From the NCBI GenBank assembly GCA_044337015.1, contig JBIIOJ010000001.1:1-57850 (forward strand): a stretch of 57,850 nucleotides of DNA. Reading direction: 5' to 3'. The position numbers were made by a program, and so were the translations under genes. This DNA is from Pirellulales bacterium (GTDB lineage Bacteria > Planctomycetota > Planctomycetia > Pirellulales > UBA1268). Positions within the stretch are counted from its first letter, which is position 1; each line of letters starts with the position of its first letter. Positions 1-57,850 of the stretch are shown here, piece by piece. A model generated the notes under the pieces. It did not search any database. It saw only the letters and a program-made list of their open reading frames with translations, and was not told where the DNA came from.

Positions 1-325
1 TTACGGCTGACTTTCTCCCGGTGGTGTCGTTCACCGAATAGAAGAACCAGCCTGATGGGCTGGCAGGGCGATTTGATGCCGGACGCCCTCCGTGGCATGG
101 GTGCGGGTCTATTTATTTGGAGCCTGATGGGATCGGAAGGCAGAGGGGAGGGATGGGGACGGATGGGTTTGGGTCTGAACCCAAAAGATGCCTTATCGCC
201 CGAAAACGGAACACTATCGGACACCGTCCGATTTTGGTTGGTCTTCCCCAAAACCTTGCTCTCTCACGGACGAAAACCTGAAAACCCTTGAAATTGACCG
301 ATGCGATGGGGTCAGTTCAAATCGG

Positions 326-380
326 ACTCAAAATCCGTTGCCCGCAAGGGCGTGTGGGTTCAAGTCCCACCTCCGGCATT
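326..380 (+). repeat. tRNA-Leu(CAA) 3' fragment, copy 1 (anticodon loop to discriminator base; no 5' half)
   Basis: These 55 nt are identical to 3892-3946. They read as the 3' part of a class II tRNA: anticodon loop CTCAAAA (anticodon CAA), variable-arm hairpin GCCC-GCAA-GGGC, T arm GTGGG-TTCAAGT-CCCAC, and acceptor 3' strand CTCCGGC plus A. The complementary 5' acceptor strand GCCGGAG and a D arm are absent from the ~90 nt upstream. Only 4 extra nt (322-325) still pair as anticodon stem. Confidence 0.75.
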
Positions 381-451
381 CTGGAAAACATGGCACATCG
401 GGGGCGGGTATTATCGTTGGTGGTTGTCGGTTGCTATCCGGAGGCCCATCC

Positions 452-661
452 ATGATTCGCGGGGTCAAGTTCCTATTCGACGAGCGCGGTCAAAAGACCG
501 CCGTGATGATCGATCTCCGGCAAGGCAGCGCCCTTTGGGAAGACATCCTTGACGTCGCCACCGCCAGGTCTCGAGAGCGCGAACCAAGTCAGAGTTGGGC
601 AACGGTCCGATCCCGACTGGAGAAGGTCGGCCGCCTGAAGAAGGGCCGTCGCCGTGCATGA
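452..661 (+). CDS. Putative type II antitoxin (family not recognised)
   Basis: This is a 69-aa ORF (MIRGVKFLFDERGQKTAVMIDL...) with GGAGG at 440-444, 7 nt upstream of ATG 452. Its TGA (659-661) overlaps the GTG start (654) of the RelE/ParE-like ORF. Its size and position fit an antitoxin. Confidence 0.6.
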   Translation: MIRGVKFLFDERGQKTAVMIDLRQGSALWEDILDVATARSREREPSQSWATVRSRLEKVGRLKKGRRRA

Positions 662-914
662 GGTGCGGATCGGAAGGTCCGCCGCTAAGGAACTTGAGTC
701 ACTGCCTGATCAGGTCATCGACCGTGTCGCTGCGAAGATCGACTCGCTTTCCACGCAGCCACGACCGTCTGGCTGCAAGAAATTGCGGGGTGCCGATGAC
801 CTGTGGCGGGTCCGAGTCGGTGACTACCGGATCGTTTACGCGATCGACGACACACAGTCGATCGTCGAGATTCGAGTCATCCGCCACCGCAAGGATGCCT
901 ACGGTCCGACGTGA
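654..914 (+). CDS. RelE/ParE-family type II toxin
   Basis: The 86-aa product contains ...LWRVRVGDYRIVYAIDDTQSIVEIRVIRHRKDAY, the conserved C-terminal core I recognise from RelE/ParE plasmid-stabilisation toxins. The ORF is translationally coupled to the upstream small ORF. Confidence 0.8.
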   Translation: MHEVRIGRSAAKELESLPDQVIDRVAAKIDSLSTQPRPSGCKKLRGADDLWRVRVGDYRIVYAIDDTQSIVEIRVIRHRKDAYGPT

Positions 915-980
915 CCAGTGAACAACATTTAAGAAATCAAAAGTTGCCGGCCAGTTGCCATTGTCTGCAAGCAGGCGCGA

Positions 981-3146
981 TTATTTTGCTCTGAGCATCG
1001 TGCGTTCGAGCGGTTCGGCGAGAGTGAGGGCCGCGAGGGAGGTCGACACCAGTGGACCATATGACCATGGTAGGTCAGTTCTTTCGTGCTCCTGCCAACT
1101 GCCGGTGTCGTCGCCTTCCTTGACTTGGCCCTCGATCAGATGATCGGCCACGCTCGCTCGCCAGTCTGCCCAGGCCTTGACGTCGGCAGCCGCATGGACG
1201 AGGCGGGTCGCGTGGTAGTTGTGGTAGATTTTTATGGAAGGTCCTCCGCCGACCACGGCGGCGACGCCCGTCACGAGCCCCGGCTTATCCAGCTTCCAGC
1301 CAGATCGCAGGCGGCCGAGGAGGCCGATGGCCGTCGTGGTTTTGCCTGTGCCCAACTCCACGTAGCCGTAGGTGCTGCCCTCATCGTTGCCTTGGACGGA
1401 ATCTAGGAACCTCGCGACGCCCGCCCACGTCTCAGGCTTCACCTTCAAGCCAGCGGCTTCACCATTGGCCAAAGCCTCTATCTGGTAGCTGAGGGCCGAC
1501 GTGTCGCCAGGTTGCTTGGGCCGGTACCGCCAGCCGCCGCCTTCATGCTGCGCGGCCATGATGAAGTCGAGCGTGGCCTGCGCCGGCGCCTCGAGGGCCG
1601 GATCCCGCGTGCGACCGTAGGCACGGCAGAGCGCCATCGCCACGAGGCCTTGGCTGTACATCGTTTCTCCGTCCTTGACGGCACTGCCTTCTTTGCCGAC
1701 GAGTGTGACGAGGAAGTCGATGCCGCGGGCGATGTGTTCGCGATATGGCCCCGGCGTCTTGTGATCGTGGCCTCGAGCGAGGAACGGCAGGATCGCAAGC
1801 GACGTGGCCCCGGCCCGCGTCGCCTTTGGTCCGTCGAGACTCCACCCGCCGTCGGCCTCCTGACGCTTGGCGATCCAAGCGAGCGCTGCGTCGAGGGCCC
1901 GCAGTTCGTCGGCGTCCAAACCGGCAGCCGGTGCGGCCGCGGGCAGCGACTTCGACTCGGCCGGAGACGGGGCGACTGCCGACTCGTCGGCTGCATGGAT
2001 CGTCGTCGCTACGACGATCGCAAGCGCCACGGCGCCAAACGTCCCGGCCGCGACGATCGCGATTCGGTTCATCCGCGTCATCGGCACGGTCTTCCGCGTG
2101 AGGTCGACGAGCCGCTCCACGCGTCCCTCGAGCGCCGGCTTTTCGTCGATCGCGCCCAATGCCCCGATCGCCAGCCGCTCGCGCTTCCCGCGCAGGCCGG
2201 CCGCCATCTCCACGAGCACCTCCGCCAGCCGGAAGCCGTCGCCCTGGGCCACCACCACGTAGTCGTCGCAGATCTCCTCGCGGACCTCAGCCAGTCGGCG
2301 GTTGAGCCGGTGTACCGGCGGGCACCACCAGAACACCGCGGCCACCGCATGCTGCAGGAGACCCACCCAGAGATCGCCATGCACGACGTGCGCCGCCTCG
2401 TGTACGAGCACGGCGGAGAGCTTCTCGCGGTCGAGCGTGTGTGCCATCCCCTTTGGCAGCACGATGACGGGCGCCACCGGCCCGATCACGACCGGAACCG
2501 GCACCGCCGCCGATTCAAAGAGCCGCGGCGGCTGCGTGAGCCCGACGGCTCTCGCCGCCTCGTCGAGCAGGCCGATCACTGCCGGGCTTTTGCATGCCAC
2601 GAGCGACCCGCCGAGCCGCCGCAGGCGGACGAGATCACGCGCCACGATGCCCACGAAGAACACGATGCCCACGAACCATACCCAGAGCAGGCACGACGCC
2701 ACCTCACGGAACGTGGGCATACGAAGCGACGCTGCAGCCGTCTCCTCGATGGAATCCGGCAACGCGAACTCACCATCGGCTACAGCTACTGGCTTTCGCA
2801 ACGGCCTCGGCGCCGCAGCAGCAACGAAGGCCTCCGCGGCAAGCGGCTGATCGACGGCCGCTGCCGGCACCGTGACAAATGCCCAGCCCGCAAGGCGGCT
2901 CGCAGCAGCCACTGCCGGCACGATCCCGACCACGACGAGGCCCGCAAGCAGGAGCCCGTAGCGAAGCGGCGCCGGCCGGCTTCGCACCGCCCGGCCGACC
3001 ACGAGCGCCATCACGGTCACGATCACTGCGGCCGCCGCAGCGCCGGCGCTTGCAAAGATCCAAGCCTGATCGAAGAGCATCCCGTTCCACACCGTGCTGT
3101 TCCAGGCCATGTTGTTCCAGACTGTGTTGCCCCAGAGCGTGTTCAT
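981..3146 (-). CDS. BlaR1-like M56 peptidase signal transducer with C-terminal prenyltransferase/terpene-cyclase-like repeat domain
   Basis: The 721-aa product has an N-terminal multi-TM region with HEAAHVVHGD (HExxH of peptidase M56). The C-terminal ~320 aa carry repeated DGGW/GGGW/TGSW motifs (KRQEADGGWSL, AAQHEGGGWRY, EGDDTGSWQ) like alpha-alpha toroid prenyltransferase/squalene cyclase repeats. The ATG overlaps the blaI stop (ATGA at 3143-3146). Confidence 0.85.
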   Translation of the reverse strand: MNTLWGNTVWNNMAWNSTVWNGMLFDQAWIFASAGAAAAAVIVTVMALVVGRAVRSRPAPLRYGLLLAGLVVVGIVPAVAAASRLAGWAFVTVPAAAVDQPLAAEAFVAAAAPRPLRKPVAVADGEFALPDSIEETAAASLRMPTFREVASCLLWVWFVGIVFFVGIVARDLVRLRRLGGSLVACKSPAVIGLLDEAARAVGLTQPPRLFESAAVPVPVVIGPVAPVIVLPKGMAHTLDREKLSAVLVHEAAHVVHGDLWVGLLQHAVAAVFWWCPPVHRLNRRLAEVREEICDDYVVVAQGDGFRLAEVLVEMAAGLRGKRERLAIGALGAIDEKPALEGRVERLVDLTRKTVPMTRMNRIAIVAAGTFGAVALAIVVATTIHAADESAVAPSPAESKSLPAAAPAAGLDADELRALDAALAWIAKRQEADGGWSLDGPKATRAGATSLAILPFLARGHDHKTPGPYREHIARGIDFLVTLVGKEGSAVKDGETMYSQGLVAMALCRAYGRTRDPALEAPAQATLDFIMAAQHEGGGWRYRPKQPGDTSALSYQIEALANGEAAGLKVKPETWAGVARFLDSVQGNDEGSTYGYVELGTGKTTTAIGLLGRLRSGWKLDKPGLVTGVAAVVGGGPSIKIYHNYHATRLVHAAADVKAWADWRASVADHLIEGQVKEGDDTGSWQEHERTDLPWSYGPLVSTSLAALTLAEPLERTMLRAK

Positions 3147-3586
3147 GACCGACCTCCCTTCGGCGGCCGCTTGCCGCCACGTGCCTTCTGCTGCTTCGCC
3201 TCCGCTAAGAGTCGCTCGAGCCGATCGATGTCGGCCGACGACACGTCGCCCGAGCCCAGCAAGCTCTGCACGAGCTGCGTCGGTGAGCCGCCGAAGAAAC
3301 CGGCCATGAAGCCCGTCGCCAGCCGCGCCTCGGCCGACGCCCGGTCGAGCGTCGGCCGGTAGCGGTAGACTCCGCCGATGCTCTCTCGCTTGAGCCAGCC
3401 CCGCTTCTCGAGCCGATCGACGAGGTTCAGCACGGTGGTCCGCGTCACGCCCCGGCGGTCGGCCACCGTCTGCCAGATCTCGGCCACCGTCATCCCTTCG
3501 GCCGGGCCGTTCCAGGCCACGGCCAAGAGTTCGTACTGGGCGGGCGTCAGGTCGCCTTCCGGGTTCACCGCTTTCTTTTGCGTCAT
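3143..3586 (-). CDS. BlaI/MecI/CopY-family transcriptional repressor
   Basis: The 147-aa product has a winged-helix signature: LTPAQYELLAVAW...MTVAEIWQTVADRRGVTRTTVLNLVDRLEKRGWLKRE..VYRYRP. The gene lies immediately upstream of, and overlaps, the BlaR1-like gene. Confidence 0.85.
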   Translation of the reverse strand: MTQKKAVNPEGDLTPAQYELLAVAWNGPAEGMTVAEIWQTVADRRGVTRTTVLNLVDRLEKRGWLKRESIGGVYRYRPTLDRASAEARLATGFMAGFFGGSPTQLVQSLLGSGDVSSADIDRLERLLAEAKQQKARGGKRPPKGGRS

Positions 3587-3632
3587 GATTTGCTCCTGTG
3601 CCGTGCCGTCGGCTGGCGGCTACGGGCTTCTA

Positions 3633-3686
3633 GACGACATATGTCGTCATGCGGCCATACTATGCTTGACGACAACAGTCGTCAAG
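3633..3686. promoter_or_regulatory. Two operator-like dyads GACGAC-N4-GTCGTC upstream of blaI
   Basis: 3633-3648 GACGACATATGTCGTC is a perfect 16-bp palindrome. 3665-3686 CTTGACGAC-AACA-GTCGTCAAG has perfect 9-bp arms. Both lie 47-100 nt upstream of the blaI ATG (3586, minus strand). The first contains an ACAnnTGT core like BlaI/CopY boxes. Confidence 0.5.
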
Positions 3687-3891
3687 CGGGCATTTTGCCG
3701 CCCTTGCGGGCCGTCGTGGCGGCGAACCTTGTGACCGTCCTGACAGGGCTGGCCGGAGCCGGAAACGTGTGAGGCAAACTGTTAGGCGAGTCCGCCCCGA
3801 AAGGGAAATTCAGGATCTATCGCCATACGTCGTTTCCGAGAAATACGGCCAACTGCCATCCGACCGTCACGCGACTGCGGTCCTTGGGGAC

Positions 3892-3946
3892 ACTCAAAAT
3901 CCGTTGCCCGCAAGGGCGTGTGGGTTCAAGTCCCACCTCCGGCATT
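3892..3946 (+). repeat. tRNA-Leu(CAA) 3' fragment, copy 2
   Basis: These 55 nt are identical to 326-380. Identity starts inside the anticodon stem and ends 3 nt past the discriminator base. A similar GGAAAA(A)C follows both copies after a 2-nt indel. No 5' half lies upstream. Confidence 0.75.
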
Positions 3947-4057
3947 GGAAAAACTGCGGGGAGTGTCGCGGCTCGAGCCGCCCAACGCGACGAGGGCTGC
4001 CCGGTGGGCGTGGACGAGCAGGTTTGTATCGACTGCGACCCGCGCGAGCCTTCGGGG

Positions 4058-4810
4058 TCACCGGGATGACCGTCCGCCGTAGAGGAGTTCGAACACACGG
4101 CCACGCAGCGTGTGCTGGAACAGTGGGTGGCTGCCGAAGAGTTCGTCTCGCGACTCGAACACGCCGGCATCGCCGACGACGAACCCCGAGAGGTCGCACG
4201 CCCCCGAGCCACACCCGGCGGTCGTCCCCCCGAAGTCCACGGCCGCATGATCGATCGCGTCGAAGAGCGACTCGCCGTCGTTCGCGAAGGGCCGCGGGTT
4301 TCGCATCGCGAGCCGAGCGGGTGAATCGAAGAGCTCCTCGACACTGATCCACGCCCCGTCGAGGTGAAACTGCGGCCACGCGAGCAGAATCCTCGCGGGA
4401 ATGAACGACGCGGCGAGCCCGAACCGGGGATTCCAGAAGCGGCCTGCGATCCACAGCCCGCGGACCCGGGTCCCGATCCCTGCCGCTCGCGCGATCGACT
4501 CGAGGCATGCGAATCGCTGGCTGCACGACCCGCGGCCCTTCGAGAGGGTGCGGGACGTCGGCTGCAGTTCGTCGACCGTGTAGATCGGCCGCAGTTGTTC
4601 GCGAAGGAGCCGGTAGCCTTCCTGCAGATACCCGCGCGGGTCGCCGGCCGGCGTCCTTGCCCGGCGGATGACGGCCAGAACCGGTGCGCTCGTGTGGTCG
4701 AGGATCGGCGTCGGTCGCAGGTTGCGATCGCCGATAGCGGAGGATGCAACGTCGCTGTCGGGCATGTGAATCGCTTGGTCGAGACGCTGTTCGGAAATAC
4801 CCGCAGCCAC
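4058..4810 (-). CDS. Transglutaminase-like cysteine peptidase superfamily protein (putative)
   Basis: The 250-aa product contains KGRGSCSQRFACLESIARAAGIGTRVRGLWI, which resembles the G-x-C-x2-FA...R..GIP.R core of transglutaminase-like domains. The ORF starts with GTG at 4810, and an alternative ATG lies at 4765. Confidence 0.5.
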   Translation of the reverse strand: MAAGISEQRLDQAIHMPDSDVASSAIGDRNLRPTPILDHTSAPVLAVIRRARTPAGDPRGYLQEGYRLLREQLRPIYTVDELQPTSRTLSKGRGSCSQRFACLESIARAAGIGTRVRGLWIAGRFWNPRFGLAASFIPARILLAWPQFHLDGAWISVEELFDSPARLAMRNPRPFANDGESLFDAIDHAAVDFGGTTAGCGSGACDLSGFVVGDAGVFESRDELFGSHPLFQHTLRGRVFELLYGGRSSR

Positions 4811-5180
4811 GAGCCGAAAGCAACGTCACAGGGCATTCCAAAAAAGTCAAGCGTTCGGCACGCGATTTCGTATTGGATGTACCTCGTGCACCCGCCGCTC
4901 GTGACCTGCCCCCCTTAAACGAGGCCACTTTGGGAGCGAGAATTCCGGGTGGTGACGCCGTGGCCATCGGCGGCTACGGCCTCGAAAAGCGGCTGTCGCA
5001 GGACGAGATCCCCCATCGCGTCGGGATTCAGGAAGGCGATCCGACGGCGATCGGCGTTGGAGATTTCGACAGGCCGTGTCCGTGCTTCCACCGTGCGCTG
5101 TCTCCTCGCGATGCGCTACGAGTCTTTGAGAAGGGAGCCGAAGATGAAAAGCTGGCGTCCTTGTCGCCGTCCCCGGCGGC

Positions 5181-7001
5181 TCAATAACGAACGAGACCCG
5201 CCAGGTAGAGCTTGTCGAGCACCCAGTGGCGGCGGACGTAGGCGGCGATCTCGCGGCGGACCCGCTCCCGCCTCGGGGTGACGCCGAGTGTCCGCGCGGT
5301 GAGCCGCTCGGTCTCGCGCCTGCCGATCGGCAGCCACCAGGAGAGGCTCTTCTGATCCTGCCAGACGCGGAACGCGCCCAGGAACCTCGGCAGCCTCCGG
5401 AAGGTGAGGCCTGCGTCCCGGAATCGCAGGATGAGGTCCCAGTCCATCGCGAACCGGAACGATTCGTCGATCCGCGATCCGATCCGCTCCCAGGCCCGCC
5501 GCCGCCAGAACATCGTCTCCTGCGGGATGAAGTCGGCGAAGGCGATCGCACGTTCGTCGTGTGGCGGAAGCACCCACCGGCCGATCTCCCGGCCGCCCTC
5601 GTCGATGAGCACCCGGTGTCCGTACACGACGTCCACCTCGGGATGCGCCTGGAAATACTCGGCGACGTAGGCGAGGCTGCCCGGGAGCAGGAGGTCGTCA
5701 GAGTTCAGGTACGCCATGATGTCGCCCGTCGTCCGACGCATGCCGAGATTGATGGCCGTCGATTGACCTCCGTCCGGCGCGGAATCCCAGTGCGTGAGCC
5801 GCGAGCCGTACCGCCGGAGAACCTCCACGCTTGCATCGGTCGACCCGCCGTCCTGCACGATGTATTCGAGGGAGGGATACCCTTGGTCGAGGACACTCCG
5901 GAGCGTCTCCTCGAGCACATGCCCCTGATTGAAGCTCGGCGTGACGATCGAAATCGAAGGGGGCGATCGAAGGATCCGGGAAAGGGCGTAGTGACGTGGC
6001 AACGACAGCGGCCGCGGAGCGTGGTTCCGCAGCCGGAAGATCTTCCTCCGCAGGAACTGGAATCGCTTGATCTCCGTCTGCCGCAGCGGCTTGACCTCGA
6101 ATTCCTTCAGGAACCTGCCTCCGACGAGAAGGCTCGTGATTTTTCCGGCGAGCAGGAGCCGCCGCGGCACGGTCAATGGGAGGCCGTCGCCCCAGCGGTG
6201 ATGGGCTTCGAGAGCGTGCTGCATCGCCCGGACGACGCCGATGCGCGATCGATCGCCCGCCGTCTCGACCACCGTCCGGGCGGCGCCGTACCACGCGAGC
6301 TTTGAGACCGATAGCCGCCATGCCCAGCCGTTCAGGCGGACCCGCATCAGTTCGTCGAGCGAGTCGGGGCCCGGTATCGCCGCAAAATCGCTCGGAGACG
6401 GTTCACGCGTCCCCGTGCGTCGGGCCGCGAGCAGCCGATGGATCTGCTTGAACGCCGCGTTCGCGCGTTCGAGCCGGAGCCACAGTTCGTAATCGGCCCA
6501 GTGGCGAACCGATGGATCGAGCGGCCCGACCCGCTCGATCGCCTCCCGGCGAAGGAACACCGACGCCGGGCAGAGCCGCAGGTGGCGGCAGCCGCGCCGG
6601 TTCGACCGGGCCGGCGCATTGAACTCGGCGAACGGCCGGCCCGCCGCATCGGTGAGCATGGCATCGCCGTAGAAGCAGTCCGTGGAGGGATGCCGCGCAG
6701 CGGACTCTGCGACGATGCGGAGGGTGTCCTCGAAATGGAAGTCGCCCGCGGACAGCATCGAAACGATCTCACCGCGAGTCCGTTTCAATCCCTCGTTCAC
6801 GGCCTCGGCGCGGCCGATCCCTGGCCGGTCGATCCAGACGACTCCGGCGTCACTCCCCCCGGGGCCGATCCGGGCGGGAAGATTTCCCACCGTCCCGACG
6901 ACGATTACTTCCCGCTCGACGGATGTTCCGCACTTTGAACGGCGGATCGTCTCAAAGAGGAGATCGGGCTCATCCGTTGCGTGAACGATGACCGAGAACA
7001 T
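5181..7001 (-). CDS. Two-domain family 2 glycosyltransferase
   Basis: The 606-aa product has a canonical GT2 C-terminal half (ISIVTPSFNQGHVLEETLRSVLDQGYPSLEYIVQDGGSTD...YLNSDDLLLPG). The N-terminal half is GT2-like but more degenerate (FSVIVHATDEP...). Confidence 0.8.
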   Translation of the reverse strand: MFSVIVHATDEPDLLFETIRRSKCGTSVEREVIVVGTVGNLPARIGPGGSDAGVVWIDRPGIGRAEAVNEGLKRTRGEIVSMLSAGDFHFEDTLRIVAESAARHPSTDCFYGDAMLTDAAGRPFAEFNAPARSNRRGCRHLRLCPASVFLRREAIERVGPLDPSVRHWADYELWLRLERANAAFKQIHRLLAARRTGTREPSPSDFAAIPGPDSLDELMRVRLNGWAWRLSVSKLAWYGAARTVVETAGDRSRIGVVRAMQHALEAHHRWGDGLPLTVPRRLLLAGKITSLLVGGRFLKEFEVKPLRQTEIKRFQFLRRKIFRLRNHAPRPLSLPRHYALSRILRSPPSISIVTPSFNQGHVLEETLRSVLDQGYPSLEYIVQDGGSTDASVEVLRRYGSRLTHWDSAPDGGQSTAINLGMRRTTGDIMAYLNSDDLLLPGSLAYVAEYFQAHPEVDVVYGHRVLIDEGGREIGRWVLPPHDERAIAFADFIPQETMFWRRRAWERIGSRIDESFRFAMDWDLILRFRDAGLTFRRLPRFLGAFRVWQDQKSLSWWLPIGRRETERLTARTLGVTPRRERVRREIAAYVRRHWVLDKLYLAGLVRY

Positions 7002-7226
7002 GCATCACCGTCGTGTTGGGAGTTTCCATGCAACAAAGGGCTGCGGTCCCGGAAGCTATCGGACTGTTTTTTCGAGGGGACGCAGAAAATCCGCTGAACG
7101 ATGACGGCCGCAAAGTGACGTGGGCGCAGGGGCGTCCTCTGGGCAAACTGCGGTGCCGGGGAAATCGCCTCGCAAGACGGTTTCCCCGACGACACGAGGA
7201 CGACACGAACTCAAAAGGCTGTTCGC

Positions 7227-7925
7227 ATGAGCACCGGACCGCGGGAGATCGCCACGTTTTTCGAGGACATCGACTTCGTGGGGGATCGGAACCATCGCAA
7301 GCAGGAATATCGCCGCGACATCCTTCGGACGCTGGAGCTTCATTCGGAGACCTTCGCCGCCCATGGCTGGCGGGTCGTGCAGGTGGGGATGGAGGCGGCG
7401 AGGAGCCACCCGCTGTTCCCCTGGTTCGACAAGCTCGACTGGTTCTACGCGTTGAGCGTGAATCCGCCGCGGTACAGCCGGATTTGCTACATGCGTTGGC
7501 TCGCCTACGCGGCCTCAGGCCTCCCCTTCGCCGATCTCGATGTCATCAACTTCGGCTTCACGCCCGAGGACGCGATGCCCTTCTTCGACACGAAGCTCCC
7601 GTCGCTCATCTCGGCCGCCAACGCGATGGGTATCCTCACTCCCGATCACTACACACAGATTCTCGACTCCTACCGCCACATCGTGGAGCATCTCGACGAG
7701 TACAGGCGTGACGTCGACGACGTCAACGACATGACGCTCCTGCGTCACGTGCGGCCGGAATACAACTCGGTGATTCCCTACACGGACGACCGATTCGTGA
7801 AGGACTATTCGAACCCCGGATGGGAGACGGCCCGCCTCGTCCATTTTGCCCACGGACTCACGCCCCTGCCCCGCAGTCGGACCATCGAGGCCGAGATACT
7901 CGCCCGGGAATCGGCTCGGCGATGA
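7227..7925 (+). CDS. Hypothetical protein (possible DXD-type glycosyltransferase)
   Basis: This 232-aa ORF is divergent from the GT2 gene. The segment RICYMRWLAYAASGLPFADLDVINF resembles the xxRxxxLxxxGGxYxDxD motif of GT32-type sugar transferases. The similarity is weak. Confidence 0.45.
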   Translation: MSTGPREIATFFEDIDFVGDRNHRKQEYRRDILRTLELHSETFAAHGWRVVQVGMEAARSHPLFPWFDKLDWFYALSVNPPRYSRICYMRWLAYAASGLPFADLDVINFGFTPEDAMPFFDTKLPSLISAANAMGILTPDHYTQILDSYRHIVEHLDEYRRDVDDVNDMTLLRHVRPEYNSVIPYTDDRFVKDYSNPGWETARLVHFAHGLTPLPRSRTIEAEILARESARR

Positions 7926-7979
7926 TCGGCGAAGATCGACAGGCAGATCGAAGCAGCCGCCGACCATGAAGAAGGCCGC

Positions 7980-8873
7980 TCAGGCCCGGTCGGCTGGCGA
8001 GGGGATCGCCCTGCGAACGCCGACGATCAGGCATCCCGCGAGCAGCCCGACGGCCGCGTCGGCCGCGACCGCAAGCAGCGTCAGCCAGCCGTCCGGCGCG
8101 AGATCGTGCAGGACGGCATGGATCGCGGGCAGGGCGTGGGCGATGATGCCGCCCCCCACGAGAAACATCGCCGCGGTGCCGGCGGCCGAGAGCCCACGCA
8201 TCATCCATGGCGCGGCGGCGAGGATGCCCCGGCCCAGGCCCCGCGCGAGCGGGTTGGCCCAGCCTGCGAGCATGGCCCCGAGATCGTCGAGCTTCACAAT
8301 CGCCGCGACGAGCCCGTAGACGCCGATCGTCATCGCGATGGAGATCGCCGCCAGCACCCCCATTTGCACGGCGAGCGGCCTGCCTGCCACCACGCCGAGC
8401 GTGATCACGATGATCTCGGCCGAGAGAATGAAATCGGTGCGGATAGCGGCCGCGACGCGGTCTCGTTCGTGCGTCACCGGGTCATGGCCGGTGGCCCCCG
8501 CAGGGCAGTCGTGCGTCCCGTCATGCGCCGCATCGCCGCGATGCGAGAGACGGTGCAGGATCTTCTCGGCCCCCTCGTAGCAGAGGAACGCACCGCCGAC
8601 GACCAAGAGCGGCGTTATGGCCCAGGGAGCGGCCCAACTGATGGCGAGGGCCGCCGGAACCAGGATGCACTTGTTGAAGGCCGAGCCCCTCGCCACCCGC
8701 CAGACCACGATGAGCTCGCGCGTGGGTCGCACGCCAGCGACCTGCTTGGCGTTGAGGGCGAGATCGTCACCGAGCACCCCGGCCGTCTTCTTTGCGGCCA
8801 CCTTCGTCATCGTCGCCACGTCGTCGAGGACGCTCGCGATGTCGTCGAGGAGCAGGAGGAGGCTGCCGGCCAT
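7980..8873 (-). CDS. DUF808 (YedI-like) inner-membrane protein
   Basis: The N-terminus MAGSLLLLLDDIASVLDDVATMTKVAAKKTAGVLGDDLALNAKQVAGV matches the highly conserved start of YedI/DUF808 proteins. Several TM segments follow. Confidence 0.85.
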   Translation of the reverse strand: MAGSLLLLLDDIASVLDDVATMTKVAAKKTAGVLGDDLALNAKQVAGVRPTRELIVVWRVARGSAFNKCILVPAALAISWAAPWAITPLLVVGGAFLCYEGAEKILHRLSHRGDAAHDGTHDCPAGATGHDPVTHERDRVAAAIRTDFILSAEIIVITLGVVAGRPLAVQMGVLAAISIAMTIGVYGLVAAIVKLDDLGAMLAGWANPLARGLGRGILAAAPWMMRGLSAAGTAAMFLVGGGIIAHALPAIHAVLHDLAPDGWLTLLAVAADAAVGLLAGCLIVGVRRAIPSPADRA

Positions 8874-8998
8874 GAAGACAGTCTACTTCGTGCGAGGGCT
8901 CCCTTGACCAGTCTTTCCGTGCGGCTATTTTTTAGCGGGCTTCGATCGTCCGCGGAGCCCCACGATTCCTTCCCCCTCGTGCCCATCGGAGCCTCCCC

Positions 8999-10438
8999 AT
9001 GACAAAACATACAGTGACCGTGATCCCGGGAGACGGGATCGGCCCCGAGTGCGTCCATGCCGCGATCGACGTCATCAACGCCACAGGTGTCGGGATCGAA
9101 TGGATCGAGCGACACGCCGGCGAACGCGTCTTCAAGCAGGGCATCGCCTCGGGCGTTCCGCAGGAGACGATCGATTCGATCAGCCAGACGAGGGTCGTCC
9201 TCAAGGGCCCCCTCGGCACGCCGGTGGGATTCGGTGAGAAGTCGGCCAACGTCACGCTACGGAAATTGTTCGAGACCTTCGCCAACATCCGTCCCGTGAG
9301 AGAGCTACCCGGCGTCGTCACGCCGTACACGGGCCAGGGCGTCGACCTCGTCGTCGTCCGCGAGAACGTCGAGGATCTCTACGCTGGGATCGAGCACATG
9401 CAGACGCCGGACGTGGCGCAGTGCCTGAAGCTCATCAGCGCGAAGGGTTCGGAGAAGATCGTCCGACTCGCGTTCGAGTTCGCCCGCTCGGAGGGCAGAA
9501 AGTCGGTCGCCTGCGCTACGAAGTCGAACATCATGAAGCTCACCGAGGGGGAGCTGAAGAGGACGTTCGAACGGATCGCGCCCGAGTATCCCGACATCCA
9601 GTCGTGGCACGTGATCATCGACAACTGCGCCCACCAGCTCGTGAAGAAGCCCTCACAGTTCGACGTGATCGTCACGACGAACATGAACGGCGACATCATC
9701 AGCGATCTCACCTCGGCACTCGTTGGCGGGCTCGGCTTCGCCCCGTCCGCCAATCTCGGCAACGGCATCGCGATCTTCGAGGCGGTCCATGGATCGGCTC
9801 CGAAGTACGCGGGCAAGGACGTCATCAACCCGACGGCCGTCCTCCTCAGTGGCGTAATGATGCTCAAGCATCTCGGCGAGTTCGCCGCGGCCGCGGACAT
9901 CGAGCATGCCGTGCTCGTCACGCTCCTGGATGGCCGGCTCACCGGCGACGTCGTCGGCTATGACAAGGGGGTGAAAACGTCGGAGTATGCGAAGCACGTC
10001 ATCGCGAACCTCGGTCGCCGAGCCGAGGGCTGGAGCGTCCGAACCGCGAAGCCGATCCAGATGCCGCAGGTGAGCCGAAACCCGGTGTTCCGTCCCGCAA
10101 AGACGAAGGACGTGGTGGGCGCCGACATCTTCGTCGAGAGCGGTCTCGAGCCGGCGGAGCTGGGAAAGTCGCTCGAGTCGATTGCGGCGGCGGCGCCGCT
10201 CAAGCTCAAGATGATCTCGAACCGCGGCACCAAGGTTTACCCCGACGGCAACCCCAACATCGACTGCGTGAGCCACCACCGCTGCCGGTTCGTGAGCCGC
10301 GGCGGTGATCCGATCCAGTTCGACGAGGCGCTCTCGCTCGCGAGGAAGATCAATGAGACTCACGAGGTCTGCCACGTGGAGCGCCTGCTGCGGATCGACG
10401 GCAAGGACGGATTCACGAAGGCCCAGGGGGAAGATTGA
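8999..10438 (+). CDS. icd: Isocitrate/isopropylmalate dehydrogenase-family enzyme (NAD-IDH-like) with ~140-aa C-terminal extension
   Basis: Motifs VTVIPGDGIGPE, ...NIRPV..., VVVRENVEDLYAG, NMNGDIISDL and EAVHGSAPKYAGKDVINP are typical of beta-decarboxylating dehydrogenases. The canonical fold ends near aa 338 of 479. Confidence 0.8.
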   Translation: MTKHTVTVIPGDGIGPECVHAAIDVINATGVGIEWIERHAGERVFKQGIASGVPQETIDSISQTRVVLKGPLGTPVGFGEKSANVTLRKLFETFANIRPVRELPGVVTPYTGQGVDLVVVRENVEDLYAGIEHMQTPDVAQCLKLISAKGSEKIVRLAFEFARSEGRKSVACATKSNIMKLTEGELKRTFERIAPEYPDIQSWHVIIDNCAHQLVKKPSQFDVIVTTNMNGDIISDLTSALVGGLGFAPSANLGNGIAIFEAVHGSAPKYAGKDVINPTAVLLSGVMMLKHLGEFAAAADIEHAVLVTLLDGRLTGDVVGYDKGVKTSEYAKHVIANLGRRAEGWSVRTAKPIQMPQVSRNPVFRPAKTKDVVGADIFVESGLEPAELGKSLESIAAAAPLKLKMISNRGTKVYPDGNPNIDCVSHHRCRFVSRGGDPIQFDEALSLARKINETHEVCHVERLLRIDGKDGFTKAQGED

Positions 10439-10456
10439 CGGCAGTCACCAGCTGAC

Positions 10457-11263
10457 TCAGCCCTCGCGGCCCGGGCCCCCCTCCATTTCGATCGTGGCGA
10501 TCCGCTCGAGGAGTTCGGCGACGGTCGCCTCCAGTTGGGCGATCCGGTGGTCGAGGCCATGCCAGATCTCCTGCTCGTGCCGATCGGGCGACGCGACGGC
10601 CGACGGCCCATTCGCCGGCCGCGGGCCACTGCCTGACGGATGCCCATTGCCTGGCTGCAGCCCACTGCCCGACGGAGAGGCTGATGGCACCACACCGCCG
10701 CCGATTCGCACCTGCACCTCGCGGAGCTCGTCCGGCGGGAGGAGGCCGTGGGTCAGCAGCCTGCCGCGGCCGGGGGGCGACAGCCAGACGACGAGGCCCC
10801 GACCGGCCAGCCGGTCAAGATGAGTTCGTAGCGCCCCGAGATCCGGGATCGGGTCCATCCGACTCGCCCGGCCGCGAAGGTCTCCTTCGCTCTGCTCTCC
10901 TCGCAACAGCAACTCGCCGAGGATGGCCAATTCCTCCTTCTCGACGCCGAGCCATTCGTAGGCGAGGTGGCGATATCGGGCGATCCGCCCGCTGCCGAAC
11001 ACCTCCGCGGCGGCCCCGCACTCCCGCAGACGGCCGAGTGCCCGACTCACCCGCTCCTCGTCGAGCGTCATGGCCGGATCACGGTTGCTCTTCTGGTTGC
11101 AGCCCGACACGAGCCCGTTGAGCGACATCGGATATTGATCAGGCGTGGTCTTGCCCTTTTCGATGAGTGTGCCGAGCACCCGCCGCTCAATCGGATCAAG
11201 AGGCCTCACCGGCTTCGCGGCGACGGACACGGGCTGCTCGAGCGTGCTGGCCTGGTCGATCAT
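10457..11263 (-). CDS. yceH: YceH/DUF480-family protein
   Basis: PLDPIERRVLGTLIEKGKTTPDQYPMSLNGLVSGCNQKSNRDPAM is the conserved DUF480 N-terminal signature. The protein has a second winged-helix-like half and a C-terminal coiled-coil-like tail. Confidence 0.8.
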   Translation of the reverse strand: MIDQASTLEQPVSVAAKPVRPLDPIERRVLGTLIEKGKTTPDQYPMSLNGLVSGCNQKSNRDPAMTLDEERVSRALGRLRECGAAAEVFGSGRIARYRHLAYEWLGVEKEELAILGELLLRGEQSEGDLRGRASRMDPIPDLGALRTHLDRLAGRGLVVWLSPPGRGRLLTHGLLPPDELREVQVRIGGGVVPSASPSGSGLQPGNGHPSGSGPRPANGPSAVASPDRHEQEIWHGLDHRIAQLEATVAELLERIATIEMEGGPGREG

Positions 11264-11423
11264 GGGTTTTCTCCGTGGGGCTTCGCGATCGGGAGCGGCT
11301 GCAAACGGCCGAAATCGTACCCGACCTGCTGCGACGGTTCACTTGCCGGACGCGAACGCGGCAAAACCAGGCCGGACAGTTGCGCGGACTGTGCTTCCAC
11401 CCGATCCGACGATTCTCGAACCC

Positions 11424-14400
11424 CTACTTGCCCGGGTCCTTCAGGGTCTTCAGGTACGAGATCACGTCGAGGAACTCGTTGGGCGAAAGCGTCGCCGTGA
11501 GCCCCTCCGGCATGCTGCTTTGCTTGAGCTTGGCCCGATCCTCGATCGTGGCGACCGGGATCGTCCTGCGATCCTTGCCGTCGTAGATCACGACCTCCTC
11601 CGGCGTCTCACTGACGAGCAGGCCGGTGATGGTCTTGCCGTCATCGGTGACCACGAGCGTCGAGAGATACTTTTCGTCGATGTCGGCATTCGGATCGATG
11701 AGCGACTCGACGAGCTTGTAGGGCACAAGCCGCGAGGCCACCTTCGTCATGTCGGGCCCGAGCTCGGCCCCCTCCGAATTGATCTTGTGACAGTTGGAGC
11801 AGATTCTGCGGAAGACGTGCCTTCCGTTTTCGGTGTTGCCTCCGCTGATGTCGGCGATCGACTGGATCGCCTTATTCCGCTGCTCATCAGTCTTCGGCTC
11901 CTTGCTCAACAGCACGGCGAGGTGCGGCTGCATCTCGGCCGCCTTCCTGTCGAGCCCCAGCACGCTGTCGAGGATCGCCGCGGCCCGCGAGCCCTTCGCC
12001 GCGAACTCACCCTTGTCGTGGGCCGCCTTCCAGACGGCGACGTTGGCGGCAAGCGCCGCGTCGCATGTGTAGGCGAGCCAGCGGTCCTCGGGCTCGGCGT
12101 TCGCCGCGGCGGCGACCGCCTCCATGGCGTCCTTTGTGCCGTAGAAGCTCAGGCCCCGCACCGCTTCCGTCCGGACCCGCGGGTGCGGGTCGGCCGACTG
12201 CTTGACGAGCAGCCGCTCGGCTCCCGGAACACGATCCCGCTCGTCGGCGAGCACACGGGTCGCCGCGGCCCTGGCATCGGCCGTCTTCGCGGCAAGCGCC
12301 TGGTCGAGGAGCTTCGGATCGACCGCGTGGAAGCTCTGCTGCAGCCAGAGCACTTCCATCCGCAGCCGGTCGTAGGCAGGGTCGGCCGCTTTCTTCGAGA
12401 GCCACTCACCGGCAGCCGAGAGCACATCCTCCTTCGGCCGAGCCTGGAGATCGGCCCGGGCGCGGTACCGCGTCCGCCACTCGGGGCTCTCGAGCTGTGC
12501 GAGCACGGCGGCCGTCGGCCTGCCCGCCTGGGTCTCCGGCTCGACAAGGGGCTTCTTCGTGTACACGAGCCGATAGATGCGGCCGTGGGCGTGGTCACGG
12601 TTGGGATCCCGCTGGCTGTACTGCATGTGGCCGATGAGCGGATTGGCCCAATCGCCGAACCAGAGGGCGCCGTCGGGCCCGATCTGCGGGTCGACCGGCC
12701 GGAAATGCTTGTCGGTGCTCTTGATGAGGTCGAACGCCGTCTCCTTCCTGGCGGGGTCTCGCCGCACGCGGACCCCCTTGTAGCCGGCGCCGTCGTCGCT
12801 GATCTGCCACCGTGGCATGCCGTTGGTGTTGATGACGCAGGCGTAGACGAACTGATCCTGAACGTCGTCGGGGAACTGCCTTGTCCGCAGGTAGTCGCTG
12901 CCGATCACCGGACGCATCCCTTCGGTGTCGAAGACCGGCTGCAGGCTCTTGCGGCCGAGGTACTGCGTTCCCGAAAGCGGCGTGTCCCAGTGCTGCACGG
13001 CGGTCGTGCCGTCGCCGCAAATTCCCTGCCCCCACTCGTTAAAGACGTAACACCACGGATTGCCGTAGCCCGGCGTCTTGAAATGCCGCACCTTCCAGGT
13101 CCTCGGGTCGAGCACGTAGCAGCCGGCGGTGGCGAAGTTGCGGAACGGCCCCCACGGGGTCTCGAGCGTGGTGCTCATCGAGACGCCCTCGAGCATGTGA
13201 AGCAGCCCGCCGTTGCTCGCCTCGAAGGCCCCGGCCGTGTGGTGGGTGTCTTCGGTGGCCCATCCATCGAGCACCTGCACCACGACGTCGGCCCGGTCGT
13301 CTCCATCGGAATCCTTGAGCCACAGCATCCTCGGCTGGTCCATGACGAGCACGCCGCCGTCGAAGAACTGGAAGCCGGTCGGGCAATGGAGCTTGTCGTA
13401 GAAGATCGTGCTCTTGTCGGCCGCGCCATCCTTGTCGGTGTCCTCGAGAATCACGAGCTTGTCGGCGGGCCTCGGACTGCCCGGCTGCCACTGCGGGTAG
13501 CTCGGCATCGTCGACATCCAGAGCCGCCCCTTCGAATCGAAGCCGAGCTGCACGGGGTTGGCGATCTCCGGAAACTTCCGCTCGTCGGCAAAGGGGCGGA
13601 TCTCGAATCCATCGGGCACGGTGCAGGTCTGGAGGAACTCCTCCGGCGACTTGATCACCGGCCCTCCCTCGGCGTTCTCGCTGTACGACTGCCTCGGCTC
13701 GCCGAACCGGGTCTGCGGGGTGAAGACGTCGCCCGTGGCGGAGTCGTCGGGAACCGTCGGCACCTGGCGGCCGGAGGCGATGTCCCAGACGTAGCGGTCG
13801 CGGACAGCGGCCATGTTGCGGAGCTTCACATACTCCCGCGGAAACGTCTCCGTGTCCCAGGTGCGGCGGCCGCCGTAGACGTACCAGCCGTTGACCATCC
13901 GGTAATCCTGCAGGTGGACCCACGACTTGTCATTCACAGCGGCCCGCAGCTTCTCGAAGCGGTCGCCGCCGAGCTGGTTCGAGGCCGGTGCGCCGAAGAG
14001 CGCCCGGTCGAGCCCCTCGCCAACGATCCTGTCGCCCGCCTCGTTCGCGTGGCAGCCGTTGATCGTGTGCTGCAGGCCCGGCTTCGCCGAGAAGGCCTCG
14101 AGCGACGGTGCAAAAAGATCCACGAACGCGATCCCCCGAGCCGCCGCCACTTCCTTCACCGCATCCCGGTAGAGGGCGAGGTTCGCGTTCTGGGCGGCGG
14201 CATCGGGCAGCAGCGGATTGCCGCTGGCCTCGACCGCGATCGGCGAGACGATCACGAACCGAGGAACGGCCTTCGTTTCGTCCCGAGGATACTTCGCCGC
14301 GAGATCGCCGATGAGCTTCGCATAGTCGGCCTTGAACTTCGCCACGCCGCCCGGACCGGCGAACGCCTCGTTGAACCCGAAGAAGAGCAGGTAAGTGTCG

Positions 14401-14837
14401 GCTCCGAAGGCGGCCAACGGGTCATCGAGCCGCGTGTAGTCAGTCGGCCGCTGACGGTTGCCAACCTCGTCGGCCGGCCAGGCGAAGTTCCGCACGATGA
14501 GCCGCTTCTCGGGAAACCGCTGGTGGAGGAGCGCCTCGAAGTGGCCGAAGAGGCTCATCCTCTCGGCGGTCGAGTTGCCGAGGAACGCGATCCGCTCCCC
14601 CTCGATGAACCGCAGCGGCAGGCTGCTCGGCGGCAGGGCGGGGCGGGCCGGCCGCGGCGGGATCGCGAGCATTTCGCGGGCTGTCTTCAGCGGATCGGTC
14701 TGCGTGGTTGGCTGCGGCTTCGCGGCCTCGTTGGCCGGGGCAGGCACCGTGGCGACGATGGCGGTCGCCGCGACCGCAAGCACCGTGCAGCGGGTGAATC
14801 GAACGGACGGTGAGATCGCGGCTGAAATCCGGCACAT
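11424..14837 (-). CDS. PVC-type haem-binding (CxxCH) putative membrane-bound dehydrogenase with SGNH-like N-terminus and HEAT repeats
   Basis: The 1137-aa product has a signal peptide and an SGNH-like block (RIAFLGNSTAERM). Next come a beta-propeller/dehydrogenase-like middle (DKDGAADK, DSDGDDRAD) and HEAT-like repeats (DPHPRVRTEAVRGL). A C-terminal cytochrome c motif is present (CSNCHKINSEG). The start lies 45 nt downstream of the DUF1501 stop. Confidence 0.85.
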   Translation of the reverse strand: MCRISAAISPSVRFTRCTVLAVAATAIVATVPAPANEAAKPQPTTQTDPLKTAREMLAIPPRPARPALPPSSLPLRFIEGERIAFLGNSTAERMSLFGHFEALLHQRFPEKRLIVRNFAWPADEVGNRQRPTDYTRLDDPLAAFGADTYLLFFGFNEAFAGPGGVAKFKADYAKLIGDLAAKYPRDETKAVPRFVIVSPIAVEASGNPLLPDAAAQNANLALYRDAVKEVAAARGIAFVDLFAPSLEAFSAKPGLQHTINGCHANEAGDRIVGEGLDRALFGAPASNQLGGDRFEKLRAAVNDKSWVHLQDYRMVNGWYVYGGRRTWDTETFPREYVKLRNMAAVRDRYVWDIASGRQVPTVPDDSATGDVFTPQTRFGEPRQSYSENAEGGPVIKSPEEFLQTCTVPDGFEIRPFADERKFPEIANPVQLGFDSKGRLWMSTMPSYPQWQPGSPRPADKLVILEDTDKDGAADKSTIFYDKLHCPTGFQFFDGGVLVMDQPRMLWLKDSDGDDRADVVVQVLDGWATEDTHHTAGAFEASNGGLLHMLEGVSMSTTLETPWGPFRNFATAGCYVLDPRTWKVRHFKTPGYGNPWCYVFNEWGQGICGDGTTAVQHWDTPLSGTQYLGRKSLQPVFDTEGMRPVIGSDYLRTRQFPDDVQDQFVYACVINTNGMPRWQISDDGAGYKGVRVRRDPARKETAFDLIKSTDKHFRPVDPQIGPDGALWFGDWANPLIGHMQYSQRDPNRDHAHGRIYRLVYTKKPLVEPETQAGRPTAAVLAQLESPEWRTRYRARADLQARPKEDVLSAAGEWLSKKAADPAYDRLRMEVLWLQQSFHAVDPKLLDQALAAKTADARAAATRVLADERDRVPGAERLLVKQSADPHPRVRTEAVRGLSFYGTKDAMEAVAAAANAEPEDRWLAYTCDAALAANVAVWKAAHDKGEFAAKGSRAAAILDSVLGLDRKAAEMQPHLAVLLSKEPKTDEQRNKAIQSIADISGGNTENGRHVFRRICSNCHKINSEGAELGPDMTKVASRLVPYKLVESLIDPNADIDEKYLSTLVVTDDGKTITGLLVSETPEEVVIYDGKDRRTIPVATIEDRAKLKQSSMPEGLTATLSPNEFLDVISYLKTLKDPGK

Positions 14838-14882
14838 GATGGCTTGTCCTGAAGAACTCTGGCGGAAGGCTTGGAACCGAAC

Positions 14883-16373
14883 TTACGCGAGCAAATCCTG
14901 CACGATGCGGGCGTGCTCCACGCCCGTGAGCCGCTGGTCGAGCCCGAGGTGGCGGTAGGTGAACCTCTCGTGGTCGAAGCCCATGAGGTGCAGCACCGTG
15001 GCGTGGAAATCACGGATGTGCACGGGGTCTTTCACGATATTGTAGGAAAAGTCGTCGGTCTCGCCGTGAATCCATCCCGGCCGCGAACCGCCGCCGCACA
15101 TCCACATGGTGAAGCAGCGGGGATGGTGATCGCGGCCATAGTTCTCCTTCGAAAGGCCGCCCTGGGAGTAGATCGTGCGGCCGAACTCGCCCCCCCAGAT
15201 GATGAGCGTCTCATCCAATAGGCCGCGGGCCTTGAGGTCCTGCACGAGACCCCAGCAGGCCTGGTCGATGTCCTTGCACTGGCTCGGGAGCCGGCCGGCC
15301 ACGTTGCCGTGGGTGTCCCAGTTGTTGAGATAGACCTGGACGAATCGCACGCCCCGCTCCACCATCCGTCGGGCCATGAGCGCCGTGTTGGCGAACGTTC
15401 CCGGCTTCTTGGCAGCCTCCCCGTAGAGGGCGTAGGTGTGCTCCGGCTCGGAAGCGAGATCCGTGAGGTCAGGCACGCTCGACTGCATCCGGAAGGCCAT
15501 CTCAAACTGGGCGATCCGCGTCCGTGTCTCGGGATCGCCGATCTCCCGAAGTGTCCGCTGATTCAGCGCCTGCAGGCCGTCGAGCGTCTTGCGACGGACC
15601 TCGGCCGACACGCCCGGGGGGTTGTTGATGTAGAGGATCGGGTCGCCCGCGGAGCGGAAGCTCACGCCGGCGTGCTCACCCGGCAGGTAGCCGCTCGACC
15701 AGAGCCGTGCGCCGATCGCCTGCACCTGCTCGGTGTTGGTCGGCTTCGCCACGAGCACGACGAACGTCGGCAGGTCCTTGTTGAGCGAGCCCAGCCCATA
15801 GCTCAGCCACGATCCCAGGCAGGGGCGGCCGGAGATCTGGTTGCCCGTCTGCATGTAGGTGATCGCAGGCTCGTGGTTGATCGCCTCGGTGTGCATCGAG
15901 CGGATGAAGCACATCTCGTCGACCATCCTCGACGTGTAGGGCAGGAGTTCGCTCACCCACATGCCGCTCTGGCCGTGCTGGGCAAACTTGTATTTCGAGG
16001 GCGCGATCGGAAACCTGGCCTGCCCGCTTGTCATCGTCGTGAGCCGCTGGCCGTTGCGGACGCTCTCGGGCAGGTCCTTGTCGTACCAGTCGTTCATGAC
16101 CGGCTTGTAGTCGTACATGTCCTGCTGCGGCGGCCCGCCCACCATGTGCAGGTAGATGACGTGCTTCGCCTTGGGAGCGAAGTGGGGCCCGATCGCCCCG
16201 GCGACCCGCTCGATTCCAGCCGACGACGACGAAGCGTTGCCGAGGGCCGTGCTTCGCCCAAGCAGCGTGGAGAGCGCCGCTCCGCCGAGCAGATGGCTGC
16301 CGGTCCCGAAGAACCGGCGGCGAGTGAGGTTCAGCCCGAGTTCGTCGAGCGGGGAGCGGATCGGGGGATTCAT
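14883..16373 (-). CDS. DUF1501 (sulfatase-like) protein with twin-arginine signal
   Basis: I place the start at the internal ATG (MNPPIRSPLDELGLNLTRRRFFGTG...), a Tat-type signal. The body shows typical DUF1501 blocks (GGPPQQDMYDYKP, WDTHGN, IWGGEFGRT, GRDHHP). The 52 codons upstream in the track ORF overlap the preceding gene. Confidence 0.9.
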   Translation of the reverse strand: MNPPIRSPLDELGLNLTRRRFFGTGSHLLGGAALSTLLGRSTALGNASSSSAGIERVAGAIGPHFAPKAKHVIYLHMVGGPPQQDMYDYKPVMNDWYDKDLPESVRNGQRLTTMTSGQARFPIAPSKYKFAQHGQSGMWVSELLPYTSRMVDEMCFIRSMHTEAINHEPAITYMQTGNQISGRPCLGSWLSYGLGSLNKDLPTFVVLVAKPTNTEQVQAIGARLWSSGYLPGEHAGVSFRSAGDPILYINNPPGVSAEVRRKTLDGLQALNQRTLREIGDPETRTRIAQFEMAFRMQSSVPDLTDLASEPEHTYALYGEAAKKPGTFANTALMARRMVERGVRFVQVYLNNWDTHGNVAGRLPSQCKDIDQACWGLVQDLKARGLLDETLIIWGGEFGRTIYSQGGLSKENYGRDHHPRCFTMWMCGGGSRPGWIHGETDDFSYNIVKDPVHIRDFHATVLHLMGFDHERFTYRHLGLDQRLTGVEHARIVQDLLA

Positions 16374-16384
16374 GGCGTCGGCTC

Positions 16385-19300
16385 CTACTTGCAGAGCACT
16401 TCGTCGAGGTTCATCAGTTCGTTCGTGAGCATCGCCCAGCTCGCCAGCTGCACGGCGTCGGTGGACCTCGGCTTCGAGTCGCCGATGGCGATCAGTTTCT
16501 TCGCGTCGTCCGGGTGGGCCTTGTACCACTCTGCCAGGTCGGCGAGGGATTTCTTCACGATCGCGATCTCGTCGGCGGCGAGGGGGCGGGCCAGCAGTCG
16601 CTCGGCGATGTAGTCGATCCGGGAGTCGTCGGTGTCGCCCGCCACTTCCAGGGCCCGGTCGGCGAGAAACCTCGCCGCTTCGACGAACTGCGGGTCGTTG
16701 AGCGTGACAAGCGCCTGGAGCGGCGTATTCGTCCGCTCCCTCTTCACGCAGCAGTTCTCGCGGGATGGCGCATTGAATATGTCCATCGAGGCCGGCGGCG
16801 CCGACCGCTTCCAGAACCAGTACATGCTGCGACGGTAAAGATTCTCTCCCTTGTCTCGCTTGTAGGTGTTCGTGTTGCCGCCCATCGAAACCGCCTCCCA
16901 GACGCCGTCGGGCTGGTAGGGCTTCACGCTCGGGCCGCCGATCTGCCGCACGAGCAGGCCGCTTGCCGCGAGCGCGTGGTCGCGGACCATCTCCGCATCC
17001 ATCCGAAATCGCGGACCCCGAGAGAGAAGCCTGTTGTCGGCGTCCTTCACGAGCTTCTGCGGCGTGGTCGCCGCGGTCTGGCGGTAGGCGGCGCTCGTCA
17101 CCATGAGCCGGAACAGCTTCTTCACGTCCCAGCCGCTCTCACGAAACTCGACGGCCAGCCAATCGAGCAGTTCCGGGTGGCTCGGCAATTCTCCGGTCGT
17201 GCCGAAGTCGCCGCTCGTGCGGACGAGCCCGGTGCCGAAGACCTCCTGCCAGAAGCGGTTCACGGTCACGCGGGTCGTGAGCGGGTGATCCTGGAGGAGC
17301 AGCCACCGGGCGAGGCCGAGACGGTTTCGCGGCAGATCCTCCGGGAAGTCGGGGAGGATTTCGGGCGTGTCGGGCTTCACCTCCTCGCCCCGCTTGTCAT
17401 ATTCGCCGCGGTTCAGGATGTAGGCCTTCGCCATCTCGTTCTTTTCATGCATCACGTGGGCGACGGTGCCCCGCTTGCGGATGTCGGCATGCTCCGACTC
17501 GAGGACGGCCACTTTCGCCGCGGCCGCCTTGGAGGGCTCGTCGAAGTTCGCCAGCCACCAGTCGAACAGTCCGCCGGCAGCCTTCACCCGCTCCGCAGGC
17601 GGCATCTTCACGATCTGCGAGATCGCCTGTGCCCTGGAGAGGCCCTCCACTTCCCTGGCCGCGAGACCGCGGCCCCATAACGCCAGGCCAGCCAGACCGA
17701 CCCCGTGGGCCGTCGAAGCCTGCGAACGCCCGCCGACGACGAGCGGTGTGCCGGTCTTGATCGTCGTCTTTTTGAAGGTATTCGATTCGATCTTGGGGGC
17801 CTGCGGCTTGCCGTCGTAGTAGATCTTCACACCTTCGGCCTTGCCCGATCCGTCGTATGTCACCGCCACGAGCGTCCAGGCGTCGGGCTTGAGCTGCGTC
17901 GAAGACACCACTTTGATGGCGTCTTCAGGGTAGGCGTGGACAAGGTGCATCATGACCCGGCGGCCATGCACGCCGACGTCCCAGCCACGGTGGGCATTCG
18001 CCTCGTCCATCCGCGCTACCACGGCATACGCCGAATCGTTCGCCGGCGGCCGCAGCCAGAACGTGACGCTGAACGGATGGTCGTGCTCGAAGTCACCGGC
18101 GTCTGCGAGCTCCGCCGCCCGCCCGTCGAGCAGCAGCGCCCCCACCCCGCTCGGGCCGGCCTGCCACTTCGTCGAGGTCGTGAGCGGCAGGTCGATCTGC
18201 TTGCCGACGACCCTCGCGAGCGTCTTCGTGCCCTCCCCCTCGAGGAGATCGATCTCGAGAAGCGGCGTGTCCTGCGGCTCGACCTTTTCGGCCACGGCGG
18301 GAGTGGCCTCGGTGATCCAGCGGTCGAACTCGGGCCGCGCCGCCTGCTTGCGAGCCGTCACCGCCTCACGACCGGTGGCCAGCTCCTTTTCCACCACGGC
18401 GAAACGCTCGCGGTCCTCCGCCTTCGGCACGACGAGGATCGGCGGGTTGTCGTGGATGTTGCCGTCTCTCACCGGCTGCGTCGTGTTGTTGAAGAAGGCG
18501 GCGAGCTCGTAGAACTCCTTCTGCGAGAGCGGGTCGAACTTGTGGTTGTGGCAGACGGCACAGCCGGCCGTGAGCCCCATCCAGACCGCCGCCGTGGTCT
18601 CCGTGCGATCGCGGGTGTAGAGGACGGCGTACTCCTCGTCGATGATGCCCCCCTCGTTCGTCGTCATGTTGCAGCGGTGAAAGCCGCTGGCGACCTTGGC
18701 GTCGAGGATCTGCTCGGGCGATGCGTTCGGGCCGTGGTCGTTCACGAGGTCGCCCGCCAACTGCAGGATCGTGAACCGGTCGAACGGCATGTTGCGGTTG
18801 AACGCGTTCACCACCCACTGACGGTAGGTCCACATCTCACGGTAGTTGTCGAAGTGAATGCCGTGCGTGTCGGCGTAGCGGGAGTAGTCGAGCCAGTGGC
18901 GGCCGCGGTGCTCACCCCACTCGAGGGATCCAAGCAGCGAGTCGACGAGACGCTCGTAGGCGTCGGGGTAGGGGTCGGCGACGAACGCATCGACGATCGC
19001 CGGAGCGGGCGGAAGGCCGGTCAGATCGAGCGAAACGCGGCGGGCCAGCACCCGGCGATCAGCTTCGGGGGCGGGAGAGAGCCCTTCGGCCTCGAGCCTC
19101 GAGAGAATGAAGCGGTCGATCGGGTTTCTCGTCCATCCCTCGTTCTTCACGGCCGGCAGTTCGGGCCGCTTGGGCGGAATGAACGACCAGTGCGGCTGAT
19201 ATTCGGCCCCCTCCGCGATCCACCGCTCGAGCAGTGCCTTCTGCTCCGCGGTGAGCACCTTCTTCGCCGAGGGAGGCGGCATCACTTCCTCGTGATCGTC

Positions 19301-19612
19301 GGAAAATATCCGATCGAGGGCGACGCTGGAATCCGGGTCACCGGGAACGATCGCGCCCATTTCGATGGCGGCATCGCGGTCGTCGAGCCGGAGATCGGCC
19401 TTGCGGCCGGCACTGTCGGCGCCGTGGCAGCCGAAGCAGTTTTCGACGAGGATCGGCCTGATGTCGCGGTTGAACTGGAGCGGTCCGGGAACCGCAGATT
19501 GGCCGGATGCCGTTTCAGACCGGGCAGCCGCCCCCGTCACGGCCGCAATGACGGCCGCGATCGCGACCGCCGCATCGGAGACCGCATTCCTTCTCCAGTC
19601 GTTGCATCTCAC
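16385..19612 (-). CDS. PSCyt1/DUF1549/LamG-like/DUF1553/PSD1 planctomycete cytochrome-domain protein
   Basis: The protein has a haem motif (ENCFGCHGAD), DUF1549/DUF1553 blocks (CAVCHNHKFDP, RVTVNRFWQEVFG) and a central concanavalin/LamG-like insert. The start is uncertain. GTG at 19612 gives a plausible signal anchor (VRCNDWRRNAVSDAAVAIAAVIAAVTGAAA). The track ORF continues to 21058 only as an antisense read-through. Confidence 0.85.
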   Translation of the reverse strand: MRCNDWRRNAVSDAAVAIAAVIAAVTGAAARSETASGQSAVPGPLQFNRDIRPILVENCFGCHGADSAGRKADLRLDDRDAAIEMGAIVPGDPDSSVALDRIFSDDHEEVMPPPSAKKVLTAEQKALLERWIAEGAEYQPHWSFIPPKRPELPAVKNEGWTRNPIDRFILSRLEAEGLSPAPEADRRVLARRVSLDLTGLPPAPAIVDAFVADPYPDAYERLVDSLLGSLEWGEHRGRHWLDYSRYADTHGIHFDNYREMWTYRQWVVNAFNRNMPFDRFTILQLAGDLVNDHGPNASPEQILDAKVASGFHRCNMTTNEGGIIDEEYAVLYTRDRTETTAAVWMGLTAGCAVCHNHKFDPLSQKEFYELAAFFNNTTQPVRDGNIHDNPPILVVPKAEDRERFAVVEKELATGREAVTARKQAARPEFDRWITEATPAVAEKVEPQDTPLLEIDLLEGEGTKTLARVVGKQIDLPLTTSTKWQAGPSGVGALLLDGRAAELADAGDFEHDHPFSVTFWLRPPANDSAYAVVARMDEANAHRGWDVGVHGRRVMMHLVHAYPEDAIKVVSSTQLKPDAWTLVAVTYDGSGKAEGVKIYYDGKPQAPKIESNTFKKTTIKTGTPLVVGGRSQASTAHGVGLAGLALWGRGLAAREVEGLSRAQAISQIVKMPPAERVKAAGGLFDWWLANFDEPSKAAAAKVAVLESEHADIRKRGTVAHVMHEKNEMAKAYILNRGEYDKRGEEVKPDTPEILPDFPEDLPRNRLGLARWLLLQDHPLTTRVTVNRFWQEVFGTGLVRTSGDFGTTGELPSHPELLDWLAVEFRESGWDVKKLFRLMVTSAAYRQTAATTPQKLVKDADNRLLSRGPRFRMDAEMVRDHALAASGLLVRQIGGPSVKPYQPDGVWEAVSMGGNTNTYKRDKGENLYRRSMYWFWKRSAPPASMDIFNAPSRENCCVKRERTNTPLQALVTLNDPQFVEAARFLADRALEVAGDTDDSRIDYIAERLLARPLAADEIAIVKKSLADLAEWYKAHPDDAKKLIAIGDSKPRSTDAVQLASWAMLTNELMNLDEVLCK

Positions 19613-19798
19613 GGCGGGGATCGCTCCTGGAAGGCCGACGGAACCTGCCAATTCTATCACGTTTTGCGGCCGCAGCCATGCCGCGAGGGCTGCTAGCAAC
19701 CGGCCAAACGCCAGCACCTTGCGGCCCCGGCCGCACGACGATGGCGGGGGTTTCCACACAAAATCCCGGTCTTCAAAACATCCCCCCGGAAACCGACG

Positions 19799-19806
19799 TA
19801 TATATA
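19799..19806 (+). promoter_or_regulatory. TATATATA -10-like box 7 nt upstream of ATG 19814 (possible leaderless transcript)
   Basis: This is the only TATA-rich octamer in a GC-rich divergent intergenic region, and it directly abuts the start codon. No convincing -35 was seen. Confidence 0.25.
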
Positions 19807-19813
19807 GTTCACC

Positions 19814-21001
19814 ATGATTCAAAAAGCCCCTCGCGCCCTCCACCGCCGGTCGATCGACGAGTTTCCCGCGTTCGACCTGGCCCGACTTCTCAAGACCGTG
19901 TTCGCCCCCGATCGGGGCCAGCGGGTCGCCATCCTGATCGATCTCGCCGACACATCGGCGATGAAGGACTACGCGTTCCTGCGGGATCCCGCGATGTCGA
20001 TCCAGCGGAATGCCTTCGAGGTGTTCCACAAGGCGATCACGACCGCGGCTCCAGGAAGCGAACTGGCGGCCCTCGGGCTGACCGGCGGCGAGATGTTCGC
20101 CTACGAACTCACCGGCGGCAGCAACCTCGACCTGCCCGACGAGGCGGTCGATGCCGCGGGCCGCACCTTGTCGCTCGAGCGAGACGTCTATCCGAACTAC
20201 GACCTCATTCTCTGCATCTCCACCTACTCGGCCACCGCGCCGCTCACGGCGTTCGCCAAGAAGTACGGCTTCCGCGGGGCGACGCTCCACGGGCTCAACG
20301 ACGTGATCCTGCGGACGGGCCTGGCCGTCGACTACCGCGAGGTGAGCCGGCAGGCTGAGAAGCTCCGCGCGAGCCTGACCCGGGCCGATGCCTTCGAGAT
20401 CGATTTCGACCTCGAAGGCGAGCGGTGCACGCTGCGGCTCGAGTGCGGCGGGCAGGAGGCGCAGAAGAGCCACGGCCTCTGCCTCGGCACGAAGCCCGAC
20501 ATCGCGAACCTTCCGGCCGGCGAGGTCTACTTCGTGCCCACGGGCGGCGAGGGCCGCTTCCCGATGCGGTTCGAGGACGGCGCGATCGCGGTGATGGAGG
20601 TGAAGGGAGGCCGGATCGTCCACGCCGACTGGCGGTCGGGCGATTCCGAAGTCGTCGCCGCTTACAACGAGAAGCTGCGAACCGATCCGGTGACGGGCGA
20701 GCTCGGCGAGCTCGGCTTCGGCACGCAGGATCTCCCGGTGTCGGGCCGCGACATCCAGGACGAGAAGGTGCTCGGCACGCTCCACGTCGCGACCGGCCGC
20801 AGCGACCACCTCGGCGGCCGGCTCACCCCGAACCTGTTCGCCAACCGGAAGAACGCCACACACGACGACATCCTCTTCTCGCCGACGAAGACGCCGGAGA
20901 TCGAGGTGACGCAGGCGAGAATGATCCGCGACGGCCGCTCCGAGGTCGTGATCGAGCACTACGAGCCGGCTCCCTACCTGCTCGCGGCGCTCAAAGAGTG
21001 A
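19814..21001 (+). CDS. Peptidase M29 (aminopeptidase T/S)-like protein
   Basis: In the 395-aa product, LPAGEVYFVPTGGEG, GELGELGFGTQ...DEKVLGTLHVATGRS and ATHDDILFSP resemble the conserved M29 blocks (GEvf..P; GtN...DEK..GT.H.A.G; H.D.v). Confidence 0.55.
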   Translation: MIQKAPRALHRRSIDEFPAFDLARLLKTVFAPDRGQRVAILIDLADTSAMKDYAFLRDPAMSIQRNAFEVFHKAITTAAPGSELAALGLTGGEMFAYELTGGSNLDLPDEAVDAAGRTLSLERDVYPNYDLILCISTYSATAPLTAFAKKYGFRGATLHGLNDVILRTGLAVDYREVSRQAEKLRASLTRADAFEIDFDLEGERCTLRLECGGQEAQKSHGLCLGTKPDIANLPAGEVYFVPTGGEGRFPMRFEDGAIAVMEVKGGRIVHADWRSGDSEVVAAYNEKLRTDPVTGELGELGFGTQDLPVSGRDIQDEKVLGTLHVATGRSDHLGGRLTPNLFANRKNATHDDILFSPTKTPEIEVTQARMIRDGRSEVVIEHYEPAPYLLAALKE

Positions 21002-21044
21002 TCGCCGGCAGCTTGACGAGGGCCGCTGCCACAAGGACCGCACC

Positions 21045-21611
21045 GTGAGACGCATCATCGTCGGGATCTCGGGAGCGAGCGGCGCGGCCTACGGCATCCG
21101 CGCGCTCGAGCTCCTGAAGCGGCTCGGCGGTTTCGAGACCCACCTCGTGATGTCGTCGGCCGCCGCGAGGACGATCGCCGAGGAGACCACGCTATCGGCC
21201 CACGACGTGGAGGCCCTCGCCGACGTCGTCCACTCCCACAAGGACATCGGCTGCTCGATCGCGAGCGGCTCGTTCAAGACCGAAGGCATGCTCGTCGCCC
21301 CATGTTCGGTGAAGACGCTCGCGGGGATCGCCCACGGCCTCACCGACGATCTTCTGTCGCGGGCCGCCGACGTGCAACTGAAGGAGCGGCGGCGGGTCGT
21401 CCTGCTCTTCCGCGAGACGCCTCTCCACGCGGGCCACATCGACCTCATGGCGCAGGCCACGAAAAACGGCGCGATCCTCATGCCCCCCGTGCCCGCCTTC
21501 TACGGCCGGCCGCAGTCGCTCGACGACGTGGTCACGCAGACCGTCGGCCGGGCCCTCGACCTCTTCGGCATCGACGCCGGCGTCGTGAAACGCTGGACGG
21601 GGCAGGGCTGA
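21045..21611 (+). CDS. ubiX: Flavin prenyltransferase UbiX
   Basis: IIVGISGASGAAYGIRALELL, LVMSSAA, MLVAPCSVKTLAGIAHG and the 188-aa length are characteristic of UbiX/Pad1. The start is GTG. Confidence 0.9.
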   Translation: MRRIIVGISGASGAAYGIRALELLKRLGGFETHLVMSSAAARTIAEETTLSAHDVEALADVVHSHKDIGCSIASGSFKTEGMLVAPCSVKTLAGIAHGLTDDLLSRAADVQLKERRRVVLLFRETPLHAGHIDLMAQATKNGAILMPPVPAFYGRPQSLDDVVTQTVGRALDLFGIDAGVVKRWTGQG

Positions 21612-21717
21612 GCCTCGTCTTCGGGGCTGATTGTTTCTTTGTTTCTGTGTAACGCCGGGTCGGTCTGGCCGTTGAAAAGTGGGTTCCGCGTAGACTTTCG
21701 GCGCGGATTGCCAGCCC

Positions 21718-24700
21718 ATGCACCCACGCGAGGCCCGACCCATGCCACTCCGTCAACGCCCCGCGATACTGGAACTCGTGATGGCGACTGCCCGGATGCC
21801 CACGGCTTCGAGCCGACGCATTGTCGCCCTGTGCGGCATCCTGTCCCTGCTAGGAGGAGCGTTCGTGGTGCAAGCCATCGGTGGCGACGAGAAGGGGCCC
21901 GCCCCCGCCGACAGGCCCGCGGCCTGGAAGGCGATCCAGCAGGCCCTTGCGGAGGGAAAGCCAAAGACCGCGATCGAAAAACTCGCCGGCGTCGAGCAGG
22001 CGGCGATCACCGAAAAGGCCTGGGCCGAGGCGGCCCGCGCGATCGCGACGCGGATCTTCGCCGAGACGGGTGACCGGCCAGGCGACGACCCGGAGCGGGT
22101 GATCCGCCTTGCCGCTGCGATCGAGAAGGCGCCGGCCGAGACCCGGGGCGTGCTCGAGGCAATCCGGGCCAACTGGACCTGGGGCTACTTCCAGATGAAC
22201 CGCTGGCGGTACCAGCAGCGAACTCAGGGCGGAGCCGATTCGAAGGACCTCACGAAGCTGGCCGAGTGGGATCTGCCCGGAATCGTGGCCGAGATCCGGA
22301 AGCGGTTCGCCGTCGCCGTCGGGGCTCCCGGCAGCCCGGAGCGCGCGGCGATCCAGAAGCTCCCGGTGGCCGAGTGGTCGGCGATCATCGAGAAAGGCAC
22401 GATGGCCGACGCCTACCGGCCCACCGTGTGGGACGTGATCGTCCGCGATGCGATCGAGTTTGCGAGTTCCGGAGAACGTGGGCTCGTCGCGCCGGAGGAC
22501 GCGTTCGAGCTCGTGGCCGATTCGCCCGTCCTCGGCAAGCCCGAGGAGTTTTTGGCGTGGCAGCCGGAGAACGACAAGGCGGTCACCGACTCAGACTCGC
22601 CGCTCCTCGACACGATCCGCCTCTACCGCGACCTGCTCGCCTTCCACAAACTCTCCTTGGCTAAAGCCGAGGGGGCCGATGCCGACCGCACCGCCTTCCT
22701 CGCGGCCGACCTCGACCGGATCATGTGGGCGAGTGGCGCGGTCGTCGCCACGGGCGAGCCGGGTGAGCTTTTCGACCGGAAGGAGGCGGCGCTCCGGGCG
22801 TTCGTCGAGCGGGCCGGCGACCACGAGACGGCCTCGCTCGGACGGTTTCATCTCGCGAGCCTCGTGCAGCAGGGCGACGGGCAGCATGATGGCGCGGGCG
22901 ATTCCGGTGACCCGGTCGAGGCCCGGAAGATCGCGCTGGCCGGTGCCGAGGCGCATCCGAAGAGCCCGGGCGGCGCGATGTGCAAAAGCCTCGTCGTGCA
23001 GATCGAGCGACGCGACCTGTCGCTCCAGACGGAATCGACCTGGGCAGCCCCGTGGCCCGTGATCCGCGTGACCTACCGCAACCTCGCGAAGGTTCACCTG
23101 CGGCTCGTGAAGGCTGACTTTTTTGCGCGGCTCAAGTCGGGTATGCCGCGGTCTGGATGGGGAGGAATGAACGAAGCCGAGCGCAAGGCGATCCTCGCGC
23201 TGCCGGCGCTGAAGCAGCTTGCCGCCGACCTTCCCGCCACCGACGACTACCGCCGGCGGCACCACGACGTGCCGGCGACCGCCCTCGACGCTGCCGGCCT
23301 CGAGCCGGGGCACTACTGGGTGATCGCCAGCCACCGGCCCGACTTCGGCGGCCAGGACAACGAGCTCTCCATGGAGATGGTGCAGCTCACGAACCTCGCG
23401 ATCGTGGCCGAGCAAAACGCGGTCGCGGCGGGCGGCCTCGCGGGCCACGTCGTCGACGTCGCGACGGGCGAGCCCGTCGCAGGCGCGACGGTGAAGGCCT
23501 TCGTCCGCGGGGATCAGGGCGGGCCGCCGCCGTTCAATGAGGCCGGCACCGCAAAGACAGACAAGGACGGCCGCTACGAACTCGCCGTCCCGCAGCAGAA
23601 GGAAGTCGTCGTCGTCGCCACGGCCGAACTCGGTGGCAAGCGGCATACGGTCGCCACCGATTCATCCTACTTCTGGCGAAACGAGCAGCCCTCCGGCTTC
23701 AAGTCGATCGTGCTCGTGACGGACCGCGGCATCCATCGCCCCGGCCAGATCGTGTTCTACAAGGGGATCGCCTGCGCGGGCGACCGTAACAAGGCCGAGT
23801 ACCGCGCCGTGGCCGATCGCGAGATCGTCGTCACGCTCCGTGACGCCAACGGTCGCGAGGTGGCCAAGGCCACCCACAAGACGAATGCCAATGGCTCGTT
23901 CCACGGCAATTTCCCGATCGCGACGGGTGCCCTGCCGGGGCAGTGGTCGATCCAGGCCCAGGCCCAGGCACAGAAATCGGGCAACGACGGTTTTGGGGGC
24001 GGCGTCGGCGTCCGCGTCGAGGAGTACAAGCGGCCCAAGTTTCTCGTGAAGCTCGCGGCGCCCGAAAAGTCGCCGCCGCTCGGTGGCGAGGTTTCCCTTT
24101 CGGGCACGGCGACGACCTACACCGGCGTGGCCGTCTCCGGTGCCAAGGTGAAGTGGCACGTCGAGCGGCAGGTGCGGTGGCCGATGTGGTGCCGCTGGTT
24201 CTTCCCCTGGCTCCCGTTCAACGCTGGCTCGCAGCGGATCGCCCGCGGCACGGCCGTCACCGACGACGCAGGAAAATTCACCGTCACGTTCACGGCGAAG
24301 CCCGACCGGACGGTACCCAAGGAGTCGCTGCCCGTTTTTACGTTTGCCGTCGTCGCCGATGTCACGGATACCAGTGGCGAGACCCGCAGCGACACGCGGA
24401 GCGTGAGCGTGGGCTACGCCGACGTCGAGGTGAGCGTGTCGACGCCAGAGTGGCAGGCTACGGGCGAAGGGGGCAAGCCGGCGGAAGTAAGGCTCACCGT
24501 CGGCACGACGACGCTCGACGGCCAGCCCCGCGAGGCCGCCGGCACGCTCACGGTGTCGCGGCTCGTGCAGCCGGCCGAGGTCGTGCGCGGCGACCTCTTC
24601 GGCGGCCACGGCGGCCCGATGCCCAGGCCGTTCCGCGGCCGTGGCCGCGGCGTCGCTCCAGCGGGCCAGCGGCCAATCGAGCCCGATCCGGCGAACCCGC

Positions 24701-27700
24701 AGACCTGGGCCGTGGGCGAGGTGACGTTCACCCAGAAGGTCGCGACCGACAAGGCCACGGGCAAAGCCGAGGCGACGGCGAGCCTGCCGGCCGGCATCTA
24801 CAAGGCGGTCTTCGAGATTCCGGCGGCGGGCGCCGTGCCGGCGGTGAAGTCCGAGCAGGTCGTCGAGGTGGTCGATCCGGCCACCGAGCGATACGGCGTG
24901 AAGCGGGCGTTCGTGCTCAAGTCGGCGAAGCAGTCGGCCGAACCGCTGAGCGAGTTCATGGCGCTCGTCGGCACGGGCTATGGAGACGGCCGCGCGCTCG
25001 TCGAGATCGCGCAGGCCGGGAAGACACTCACCCGGTATTGGACCGAGCCGGGCCGGACGCAGTGGCCGGTGAGCCTGAAGGTGACCGACGCCCACCGCGG
25101 CGGGTTCACCGTGCGGGCCTGGATGGTCCGCGATGGCCGGCTCTATTCCGAGAGCCGCACGATCGACGTGCCTTGGACGAATAAACGGCTCGCGATCGAG
25201 TGGGAGCGGTTCACGCGCAGGCTCGAGCCGGGCGCGAAGGAGATCTGGCGGGCAAAAGTAAAAAGCGTGGCCGATCCGGTGGCCGGGCCGGCGGCGCCGG
25301 TCGCGGCCGAGTTTCTCGCGCTCGCCTACGACCAGTCGCTCGACGCGCTCGCACAGCATGCATGGCCCGGCAGCATCAACATGTTCCGCCACGAGTCGAG
25401 CTGGCTAAACCTCGCGTTCACCAACCGCGCCGAGGGCTTCAACTACGTCCTTGGCCACTTCGATGAGCCGCAGGTGAACGTGCCGCCGATGACCTACCGC
25501 GTGCTGCGGGATCCATTCGGCTCGCCGGCGATGGGATGGGGACGGGGCTTCGGCGGGGGCCGCGGCCGGTTACTCGCGGCGGGCGCGGCCATGGATGCCG
25601 CTCCAACGGCAGCGGCGATGGCTGCCCCTGCTCCGATGAGGAAAATGGCCGCGAACCGAGCAGCGGACAAACCGGGGGAGGCTGAACAACTCGAGGAGCG
25701 TGAGGCGGGCGATGCGCAAGGCCCCGGCGGCCCGGCGGTCCCGGCCACAGCCGCCCCGCCGCCGCCTCGGAAGAACCTCGTCGAGACGGCGTTCTTTCTG
25801 CCAACGCTTTCGAGTGACAAGGACGGCATCGTGTCGATCGAGTTCACGCTGCCCGACACGCTCACGACCTGGCAGTTCAAGGGCCTCGCCCACGACGCGG
25901 CGCTCCGCAGCGGATCGATCGTGGATACATGCGTGTCTGCAAAAGACCTGATGGTCGAGCCGGTCATGCCCCGGTTTCTCCGCGAGGGGGACGTCGTGCA
26001 GATCCCAGTCAAAGTCAGCAACACCTCCACCGGGCGGCTCTCGGGCACCGTGAAGTTCGCGCTCGCCGACGCCCGCACCGATGCGGACCGCGGCGGGCTC
26101 ATCGACGGCCCAAGGGAGTTGCCCTTCGACCTCGCCGCCGGCGAGTCGAAGCCGGTCGTCTTCACCGTCAAGGTGGCCGACGGCACCGAGACGCTCCGCT
26201 ACCTCGCCACCGGCTCCGCCGGGAAGGCCGCCGACGGCGAGGAAGCCTTCATCCCGGTTCTGCCTCGCAAGGTGCTTGTGAGTGAGTCAGTCCCCGTCAC
26301 GATCCGCGGCCCCGGCACACGGAAGGTGTCGCTCGACCGGCTGGCGAAAACCGCCAACACCGGCGTCGGCACCGACATCCAGAGCCAGTCGCTCGTCGTC
26401 CAGGCGACGTCGAACCCGGCCTGGTATGCGGTGCTCGCCCTGCCCTCGATCATGGAACAGGCCGACGAGAGTACGGAAGCGCTCTTCACGCGGCTCTACG
26501 CCAACTCGCTCGCCCGGCACCTGGCCACGAGCGACCCGCGGATCGGGAAGATCTTCGAGCAGTGGAAGGGGACGGCGGCACTCGAGAGCCCCCTCGAAAA
26601 GAACGCCGACCTCGTGAAGACGCTCCTCGCCGAGACGCCGTGGGTCCGCGACGCGGTGGACGAGCAGTCGGCGCGGGCCCGGATCGCGCTGCTCTTCGAT
26701 GCCACGCGGGCGGAGAACGAAACACAGGCGGCGCTCACGAGGCTGGCGAGCCTGCGAAACGGCGACGGCGGCTGGCCCTGGTTCCCCGGTGGGCGGACCT
26801 GCGACAGCGTGACGCTCGGCATCGTGGCCGGCTTCGGTCGGCTGCGAACGGCCGGCGCGAAGATCGACGTCCAGCCTGCCCTCCAGACGATCCCCTGGCT
26901 CGACGGCCGGCTCGTCGAGGAGAAGCGGCGGGCGAAACAGCTCTGGAAGGACAAACAGGATGAGGTCGTGCTCACGCCGCTGGGCGTCTTCGCCCTCTAC
27001 GCGCGGAGCTTTTTCACGAAGGATGTGCCGCCCCAGGGCGAGGCCGCGGCGGCGATCCAATGGGCCTTTGACGTCGCCAGAAAGTGCTGGACGAAGCTCG
27101 ACAGCCGGCTCACGCAGGGCCAGCTCTCGATCGCGCTCGCCCGATCCGGCGACAAAAAGACGGCGATGTCCATCATCGACAGCCTCAAGCAGCGGGCGGT
27201 GGATGCCAACGTCAAGCCGGGCGAGGAGAAGGAATCCTGGCAGGGGATGTGGTGGCGGGATCCGCACCCCGGCTGGTGGAGCTGGCACTACGCCCCGATC
27301 GCGTCGCAATCGATCATGGTCGAGGCCTTCGACGAGGTGGCCGGCGACAAGGACGCGGTCGAGGCCCTCAAGGTCTGGCTCCTCTCCCAAAAACGCACCA
27401 GCCAATGGCGGGGCAGCCGGGCGACGGCCGACGCCGTCGGGGCCCTGCTCGGCCGCGGCGACGACCTGCTCGCCTCGCAGGAAATCGTGACGGTGGAGGT
27501 CGGCGGCGAGCGGGTGGAGCCCGCGAAGGTCGAGGCCGGCACCGGCTTCTTCGAGGAGCGTTTCACCAGGCGCGAGATCAGACCTGAGATGGCGAATATC
27601 ACCGTCACGAAGAAGGACAAAGGCGTCGCCTTCGGCGGCGTCCACTGGCAGTACCTCGACGACATCTCGAAGGTGCCGGCGGCGGGCCGCGAGGAACTCG

Positions 27701-28119
27701 CGATCGAGAAGCAACTCTTCATCAAGCGGATGACGAAGGCCGGACCCGAGCTCGTGCCGGTCAAGGCCGGCGCCGAGTCCAAGGTCGAACTCGGCGACGA
27801 ACTCGTCGTGCGGCTGGTCGTGAAGAGCGACCGCGACTACGAGTTCTTGGAGCTCGCCGACCATCGGCCAAGCATCACGGAGCCGGTGGACGTGCTCTCC
27901 GGCTGGCGGTATGGCGACGGGGCGGCCTGGTACGTGGCAATCCGCGATGCTTCAACGCAGATGTTCTTCGAGCGGCTGCCGCGGGGCACGCACGTCTTCG
28001 AGTATTCGCTGCGGGCGGCCCACCGGGGCACGGCGTCGAGCGGCTTCGCGAAGATCCAGAGCCGCTACGCCCCCGAGTTCAACGCCCACTCCGCGAGCGT
28101 GGGCCTAGACGTGAAGTGA
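21718..28119 (+). CDS. Giant alpha-2-macroglobulin-family protein (2133 aa), thioester motif absent
   Basis: The protein has an N-terminal signal/anchor and a helical N-domain (NWTWGYFQMNRWRYQQRT). MG-domain signatures (VEEYKRPKF, DTLTTWQFKGLAHD) and thioester-domain-like toroid motifs (GDGGWPWFPGG) follow, then a receptor-binding-like C-terminus. At the position of CxEQ the sequence reads LPSIMEQ (26440-26460), so there is no Cys. Confidence 0.85.
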   Translation: MHPREARPMPLRQRPAILELVMATARMPTASSRRIVALCGILSLLGGAFVVQAIGGDEKGPAPADRPAAWKAIQQALAEGKPKTAIEKLAGVEQAAITEKAWAEAARAIATRIFAETGDRPGDDPERVIRLAAAIEKAPAETRGVLEAIRANWTWGYFQMNRWRYQQRTQGGADSKDLTKLAEWDLPGIVAEIRKRFAVAVGAPGSPERAAIQKLPVAEWSAIIEKGTMADAYRPTVWDVIVRDAIEFASSGERGLVAPEDAFELVADSPVLGKPEEFLAWQPENDKAVTDSDSPLLDTIRLYRDLLAFHKLSLAKAEGADADRTAFLAADLDRIMWASGAVVATGEPGELFDRKEAALRAFVERAGDHETASLGRFHLASLVQQGDGQHDGAGDSGDPVEARKIALAGAEAHPKSPGGAMCKSLVVQIERRDLSLQTESTWAAPWPVIRVTYRNLAKVHLRLVKADFFARLKSGMPRSGWGGMNEAERKAILALPALKQLAADLPATDDYRRRHHDVPATALDAAGLEPGHYWVIASHRPDFGGQDNELSMEMVQLTNLAIVAEQNAVAAGGLAGHVVDVATGEPVAGATVKAFVRGDQGGPPPFNEAGTAKTDKDGRYELAVPQQKEVVVVATAELGGKRHTVATDSSYFWRNEQPSGFKSIVLVTDRGIHRPGQIVFYKGIACAGDRNKAEYRAVADREIVVTLRDANGREVAKATHKTNANGSFHGNFPIATGALPGQWSIQAQAQAQKSGNDGFGGGVGVRVEEYKRPKFLVKLAAPEKSPPLGGEVSLSGTATTYTGVAVSGAKVKWHVERQVRWPMWCRWFFPWLPFNAGSQRIARGTAVTDDAGKFTVTFTAKPDRTVPKESLPVFTFAVVADVTDTSGETRSDTRSVSVGYADVEVSVSTPEWQATGEGGKPAEVRLTVGTTTLDGQPREAAGTLTVSRLVQPAEVVRGDLFGGHGGPMPRPFRGRGRGVAPAGQRPIEPDPANPQTWAVGEVTFTQKVATDKATGKAEATASLPAGIYKAVFEIPAAGAVPAVKSEQVVEVVDPATERYGVKRAFVLKSAKQSAEPLSEFMALVGTGYGDGRALVEIAQAGKTLTRYWTEPGRTQWPVSLKVTDAHRGGFTVRAWMVRDGRLYSESRTIDVPWTNKRLAIEWERFTRRLEPGAKEIWRAKVKSVADPVAGPAAPVAAEFLALAYDQSLDALAQHAWPGSINMFRHESSWLNLAFTNRAEGFNYVLGHFDEPQVNVPPMTYRVLRDPFGSPAMGWGRGFGGGRGRLLAAGAAMDAAPTAAAMAAPAPMRKMAANRAADKPGEAEQLEEREAGDAQGPGGPAVPATAAPPPPRKNLVETAFFLPTLSSDKDGIVSIEFTLPDTLTTWQFKGLAHDAALRSGSIVDTCVSAKDLMVEPVMPRFLREGDVVQIPVKVSNTSTGRLSGTVKFALADARTDADRGGLIDGPRELPFDLAAGESKPVVFTVKVADGTETLRYLATGSAGKAADGEEAFIPVLPRKVLVSESVPVTIRGPGTRKVSLDRLAKTANTGVGTDIQSQSLVVQATSNPAWYAVLALPSIMEQADESTEALFTRLYANSLARHLATSDPRIGKIFEQWKGTAALESPLEKNADLVKTLLAETPWVRDAVDEQSARARIALLFDATRAENETQAALTRLASLRNGDGGWPWFPGGRTCDSVTLGIVAGFGRLRTAGAKIDVQPALQTIPWLDGRLVEEKRRAKQLWKDKQDEVVLTPLGVFALYARSFFTKDVPPQGEAAAAIQWAFDVARKCWTKLDSRLTQGQLSIALARSGDKKTAMSIIDSLKQRAVDANVKPGEEKESWQGMWWRDPHPGWWSWHYAPIASQSIMVEAFDEVAGDKDAVEALKVWLLSQKRTSQWRGSRATADAVGALLGRGDDLLASQEIVTVEVGGERVEPAKVEAGTGFFEERFTRREIRPEMANITVTKKDKGVAFGGVHWQYLDDISKVPAAGREELAIEKQLFIKRMTKAGPELVPVKAGAESKVELGDELVVRLVVKSDRDYEFLELADHRPSITEPVDVLSGWRYGDGAAWYVAIRDASTQMFFERLPRGTHVFEYSLRAAHRGTASSGFAKIQSRYAPEFNAHSASVGLDVK

Positions 28120-28173
28120 ATATGAGCGATCGATGGCTCGGTCTCGTTCCCGTTTTCCGTAAACGCATCACAA

Positions 28174-28352
28174 CCGGATGACGGCTTCGGCGTGCTCGAC
28201 AACCTCGTGGTCGAGCCGATGGTAAGAAAGGAGCCGGCGGGCTCGGAGCGCTCGGGCTCGAGGCTCGGCAGGTCGACATCCTCATGGGCACGCTCAGCAA
28301 GGCCTTCGGCAGCTGCGGCGGCTACGTCGCCGGCAGCCGGGACGCCATCGGC
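28174..28352 (+). pseudogene. Decayed fragment of an alpha-oxoamine synthase (BioF/Kbl/SPT-family PLP enzyme)
   Basis: One frame reads GGLGALGLEARQVDILMGTLSKAFGSCGGYVAGSRDAIG, which includes the GT(L/F)SKAxGxxGGY PLP-lysine block. About 90 nt upstream, a different frame reads DDGFGVLD, like the DEAHGxGVLG block. The piece has no start, contains an in-frame stop and a frameshift, and covers only ~60 of ~400 codons. Confidence 0.5.
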
Positions 28353-28411
28353 CGGGTAGCCGACGTGGTAGGATGCGGCCGCTTCGCGATCCCGCCTCGA
28401 GGGCCCCCGCC

Positions 28412-29734
28412 ATGAACGCCGCCGATCTGGCCGTGAAATCGCTCGGCCCCTGCCGGATCGATTCCCCCCTCAAGCCGCTCGTCGAGTCGCGTCGGACCGG
28501 GCCGCACTACGTCGGCGAGGACGACCGCGTCCTCTACCACGACACGCTCCATCTCGCGGCAGCCGCCGGGGTGCCGGTCGCGGAGCTTCCGGGCTTCGAG
28601 CCGGCCGGCCCGAGGCAGAAGATCTTCTTCGAGCCGGCGAAGATGCGGGTCGGGATCGTGACCTGCGGTGGCCTCTGCCCGGGCATCAACGACGTGATCC
28701 GCGGGCTCGTCATGGAGCTCTCGTTCCACTACGGCGTGCAGCGGATCCACGGCTTCAAGAACGGCTACCAGGGGTTCATCGCGAAGTACGGCCACGACGT
28801 CATCGACCTCACGCCCGACACCGTGACCGAGATCGACGAGGGGGGCGGCACGCTCCTGGGCACCTCCCGTGGCGGCCAGGACCCCGGAGAGATGGTCGAC
28901 TGCCTCGAGCGGATGAACATCTCGGTGCTGTTCGTGATCGGTGGCGACGGAACGCTCCGCGGCGCGATGCGGATCACCGGGGAGATCGCCGCGAGGGGGC
29001 TCAAGATCGCGGTCGTCGGCGTGCCGAAGACGATCGACAACGACATCCCCTACATCGACCAGAGTTTCGGGTTCCAGACCGCCTTCGGCCAGGCGACCGC
29101 CTCGATCCGCGCGGCGCACGTCGAGGCGAAGGCGGCCCCGAACGGCGTCGGCCTCGTGAAGCTCATGGGACGGCACTCGGGCTTCATCGCCTGCTACGCG
29201 TCGCTCGCCGAGCCCGACGCCAACTACGTCCTCATCCCGGAGGTCCCCTTCTCGCTCGACGGGCCCGGGGGCCTGCTCGACCACCTGCTCGACCGGGTCC
29301 GACGCCGGGGCCACGCCGTGATCGTCGCGGCCGAGGGGGCGGGGCAGGATCTCATGCCGCCTGCGGGCGACGCGCGCGATGCCTCGGGCAACCGGAAGCT
29401 CGGCGACATCGGGCTCTTCCTCAGGGATCGGATCGCCCACCACTTTTCCGCCAGCGGCACGGAGATCAACCTCAAGTACATCGACCCGAGCTACCTCATC
29501 CGCTCCGTCGAGGCCAACCCCTACGACAGCGTCTACTGCCTCCGGCTCGCGCAGAACGCCGTGCACGCCGCGATGGCGGGCCGCACGGAAATGGTCATCG
29601 GCCGCTGGCGGGGCCGATACGTCCACATACCGATGCCGCTGTCCGTGAGCCACCGCAACCAGGTCGCTCCCGATGGCGACCTCTGGCTGTCGGTGCTCGA
29701 GGCGACCGGCCAGCCCAGGATTTTTGGCGGGTGA
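28412..29734 (+). CDS. pfk: 6-phosphofructokinase (long PfkA-type; phosphoryl donor not assignable)
   Basis: Motifs are MRVGIVTCGGLCPGINDVIRG, GGDGTLRGA, GVPKTIDNDI, FGFQTA and MGRHSGFIA. GGDGT is ATP-type, whereas PKTIDND is the Lys form seen in PPi-type enzymes. I use the ATG at 28412 rather than the track start at 28373. Confidence 0.9.
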   Translation: MNAADLAVKSLGPCRIDSPLKPLVESRRTGPHYVGEDDRVLYHDTLHLAAAAGVPVAELPGFEPAGPRQKIFFEPAKMRVGIVTCGGLCPGINDVIRGLVMELSFHYGVQRIHGFKNGYQGFIAKYGHDVIDLTPDTVTEIDEGGGTLLGTSRGGQDPGEMVDCLERMNISVLFVIGGDGTLRGAMRITGEIAARGLKIAVVGVPKTIDNDIPYIDQSFGFQTAFGQATASIRAAHVEAKAAPNGVGLVKLMGRHSGFIACYASLAEPDANYVLIPEVPFSLDGPGGLLDHLLDRVRRRGHAVIVAAEGAGQDLMPPAGDARDASGNRKLGDIGLFLRDRIAHHFSASGTEINLKYIDPSYLIRSVEANPYDSVYCLRLAQNAVHAAMAGRTEMVIGRWRGRYVHIPMPLSVSHRNQVAPDGDLWLSVLEATGQPRIFGG

Positions 29735-31422
29735 CCGGCGTGGACGTCTGGCAGCACTCCTACGATCCGCTCGGCTCGCCGCTTGCTTCGACGCTCGCCG
29801 CGGTCGTTCCGCTGGTCGTGCTCCTCGGCCTGCTCGCCTTCCGCGGCTGGTCGGCCCACGCCGCCGCAGCGGCAGGCCTCGCGACGGCGCTTTCGATCGC
29901 CGTCGCCGTCTTCGGCATGCCGGCGGACGCCGCGATCGCCGCCGCGATCCACGGCGCCGCCTTCGGGCTCTTCCCGATCGGCTGGATCGTCGTGGCGGCG
30001 ATGTTCCTCTACCGGCTCTGCATCGAGGCCGGGGCGCTCGAGGTGATGAAGCGATCGGTCACGGGGCTCTCCGCCGACCATCGCCTGCAGGCGCTCCTCA
30101 TCGCCTTTTCTTTCGGGGCGTTCCTCGAGGGGGCTGCGGGGTTCGGCGCGCCGGTGGCGATCTCCGCCGCACTCCTGGCGGCGGCGGGATTTCCGGCGGT
30201 CGAGAGCGCATGCATCGCCCTGCTTGCGAACACGGCGCCGGTCGCCTTCGGCGCCCTCGGCACACCGATCGTGACGCTCGCGAAGGTCACCGGCCTCGAC
30301 GAGCACGCGATCTCGATGATGGCGGGCAGGCAGCTGCCATTCTTCTCGCTCGTCGTGCCCGCCTGGATGGTCGTGGCAATGGCCGGCTGGCGGGGGCTCG
30401 TCGGGGTCTGGCCGGCCGTGCTCGTGTGTGGCGGGTCGTTCGCGGCCGCCCAGTTCGTGATGGCGAACTTCGTCGGCGCGGCGCTCGTCGACGTGGTGGG
30501 GGGGATCACGAGCCTGCTTGCGCTCGCGGCATTCCTGCACGCGTGGAAGCCGAGGACGATCTGGCGGCACGGCCATGCGGTCGCTGCCGCCGAATCGGAA
30601 ACAACGGCCTCCGACCCGCTCCGCACGGTGGCGTGGGCATGGGCCCCGTGGGCAGCACTCTCGCTTGCGGTCTTCCTCTGGGGCCTGCCACCGGTGAAGG
30701 CGATGCTCGAGGGCCGATCACCGCCGGGAATCGCCGTGGCATCGGTGCTGCCCCAGGGAATCGTGGCGCCGGAGTATCCCGTGCCGAGGCTCGACGGCAG
30801 GATCGCGAAGGTGCCGCCGGCGAGCCGCGAATCGTTCGAGATCGAGCGGGCGGTCTACCGGCTCAACTGGCTCTCGGCGGCGGGCACGGGCATCCTCGCC
30901 GCGGCGATTGCTTCGATCCCATGGCTTGGCATCCCGTGGCGGCGGGCCTGGGCGATCTGGCTGGAAACCCTGCGGAGCCTCTCGGGGTCGCTCGTCACGA
31001 TCGCCGCCATGCTCGCGCTCGCCTTCGTGACCCGCTACTCCGGCACGGACGTCACGCTCGGCCTCGCGATGACCCGCACCGGCCCCGCCTATCCGTTCTT
31101 CTCGGCGATGCTCGGCTGGCTCGGCGTCGCGCTCACCGGCAGCGACACGTCGAGCAACGCGATGTTCGGCAGCCTCCAACGGGTCACGGCGGAGCAGCTC
31201 GGCCTCGACCCGCTCCTCCTCTGCACGGCCAACAGCACCGGCGGTGTGATGGGGAAGATGATCGATGCGCAGAGCATCGTCGTCTCGGCCACGGCGACGG
31301 GCACGCACCGTCAGGAGGGGCTCATCCTCCGCCGGGTCTTCCCGCACTCGCTCGCGCTCGCGGCCCTCATGGGCCTGCTCGTCTGGCTGCAGGCCGGCCC
31401 GCTGGCATGGATGGTGCCGTGA
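29731..31422 (+). CDS. lctP: L-lactate permease (LctP family)
   Basis: The 563-aa polytopic product shows N-terminal WQHSYDPLGS...LSALVAAVP-like and FGLFPIGWIV blocks typical of LctP/GlcA. Its GTG start overlaps the pfk stop (GTGA). Confidence 0.9.
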   Translation: MTGVDVWQHSYDPLGSPLASTLAAVVPLVVLLGLLAFRGWSAHAAAAAGLATALSIAVAVFGMPADAAIAAAIHGAAFGLFPIGWIVVAAMFLYRLCIEAGALEVMKRSVTGLSADHRLQALLIAFSFGAFLEGAAGFGAPVAISAALLAAAGFPAVESACIALLANTAPVAFGALGTPIVTLAKVTGLDEHAISMMAGRQLPFFSLVVPAWMVVAMAGWRGLVGVWPAVLVCGGSFAAAQFVMANFVGAALVDVVGGITSLLALAAFLHAWKPRTIWRHGHAVAAAESETTASDPLRTVAWAWAPWAALSLAVFLWGLPPVKAMLEGRSPPGIAVASVLPQGIVAPEYPVPRLDGRIAKVPPASRESFEIERAVYRLNWLSAAGTGILAAAIASIPWLGIPWRRAWAIWLETLRSLSGSLVTIAAMLALAFVTRYSGTDVTLGLAMTRTGPAYPFFSAMLGWLGVALTGSDTSSNAMFGSLQRVTAEQLGLDPLLLCTANSTGGVMGKMIDAQSIVVSATATGTHRQEGLILRRVFPHSLALAALMGLLVWLQAGPLAWMVP

Positions 31423-31432
31423 CGGACGGCTG

Positions 31433-32230
31433 TTACGACACCGTCTCGAAGCCATCCACCGCGAGCCTCGCGAGCGAGCCCTCGGTGAGGTTCGCCTGCC
31501 CCGAGAAGGAGTCGTCGCCCGGGCCGCCGACAACGCGGCTACGGTCTTTCGAAAGCGAAAGCGTGCCCGCGCCGATCGTCAGCGTGTCGCGACCGAATCC
31601 GAGTGAGAGCAGGAGCGAGTCGAAGGAGACGGCGGAGGTCGCGGCGATCGACACCGTATCCTCACCGATAGAGGTGTTCACGCCCACGCGGCGGGCGGTG
31701 ACGCCGTCGATCGCGACCGAGTCGTTCCCGGCGCCGGTTTCCACGATGAGCGGCCCGGCCACGGTCACGTCGGTGATCGACACGATGTCGCCGTCGGCAC
31801 TCGAGTCGCCATTGCCGGTCGAGATCGAGAGCTGCCCGCCGATCCGGGCAGACGACACCGAGACCCGATCGGCCCCCGGTCCGGAGAACACGAAGAGCCG
31901 TGACGCGGTCACGACGTCGGCGAGGCCCGTGACCGACACGGCATCGTTGCCGCGGCCGAGTTGCATCGTGATCGTCTTCGTAATCCCACCGAGGGTCACC
32001 GGACCGGTCATCGGGACGTCGTCGAGCCTGAACGACTCGCCGGCATTGCCGACGATGGAAAACTCACCGACCGCGGTCTGCACGATCGAGATGTCGTTGG
32101 AGGCCGTATCGCCGACGATCCGCAGGTTGCCGTCGGAGACGAAAAGGCCGACGTCGCCGGCCATTGCGAGCCGCGATTCGAGAGGCTCCATGCCGAGCGT
32201 TCGCCGACCACCGCGCCGAACCATGTTCAT
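31433..32230 (-). CDS. Secreted repeat (beta-helix-like) protein with N-terminal LESR motif
   Basis: The 265-aa product starts MNMVRRGGRRTLGMEPLESRLAMAGD. Degenerate ~20-aa G/D/V/S-rich repeats follow (GNDAVSVTG, GADRVSVSS, GNDSVAIDG, GEDTVSIAA). This N-terminal motif is one I recognise from many planctomycete extracellular proteins. Confidence 0.65.
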   Translation of the reverse strand: MNMVRRGGRRTLGMEPLESRLAMAGDVGLFVSDGNLRIVGDTASNDISIVQTAVGEFSIVGNAGESFRLDDVPMTGPVTLGGITKTITMQLGRGNDAVSVTGLADVVTASRLFVFSGPGADRVSVSSARIGGQLSISTGNGDSSADGDIVSITDVTVAGPLIVETGAGNDSVAIDGVTARRVGVNTSIGEDTVSIAATSAVSFDSLLLSLGFGRDTLTIGAGTLSLSKDRSRVVGGPGDDSFSGQANLTEGSLARLAVDGFETVS

Positions 32231-32367
32231 ATCTCGTTCCTCCGTGCCCCGGTCCCACCGACTCGGCCTCTATCGACCGATTCACCACTTCAATGCATGC
32301 AACGCGGTGACATGCGAAAGGCTTCCCCTGGTTCGAGCGGTGGAAGCAGGCGGACTTTGACGAACGC

Positions 32368-34131
32368 TCAAGAAACCGGGTTTGCCACGACCGGGCCGGC
32401 GGAAGGCCGGGGGCTCTGGGGGAACTGAAGGGCGCGGATCGCCTCGACGAGCATCATCGCCGCAAGCGCGAGGAGCACGAGCCCGGCCCACGGCACGGGA
32501 TCGGCAGGAAGAGCGAAGCCGGAAGCGGTCACGAACCGCGGCCAGGTCATCGTCACGAGCGCCCAGGTGCTCATGACGTACATGAGCGCCGTCGGCAGGC
32601 CGACGACCGGCCAGATCCATGACGCGTTTCTTCGCGTCCTCGCGAGCCAGACGAGCACGCCGAGGAGCGTGAGCGCGGCAAGCAACTGGTTGCTCGCGCC
32701 GAAGAGTCCCCAGAACATCCGCCACGCCGGAACCGGGCTGCCGTCGGCGGCCACCTGCGGCCGCAAAAGAAACAGCAGCGGTGCCCCGGCGGTGATCGCC
32801 GTGCCCAGCCACGCTCCAGCCCGGCCGGTCATGCCGGTGAGCTCCTGGATGATGTAGCGGCCGAGCCGGGTGCAGACGTCGAGCGTGTCGTAGACGAACG
32901 TCGTAAAGGCCATGAGGGCGAACGACACGCCCACCACCGCCGGGATGCCCAGGATCTCGAGAAACCGGCCCATCCCGAGGGCGTAGACGAAGTTCGGCGG
33001 CTGCGACACGAGCGAGCTGTCGGCGGGAAGCGTCATCACGCAGGCGAGGCTCACGATCGCGACCATCGCCTCGAGGAGCATCGTGCCGTATCCGATCGTC
33101 CTGGCGTCGGTCTCGCGGCGGAGCTGCTTGCTCGTCGTGCCGGAGGCGATGAGCGAATGGAATCCGGAGCAGGCGCCGCAGGCGATCGTGATGAAGATCA
33201 TGGGGACGAGGCTGCCCCCCTTCACCGTCTGCCAGCCGAGGAACGCGGGATAGACGACCGACGCATCACCGGCGACGAGCTTGTCGCTCACGACGAGCCC
33301 GATCGCGGCGCCAGCGAGTGCGACGTAGAGGAAGCAGCCGCCGAGGTGTCCACGGGGCTGCAGGAGCAGCCACATCGGCAGCATCGCCGCGACGAGGCAG
33401 TAGCCGAGCAGCAAGACGCCCCAGACCTTCTGTGCGGAGGCGTCCGCGATGCCGAGCGTCGCTCCAAGATCGAACGGGATCTTCTGGCCGCCCCAGATCG
33501 CAACGCCCACGAGCGGCAGGAAGACGGCCGTCGCGAGCCAGAGCGGCATCCTCGCGAACCGCATGGCGAGCCCCATGATCATGGGCAGGGCAAGGTAGAG
33601 CAGGCTCGACGTCGCGATGCCGCCGCCCGACACGCTCTCGCCGTTCTCGAGCAGCTGCCTGCCGACGAAGCTCGAGGCCGTGATGTCGGTGAACGCCACG
33701 ACGATGTAGACGAGCGCGATCCAGACGAACGACAGGAAGAGCACGTAGCTGCGGCGGTTCATGTGCTCGCGGACCACCTCCGCGATCGAGCGGGCCCCGT
33801 GGCGGACCGAGGCGACAAGCGCCGAGAAGTCGTGCACGCCGCCGACGAAGATGCTGCCGAGCAGGATCCACAGAAGCGCCGGCAGCCAGCCGAACGCCAC
33901 GCCGGCGAGGATCGGCCCGACGATCGGCCCGGCGGCCGCGATCGCCGAGAAGTGCTGCCCCAGCAATAGCTGCGGCGGGATCGGCGCGTAGTCCACGTCG
34001 TCGCGGAGGGCGACCGCCGGCGTCGTCGCGGCGGCATCGAGCCGGAAGAGCCTCGCAAGCAAGCTCCCGTAGACGCGGTAGGCGATCGCGAGCACGACGG
34101 CCGCGGGCACGAGGATGGCAAGCAGGCTCAT
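32368..34131 (-). CDS. cstA: Carbon starvation protein CstA (peptide/pyruvate transporter family)
   Basis: MSLLAILVPAAVVLAIAYRVYG...LLGQHFSAIAAAGPIVGPILA...GGVHDF is the canonical CstA N-terminus. I use the internal ATG at 34131. Confidence 0.9.
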   Translation of the reverse strand: MSLLAILVPAAVVLAIAYRVYGSLLARLFRLDAAATTPAVALRDDVDYAPIPPQLLLGQHFSAIAAAGPIVGPILAGVAFGWLPALLWILLGSIFVGGVHDFSALVASVRHGARSIAEVVREHMNRRSYVLFLSFVWIALVYIVVAFTDITASSFVGRQLLENGESVSGGGIATSSLLYLALPMIMGLAMRFARMPLWLATAVFLPLVGVAIWGGQKIPFDLGATLGIADASAQKVWGVLLLGYCLVAAMLPMWLLLQPRGHLGGCFLYVALAGAAIGLVVSDKLVAGDASVVYPAFLGWQTVKGGSLVPMIFITIACGACSGFHSLIASGTTSKQLRRETDARTIGYGTMLLEAMVAIVSLACVMTLPADSSLVSQPPNFVYALGMGRFLEILGIPAVVGVSFALMAFTTFVYDTLDVCTRLGRYIIQELTGMTGRAGAWLGTAITAGAPLLFLLRPQVAADGSPVPAWRMFWGLFGASNQLLAALTLLGVLVWLARTRRNASWIWPVVGLPTALMYVMSTWALVTMTWPRFVTASGFALPADPVPWAGLVLLALAAMMLVEAIRALQFPQSPRPSAGPVVANPVS

Positions 34132-34220
34132 GGAATCCTTCCGAAGGTGGGACGCTCCCGCGTGTTCTCGACGGCCGTTATCATGCCCTCTCGTCAGCCT
34201 CGAATCCAAGGAGCACGCCC

Positions 34221-34805
34221 GTGGCCAAGAAAAAAGCGAAAGACAAGTCGAAGCCGCCGAAGGCGGGCCGGATCATCCTGCGGACGGGCGAGGCGCTCGT
34301 GGAGGCCGATCCGGCCTGGAGCGCGGCGGAGCCCGAGGTCGTCATCGGCGAGCTCGACGGCCCGGTCGGCTACGCCATCGCGAACCTGCTCGGCGACCAG
34401 ACGAAGGGTCACTCGCGGGTGTTCGCGATTCTCAACTCCGACGTGCAGGTCCGTCCGGCGACGCTCATGGTGAGCAAGGTCACGGTGAACGACTCGAAGT
34501 ACACCAACATCCTCATGGGCACGGTGCAGGCCGCGATCGCCCACGGCGTGCTCGACGCCGTGCGGGCGGGTGACATCCCGAAGAAGAAGGCCAACGACCT
34601 CGGCATCATCGTGTCGGTCTGGCTCGACCCCTCGATCACCAAGGTCGACTACGATCCCGAAATCCTCTTCAACACCAACCGCGAGGCGACCGCGAAGGCG
34701 ATCCACAAGGCGATGCACCACGAGCCCTCGATCGACTGGCTGCTCGCCAATCAGGCGAAGGTGCCGCACTACTTCCACGATCTCGCCGTGAAGGGCGAGC
34801 TCTGA
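34221..34805 (+). CDS. fae: Formaldehyde-activating enzyme (Fae) family protein with Lys-rich N-terminal extension
   Basis: GEALVEADP..VVIGELDGPVGYAIANLL...RPATLMVSKVTVND...GTVQAAIAHGVLDAVRAGDIP...DLGIIVSVWL aligns block by block with Methylobacterium Fae as I remember it. AAGGAG at 34208-34213 lies 7 nt before GTG 34221. Confidence 0.8.
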   Translation: MAKKKAKDKSKPPKAGRIILRTGEALVEADPAWSAAEPEVVIGELDGPVGYAIANLLGDQTKGHSRVFAILNSDVQVRPATLMVSKVTVNDSKYTNILMGTVQAAIAHGVLDAVRAGDIPKKKANDLGIIVSVWLDPSITKVDYDPEILFNTNREATAKAIHKAMHHEPSIDWLLANQAKVPHYFHDLAVKGEL

Positions 34806-35638
34806 CTCGTCGCATCGATCGTGCCATCGGGGCCGGGCTGGATGCCGAGCACGACCGCAGCGACGGCGCAGGCGTCGGCGACGGCGCAGGATGACGCCCG
34901 CACCGTGGCCAAGCTGACGGTCGCGGCGACCACGCGACCCGTCCGCGGGTCCACGGGCGATCGTCCTGGCTTCACCGAAGACGTGGCGATCGCCCCTCCA
35001 TCGGCCAGTTCGGTCATGGCGTCTTGCCGACCCGCAGCCGCTTCACGCCGCAGTCGCACCCGCCAGTTCACGCCGTCGGCGCGGCGACCCCAGGCACGAA
35101 CCTCGCCGCCGAGTTCCACCAGATGATCGGCGGACCCGAGCCTCGCGAGCCTGTCGCCGATCTCATCCACGGCGTAGCCCGGTCCGATGCCGCCGAGATT
35201 GATCGCGAGTCCATCGACCTGCTTGCGGAGCGCCGGCGGCGAGTCCCTCGATTCAAGATGCCGCATGCCCACGGGCCGGCCGCTACCCGCCGGCGCGGCC
35301 GTGATGTCGAACGCACCGTGGGAATCTGCATGAACCTGCCGGGCGATCCGAACGACGGCGATGAGATCGGCGGAAACCTCGACCCATGCACCCGCCGGAG
35401 CCCTGTTGAAACGGCTCGCCTCGGAATCCTCGCGCCAGGTGCTCATGGCCCGGTCGATTCGCTCGAGCAGCTGCTCGACCTCCCGGTGGATCTCGCCGTC
35501 CGACATGTTCGGCAGGCCGCGGGCGAGCGTCACGCGGTAGGTCGTTCCCATCGCGGGTCCGGCGAGCGTGACCGCGGCTTCGCGGGCAGAGGCCTCGCAG
35601 GCGATGCTTGCCGCCAGGAGCAACGCGAGGCGGTTCAT
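34769..35638 (-). CDS. apbE: FAD:protein FMN transferase ApbE
   Basis: I use the internal ATG (MNRLALLLAASIAC..., signal/lipoprotein-like). The blocks MGTTYRVT, HGAFDIT, INLGGIGPGYAVDE and IATSS are ApbE signatures. The ATG overlaps the stop of the upstream gene (ATGA at 35635-35638). Confidence 0.85.
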   Translation of the reverse strand: MNRLALLLAASIACEASAREAAVTLAGPAMGTTYRVTLARGLPNMSDGEIHREVEQLLERIDRAMSTWREDSEASRFNRAPAGAWVEVSADLIAVVRIARQVHADSHGAFDITAAPAGSGRPVGMRHLESRDSPPALRKQVDGLAINLGGIGPGYAVDEIGDRLARLGSADHLVELGGEVRAWGRRADGVNWRVRLRREAAAGRQDAMTELADGGAIATSSVKPGRSPVDPRTGRVVAATVSLATVRASSCAVADACAVAAVVLGIQPGPDGTIDATSQSSPFTARSWK

Positions 35639-37368
35639 CGTGGCCACCAGTGCACCGCCGCGGCAAGGACAAGACAGGCGACCATGACACCGTCCCGCCA
35701 ACTGAGCAGGTCGGAACGGCCGTGAAATCGCAGATGATCGAGAAGCGCGCCGGTCGGACACCCGTGACGACAATACGCCATCGGCACCGCCGCGCCGGCC
35801 ACCAGGCTCACGACGAAGATCACGAGGGACGCACTCCCGGCCACCATCGGCAGGTAGCCGTCGAAGGGCTCGAGATCGACGAGCGAAAGCGGCAGGTGGA
35901 GGACGGCCGTGAGGATCGCCAGCACGAGCAGAGCCCAGGGCAGGGGAGCGAGCCATGAGCGGAGCCTCGCGGGAATCCTTCGCTTCGGCCTTACGACCCT
36001 CACGAGCAGCTGCTGCGCGGCCCCATGCGCGCACAGATGCGAGCAGTAGACGTTTCGGCGGGTCGTGACCGGCAGCACGACGGCGGCGAGTGTGAGTGCG
36101 ATGAGCACCAACGCGCCCCGCGGCACACCCGCCTGGGCCCATCCCCAGACTTGTGCCTGCGAGAGCAGCGCGCCGGCGCCGAACCCGAGATAGAGCAGCA
36201 CCGCGATCGGCAGGGCCAGCCGGCCGAACCACATGCCGCGAAGTCGGGTGAACGCCGTGACGACGCCCGCCACGATCACGCCGATCGCCCCGAGCCGCGG
36301 ACCGTCGAGACCGCGAACGAGCCTCGCCACGAAGTTCGCTCCACCCTCACCGCGGCCCCACGCGGCTCGCCTGCCCGCTGCCTCGACGATGCCGCGCGCC
36401 ACGGCCTGGCTCGTCATCGTCGCGCCGCTCACACCCTCCACTCCCGTCGCGAGAGGATCGATCCCGGCGAGTTCCTCGAACGTCATGCCGCGGTAGACGC
36501 CGCGGAACCGATCGTCGTCCCGGACGTAGCCGACGTACGGCTCGTTGTCGAAGCTGCCGAGCACGATGACGCCCGCCACGCGGCCCGTCGGGTCGAACCC
36601 GATCACCGCGTCGGTAGGGCCCTGGTAGCCGATCGTGCGGTCGGCCGCGGGGCTCGTCCGCAGCGCCCAGCCGAGCGGTATCCGGTCGGGGCCGAGCACG
36701 CGGATCACCGAAGGATCGCCTGCGTCCGGTTCGATCGCGACGGCTCCGTCGAAGAGTTTTACGAGCTCGTCGAGCGTGGGCGACGTCGGGAACCGGCCGC
36801 GGCCCGCCTCGCCGCCGAGCCGCAGGGCGAGCGCGTCGGCGATCGCCATGCAGGTGAGCGTGGAGCCGGCGACGGCGTCGACTCCGGCCGCAGACCCCTT
36901 GCCGGCGAACCCAGCGAGGTCGTCGAGCGATCGGCCGGCAAAGGACTTCAGGAACCGGGCGTCCCGATCGATCGACGAGACGTGATCGCGGGTGTCGCGG
37001 CTCGAAAGAATCTCGATACCGGCCACCCGCAGGCCCGCATCGCAGACGACGAGCAGATCCGTCGGGCCCGAAAAGCCGATGGCTGCATCGCCTGCTGGCG
37101 CCGTGCGAAACATCACTCCCACCCGCTCGCTCGCGGCATCGATCAGGTCGAGCCCACCGACGATCGCCGGCGACGCTCCTCCGATCGCCGCCACCGCGGG
37201 AAGGTGCCGCTGCAGCCTCGAGATCGGCACCCCGTCGAGCGCCGCCGCCTGCTGGCGGCCGAGGAAAGCGACGTGCTCGACGCCGACGAGCCACACCAGA
37301 GCCGCCACGACGACCACGCGACATGCGTGGATGATCACGCGGCGAAGGGTGGCGGCGTTCGTCTTCAT
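35635..37368 (-). CDS. NosR/NapH-like membrane protein with two periplasmic FMN-binding domains, lacking a ferredoxin domain
   Basis: The 577-aa product has an N-terminal anchor and two FMN_bind-like modules (AIGFSGPTDLLVV...AVAGSTLT and TIGYQGPTDAVIG...GVSGATMTS, the latter with the SGAT flavinylation motif). A polytopic C-half follows, with CSHLCA and CRHGCP (CX3CP-type) motifs. No CxxCxxCxxxCP clusters are present. Confidence 0.7.
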   Translation of the reverse strand: MKTNAATLRRVIIHACRVVVVAALVWLVGVEHVAFLGRQQAAALDGVPISRLQRHLPAVAAIGGASPAIVGGLDLIDAASERVGVMFRTAPAGDAAIGFSGPTDLLVVCDAGLRVAGIEILSSRDTRDHVSSIDRDARFLKSFAGRSLDDLAGFAGKGSAAGVDAVAGSTLTCMAIADALALRLGGEAGRGRFPTSPTLDELVKLFDGAVAIEPDAGDPSVIRVLGPDRIPLGWALRTSPAADRTIGYQGPTDAVIGFDPTGRVAGVIVLGSFDNEPYVGYVRDDDRFRGVYRGMTFEELAGIDPLATGVEGVSGATMTSQAVARGIVEAAGRRAAWGRGEGGANFVARLVRGLDGPRLGAIGVIVAGVVTAFTRLRGMWFGRLALPIAVLLYLGFGAGALLSQAQVWGWAQAGVPRGALVLIALTLAAVVLPVTTRRNVYCSHLCAHGAAQQLLVRVVRPKRRIPARLRSWLAPLPWALLVLAILTAVLHLPLSLVDLEPFDGYLPMVAGSASLVIFVVSLVAGAAVPMAYCRHGCPTGALLDHLRFHGRSDLLSWRDGVMVACLVLAAAVHWWPR

Positions 37369-37474
37369 GCCGAGAGCCTCGAGGAGTCAGACCCGGTGGT
37401 CAGGCTTCCAAGCGAACGGGATTGTAAAGTAAAAGGATTCAAGTCGAGTGATCGGACTCGCCGGAAGGTCTGCA

Positions 37475-39082
37475 ATGCTTCTCTCCATCCGTGCTGCCGG
37501 AGTCTCCTTGGGGGCGGCCGCCGTGTGCATCCTGGCGATGTCGTCGATCGCCAAGTCGGCTGACGGCCGGTCACCCGCCCGGCCCAACGTCGTCATCGTT
37601 CTCGCCGACGACCTCGGCTTCGGCGACGTCTCGGCCAACAATCCCGAGTGCAGGATCGCCACCCCGCACATCGACCGGCTCGCGACGGAGGGGATGCGGT
37701 TCACCGACGCCCACACCTCGTCGGGCGTCTGCACGCCGACGCGTTACAGCCTCCTGACCGGCCGTTACCACTGGCGCACACGGCTGCAGCACGGCGTGCT
37801 GGGAGGATTCTCGACGCCGCTCATCGCCGCCGAACGGCTGACGCTGCCCGCCTTGCTCGCCGAGCACGGCTACCACACAGCCTGCATCGGCAAATGGCAC
37901 CTCGGGATGCACTGGCCACTTCGTGGTGGGGGCACGGCGGATGATCGGGGGGACTTCTCCAAGCCTTTCCCCGAGCTCGGGCGGGTCGACTATGCCGCTC
38001 CCATCTCAGACGGCCCCGTCGATCGCGGCTTCGACCACTTCTACGGCATCAGTGCATCTCTCGACATGTTTCCCTACGTGTGGATCAACGACCGCTTGCC
38101 CACGGAGATCGCGTCCGTCACCAAACAGTTCGCCACCCCCGCCCGACCGGGCCCCGCCGGCCCTCACTTCGAGGCCGTCGACGTGCAGGAGAAGATCATC
38201 GACCACGCGGTCGAATGGATCGGTTCGCGGGCCGCCGACGCGAAGGCAGGGAAGCCCTTCTTCGCCTACGTGCCACTGGCCGCACCGCACACGCCGATTC
38301 TGCCGACGGCGAAATGGCGGGGCACGAGCGGCATCAACGACTACGCCGACTTCGTGAAGCAGGTCGACGCCGGCATGGGTCGCCTGCTCGACGCCCTCGA
38401 GGCCCACGGCCTGTCGCACGACACGCTCGTGATCTTCACGGCCGACAATGGCTGCTCACCGCTGGCGGACATCCCATCCCTCGTCGCCGCCGGTCACCGC
38501 CCAAGTTTCATCTATCGCGGGCACAAGGCCGACCTCTACGAAGGAGGCCACCGCGTGCCGTTTCTGGTCCGCTGGCCGGCACGGGTCAAGCCGGCCAGCG
38601 TGTGCGACCAACTCATCGGCCAAATCGACTTCATGGCCACGTTCGCTGAAATGGTCGGTGGCACGCTGCCGGCCGACGCCGGCGAGGACAGCGTGAGCTT
38701 TCTTCCGGCTCTCGACGGAACGGCATCGGGCCCGATCCGCACGAGCCTCATCGCCCAATCAGGAAACGGGAGTTTCGCCATCCGCGACCGCTCATGGAAG
38801 CTCTGCCTGTGTCCCGGGTCTGGCGGCTGGAGCCCGCCCAAGCCATCCGACGACACGTCCGGCCTGCCCGACATGCAACTCTACGATCTCTCGACCGACC
38901 CCGGAGAGCAGCGCAACCTCGAGGCCGCCCACCCGGAGCGGGTCGCGGCGATGAGGGGAATGCTGGAGCAGGCAATTGCCCGCGGCCGCACCACGGCCGG
39001 CCCCGACCAGCCCAACGAGGTGCCGATCGTGATGGTCAAGCAGGCCCGCGGATCATCTCGGCCCGCGACGGGGCGCAAGTGA
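37475..39082 (+). CDS. Arylsulfatase (formylglycine-dependent)
   Basis: The protein has a signal peptide followed by PNVVIVLADDLGFGDV and the CTPTRYSLLTGRY (C-x-P-x-R) signature. Later blocks are GKWHLG and TADNG. Confidence 0.9.
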   Translation: MLLSIRAAGVSLGAAAVCILAMSSIAKSADGRSPARPNVVIVLADDLGFGDVSANNPECRIATPHIDRLATEGMRFTDAHTSSGVCTPTRYSLLTGRYHWRTRLQHGVLGGFSTPLIAAERLTLPALLAEHGYHTACIGKWHLGMHWPLRGGGTADDRGDFSKPFPELGRVDYAAPISDGPVDRGFDHFYGISASLDMFPYVWINDRLPTEIASVTKQFATPARPGPAGPHFEAVDVQEKIIDHAVEWIGSRAADAKAGKPFFAYVPLAAPHTPILPTAKWRGTSGINDYADFVKQVDAGMGRLLDALEAHGLSHDTLVIFTADNGCSPLADIPSLVAAGHRPSFIYRGHKADLYEGGHRVPFLVRWPARVKPASVCDQLIGQIDFMATFAEMVGGTLPADAGEDSVSFLPALDGTASGPIRTSLIAQSGNGSFAIRDRSWKLCLCPGSGGWSPPKPSDDTSGLPDMQLYDLSTDPGEQRNLEAAHPERVAAMRGMLEQAIARGRTTAGPDQPNEVPIVMVKQARGSSRPATGRK

Positions 39083-39106
39083 GACGCTCGCCGTAGCTCC
39101 CCGCGT

Positions 39107-40894
39107 TCATTTTGAACGCCGCGCCGTGCCGGGGAGTTTCAAGAGCTCATCCATCTCCGCCCAGTGCTTTTCGTAGACGCCGCGCGGCGAGACGCCGTGT
39201 TTGATCGCCACGCTCGCCGCCTTCCCGACGACCTCCCCCATCATCCCGCAGGTCTTCATCACGCGCACGGTGCCGAGCGCCTCGTGGGTGACGGAGATGC
39301 AGCGACCCGCCATGAAGAGGTTCTCGACGTCCTTCGAATAGAAGCAACGGTAGGGAACCGGGTAGCCGTAGTTGCGATCCACCCGATTGTCGTGCACCGC
39401 GATCGAGATGAACGGGTTGTCGGGAAACTTCTTCGCGTACTCCTGCTTCGGGTAGTGGAGGTCGATCGACCACGTGCTCGGCACGCAGCCGTCGGGAAAC
39501 TCCTTCTTCGCGACGATGTCGTCCTGCGTGAGCACGACGTCGCCGAGGATCCGACGGCTCTCCCGCGGCCCCCCCACGTAGGCCACCCACGTGAGCAGGG
39601 CGTTTCCATGCTTCGCGGCCCCATCGCCGTTCTTCATCGCATTCCACGCTCCGAAGACGGCCCGCAGGTTCCAGTCGCGGATGGCCTCGGCATTGCCGAG
39701 CGGATCCTTGTCGAAGCCGCTCTCCCAGAACCATTCGGCGTGAAAGTTCCGCGGATACGGAAAATCGGCCATCGTGAGCGGCAGCGCCCAGGGCGTCTCG
39801 GGGAACGAACGCGGCGAGGCCTCCTCGGCCCACGTCCACATGTTGCTCATCCCCATCCGCCCCTTCGGCTCCATCACCGTTTCGGCGCCGGCGAGATGGC
39901 CGACCGTGGCGTGACCGGTGGCGTCGCAGAAGAACGTGCCGGTGAACACCATCTCCCGGCCCGTCTTCGTGTCGAGGCAGCTCACGCCCGTGATCCGGTT
40001 TCCCTCGCGGGCCACGGCGAAGGCGTGCGTGTTCAGGAAGAGCTCGATGTTCGGCTCCGCCCGCACGACGCTCTCCTTCAAGGCATCGCCAAACTCCTCC
40101 GCCGCGCCGGGGCTCTTCTTCGCCCTGTCGGCAAACTCCTCCACGATCTCGCCGACGTGAGGATACTTGCCCCGCTTGATGAGCCCCTGCGCCCAGACGC
40201 GGACCTCGCTCGAACCATTGCCGCCGAGCACGGGCCGGTCTTGGACGAGCGCGACTTTCAACCCCATGCGGGCCGCAGAGATCGCAGCTCCCATGCCGGC
40301 ATAGCCGCCGCCGACCACGACGAGGTCGTACGGCCCCTTCGTGTCGGGCTTCTCCGGCAGGTTGAGCGCCGCGCGCCGCCAGGCCGCGAGCACCGTCGAG
40401 TCGTTGGGCGGCGGGCTCGACTCGGTCGTGAACGCGATGCAGTCGCAGCGGCCGTCGAAGCCGGTGAGATCATGGATCGCCACCGATACCTTCCCGGCAG
40501 GCACGGTCACCGCGCCGCCTTCCTGCCAGCCCCACTCGGCCCCCTTCGTGCCGAAGGTCTCCGCGAGCGGCGTGCCGTTCACGAGCAGTTGAAATTTTCC
40601 GGGAGAGCCGGGTGCGTTCCACCGGGCGACCCAGTCCTTCGTCCGCACGAACACCCGATACGTCCCCGCGGCCGGGAACGACACCTTCGTCGTCGCATCC
40701 GCCACCGGCGTACCGAGGCCGTGGGCGAGGAGATAGGGCGAACCCATCTCCTGGATGAACTGCGTGTCGAGACTCCAGCCACCGTGATCCGAGAAGCTCT
40801 CGGCCTCGACGAGGACCGTCGCTGCCGACGTGGACTCGCCCGCCTGACCCAGCACAATTCCAGCCATCAGCGCCGCTGCGAGCGTTCGTCTCAT
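39107..40894 (-). CDS. FAD-dependent oxidoreductase with N-terminal carbohydrate-binding-like domain
   Basis: The protein has a signal peptide and a ~170-aa beta-sandwich-like N-domain. The dinucleotide fold YDLVVVGGGYAGMGAAISAARMGLKVALVQDRPVLGGNGSSE follows. This architecture is common next to sulfatases and glycosidases. Confidence 0.8.
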   Translation of the reverse strand: MRRTLAAALMAGIVLGQAGESTSAATVLVEAESFSDHGGWSLDTQFIQEMGSPYLLAHGLGTPVADATTKVSFPAAGTYRVFVRTKDWVARWNAPGSPGKFQLLVNGTPLAETFGTKGAEWGWQEGGAVTVPAGKVSVAIHDLTGFDGRCDCIAFTTESSPPPNDSTVLAAWRRAALNLPEKPDTKGPYDLVVVGGGYAGMGAAISAARMGLKVALVQDRPVLGGNGSSEVRVWAQGLIKRGKYPHVGEIVEEFADRAKKSPGAAEEFGDALKESVVRAEPNIELFLNTHAFAVAREGNRITGVSCLDTKTGREMVFTGTFFCDATGHATVGHLAGAETVMEPKGRMGMSNMWTWAEEASPRSFPETPWALPLTMADFPYPRNFHAEWFWESGFDKDPLGNAEAIRDWNLRAVFGAWNAMKNGDGAAKHGNALLTWVAYVGGPRESRRILGDVVLTQDDIVAKKEFPDGCVPSTWSIDLHYPKQEYAKKFPDNPFISIAVHDNRVDRNYGYPVPYRCFYSKDVENLFMAGRCISVTHEALGTVRVMKTCGMMGEVVGKAASVAIKHGVSPRGVYEKHWAEMDELLKLPGTARRSK

Positions 40895-41065
40895 GTCGTT
40901 GTCCTCGAGGAACTCATGCCGGGAGGCTCGCCACTGCGCCTCCCTTGAGAGTATGGGGGCTCAGCGGGAGTCACTTCAACCGAGGCCCCACGGCACCGCC
41001 ACGACAGCCCGGCCTAGAAAATCGTTCGTTGGCGGAAGGGGGGCCGATCGGTCACACTTCTCGGC

Positions 41066-42052
41066 ATGAAGACACGCTCCTTCGGACGAACGGGCTGGCA
41101 GGTTTCCGAGATCGGATTCGGGGCCTGGGGCATCGGCGGCGGCCAGTGGGGCGGCGCCGACGAGTCGGAATCGATGCGGACGCTTCACGCGGCCCTCGAT
41201 GCCGGGATCAACTTCTTCGACACGGCCGACGTCTACGGCGACGGCCTCTCCGAGCGGCTCATCGCCAGGCTCCGCCGCGAGCGGAGCGAGCCTTTCCACA
41301 TCGCCACGAAGGCGGGTCGGCGGCTGCCGGCCCAGACGGTGGCCGGCTACTCCCGCGAGAACCTCGCCGCCTTCGTCGACCGCAGCCTCGCGAATCTCGC
41401 CGTCGAGCGGATCGACCTGCTCCAGCTCCACTGCCCGCCCACGGAGGTCTACTACCGGCCGGAGGTGTTTGGCATCCTCGACGACCTCGTCGCCGCGGGC
41501 AAGATCCGCTTCTACGGCGTGAGCGTCGAGAAGGTGGAGGAGGCCCTCAAGGCGATCGAGTACCCGAACGTCCGGAGCGTCCAGATCATCTTCAACGCCT
41601 TCCGCCAGCGGCCGGCGGAGCTCTTCGTCCGCGAGGCCGTCCGCCGGCAGGTGGCCGTGATCGCCCGCGTGCCGCTCGCCAGCGGGCTGCTCTCCGGCAC
41701 GATGACCGCCGCCACGACGTTTCCCGCGGACGATCATCGCACGTTCAACCGCGAGGGCGCCATGTTCGATCGCGGCGAGACGTTCTCCGGCGTCGACTAC
41801 GCGACGGGTCTCGCGGCGGTCGAACGGCTGCGGCCGTTCGTGCCCGCCGGGGCGACGCTCGCGCAGTTCGCCCTGGCGTGGATCCTCTCGCACGAGGCGG
41901 TCGGTTGCGTCATTCCGGGCGCGCGGCGGCCGGGCCACGTGGTCGACAACGCCCGCGCCGCGGAGCTTCCGCCGCTCTCCGACGATGTGCTCGAGGCCGT
42001 GCAAGCGGTGTACGACGAGAAGGTCCGGCCGCTCGTCCACGACCGCTGGTAG
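41066..42052 (+). CDS. Aldo/keto reductase
   Basis: Motifs are GRTGWQVSEIGFGAWGIGG, INFFDTADVYGDGLSE, LLQLHCP and VIPGARRPGHV. The length is 328 aa. Confidence 0.9.
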   Translation: MKTRSFGRTGWQVSEIGFGAWGIGGGQWGGADESESMRTLHAALDAGINFFDTADVYGDGLSERLIARLRRERSEPFHIATKAGRRLPAQTVAGYSRENLAAFVDRSLANLAVERIDLLQLHCPPTEVYYRPEVFGILDDLVAAGKIRFYGVSVEKVEEALKAIEYPNVRSVQIIFNAFRQRPAELFVREAVRRQVAVIARVPLASGLLSGTMTAATTFPADDHRTFNREGAMFDRGETFSGVDYATGLAAVERLRPFVPAGATLAQFALAWILSHEAVGCVIPGARRPGHVVDNARAAELPPLSDDVLEAVQAVYDEKVRPLVHDRW

Positions 42053-42080
42053 CGGCCCTTCACCCGGCCTAAGGTGTTCC

Positions 42081-42524
42081 ATGTCGCAGCAGTTCTTTCA
42101 GGTCACCAACACCGTCGCGCTTCTCGCGTGGATCGTGCTTGTGCTCTTTCCTGCGCGGCGGATGGTGTCGAGCGTCGCCTGCGCGATCGTCGTGCCAGGC
42201 TTGCTCGCCGTCTGCTACTTTGCCGTGATCGCGTGGAAGCTCGCGGAGAACGGCCTGCCGAAAGAGGACCTCACGACGATCGCGGGCCTGCGAGCCGTGT
42301 TCGGCGACGACTGGGTGCTCGCCGCGGCCTGGACCCACTACCTCGTCTTCGACATGGTGGTCGGCGCCTGGATCGCCCGCGACGCCGTTCGGCTCGGCAT
42401 CCCGTGGCCGCTCCGCTCCGCGGCCCTGCTATTCACGTTCCTCGCCGGACCTGTCGGGTTTCTCATCCACCTCGCCTGCCGGCTCGTGCTCAAGCGGGCG
42501 GTCGAGGCCGACGACGGGCGGTGA
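42081..42524 (+). CDS. ABA4-like (DUF4281) membrane protein
   Basis: I use the internal ATG at 42081 (MSQQFFQVTNTVALLAWIVLVLFP). AAAWTHYLVFDMVVGAWIARD...FTFLAGPVGFLIHL matches the DUF4281 signature. Confidence 0.7.
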   Translation: MSQQFFQVTNTVALLAWIVLVLFPARRMVSSVACAIVVPGLLAVCYFAVIAWKLAENGLPKEDLTTIAGLRAVFGDDWVLAAAWTHYLVFDMVVGAWIARDAVRLGIPWPLRSAALLFTFLAGPVGFLIHLACRLVLKRAVEADDGR

Positions 42525-43374
42525 TCATCGCCGCCGCGACGATGGCCGCCGGCAGGACGAGGCAGGCGACACCGAGTGCGAGGATGGCGATCATGAGCGG
42601 TGGAGCATCGAACCGGCTTCGGCCGGAGAGCGTCTGGACGAGGGCATAGCCGAGCGCGAGGCCGGTGCCGACGGTCGATGCGACGACGAGCCACCACCGC
42701 CGCCGCTCGTCGAGCCCCGCCCGCCGTGCCGCCCACGCGAATAGGGGCAGCCACTGGATCGCATGGATCGCAATGCCGTGCGGAAACTTCGTGACGCCCG
42801 CCGCGCCGAACGTCTCCGGCGGGAGCCCCGCGGCGGAACGGATGTCACCGTGCACGCTGGCCCCGATTCCGAGGCCGCAGGAGACCGCGAGAAACACGAG
42901 GCCCGCCCGGGCGGCCAGCAGCATGTCGGCGGCAAGGTCGGTCCGATGCAGCAGGAATCGCACCGCGAGATCGACGATCACCGCCGTGACGAAGAGGATC
43001 AGCACGCCCATCGCATCGTAGACGAGCGAATCGAACCGTGTCTGCCGGTTGAAGTGGCTCGCGACGCCTCTCCACCGCTGCAAATCGATGAGCACGATCT
43101 CGACGAGGAGCGCCCAGGCGGTCGCCGCGGCGAGCCCGCGATCGCCCCACCGCCGCGGCAGCTTCGACCATGCCCAGCCGAGCGAAAGGCTCGTGAGCCC
43201 GCCGGAGAGTCCGAACAGGATCGGCTTCCGCCAGGTGACGGGCCCCTCCCACGGCCCGCCCAAGAACACCCAGGCGACCAGGTGCGCCGCGCCGCTTGCG
43301 ACGAGCGCGATCCCGACGGCCGCGAGCGATCGCGCGCGATCGTCACGCCACCAGTTCGAGTTCGCTCTATCCAT
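42490..43374 (-). CDS. Hypothetical polytopic membrane protein
   Basis: The 294-aa product has ~7 hydrophobic segments and no family I recognise. The start lies 9 nt downstream of the DUF1501 stop codon, so it is probably co-transcribed. Confidence 0.55.
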   Translation of the reverse strand: MDRANSNWWRDDRARSLAAVGIALVASGAAHLVAWVFLGGPWEGPVTWRKPILFGLSGGLTSLSLGWAWSKLPRRWGDRGLAAATAWALLVEIVLIDLQRWRGVASHFNRQTRFDSLVYDAMGVLILFVTAVIVDLAVRFLLHRTDLAADMLLAARAGLVFLAVSCGLGIGASVHGDIRSAAGLPPETFGAAGVTKFPHGIAIHAIQWLPLFAWAARRAGLDERRRWWLVVASTVGTGLALGYALVQTLSGRSRFDAPPLMIAILALGVACLVLPAAIVAAAMITARRRPRPPA

Positions 43375-43383
43375 GGGAACCCG

Positions 43384-44868
43384 TCAGGCCAGGATGCCCT
43401 TCACGACATGGCCGTGCACGTCGGTGAGGCGGAACTGGCGGCCCTGGTAGCGGAAGGTGAGCTTCGTGTGGTCGATGCCCGCGAGGTGCATGATCGTGGC
43501 CTGCATGTCGTGCACGTGGACGGGATTGGCCGTGATGTTCCAGGCGTAGTCGTCGGTCGAGCCGTGGACGTGGCCGGCCTTCGCGCCGCCGCCGGCGAGC
43601 ACCCAGGAGAAGGCCCTGCCGAAGTGGTCGCGGCCCTTGGGGTTGGCGGGATCCCCCTGGCCGAACGGAGTGCGGCCGAACTCGCCCCCCCAGACGACGA
43701 GCGTGTCTTCGAGCAGGCCGCGGTCCTTGAGATCCTGGACGAGCGCCGCGGTCGGGGCGTCGGTGTCCTTGCACTGCTCCGCGAGCTGCGTGAAGAGGTT
43801 GCCGTGCTGGTCCCAGCCGGCGTGCATGAGCTGCACGAACCGCGTGCCCCGCTCGAGGAGCCGCCTGGCGATGAGGCAGTTGTAGGCGAACGTGCCCTTC
43901 GTCCTCACGTCGGGACCGTAGCGGTCGATCACATGCTTCGGCTCGTCGCTGAAGTCCACGAGATCCGGAACGCTCGCCTGCATCCGGTAGGCCATCTCGT
44001 ACTGCGCGATCCGCGTGTCGATCTCAGGGTCGCCGTAGTCGGCGAGGTGCTTGGCGTTCATCGCGGCCAGGTCGTCGAGGAGCACCCTGCGAGCCTCCCG
44101 GCTGACGCCGGATGGATTGTCGAGATACGGCACCGGCTCGCCCGTGTTGCGGAACTTCACCCCCTGGAACCGGGTCGGCAGGAAGCCGCTGCCCCAGTAG
44201 TAGTCGAAAAACAATTGCCCGCAGGTCTTGCCCTTGTCGCTCGAGGTCATCACGACGAATGCCGGCAGGTCCTCCGTCTCGCAGCCGAGGCCGTAGCTCA
44301 TCCAGGCCCCCATGCTCGGCCGACCGGGCACCTGGGCGCCGCTGAGGAAGAAGGTCACGCCGGGGGCGTGGTTCACGGCCTCCGTGTTCATGCTCCGCAC
44401 GAGGCAGAGGTCGTCGGCAAGCCCGCCGATGTTCGGCACAAGCTCGCTCATCTCCATCCCGCACTGTCCGTATTTTTTGAAGGGTTTGATCGGGGAGACG
44501 ACCGGCCACTTCGCATAGCCGCTCGACATCGTCGAGAGCCGCGTCTGGCCGCGGACGGTCGCGGGGATGTCCTGGCCGCCGCGATTCATGAGTTCGGGCT
44601 TGGGGTCGAAGAGATCGACGTGCGACGGCCCGCCCCCCTGCCAGAGCATCACCACCCGCTTCGCCTTCGGCTCGTGGTGCGGCAGCCCGGGCAACCCGGG
44701 CATTCCTCGGGAAGCCGACGAGGACGACGCCGCGGCGACCGAATCCTGCCGGAGCAGCGATGCGAGCGCCACCGAGCCGATCCCCATGCCCGCCGAGCCG
44801 AAGAGCTGGCGACGGGTCTGAAAAAGGTGCCAGCCACCAAATCTGGGTAATTTCATTTGATCATCCAT
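43384..44868 (-). CDS. DUF1501 (sulfatase-like) protein with twin-arginine signal
   Basis: QTRRQLFGSAGMGIGSVALA is a Tat signal. GGGPSHVDLFDPKP, WDQHGN, VWGGEFGRTP and GRDHF are DUF1501 blocks. The start codon (44868, or 44856) lies inside the loop of the palindromic element described below. Confidence 0.9.
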   Translation of the reverse strand: MDDQMKLPRFGGWHLFQTRRQLFGSAGMGIGSVALASLLRQDSVAAASSSSASRGMPGLPGLPHHEPKAKRVVMLWQGGGPSHVDLFDPKPELMNRGGQDIPATVRGQTRLSTMSSGYAKWPVVSPIKPFKKYGQCGMEMSELVPNIGGLADDLCLVRSMNTEAVNHAPGVTFFLSGAQVPGRPSMGAWMSYGLGCETEDLPAFVVMTSSDKGKTCGQLFFDYYWGSGFLPTRFQGVKFRNTGEPVPYLDNPSGVSREARRVLLDDLAAMNAKHLADYGDPEIDTRIAQYEMAYRMQASVPDLVDFSDEPKHVIDRYGPDVRTKGTFAYNCLIARRLLERGTRFVQLMHAGWDQHGNLFTQLAEQCKDTDAPTAALVQDLKDRGLLEDTLVVWGGEFGRTPFGQGDPANPKGRDHFGRAFSWVLAGGGAKAGHVHGSTDDYAWNITANPVHVHDMQATIMHLAGIDHTKLTFRYQGRQFRLTDVHGHVVKGILA

Positions 44869-44916
44869 GCAAGACGCCTGCCCAAATTAACCAGATTTGG
44901 TGGCTGGCACCTTTTT
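44821..44916. repeat. 96-nt palindromic element: perfect 26-bp inverted repeat with 44-nt AT-rich spacer (MITE-like element or large RNA hairpin)
   Basis: 44821-44846 AAAAAGGTGCCAGCCACCAAATCTGG is the exact reverse complement of 44891-44916. The spacer is markedly AT-rich compared with the rest of the window. TCT occurs at 44817-19 and 44917-19. Confidence 0.9.
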
Positions 44917-44936
44917 TCTTTTTTTCGGTCATCGCT

Positions 44937-47516
44937 TCACTCCCGCGTGAGGGCCTCGTCGAGGTTGAAGATAGCGAGGCAGACGCTCGTCATCGCCGCG
45001 TGGTCGGCAGGGTCGAGCGACTTGTCGCGGGGGCTTTCACCGACGGCGAGCAGCTGCTTCACGGCATCCATGTCGGTGCCGTAGATCGCGAGCTGGCGGG
45101 CGTGCATCCGCTTCAGGGCCTCGAGGTCGTACGGCGTCGGCGTGCGGCCGAGGATGCGGCGGAAGGCGTGGGTGAGCCGTCCGTCGAGGTCGAAGCCGGC
45201 GAGCATGCTCTTCTCCGCGAGCACCCGCGACGCCTCGACCCAGGTCGGATCGTTGAGCGTGGTGAGCGCGTGGAGCGGCGTGCTCGTGCGGCTCGCGCGG
45301 ACGGTGCAGGTCTGGCGGTTGGCGGTGTCGAACATGTTCGCCGGGCTCACCGTCCGCCGCCAGAACGTGTAGAGGCTGCGGCGGTAGAGGTCGGGGCCGT
45401 GCGAGGCGGGATAGGTGAAGTCTCGCTCCTTCGTGATCGCAAGCGCCTCCCAGATCGCGTCGGGCTGGTAGGGGTAGACGGGCTGGCCGCCGATCCGCAG
45501 GTCGATCAAGCCGCTCGCCACGAGGGCCACGTCGCGCAGCACCATCGACGGCATCCGGAACCGGCTCGCGCGGGCGTGGAGCCTGTTCTCCGGGTCCTTG
45601 GCCAGGTGATCGGCCGTCACCTTGCTCGACTGCCGGTACGTGGCGCTCGTCACGAGCAGGCGGTGCATCTTCTTCTGGCTCCAGCCCTGCTCGCGGAACT
45701 CGACCGCCAGCCAGTCGAGCAGGTCCATGTGCTGCGGATACTCGCTCTGCACGCCCATGTCCTCGGTCGTCTTCACGATTCCCGTGCCGAAGAGCTGCTG
45801 CCACATCCGGTTCACCTGCACCCGTGCGGTGAGAGGATGCTCCGGGAGGAAGAGCCACTTCGCGAGCCCGAGCCGATTTCGCGGAAAGCCCTCGGGCAGC
45901 CGCGGCAGGAATGCCGGGGGCAGGAAGGTGAGCTTCTCGCCGACGGGCGAGAGATAGTCGCCGCGGTCGAGGATCTTCGTCTCACGCGGCTTCTCGTCGC
46001 TCATCACCATCACCCGTGGGATCTGGTCGCCCTTGTATTCCTCGTAGGCCTTCTTGGCGGCGTCGTAGGCGGTGACCTGTGGCAGGTTCTTGATGACGCG
46101 AGGTTTCACTTTCGTGTCGAAGTGGGCGCGGAGTCCCCCCTCGATCGATTTCTTGTCTTCCTCGGTCCGCTCTGCCTCGGGCTTCCGCAGCAGCGGCGTG
46201 AGGTACCGGGACAGATCCTCGCCGTCGGCAGCCTCGCCATCGGAAAACAGGCCGTCTTTCCACGATGCGTAGAGGGCGTCGATCACCGGCTTCGCCTCCG
46301 ACTCACGGGCCTTCATGGCGGCCTCGAGATCGGCCAGCCGACGGGTGTTCTCCTCGGAGGGCAATTCCACGATCGGCGGGGCGACGCGGATCCGAGTGGA
46401 GAATCGCGTCGGCTCGCCCGTCTCCGGGAGCCTGTTGAAGGCGTCGAGCAGGCCGTAGTAGTCGGTCCGCGTCATCGGGTCGTACTTGTGGTCGTGGCAC
46501 TGGGCGCAGGCCATCGTGAGGCCCAGCCACGTCGTGCTCGTCGTGTCCACCCGGTCGAAGAGGTTGTTGAAACGCTGCTCCTCGGGGATCGCGCCCCCCT
46601 CGCCGTTCAAGAGATGGTTGCGGTTGAAGCCGCTGGCGATCTTCTGCTCGGTGGTCGCGTTCGGGAGGAGGTCGCCGGCCAGCTGCTCGATCGAGAACTG
46701 GTCGAACGGCATGTCGGCGTTGAGTGCCTTCACGACCCAGTCCCGCCAGATCCACTGCCAGGTGTCGCCGTCCTGCTGGAAGCCGTTGCTGTCGGCGTAG
46801 CGGGCGGCGTCGAGCCAGGGAAGCGCCATCCGCTCGCCGTAGTGGGGCGAGGCCAGCAGCCGGTCGACGAGCTTTTCGTAGGCGTCCGGATCGGGATCGG
46901 CGACGAAGGCGTCGACCTCCTCGGGCGTCGGCGGAAGCCCCGTGAGGTCGGCGTGGAGCCGGCGAATGAGCACGGCCCGATCGGCCTCCGGCGACGGCGC
47001 GAGGCCCGCCGCCTCGATCTTCGCAAGCACGAATCGGTCGATGGCATTTCGCACCCAGTCGGCCCGCCTCACTTCCGGCGGCACCGGACGCGCTGGCGGG
47101 GTGAACGCCCAGTGGGGCTCGTATTCGGCACCCTGCTTGATCCAGCGTTCGAGAATCGTCTTCTGCTCTTCCGAGAGCCGCCGATTGGAGTTCGGCGGCG
47201 GCATCAGGACGTCAGGGTCGGTCGAGTGGATCCGCTCGAGGATAGCGCTCGCGCCAGGCTCACCCGGCGCGATCGCCCCGGCCTCGATCGCGGCGGCCCG
47301 ATCATCGAGCCTGAGATCGGCCTCCCGCTTCGCCGGATCCTGGCCGTGGCAGTAAAGGCAGTTTTCCGACAGGATCGGCCGGACGTCGCGGTTGAAGTCG
47401 AGCGGCGCTGGCGGGTCGGCGGCCGGAGATGCCGACGCAATCGCCGCACCCATCACGAAGCCGACCCGGACGAGCCGGGCTACGCGAACGCCTCGAGAAA
47501 AAACCGAGCAACCCAT
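44937..47516 (-). CDS. PSCyt1/DUF1549/DUF1553/PSD1 planctomycete cytochrome-domain protein
   Basis: The 859-aa product has a signal peptide, the haem motif ENCLYCHGQD, CAQCHDHKYDP and RVQVNRMWQQLFG. It has no LamG-like insert, unlike the other copy. Confidence 0.9.
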   Translation of the reverse strand: MGCSVFSRGVRVARLVRVGFVMGAAIASASPAADPPAPLDFNRDVRPILSENCLYCHGQDPAKREADLRLDDRAAAIEAGAIAPGEPGASAILERIHSTDPDVLMPPPNSNRRLSEEQKTILERWIKQGAEYEPHWAFTPPARPVPPEVRRADWVRNAIDRFVLAKIEAAGLAPSPEADRAVLIRRLHADLTGLPPTPEEVDAFVADPDPDAYEKLVDRLLASPHYGERMALPWLDAARYADSNGFQQDGDTWQWIWRDWVVKALNADMPFDQFSIEQLAGDLLPNATTEQKIASGFNRNHLLNGEGGAIPEEQRFNNLFDRVDTTSTTWLGLTMACAQCHDHKYDPMTRTDYYGLLDAFNRLPETGEPTRFSTRIRVAPPIVELPSEENTRRLADLEAAMKARESEAKPVIDALYASWKDGLFSDGEAADGEDLSRYLTPLLRKPEAERTEEDKKSIEGGLRAHFDTKVKPRVIKNLPQVTAYDAAKKAYEEYKGDQIPRVMVMSDEKPRETKILDRGDYLSPVGEKLTFLPPAFLPRLPEGFPRNRLGLAKWLFLPEHPLTARVQVNRMWQQLFGTGIVKTTEDMGVQSEYPQHMDLLDWLAVEFREQGWSQKKMHRLLVTSATYRQSSKVTADHLAKDPENRLHARASRFRMPSMVLRDVALVASGLIDLRIGGQPVYPYQPDAIWEALAITKERDFTYPASHGPDLYRRSLYTFWRRTVSPANMFDTANRQTCTVRASRTSTPLHALTTLNDPTWVEASRVLAEKSMLAGFDLDGRLTHAFRRILGRTPTPYDLEALKRMHARQLAIYGTDMDAVKQLLAVGESPRDKSLDPADHAAMTSVCLAIFNLDEALTRE

Positions 47517-47671
47517 GGAACCTCTTCCTCGGGGTTACCCGCGTCGCCGATCCGGCGGCCACAGGCCGGGGATCGCGGACCACAGAGGTCGATCGGCGGG
47601 ACGATTGAACTCTTTAAATGTAGCACCCCGCAGAGGGCCGGGCCACCGAGTTTTGGTCGTAGAATGCCGCG

Positions 47672-49486
<1,815 letters not shown>

Positions 49487-49504
49487 GAAGAAATGGCACC
49501 CATT

Positions 49505-50188
49505 TCACCGCGTGCCGACGAAGACGCGGTTCCAGCTGTTGCTCGTCGGATGCGTTCGGGCCTTCACCACCTCGACGTCGAAACCCGCCGCCTCCATGGC
49601 CGCCGCGAAGGCCGGGTCGTCGCCTGCCGACCACACGGCGAGCCGGCCGCGGGGCTTGAGCGCCGCCCGCGCGGCCCCCAGGCCGGTCGCGCGGTAGAGC
49701 CGGCCGTTGGCCGCGGCCGTGAGCCCGGCCGCGCCGTTGTCGACGTCGAGCATGATCGCGTCGAACTCACTGCGGCTCCCACGAAGCAACTCTGCCACGT
49801 CGCCCACGACGATTTCCACCCGCGGGTCGTCGATCACGTCGGCGGTGAGACCGTACGCCGGATCGCGATTCCAGGCGACGACCGCGGGCACGAGCTCGGC
49901 GACGACCACCCGGGCGTCGGGCCCCGCGTGCCGCAGCGTCTCCCGGAGCGTGAAGCCGAGGCCGAGGCCGCCGATGAGCACGGCGGCGCGAGGCCGGTCA
50001 CGAAGCCCCGCGCAGGCCAGCTCCGCGAGCCGCTCCTCCGAATGATGCTGCCGCGTCGACATCAGCTCCACGCCGCCGACGCGGATCGAGATCGTGCCGT
50101 CGTGCTCGTGGAGCGTGAGCGGCCGGCCGTCGGGCGTGACGGCCCTGTCGAGAAGACGGGTGGGTTTCATGTCGGGGTCACCCGTCAC
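49505..50188 (-). CDS. Spermidine synthase-like (PABS-fold) methyltransferase-superfamily protein
   Basis: The Rossmann motif VLIGGLGLGFTLRETL and ...VVVAELVPAVV...DAIMLDVDNG resemble spermine/spermidine synthase-like proteins. The GTG start overlaps the upstream stop, and an alternative ATG lies at 50170. Confidence 0.65.
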   Translation of the reverse strand: MTGDPDMKPTRLLDRAVTPDGRPLTLHEHDGTISIRVGGVELMSTRQHHSEERLAELACAGLRDRPRAAVLIGGLGLGFTLRETLRHAGPDARVVVAELVPAVVAWNRDPAYGLTADVIDDPRVEIVVGDVAELLRGSRSEFDAIMLDVDNGAAGLTAAANGRLYRATGLGAARAALKPRGRLAVWSAGDDPAFAAAMEAAGFDVEVVKARTHPTSNSWNRVFVGTR

Positions 50189-50670
50189 TCAGGAAGCGCG
50201 GTCCAGCGGTCGAACGTCGCCGCCTGGCCGTGGAGGCGGCCGTCGGCGTCAATCACGTTCCACAAGATTGCCCGCTCGATCCGGAATCGTCGGCCCGTTC
50301 GCGAGATCCGGATGCCGGAATAGTCGTCCACGTAGCCATCTCGCGTCGTCCTCGCCAAGAGCCTCGCCCGCTCGTCGCGGTGGACCGGCTCCGCGGTGAG
50401 CCGGGAGGGCGTCTGCACGAACGACTCGAAATCCATCTCCCAGAGGTCGAGCGCCGCGCGGTTGCCATAGTTGAGCACGGGATCGGCCTCGGTACCGTGC
50501 GACACGACCACGAAGGGGGCGAAAAAAAGCCGCTCCGCCCGCTGCTCCGCCGAGCCATCCCCCGGCAAGAGCTCGCGGCCGAGCAGCCTCGCGAAAGAAC
50601 TCAAAAGGAGCTGCGCATGACCGCACCTCCACGGATCGTCCCAAGCGGTTTCTGCGGCGGATTTTTCCAA
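50185..50670 (-). CDS. MEKHLA domain protein
   Basis: In the 161-aa product, FFAPFVVVSHGTEADPVLNYGNRAALDLWEMDFESFVQTPSRLTAEP...RARLL...GYVDDYSGIRISRTGRRFRIERAILWNVIDADGRLHGQAATFDRW matches the stand-alone bacterial MEKHLA (PAS-like) domain consensus as I recall it. Confidence 0.75.
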   Translation of the reverse strand: MEKSAAETAWDDPWRCGHAQLLLSSFARLLGRELLPGDGSAEQRAERLFFAPFVVVSHGTEADPVLNYGNRAALDLWEMDFESFVQTPSRLTAEPVHRDERARLLARTTRDGYVDDYSGIRISRTGRRFRIERAILWNVIDADGRLHGQAATFDRWTALPE

Positions 50671-50695
50671 CGTTCTTCGTTTCGGCTACGAGACG

Positions 50696-51103
50696 TCACC
50701 GAGACGCCCAAAGCCTGAATGCTGCATGTTTGGACGCCGCCACGAAATCACGGTCCGTGGACAACAGCGTCAGGTCGTGCCTGCGACAGAGCTGGATCAG
50801 CAGCGCATCAATCGTGCCGATCTGCACTCCGCGGCGACGGCACGCATTTCGCACCTCTGCCGCCTCGATGTGATCCTCTCGGTCCGGTTGCAGGAACGCA
50901 ATCGACGCGAGCCGCTCCGCGAGTTGATGGCGGGCCTTCGGTCCAGTGAAACCCTGGAGCAACTCCTGCACGATGAGGCCCGTTGTGAAGACGTCATCCG
51001 CGCCGACGAGCGCGGAACGCAACGCCGCAACCTCCGGCGCGGACTGCTCGCCATCTCGGCGAAACGCCAACGACCAGACGCTTGTATCGACAAGGATGTT
51101 CAT
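50696..51103 (-). CDS. vapC: PIN-domain toxin VapC
   Basis: I use the internal ATG. MNILVDTSVWSLAFRRD..., ...VQELLQG... and IGTIDALLIQLCRRHDLTLLSTDRDF carry the PIN acidic residues (D6, E, D, D). The ATG overlaps the vapB stop (ATGA). Confidence 0.85.
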   Translation of the reverse strand: MNILVDTSVWSLAFRRDGEQSAPEVAALRSALVGADDVFTTGLIVQELLQGFTGPKARHQLAERLASIAFLQPDREDHIEAAEVRNACRRRGVQIGTIDALLIQLCRRHDLTLLSTDRDFVAASKHAAFRLWASR

Positions 51104-51303
51104 CGACGACGCGATCGCTCGGACTTGTAGTCGAACGACGGATCCCACTCCAGTTTTCCAAACAGTTCGGCGACCCGCTTCTGCTGCCGTCGAGCGATGA
51201 ATTCCCGAAGCGCGCGAGTCACGGCAGCCTTTTTGGTGGGCTCTCCGCTGATGCGAAAGGCCCGGTCAAGAAGATCGGGGTCGAGTGCGAGATTGGTTGC
51301 CAT
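51100..51303 (-). CDS. vapB: VapB-type antitoxin (DUF2191-like)
   Basis: The 67-aa product MATNLALDPDLLDRAFRISGEPTKKAAVTRALREFIARRQQ... is typical of type II VapB antitoxins. GGAGG (complement of 51312-51316) lies 8 nt upstream of the ATG at 51303. The rest of the 331-aa track ORF is an upstream read-through. Confidence 0.75.
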   Translation of the reverse strand: MATNLALDPDLLDRAFRISGEPTKKAAVTRALREFIARRQQKRVAELFGKLEWDPSFDYKSERSRRR

Positions 51304-51405
51304 GTGTGATACCTCCAGCAGAAGCTTACACACGGTCGGCCATCCGGCAAAGCAGCCTGCGTCACCATATATGATCGTGATCCGGTCACCCGTCCATCCA
51401 CGCGT

Positions 51406-52731
51406 ATGCACCACCCCTCGCTGCCACCGGCCCGCTCCCCGACGACTGCCCACGACGTCGTCATCGTCGGGGCCGGCGCGGCCGGGCTCTTCGCGGCGAT
51501 CCACGCCGGCAGGACGGCGCGGACCCGCGGCATCCCGGTCTCCATCGCAGCGGTCGACGGCGCGCGGAAGCTCGGGGCGAAGATCCTCGTGGCCGGCGGC
51601 GGACGCTGTAACGTCACGCACTGGAAGGTGACCGAGGGAGACTTCGCAGGCAGCACGCCTCCGGCGATCCGCAGGGTGCTCGCCCGGTTCGACGCCGACG
51701 CCGCGGTCGCATTCTTCCGGGAGGCCGGGGTCGAGCTGAAGCGGGAGGAGACGGGGAAGCTCTTTCCCGTGACCGACTCGGCGAGGACGGTGCTCGAGGC
51801 GCTCCTGCGGGAGGCGATCGACGCCGGCGCCGCGCTGCTTCATCCGGCGAGGGTGACATCGATCGAGAAGACCACCGACGGATTCCACATCGTGATCGAC
51901 GAAACCGCGATCGACAACACCGCAGCGGAAGCCCGGTCGCTCACGGCACGGCGGGTGATCCTCGCGACGGGAGGCAAGTCGCTGCCGAAATCGGGGTCCG
52001 ACGGGCTCGGGCTCGAGCTCGCCAAACGCCTCGGCCACTCGGTGACGAGCCCGGTCGTGCCCGCGCTCGTGCCGATCGTGCTCGAGAGCGGTCACTGGAT
52101 CACGTCGCTCTCCGGCCTCACGCTGCCCGCCGAGATCGTCCTCGTCTCACCGACGGGCAAGCGGCTGCAGTCGTGCACCGGCAGCACGCTCTGCACCCAC
52201 TTCGGCCTCTCCGGGCCGGCCGTCCTCGACATCAGCCGCCACTGGCTCGTGGCCCGCGACGCCGAGCCGCGGGTGAAGCTCACGATGAACTGGCTGCCCG
52301 GCATCCCGCCCGAGGTGTTCGACCGGATGCTGCTCGACGCCGCGCCACGGCCGGCTGTCGCCGTGCTTCGCGACCACCTGCCCGACCGGCTCGCGAGGGC
52401 GCTCTGCGACGTCGCCGGCGCGACCGCGGGCGACCTCACCCGCGAGGCGCGGCGACGGCTCGTGCAGGCGGCCACGGCCACGCCGTTGCCCGTGGTCGGC
52501 GACCGCGGCTTTGCGATCGCCGAGGCGACCGCGGGGGGCGTGCCGCTTTCGGAAGTGCGGCTGGAGACGATGGAGAGCCGCCTCTGCCCGGGGCTTCACT
52601 TCGCTGGGGAGGTGCTCGACGTCGATGGCCGCATCGGCGGCTTCAACTTTCAGTGGGCCTGGGCGAGCGGCTTCGTCGCAGGCTCGTCGGCCACCGCGTC
52701 TTTCGCCGGCGGCGAGAAGGTGATCTCGTAG
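51406..52731 (+). CDS. HI0933/BaiN-family NAD(P)/FAD-dependent oxidoreductase
   Basis: Motifs are HDVVIVGAGAAGLFAAI, KILVAGGGRCNVTH and the C-terminal DVDGRIGGFNFQWAWASGFVAG. Confidence 0.85.
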   Translation: MHHPSLPPARSPTTAHDVVIVGAGAAGLFAAIHAGRTARTRGIPVSIAAVDGARKLGAKILVAGGGRCNVTHWKVTEGDFAGSTPPAIRRVLARFDADAAVAFFREAGVELKREETGKLFPVTDSARTVLEALLREAIDAGAALLHPARVTSIEKTTDGFHIVIDETAIDNTAAEARSLTARRVILATGGKSLPKSGSDGLGLELAKRLGHSVTSPVVPALVPIVLESGHWITSLSGLTLPAEIVLVSPTGKRLQSCTGSTLCTHFGLSGPAVLDISRHWLVARDAEPRVKLTMNWLPGIPPEVFDRMLLDAAPRPAVAVLRDHLPDRLARALCDVAGATAGDLTREARRRLVQAATATPLPVVGDRGFAIAEATAGGVPLSEVRLETMESRLCPGLHFAGEVLDVDGRIGGFNFQWAWASGFVAGSSATASFAGGEKVIS

Positions 52732-53894
52732 ACCCGCTCCCCCTGCGTGAGGTCGATCGACCGGACGTCGGCGGCATCGGGCAATCCGCCACGGCTCGCA
52801 AGCAGGCCGTCCACCGCCGCCACGACGTCGCGGATGTCGATGTCCCGCATGCAGACGTCGTTGATCGGGCAGGGAACCCGCAGGTTGCAGGGAGAGCACG
52901 ACCGCGACGCGCGGACGAGGGCATGCGGCGTCTTCCACGGGCCCCAGCGAGACGGGTCCATCGGCCCGAAGATCGCCACGACCGGCACGCCGAACGACGC
53001 GGCCAGGTGCACGAGGCCCGTGTCGATCCCCACGCAGAGATCCATCCGGGAAAGCAGCGCAGCGGTCTCCCGCAGCCCGAACGCATCGGAAAAATCGTGG
53101 ATCCGCCCCGCCACCTTCGGGCCCACCATCGCAAGAAGCGTCGCGTGGGTCCGCCGGTCGGCAGGGCCGCCGCAGAGGAAGATGTCGGCGTCGCGGGCCT
53201 GCACGATCGCCGCGATCGCGGATGCGAACCGGTCGAGCGGCCACTGCTTCGACGGGTTGGTCGAGCAGGGGGCGACGAACACCCGCGGCCCGTGTTTTTC
53301 CGGCAGGCTACGCGCGACCGAACGCACCGCCTCGGCGGCGACCCAGTTCTCGTTGTGGCCGTCGTCCACCTCGATGCCATCGGCCCGCAGGAGATCGAGG
53401 AAGAGTTCGGCCTCGTGCCGCGTTTCGTCGATCCGCACCGCCCGCGAAAAGAGGAGACCTCTCCCCTCCGACGCGAATCCCACGCGGTGCGGGATGCGGG
53501 CAAGCGCGCAGACCAGTGCGCTCGAAAACGATCGCTTGAGCACGTAGGCCCGATCGTAGCGGCGCGACCGCAGCCAGCGGGCGGTGGCGAGGATGTTGGC
53601 GATCGCCCGCGGCATGAGCCCCCGCTCGGCTGCGGGGCGGTGCCAGGTGATGAGCTCGTCCTTGTAGGGGCAGTCGGCGAGCACCTCGCCCGACCCGCGG
53701 TCGACGAGCACGTCGATCACGGCGTCGGGAAAATGCCGCCGCAGGTTCCGCAGGAAAGGGATCGCGAGCACCGTGTCGCCGATGAATCGGTTGCGGACGA
53801 CGAGAATCCTCGGGCTGCCGTCGCGGCCCGAAGATGCGGCCCGCGGCGAGGTCTCGTCGGCGATTTCGTCGGCGATTTCGGTGACGGCGATCAT
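52650..53894 (-). CDS. Family 9 glycosyltransferase (heptosyltransferase-like)
   Basis: Motifs are ILVVRNRFIGDTVLAIPFLRNLR and LCVGIDTGLVHLAASFGVPVVAIFGP. The ATG lies 1 nt after the bamA stop (TAG-C-ATG). The 3' end overlaps the convergent oxidoreductase gene by 82 nt. Confidence 0.85.
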   Translation of the reverse strand: MIAVTEIADEIADETSPRAASSGRDGSPRILVVRNRFIGDTVLAIPFLRNLRRHFPDAVIDVLVDRGSGEVLADCPYKDELITWHRPAAERGLMPRAIANILATARWLRSRRYDRAYVLKRSFSSALVCALARIPHRVGFASEGRGLLFSRAVRIDETRHEAELFLDLLRADGIEVDDGHNENWVAAEAVRSVARSLPEKHGPRVFVAPCSTNPSKQWPLDRFASAIAAIVQARDADIFLCGGPADRRTHATLLAMVGPKVAGRIHDFSDAFGLRETAALLSRMDLCVGIDTGLVHLAASFGVPVVAIFGPMDPSRWGPWKTPHALVRASRSCSPCNLRVPCPINDVCMRDIDIRDVVAAVDGLLASRGGLPDAADVRSIDLTQGERVYEITFSPPAKDAVADEPATKPLAQAH

Positions 53895-53895
53895 G

Positions 53896-56800
53896 CTAGC
53901 GTGCGAACCCGACGAAGAAGCTGAAGAGCTGCTGGCTGTCGTAGGGGGCGTAGACCACCGGCACCGCGAAGTCGAGCGCGATCGGCGCGGGGCCCATCGC
54001 CGGCAGCGTGATCCGCAGGCCGAAGCCGGGCGATACGCGGAAGTTCTTGATCGTCACGTTGCTCTCGACCGTGCCGAAGTCGGTGAAGACCACGCCGCGG
54101 AGCGTGTCGTCGGCGGTGATCGGAAACAGGTACTCGATGGTGTTGAGCCACTGGAAAGGGCCGCCGACGATCGCGGCGTTCTGGTTGCCGACCGGCTCCG
54201 TGCCGCCGACGGTCTGCCGGGGGCTCGCCCCGCGGAACACGAAGCCGCGGAGCGTGTTGTAGCCGCCCGCGTAGAAGTTGTCGTAGGCGGGCGTATCGGG
54301 GCCCGACATGCCGAGCACCGAGCCGACCGAGAGGACGTGGCGGCCCGAGCCGTCGGCCCGCTCGTTGAGCAGGAAATACTGCCGCCCCTCGAGGATGCCG
54401 CGCGGGTAGTTGAACGTGCCGATCACCTGCTCGAACTCGAACGTCGCGAGGTGGCCTTGCGTCGGCATGAACGGGCTGTCGCGGGTGTCGTGGATGACCC
54501 CGCCCGAGAAGCCGTAGACGCTGTTGGTGCCGAGCATCCTCGAGATGTCGGGCGTGAGGAGCCGCGGGTTGTAGATGTCGACATTCTCACCACGGATGCC
54601 GCAGTTGACCGAGAGGTCGGGGGCGAACGCGAACTGGTAGCCGAGGCCGAGCCGGCCGCCGATACGACCCTCGGCCCAGTCGTAGAAGAATCGCGTGTAG
54701 TAGGAGCCGCTCGCCGAGAGCCCGATCCGCGTGTCGAAGAGGTAGGGCTCCTGGAAGGTCGCCGTGTAACGCTGCAGCTGCGTGCCCGGCGCCGCCTCGA
54801 GCCGGAATCGCTGGCCCGCGCCACGGAAGGCGGTGCCGTTGCGGATGTCCTCCCAGCTCCGCGGCAGCCGGAAGAGGTCGAAGTTCTGCTCGTCCACGAC
54901 GAAGTTGCCGACGAGGCCGGCGTTGGAGTTCACGCCGGCGCCCATCATGAGCCGTCCCGTCTGCGTCTCCGTGGCATCGACGTCGACGATCACGTAGGGC
55001 TCGCTGCCCGGAAAGACGTTCACCGGCTCCTGCGGAAACGCCGGGATGCCGGGCTGGCCAGGGAATCCGGGCGCAGGCTGCCCGACCGGCACCGCCGAGG
55101 GAGGACCGCCGGGGAAGAGCGGCTGGCCGGCCACGGGCTGCTGCGCGACGTAGACCGGGGGAGGAGCGTAGACGGGTGGCGGGGCGTTGCTCCGCCGGTA
55201 GTCGATCGCCTCGGGGCCCGTCGGCGCGATCGCCGCGCCGCCCCAAGCCGGCTGCACCGGCGCGGGTGCGGCCATCGCGGCCGGCTGTTGCACTGGTGGC
55301 TGTTGCAATGGCGGCTGCTGGAACGGCTGCTGGGGAGCGGCAGGCTGGGGCTGGAAGCCGGAGGGCGGCGGGGCCGCGGAAGGCTGCCACGGCTGCGGGC
55401 TCTGGCCCCGCCAGACCGGCGGCTTCTCCGCCTCCGTGGCGGGCGCGGCCTGCGGAGGCTCGGGCGCGAGCTCCCCCTCGAGAACGAGGTCGAGCACGGC
55501 GTCTTCCTCTCCGTCGGGGCTCTGCCCGCGAAAGCCGGGCCGCTTCGGATCCCGCGCGATCTGCTCGCCACCGTCCTCGGTGTTCTCCGGCTTCGAAAAG
55601 ACGATCTTCGGGCCCTCCCCCTTCGCGGCGTCGGCCAGGAAGAGACTGCTCGACTTGATCCTGCGTTCGTCGTCGCGGAGCTTACGGATGTCGAGGATGT
55701 CGCCGGGCCGTAGCGACAGCCGGTTCAAGATCGTGCTGTGCTTCGTATGCGGGTGTTCGCCACGAATGCGGACGTTGATCTTCCCGACGCGATACCGCTG
55801 CCCCTCGGCGACGTTGTAGACGAGATCGAGCTGGCCCGGCTCCTCGAGAAACCGCGGGTCGGCCCGGATGTCGGCGAAGACGAACCCGCGGCCGCCGTAG
55901 ATGTCGCGGATCATGTTGAGGTCGAGATCCATCTTCGACTGGTTGAACGGCTCGCCGCTGGTGAGCTTCAGCTCCCGCTCGAGGAACTCGCTCTTGAACT
56001 TCGTGTTGCCCATGAAAGAGACGTTGCGGATCGAATACCGCGGCCCCTCGTTGATGACGAACGTGAGCATGGCCCAGTCGCGACCGCCCCCCTTCACGAC
56101 CTCCAGCTCGCGGCCCACCTTCGCCTGGAAGAAGCCGAGGCTGCGGTAGTAGGCCGTGAGCAGGTCGACATCCTGGTCGAGTTTCTCGCGGTCGATGTCG
56201 CCGCCGATCAGCCAGAAGACGCCCGGCTTGCTCTTGATCTGGGTGAGGAGCCGCGCGTCGCTGGCGATCGTGTTGCCGACGAAGCTCGTCCAGAGCGACT
56301 TCTTCGCGCGGCCCTCGTCGATGAGGAAGACGGCTCCCTTGTCCCCGGGCTTGCTCCCCTCGACGGTCGTGACCTTCGCCGCGTCGTAGCCTTTCTCGTG
56401 GTAGAAGGACTCGAGCCGGCGACGAGCCTCCTCGACGACGTAGGGATCCATCGAGTCGCCGATCTCGATCTCCGATTTCTTCTTGAGCGTGCGGGTGCTC
56501 ACGAGGTCGTTGCCGACGAACTTGACGTACCGAAGCATCGGCCGCTCGACGACCTGGAAGATCACGACGATCCCTTCGGCCACGCGGACGTACTTCGGGT
56601 GCACGTCGATGAACTTCTTCGAGCGGTGGAGCGAGCGGACGTCCTCCTCGATCGCGTTGGTATCGAAGATCTGTCCCGCGCGGGTCACGAGCTTCGGGAG
56701 CTTCGCGACGTCGGTGGCATGATTGCCCTCGATTCGGACCTCGACGATCCGGTTGGCGTCGTCCTCGGCCGGAGTTGCCGCCGCGGGCAGGGCAGCGGTT

Positions 56801-56931
56801 GGCGCGGAGGCCGGCGGGAGCGGCGTCTGGCCGTACACCCAGGCTGCCGGCCAGCCGACGGCAAACGCGACGAGCACGCGCAAGGCGGCCCGACGCGCCG
56901 GACGGATGATGACCGGGGGGCTTTGGAGCAT
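53896..56931 (-). CDS. bamA: Outer membrane protein assembly factor BamA (Omp85) with Pro/Gln-rich insertion
   Basis: I use the internal ATG (MLQSPPVIIRPARRAALRVLVAFAVGW..., signal). POTRA-like repeats are present (IVEVRIEGNHATD..., RYSIRNVSFMGNTKF..., RYRVGKINVRIRGEH...). The C-terminal Omp85 barrel contains GRLMMGAGVNSNAGL, YAGGYNTLRGF and VVFTDFGTV. A ~200-aa low-complexity P/Q/A segment sits between them. Confidence 0.85.
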   Translation of the reverse strand: MLQSPPVIIRPARRAALRVLVAFAVGWPAAWVYGQTPLPPASAPTAALPAAATPAEDDANRIVEVRIEGNHATDVAKLPKLVTRAGQIFDTNAIEEDVRSLHRSKKFIDVHPKYVRVAEGIVVIFQVVERPMLRYVKFVGNDLVSTRTLKKKSEIEIGDSMDPYVVEEARRRLESFYHEKGYDAAKVTTVEGSKPGDKGAVFLIDEGRAKKSLWTSFVGNTIASDARLLTQIKSKPGVFWLIGGDIDREKLDQDVDLLTAYYRSLGFFQAKVGRELEVVKGGGRDWAMLTFVINEGPRYSIRNVSFMGNTKFKSEFLERELKLTSGEPFNQSKMDLDLNMIRDIYGGRGFVFADIRADPRFLEEPGQLDLVYNVAEGQRYRVGKINVRIRGEHPHTKHSTILNRLSLRPGDILDIRKLRDDERRIKSSSLFLADAAKGEGPKIVFSKPENTEDGGEQIARDPKRPGFRGQSPDGEEDAVLDLVLEGELAPEPPQAAPATEAEKPPVWRGQSPQPWQPSAAPPPSGFQPQPAAPQQPFQQPPLQQPPVQQPAAMAAPAPVQPAWGGAAIAPTGPEAIDYRRSNAPPPVYAPPPVYVAQQPVAGQPLFPGGPPSAVPVGQPAPGFPGQPGIPAFPQEPVNVFPGSEPYVIVDVDATETQTGRLMMGAGVNSNAGLVGNFVVDEQNFDLFRLPRSWEDIRNGTAFRGAGQRFRLEAAPGTQLQRYTATFQEPYLFDTRIGLSASGSYYTRFFYDWAEGRIGGRLGLGYQFAFAPDLSVNCGIRGENVDIYNPRLLTPDISRMLGTNSVYGFSGGVIHDTRDSPFMPTQGHLATFEFEQVIGTFNYPRGILEGRQYFLLNERADGSGRHVLSVGSVLGMSGPDTPAYDNFYAGGYNTLRGFVFRGASPRQTVGGTEPVGNQNAAIVGGPFQWLNTIEYLFPITADDTLRGVVFTDFGTVESNVTIKNFRVSPGFGLRITLPAMGPAPIALDFAVPVVYAPYDSQQLFSFFVGFAR

Positions 56932-57162
56932 CGTGCGCACGTTCCAGGGGCTCGGCGGGAACACAGGGGGCGAAGCAATACCGGACCGCGGAGAGGGACC
57001 ACAAGCCGAAAACGCCCCCGAACGCCCGGTTCCGACCGTCGGCTCGCCGTTCCACGGCCGCCGCGGCCCGCCCGCCGCTTTCCACGCTTGCCCAGACCGC
57101 GATGCTTCGCTCTTCAGCCCACTGCGCAGCAGGGCCCGACGGACAGCAGGTAGGATGGGAGC

Positions 57163-57850
57163 ATGCCTCCAACGTTCATCGAACTCGGCAGCACGGAGGA
57201 CAGCCGCGACGTCGTCCACAGGGCCGTTCAGGCGCTCGCCGAGGGGAAGCTGGTCGCCTTCCCGACCGAGACCGACTACGTCGTGGCCGCGGCCGCCCGA
57301 TGTGTCGAGGCGGTACGCAGGCTCGCGGCTTTCGTATCCGCCCGCACCGACGAACCGCGGCTCTCCCTGGCGGTGAAGAGCGTCGATGAGGCGCTCGACT
57401 GGGCACCCAGGCTCAGCCCGCTCGCCCGGCGGATGGCCCGGCGGTGCTGGCCGGGACCGGTCGCGATCGTCGTGGAAGACGACCATCCGGAGAGCCTCGT
57501 CCACCGGCTGCACGAGGACGCCCGCGAGGCGCTCGTCGGCGGCGGCAGGATTCGGCTTCGCGTTCCCGGCCACCCGATGCTCTCCGACTGCATGCGGATG
57601 CTCTCGGGGCCGGTGGCGCTTGCCGAGCCGCGCGGCGACGCGGGGGAATGTCCCGCCACGGCAGCCGAGTGCGTGCGGCTCGCCGGACCGGGCGTGGCGA
57701 TGGTCATCGACGACGGCAAGACCCGGTATGCACAGCCGCCGACGGCGGTGGAGGTCGATCCACGCGGCTTCCGAGTCGTGAGGCAGGGAGTGGTGCCGGA
57801 GGAGACGATCCGTCGGCTCTCGAGCCTGCTTGTGCTCTTCGTCTGCACGG
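57163..57850 (+). CDS. YrdC/Sua5-family (threonylcarbamoyl-AMP synthase-like) protein, 3'-partial; apparent fusion to an LMW-PTP domain
   Basis: This ORF is not in the ORF track because it is open to the window end. ATG 57163 gives MPPTFIELGSTEDSRDVVHRAVQALAEGKLVAFPTETDYVVAAAA...WPGPVAIVV...RLRVPGHP..., the YrdC-domain blocks. The last codons read SSLLVLFVCT(G), the start of the LMW phosphotyrosine phosphatase P-loop (V/I-L-F-V-C-x-G-N-x-C-R-S). Confidence 0.7.
   Translation, partial: MPPTFIELGSTEDSRDVVHRAVQALAEGKLVAFPTETDYVVAAAARCVEAVRRLAAFVSARTDEPRLSLAVKSVDEALDWAPRLSPLARRMARRCWPGPVAIVVEDDHPESLVHRLHEDAREALVGGGRIRLRVPGHPMLSDCMRMLSGPVALAEPRGDAGECPATAAECVRLAGPGVAMVIDDGKTRYAQPPTAVEVDPRGFRVVRQGVVPEETIRRLSSLLVLFVCT

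Follow-up and report, generated by a model that had tools for sequence, protein, structure and literature searches.

The junction between a PSD1 and a DUF1501 gene raises the question of how a gene keeps a usable start when a long palindrome lies across the place where its translation begins. The window analysed here is a stretch of 57,850 nt (positions 1–57,850 of the forward strand of contig JBIIOJ010000001.1, Pirellulales bacterium assembly GCA_044337015.1), in which both genes are read from the minus strand. The explanation that we consider likely is that a REPIN-like element inserted near codon 3 of DUF1501, a gene for a secreted protein, and that its loop and one of its arms now encode the start of the gene.

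The palindrome and the present gene start

The palindrome, 99 nt long with its flanking G...C included, reads G-AAAAAA-GGTGCCAGCCACCAAATCTGGTTAATTT ... AAATTACCCAGATTTGGTGGCTGGCACC-TTTTT-C on the coding strand (Table 1). Its outer edge is set by the consensus of the repeat family described below, at the A-run/T-run with the flanking G/C. The initial annotation had described 44821–44846 as the exact reverse complement of 44891–44916; a search returned the same pair (two matches with 0 mismatches, and none in any of 100 shuffles), and the pairing extends to 33 nt with one mismatch. GC content is ~46–48% across the element and ~70% around it, and the junction RNA folds with −70.9 kcal/mol (z = −8.5). 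No second copy of the arms was found in the 57.8-kb window.

Table 1. Coordinates of features at the PSD1/DUF1501 junction
Feature	Position	Strand	Basis or remark
DUF1501 gene	43384–44868	−	494 aa; Pfam PF07394, E = 4.8e-147
Twin-arginine motif TRRQLF of DUF1501 signal peptide	44800–44817	−	conserved in all orthologues
Whole palindrome, REPIN-like inverted doublet	44820–44918	.	arm search and family consensus boundary
3′ arm (coding-strand sense)	44821–44853	−	translated as KLPRFGGWHLF
Loop	44854–44883	−	30 nt; unpaired in consensus fold; holds SD-like tract and start codons
Second in-frame ATG, inner arm edge (ATGAAATTA)	44854–44856	−	allele alignment
23-codon out-of-frame uORF (MTEKKKKGASHQIWLIWAGVLHG, then stop)	44861–44932	−	read directly from sequence
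ATG, most likely start of DUF1501	44866–44868	−	ORF reading and allele alignment
Purine-rich SD-like tract GGGCAGG	44877–44883	−	ends 8 nt before ATG; allele alignments
5′ arm (coding-strand sense)	44884–44916	−	33 nt, 97% complementary to 3′ arm
Relic of ancestral DUF1501 start (ATGACCGA, from M-T-D)	44925–44932	−	match to allele L136
Stop TGA of upstream PSCyt1/PSCyt2/PSD1 gene (44937–47516)	44937–44939	−	ORF and domain reading

The only in-frame ATG, GTG or TTG codons 5′ of the window's twin-arginine motif are those at 44868 and 44856, both within the loop, as had been noted. Judged from the sequence, the ATG at 44868 is probably the start that is used; the ATG at 44856 was found only in the window and in alleles L059 and L132. 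In the window's other PSD1/DUF1501 pair, whose 11-nt gap we confirmed, GGAG stands 10 nt ahead of the ATG. The 3′ arm does encode PRFGGWHLF, as part of the longer KLPRFGGWHLF, which contributes to the signal peptide's n-region, and TRRQLF is the first ancestral sequence past the element, save possibly for an ancestral Q codon. The 5′ arm lies outside the DUF1501 translation and is crossed by the 23-codon uORF, which opens, as first described, at an ATG (44932–44930) 4 nt past the PSD1 stop, traverses the arm and ends at TGA 44863–44861, overlapping the DUF1501 start (ATGgaTGA).

The repeat family and its putative transposase

The element had been proposed to be mobile and REP-like, and an arm search in relatives bore this out. 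The 21-nt arm core occurs in >118 DNA stretches from ~54 Planctomycetota MAG assemblies, mostly as inverted doublets. The family loci hold 238 arms, 85 of these as doublets, with the A-run always outward and with loop lengths in discrete classes. The family unit, of ~33 nt, is (G)AAAAAGGTGCCAGCCACCAAATCTGGGYAA, and the window element is an inverted doublet of that unit and a member of the family. A single unit is not itself palindromic (4-bp stem, z = −0.1), and no GTAG/CGTC head is present in its consensus. No flanking direct repeat whatever was found in 59 of 82 doublets, and the remainder fit chance. Copies lie mostly 0–25 nt ahead of a start codon. Some contigs end within element copies (L167, L006).

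Y1/HUH transposase genes were found at eight loci, in each case between inverted family arms ~780 nt apart, with no other gene between these arms; the gene is present once per locus, and the short repeats are many. With Pfam Y1_Tnp the protein reaches 37.5 bits, above the cut-off of 23. In NCBIfam it matches the REP-associated tyrosine transposase best, at 70.3, below the equivalog cut-off of 80. The PDB gave a single match, E. coli TnpA-REP (4ER8), in which the alignment takes in the HUH and Tyr regions. The Y-motif reads YVERNP (pattern Y-x-x-x-NP). No RAYT gene was found within the 57.8-kb window. Because arm doublets are dispersed and a Y1/HUH transposase lies between arms of the same kind, the palindrome is a REPIN-like or TIR-dimer element, a kind already known. 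Since the transposase gene is itself flanked by inverted family units, the family probably owes its mobility to a solitary IS200-like Y1/HUH transposase of RAYT type. At one locus (L011), a 404-aa gene beside the transposase is bracketed by two direct-orientation (same-strand) arms; by eye it looks like a P-loop (GPRQTGKST) ATPase, and on that reading tnpB appears to be absent.

Empty and occupied alleles of DUF1501

Nearly all DUF1501 orthologues start M-x-D-L-H-L-E-N-x-x-R-V-TRRQLF, with 12–13 residues before TRR. This empty N-terminus is found in 119 of 120 cluster representatives and in most members of the query's own cluster, and the junction was read as DNA in five empty alleles (L126, L130, L136, L137 and L138). 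The hairpin allele is therefore the derived state, an insertion relative to the ancestral gene, as had been surmised. The sister allele L136, which is empty, begins ATG ACC GAT CTG CAC, and its first 8 nt are the same as the relic ATGACCGA. In L167, the arm is followed by LHRENLARL-TRR, so that ancestral codons are kept from about codon 4, and in L146 it is followed by S-QRV-TRR. The relic and the L167 remnant point to insertion at about codon 3, rather than at codon 5–6 as first proposed, followed by in-frame loss of ancestral codons.

Nine occupied alleles were found, eight of which were read as DNA. In all nine, the frame is open from the loop start through TRR, despite indels, and none has a damaged twin-arginine motif or h-region. 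The loop start is conserved in frame: it is ATG in eight of the nine (seven of the eight read as DNA) and GTG in L146. In the alignment, ATG coincides with 44866–44868 in six of seven alleles, and L146 has instead its in-frame GTG two columns downstream. A purine-rich tract precedes the start by ~8–9 nt in the seven alleles with both arms readable, reading AGGAAGG, GGAAAGG, AGAAAGG or GAGAGGA at 8–9 nt in alleles other than the window's, and GAAAAG in L146. The arm-encoded peptide recurs in P0014, P0124, P0125, P0131, L059, L146, L166 and L167; L059, L146 and L166 are in frame, although their right junction shows a 3-nt deletion and a 9-nt difference.

In the explanation that we favor, the element would have entered the DUF1501 Tat signal peptide around codon 3, separating the gene from its old start (relic at 44932–44925). 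DUF1501 would have survived because the loop gives an in-frame ATG (44868) with a purine-rich tract before it. The translated 3′ arm would provide a new n-region to precede the twin-arginine motif, the n-region being a part of the signal peptide that presumably tolerates nearly any sequence. Later trimming, lineage by lineage and always in frame, would have removed ancestral codons downstream and dead spacer upstream. The suggestion in the initial annotation that the element had been exapted as an N-terminus agrees with a present start in the loop and one translated arm.

A single old insertion followed by simple vertical descent is contradicted, because the occupied alleles are scattered and non-monophyletic in the DUF1501 tree and their flanks track their empty sisters up to the junction. 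The same loop ATG and arm occur at a second gene (L149/L145), fused to a 674-aa membrane protein for which no alternative start was found. The L149 loops, of the same subfamily, resemble the junction loops as much as junction loops resemble each other, so loop homology is no proof of a single origin.

Several other accounts of the junction have to be weighed. The insertion had originally been pictured as a clean MITE landing in codon 5–6 with a 3-bp TCT target duplication, such that removal of 97 or 100 nt would restore MTEKK(Q)TRRQLF and an element-free junction would read TGA-N4-ATGACCGAAAAAAAGCAGACC. The 97-nt deletion does join the upstream ATG to the gene body arithmetically in frame, and TCT is present at 44817–19 and 44917–19. 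This exact form is nevertheless very improbable: the excision product MTEKKQTRRQLF (MTEKK-QTRRQLF) occurs in none of ~135 orthologues, whose empty alleles have the longer N-terminus given above; the TCT copies are one base out of register with the arms; most family doublets lack a flanking direct repeat; and L167 and L146 keep ancestral codons past the arm. We give slightly less credence still to a classical MITE of a DDE-transposase IS, with terminal inverted repeats and a target duplication. Such elements would match in their long terminal inverted repeats and size (~70–100 nt), but the target duplication is absent, the only gene found within inverted arms is the Y1/HUH transposase, and the ATPase-like neighbour at L011 sits in direct-orientation arms.

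The insertion could also have killed or truncated the gene, leaving a pseudogene or a product that begins at Met-28 (MGIGS) and lacks the Tat signal, and making the loop ATG coincidental. NCBI annotates L167 from MGIGS, but we regard this account as unlikely, given a gene body that shares 85–92% identity with intact orthologues and matches its Pfam family over the full length, the unbroken twin-arginine motif and h-region, and nine open frames in nine occupied alleles. Finally, misassembly can yield palindromes, and some contigs end inside copies; however, the identical junction appears on six contigs from six different JGI metagenomes, which are independent assemblies, so the palindrome is not an assembly artefact, and diverged homologous alleles occur in other assemblies. 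The probability of a chimera is negligible.

Stem conservation and relation to known elements

The stem is conserved. Among seven alleles, arm identity is 91.5% against a loop mean of 56%, the arm conservation being biased upward because three of the seven (L059, L146 and L166) were found by the DNA arm pattern alone. In the seven alleles with both arms readable, 96.5% of cells are paired (32–55% in slid controls), with changes on both sides at three internal pairs and at the outermost pair, and the covariation score is reached by 0 of 500 shuffles. The consensus fold leaves the loop open. The L167 arm has decayed, so stem conservation is not universal.

The initial annotation had offered a native RNA duplex as its alternative. 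The hairpin belongs to a dispersed family, which speaks against a native origin, but a stem kept with compensatory changes allows for a retained structural role. We thus entertain, tentatively, that the hairpin is retained as an RNA or DNA structure and that its coding use is secondary, which could coexist with the insertion that we favor. Such a structure might tie DUF1501 to PSD1 by translational coupling or gating, serve as an RNase III or stability element, or act in part as a terminator. Beyond the conservation and covariation above, nearly every arm substitution alters an amino acid (R/K, G/D/A, L/R, P/S), so the peptide is not what is constrained; in L132, L134 and L149/L145, a stop codon touches or overlaps the 5′ arm; and the path of the window uORF and the placement of family copies before start codons fit as well. 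Ribosomes ending PSD1 or the uORF might unmask the loop start, in which case the uORF may take part in translational coupling. Against a structural role, conserved arms are also predicted by transposase recognition, inter-copy gene conversion or recent insertion, the arm pattern was the route to three alleles, and L167 keeps the N-terminal extension without arm sequence. Moreover, a terminator scan scored no terminator-like site, and a search of Rfam gave no family, only miRNA-hairpin matches far below threshold.

Rickettsia palindromic elements (RPEs), which PMC3733652 mentions as well, enter protein genes in frame, where they lengthen the product by an internal or terminal segment and are tolerated as part of the coding sequence; N-terminal cases are expressed. 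Here, too, a palindromic repeat has turned into coding sequence, but the original frame was broken, the element supplies the start codon, and the sequences are unrelated. Correia elements of Neisseria and enterobacterial ERIC elements are hairpin repeats of ~100–150 nt at operon gene boundaries that are transcribed, alter expression of adjacent genes and can influence how the mRNA is processed and translated; of the two, Correia elements carry TA duplications and are of DDE-type ancestry. The planctomycete element is likewise a hairpin-forming repeat at a gene boundary, and we know of no Correia or ERIC element that provides a Tat signal peptide with a conserved start codon.

IS200/IS605 insertion sequences and the derivatives of these that are associated with palindromes (Quentin et al. 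2018, PMC6006769) resemble this family in their Y1 HUH transposase, in ends that are single-strand hairpins and in the lack of a target duplication, whereas here the inverted arms enclose the transposase gene only. The YVERNP motif resembles RAYT-type signatures such as YIH[QN]NP, unlike class 3, which ends EQ, or the class 1-related Y----Q (PMC6006769). TIRtrons (Di Nocera et al. 2013, PMC3733652) are likened to the family by description, not by sequence: inverted repeats other than classical REPs lie on both sides of RAYT-like genes and are also dispersed in the genome as dimers. The same study reports that the planctomycete R. baltica has many genes and repeats of this sort, and that REPs occur at the N-termini of ORFs; its TIR families are described as moderately abundant, whereas the present one is abundant, in ~54 MAG species. 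With REPIN-RAYT systems (Bertels & Rainey 2011, PMC3116915; Bertels et al. 2017, PMC5581495; E. coli REP/TnpA-REP, PDB 4ER8), the family shares a short, many-copy dispersed repeat, its occurrence mainly as inverted doublets with a long-hairpin fold along with singlets, a repeat-flanked Y1/HUH transposase gene, no target duplication, and persistence of copies at orthologous sites of different species. It differs in that one unit by itself makes no imperfect palindrome and lacks the head of classical REPs, the transposase falls under the NCBIfam REP_Tyr_transpos cut-off, the hosts are freshwater Planctomycetota and not Proteobacteria, and one subfamily carries a purine tract and an ATG in its spacer.

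The palindrome at the PSD1/DUF1501 junction

The DUF1501 gene and the PSCyt1/PSCyt2/PSD1 gene upstream of it are laid out as the initial annotation had described, and the perfect 26-nt inverted repeat that it reported between them is real; no shuffle of 100 gave any. In its fuller extent, the repeat has arms of 33 nt that mismatch at one position and enclose a 30-nt loop, the perfect arms being separated by 44 nt. GC content across the element is ~46–48% versus ~70% around it, and the junction RNA is predicted to fold at -70.9 kcal/mol (z = -8.5). Because the junction is identical in six contigs, each from a different metagenome, the palindrome is not an assembly artifact, a concern raised at the outset. 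The inverted-repeat and arm search found no second arm copy in the 57.8-kb window, where the element is thus single, and the window holds no gene for a REP-associated tyrosine transposase (RAYT).

Features at the window junction and at related loci (nt, nucleotides)
Feature	Locus and position	Strand	Detail
DUF1501 gene	window 43384-44868	minus	
PSCyt1/PSCyt2/PSD1 gene	window 44937-47516	minus	
Junction	window	minus	TGA-AGCG-ATGACCGAAAAAAAG-[AAAAAGGTGCCAGCCACCAAATCTGGTTAATTT-loop-AAATTACCCAGATTTGGTGGCTGGCACCTTTTT]-CAG-ACC CGT CGC CAG (read directly)
Second PSD1/DUF1501 pair	window 16290-16430	minus	11-nt gap, GGAG 10 nt before ATG, 17-residue n-region (MNPPIRSPLDELGLNL-TRRRFF)
Left-side remnant	window		4 nt + ATGACCGA
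Left-side remnant	L125		GACACG
Left-side remnant	L132, L134		stop TAA merges into A-run
Ancestral residues left after arm	L167		nine
Ancestral residues left after arm	L146		QRV
Ancestral residues left after arm	P0131		V
Ancestral residues left after arm	window, L125, L132, L134, L166		Q
Ancestral residues left after arm	L059		none
Second locus with loop ATG	L149 ~1076-1162; L145 ~7238-7324	minus	same loop-ATG use
Gap-filling doublet (example)	L100 6210-6290		upstream stop TAA merges into A-run (...LDETFMCP*)

Intrinsic terminators consist of a GC-rich stem, a 3–8-nt loop, and then a U-tract. The element is not of this kind, as its loop is 30 nt and its T-run is paired with the A-run. A scan of 44500–45300 scored no terminator-like or promoter site, and Rfam 15 returned no family at gathering threshold, the matches being only to miRNA-precursor hairpin models (20–33 bits versus thresholds of 76–99). 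The extra AAAAAAG at 44918–44924 may be a tandem duplication of the outer arm end, as at other loci.

Among the best 120 DUF1501 cluster representatives, the N-terminus M-x-D-L-H-L-E-N-x-x-R-V-TRRQLF is present in 119, and a single one, P0014, has an N-terminus derived from the repeat. Where junction DNA lacks the element (the empty alleles L126, L130, L136, L137, and L138), it reads as a stop codon, a 3–29-nt spacer, and ATG-xxx-GAY-CTS-CAY. Together, these observations indicate that the element is derived. Occupied alleles, which carry the element, were found in the query's own 90% cluster (P0124, P0125, P0131, taken in as protein only, and the decayed P0128), and DNA scans added L059, L146, and L166.

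Two relics bear on where the element entered. Upstream of it, the window retains ATGACCGA, which is the start of the sister empty allele L136 (ATG ACC GAT CTG CAC), and L167 has a decayed arm followed by ancestral codons from about codon 4 (...PRFGGGHHF-LHRENLARL-TRRR). The insertion point that they fix, as read from these sequences, is about codon 3 and not codon 5–6 as originally proposed; likewise, the N-terminus MTEKKQTRRQLF restored under that proposal matches no orthologue, the empty alleles beginning M-x-D-L-H-L-E-N. To the right of the element, the series of junctions with differing numbers of ancestral residues is in frame at every allele. To its left, the old start and the dead spacer have been lost to varying extents between alleles. 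In the empty alleles L130 and L137, the 26-nt spacer contains a small hairpin of its own, GACAGGC-TTCA-GCCTGTC (L130 3976–4000, L137 340–364), and is 25/26 identical although the genes of the two lineages differ by ~15%.

A dispersed repeat family and its probable transposase

The initial annotation took the element to be mobile and REP-like, with a loop that supplies the gene start. This was right in kind, and the check that it proposed, a search for dispersed copies of the arms, returned a repeat family: among the matches listed in a scan of species-representative genomes, the 21-nt arm core occurs in more than 118 stretches from ~54 assemblies, per-genome copy numbers being lower bounds. 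A metagenome scan gave 28 stretches. The hosts listed for the arm core are nearly all lake-water Planctomycetota metagenome-assembled genomes (MAGs), a single MAG contributing as many as 7 contigs. The repeat is also present in MAGs labeled Candidatus Kuenenia stuttgartiensis, Chitinophagaceae, Crocinitomicaceae, Actinomycetota, and Verrucomicrobiota (L007, L018, L030, L065, L076, L094, L104, L107, L110, and L122; L024, L029, L031, L115, and L123), which are probably errors of taxonomic label or binning and not true hosts.

In 791 kb of fetched loci we counted 238 arms, arranged as 85 inverted doublets and 68 singlets. The A-run faces outward in all 85 doublets without exception, and the spacers fall into classes of 16–17, 31–35, 41–45 (the window copy has 44), and 52–54 nt. 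In the family consensus, the conserved part begins with the A-run, reaches about position 33, and ends abruptly beyond, and these conserved 33 nt contain no GTAG or CGTC head. Folding gives -33.9 kcal/mol (z = -9.5) for a doublet and, for a lone unit, a 4-bp stem only (-2.8 kcal/mol, z = -0.1). No target-site duplication was found at the 82 doublets examined, the flanking direct repeat being 0 nt at 59, 1 nt at 17, 2 nt at 5, and 3 nt at 1, and with 59/82 family doublets free of any flanking repeat, the TCT target duplication once suggested for the window copy does not hold up. At several loci (L043/L163, L015, L105, L101, L144, L052, and L143), the outer arm end is in short tandem duplication, e.g. 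GGCACCTTTTTTAGCTTTTTTAGCTGGCACCTTTTTTAGC or AAAAAGAAAAAGAAAAAGG. Elsewhere (L018 390/1771, L026, L034, L069, and L102), a lone arm leads into ~95 conserved nt (GGGCAAAACCGGGAAGAGGCGGGCAATCTCCCGGCC...) and then a degenerate second arm; this arrangement recurs in at least three MAGs, and downstream of it in L018 and L069 is an ORF starting MLVSIFNDVIGPVMRGPSSSH, which we take to resemble serine dehydratases.

At eight loci, an ORF of 230–244 amino acids lies between inverted arms ~780 nt apart. It matches Pfam Y1_Tnp (37.5 bits versus a cut-off of 23), its sole NCBIfam match at E ≤ 0.001 is NF047646, REP-associated tyrosine transposase (70.3 bits, cut-off 80), and its only Protein Data Bank relative is Escherichia coli TnpA-REP (4ER8, E = 4.8e-9), with which the HUH and tyrosine regions align; the motifs NHWH, YQGRF, and YVERNP can be recognized by eye. 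RAYT genes and doublets occur in the same MAGs, e.g. JBIIYN01 and JBILKZ01. Inspection of one neighboring ORF (L011) turned up neither a TnpB nor a DDE gene beside the transposase. This 404-amino acid ORF, next to the RAYT gene and between two direct-orientation (same-strand) arms (L011 1066–2323), looks by eye like a P-loop (GPRQTGKST) ATPase. In L095 (63–1311), the arms are spaced identically and the sequence adjoining the outer arm is similar; the longest ORF called there opens within an arm (MPRFGGWHLF...), probably by over-extension.

Classical DDE-type MITEs have terminal inverted repeats, a target-site duplication, and a parent insertion sequence with a DDE transposase. The family does not belong to this class, as it lacks target duplications and inverted arms were found around no gene but that of the Y1 transposase. 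It shares with REPIN/RAYT systems (PMC3116915, PMC5581495) the arrangement of a dispersed unit, inverted doublets, and a Y1 transposase flanked by the repeat, as well as the lack of target duplication. The classical REP unit, however, is an imperfect palindrome with a GTAG or CGTC head, and the unit here has neither feature. Because it is non-palindromic and headless, the family more closely resembles the TIR dimers and TIR-associated tyrosine transposases described by Di Nocera et al. (PMC3733652), which places many genes for such transposases in the planctomycete R. baltica. Thus, the window palindrome is a copy of a mobile REP-like repeat, with movement predicted to be driven by the transposase. 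The element is of a known kind, and the REPIN-like family with its tyrosine transposase in freshwater Planctomycetota is large and apparently undescribed.

Putative start codons within the element

In the window, the only in-frame ATG, GTG, or TTG codons before the twin-arginine motif are at 44868 and 44856, and both belong to the loop. An ATG aligns with 44868 in six of seven aligned occupied alleles; in L146, an in-frame GTG lies two columns farther downstream, and L167 has an in-frame loop ATG. Purines of the AGGAAGG, GGAAAGG, or GAGAGGA type (GAAAAG in L146) lie 8–9 nt before the start, a tract that is kept although the loops average 56% identity. The three alleles found by DNA pattern alone (L059, L146, and L166) have all kept the frame, even with indels in the stretch separating start and motif.

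Tat signals consist of an n-region, the motif S/T-R-R-x-F-L, and a hydrophobic h-region. That of DUF1501, assigned by eye, reads MDDQMKLPRFGGWHLFQ-TRRQLF-GSAGMGIGSVALASLL, and the motif is present in all orthologues. Substitutions in the arm freely change amino acids (R/K, G/D/A, L/R, and P/S), as would suit a signal-peptide n-region. Judging from the n-region of the second PSD1/DUF1501 pair in the window, long n-regions are normal here and the new N-terminus is of normal length. From these features we infer that the loop ATG at 44868 is the likely start of DUF1501.

The hairpin itself is conserved among the seven alleles. Its 33 arm pairs are 96.5% paired, and both sides have changed at the outermost pair and at three internal ones; the covariation score is reached by no shuffle, slid controls are 32–55% paired, and the RNAalifold consensus leaves the loop open. 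Identity is 91.5% in the arms versus 56% in the loops and ~85% in the flanking genes, in a sample where it was the arm that led to three of the seven alleles; L167 has lost its arm. Any of selection on structure, recognition by the transposase, and conversion between copies could account for this arm conservation. Ribosomes finishing PSD1 might melt the 5' arm and so expose the loop start, as might those finishing a 23-codon upstream ORF in the window (44861–44932, minus strand). This ORF opens with the relic start codon, which the PSD1 stop precedes by 4 nt, and runs across the 5' arm; its TGA overlaps the DUF1501 start (ATGgaTGA), and it may be a termination–reinitiation relay. No ORF of this kind was present in the other alleles seen.

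The loop ATG is used in the same way at a second locus, seen in L149 and L145. There, the upstream ORF (...TKKVPATKSG*) terminates at a TAA within the inner 5' arm, and a 674-amino acid membrane protein (weak ABC2_membrane_2 match) begins at the loop ATG and reads through the 3' arm. The protein starts are MDTGIKLPRFGGWHLF and MNGGMKLPRFGGWHRF (MDTGIKLPRFGGWHLF-AGVLAAV...), and there is no alternative start codon within 180 nt. Homology between this loop and those at the junction makes the ATG-bearing spacer a trait of the subfamily.

Distribution of occupied alleles and further loci

In a neighbor-joining tree of the protein bodies, every occupied allele adjoins an empty one, and the closest such pair, L132 (occupied) and L137 (empty), is 88–94% identical per segment on both sides up to the element. 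Both observations contradict a single ancient insertion followed by vertical descent. Nor does loop homology prove one origin, as the L149/L145 copy, at another gene, is equally similar in its loop. The 3' end of PSD1 is clearly mosaic and hypervariable 60–150 nt before the stop (window ~45000–45090), with identities of 59–75% between haplotype groups and 85–93% within them ({window, L059, L130}; {L132, L137}), which argues for recombination around the junction. The occupied allele is unlikely to have spread by homologous recombination, because no donor-like or imported flank is detectable within 6–60 nt of the element. The patchiness may reflect recurrent insertion at the same codon, allele exchange over very short tracts in the mosaic region, or a long-lived hairpin/no-hairpin polymorphism across species.

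A broader reading, which we put forward as a rather improbable one, is that one repeat subfamily acts as a portable translation-start cassette, repeatedly recruited at junctions and coupling initiation to the ribosomes of the upstream cistron, with the patchiness arising from recurrent site-specific insertion or lasting polymorphism. Such a cassette would combine arms open in all three frames with a ~44-nt spacer that bears an ATG and, before it, SD-like purines. Secreted or membrane proteins would thereby gain a new start codon and n-region, and their initiation would be tied to the melting of the 5' arm by ribosomes ending the upstream cistron.

Independently of that reading, the alleles provide an unusually clear stepwise record of the passage from selfish hairpin repeat to gene part, in the old-start relic, the progressively trimmed ancestral codons, and the one decayed hairpin with its N-terminus retained. 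In evolution, signal-peptide n-regions are a permissive landing zone, and, for annotation, ORF starts within such repeats can be real and are marked by N-terminal peptides like KLPRFGGWHLF. If the hairpin does gate PSD1/DUF1501 translation, this would be a natural case of repeat-borne translational coupling.

In general, genes reading outward from an arm have their ATG 0–25 nt past the T-run. At a different PSD1/DUF1501-type pair, seen in five MAGs (L098, L100, L109, L112, and L074), a doublet exactly fills the gap between stop and start, with the DUF1501 ATG at least 3 nt past the T-run (3 nt in L098, L109, and L112; MNPILESKLLATRRHL). A doublet also precedes another DUF1501 paralogue in L027. 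Three further genes have their only plausible start within the element: one for an ABC ATPase, at a TTG or GTG in the arm (L124 3836–3860), one for a DUF6798 protein, which has a lipoprotein-like signal and a 5' end that extends over a whole doublet (L106 937–1010), and one for a PPC-domain protein (L010 4226–4330).
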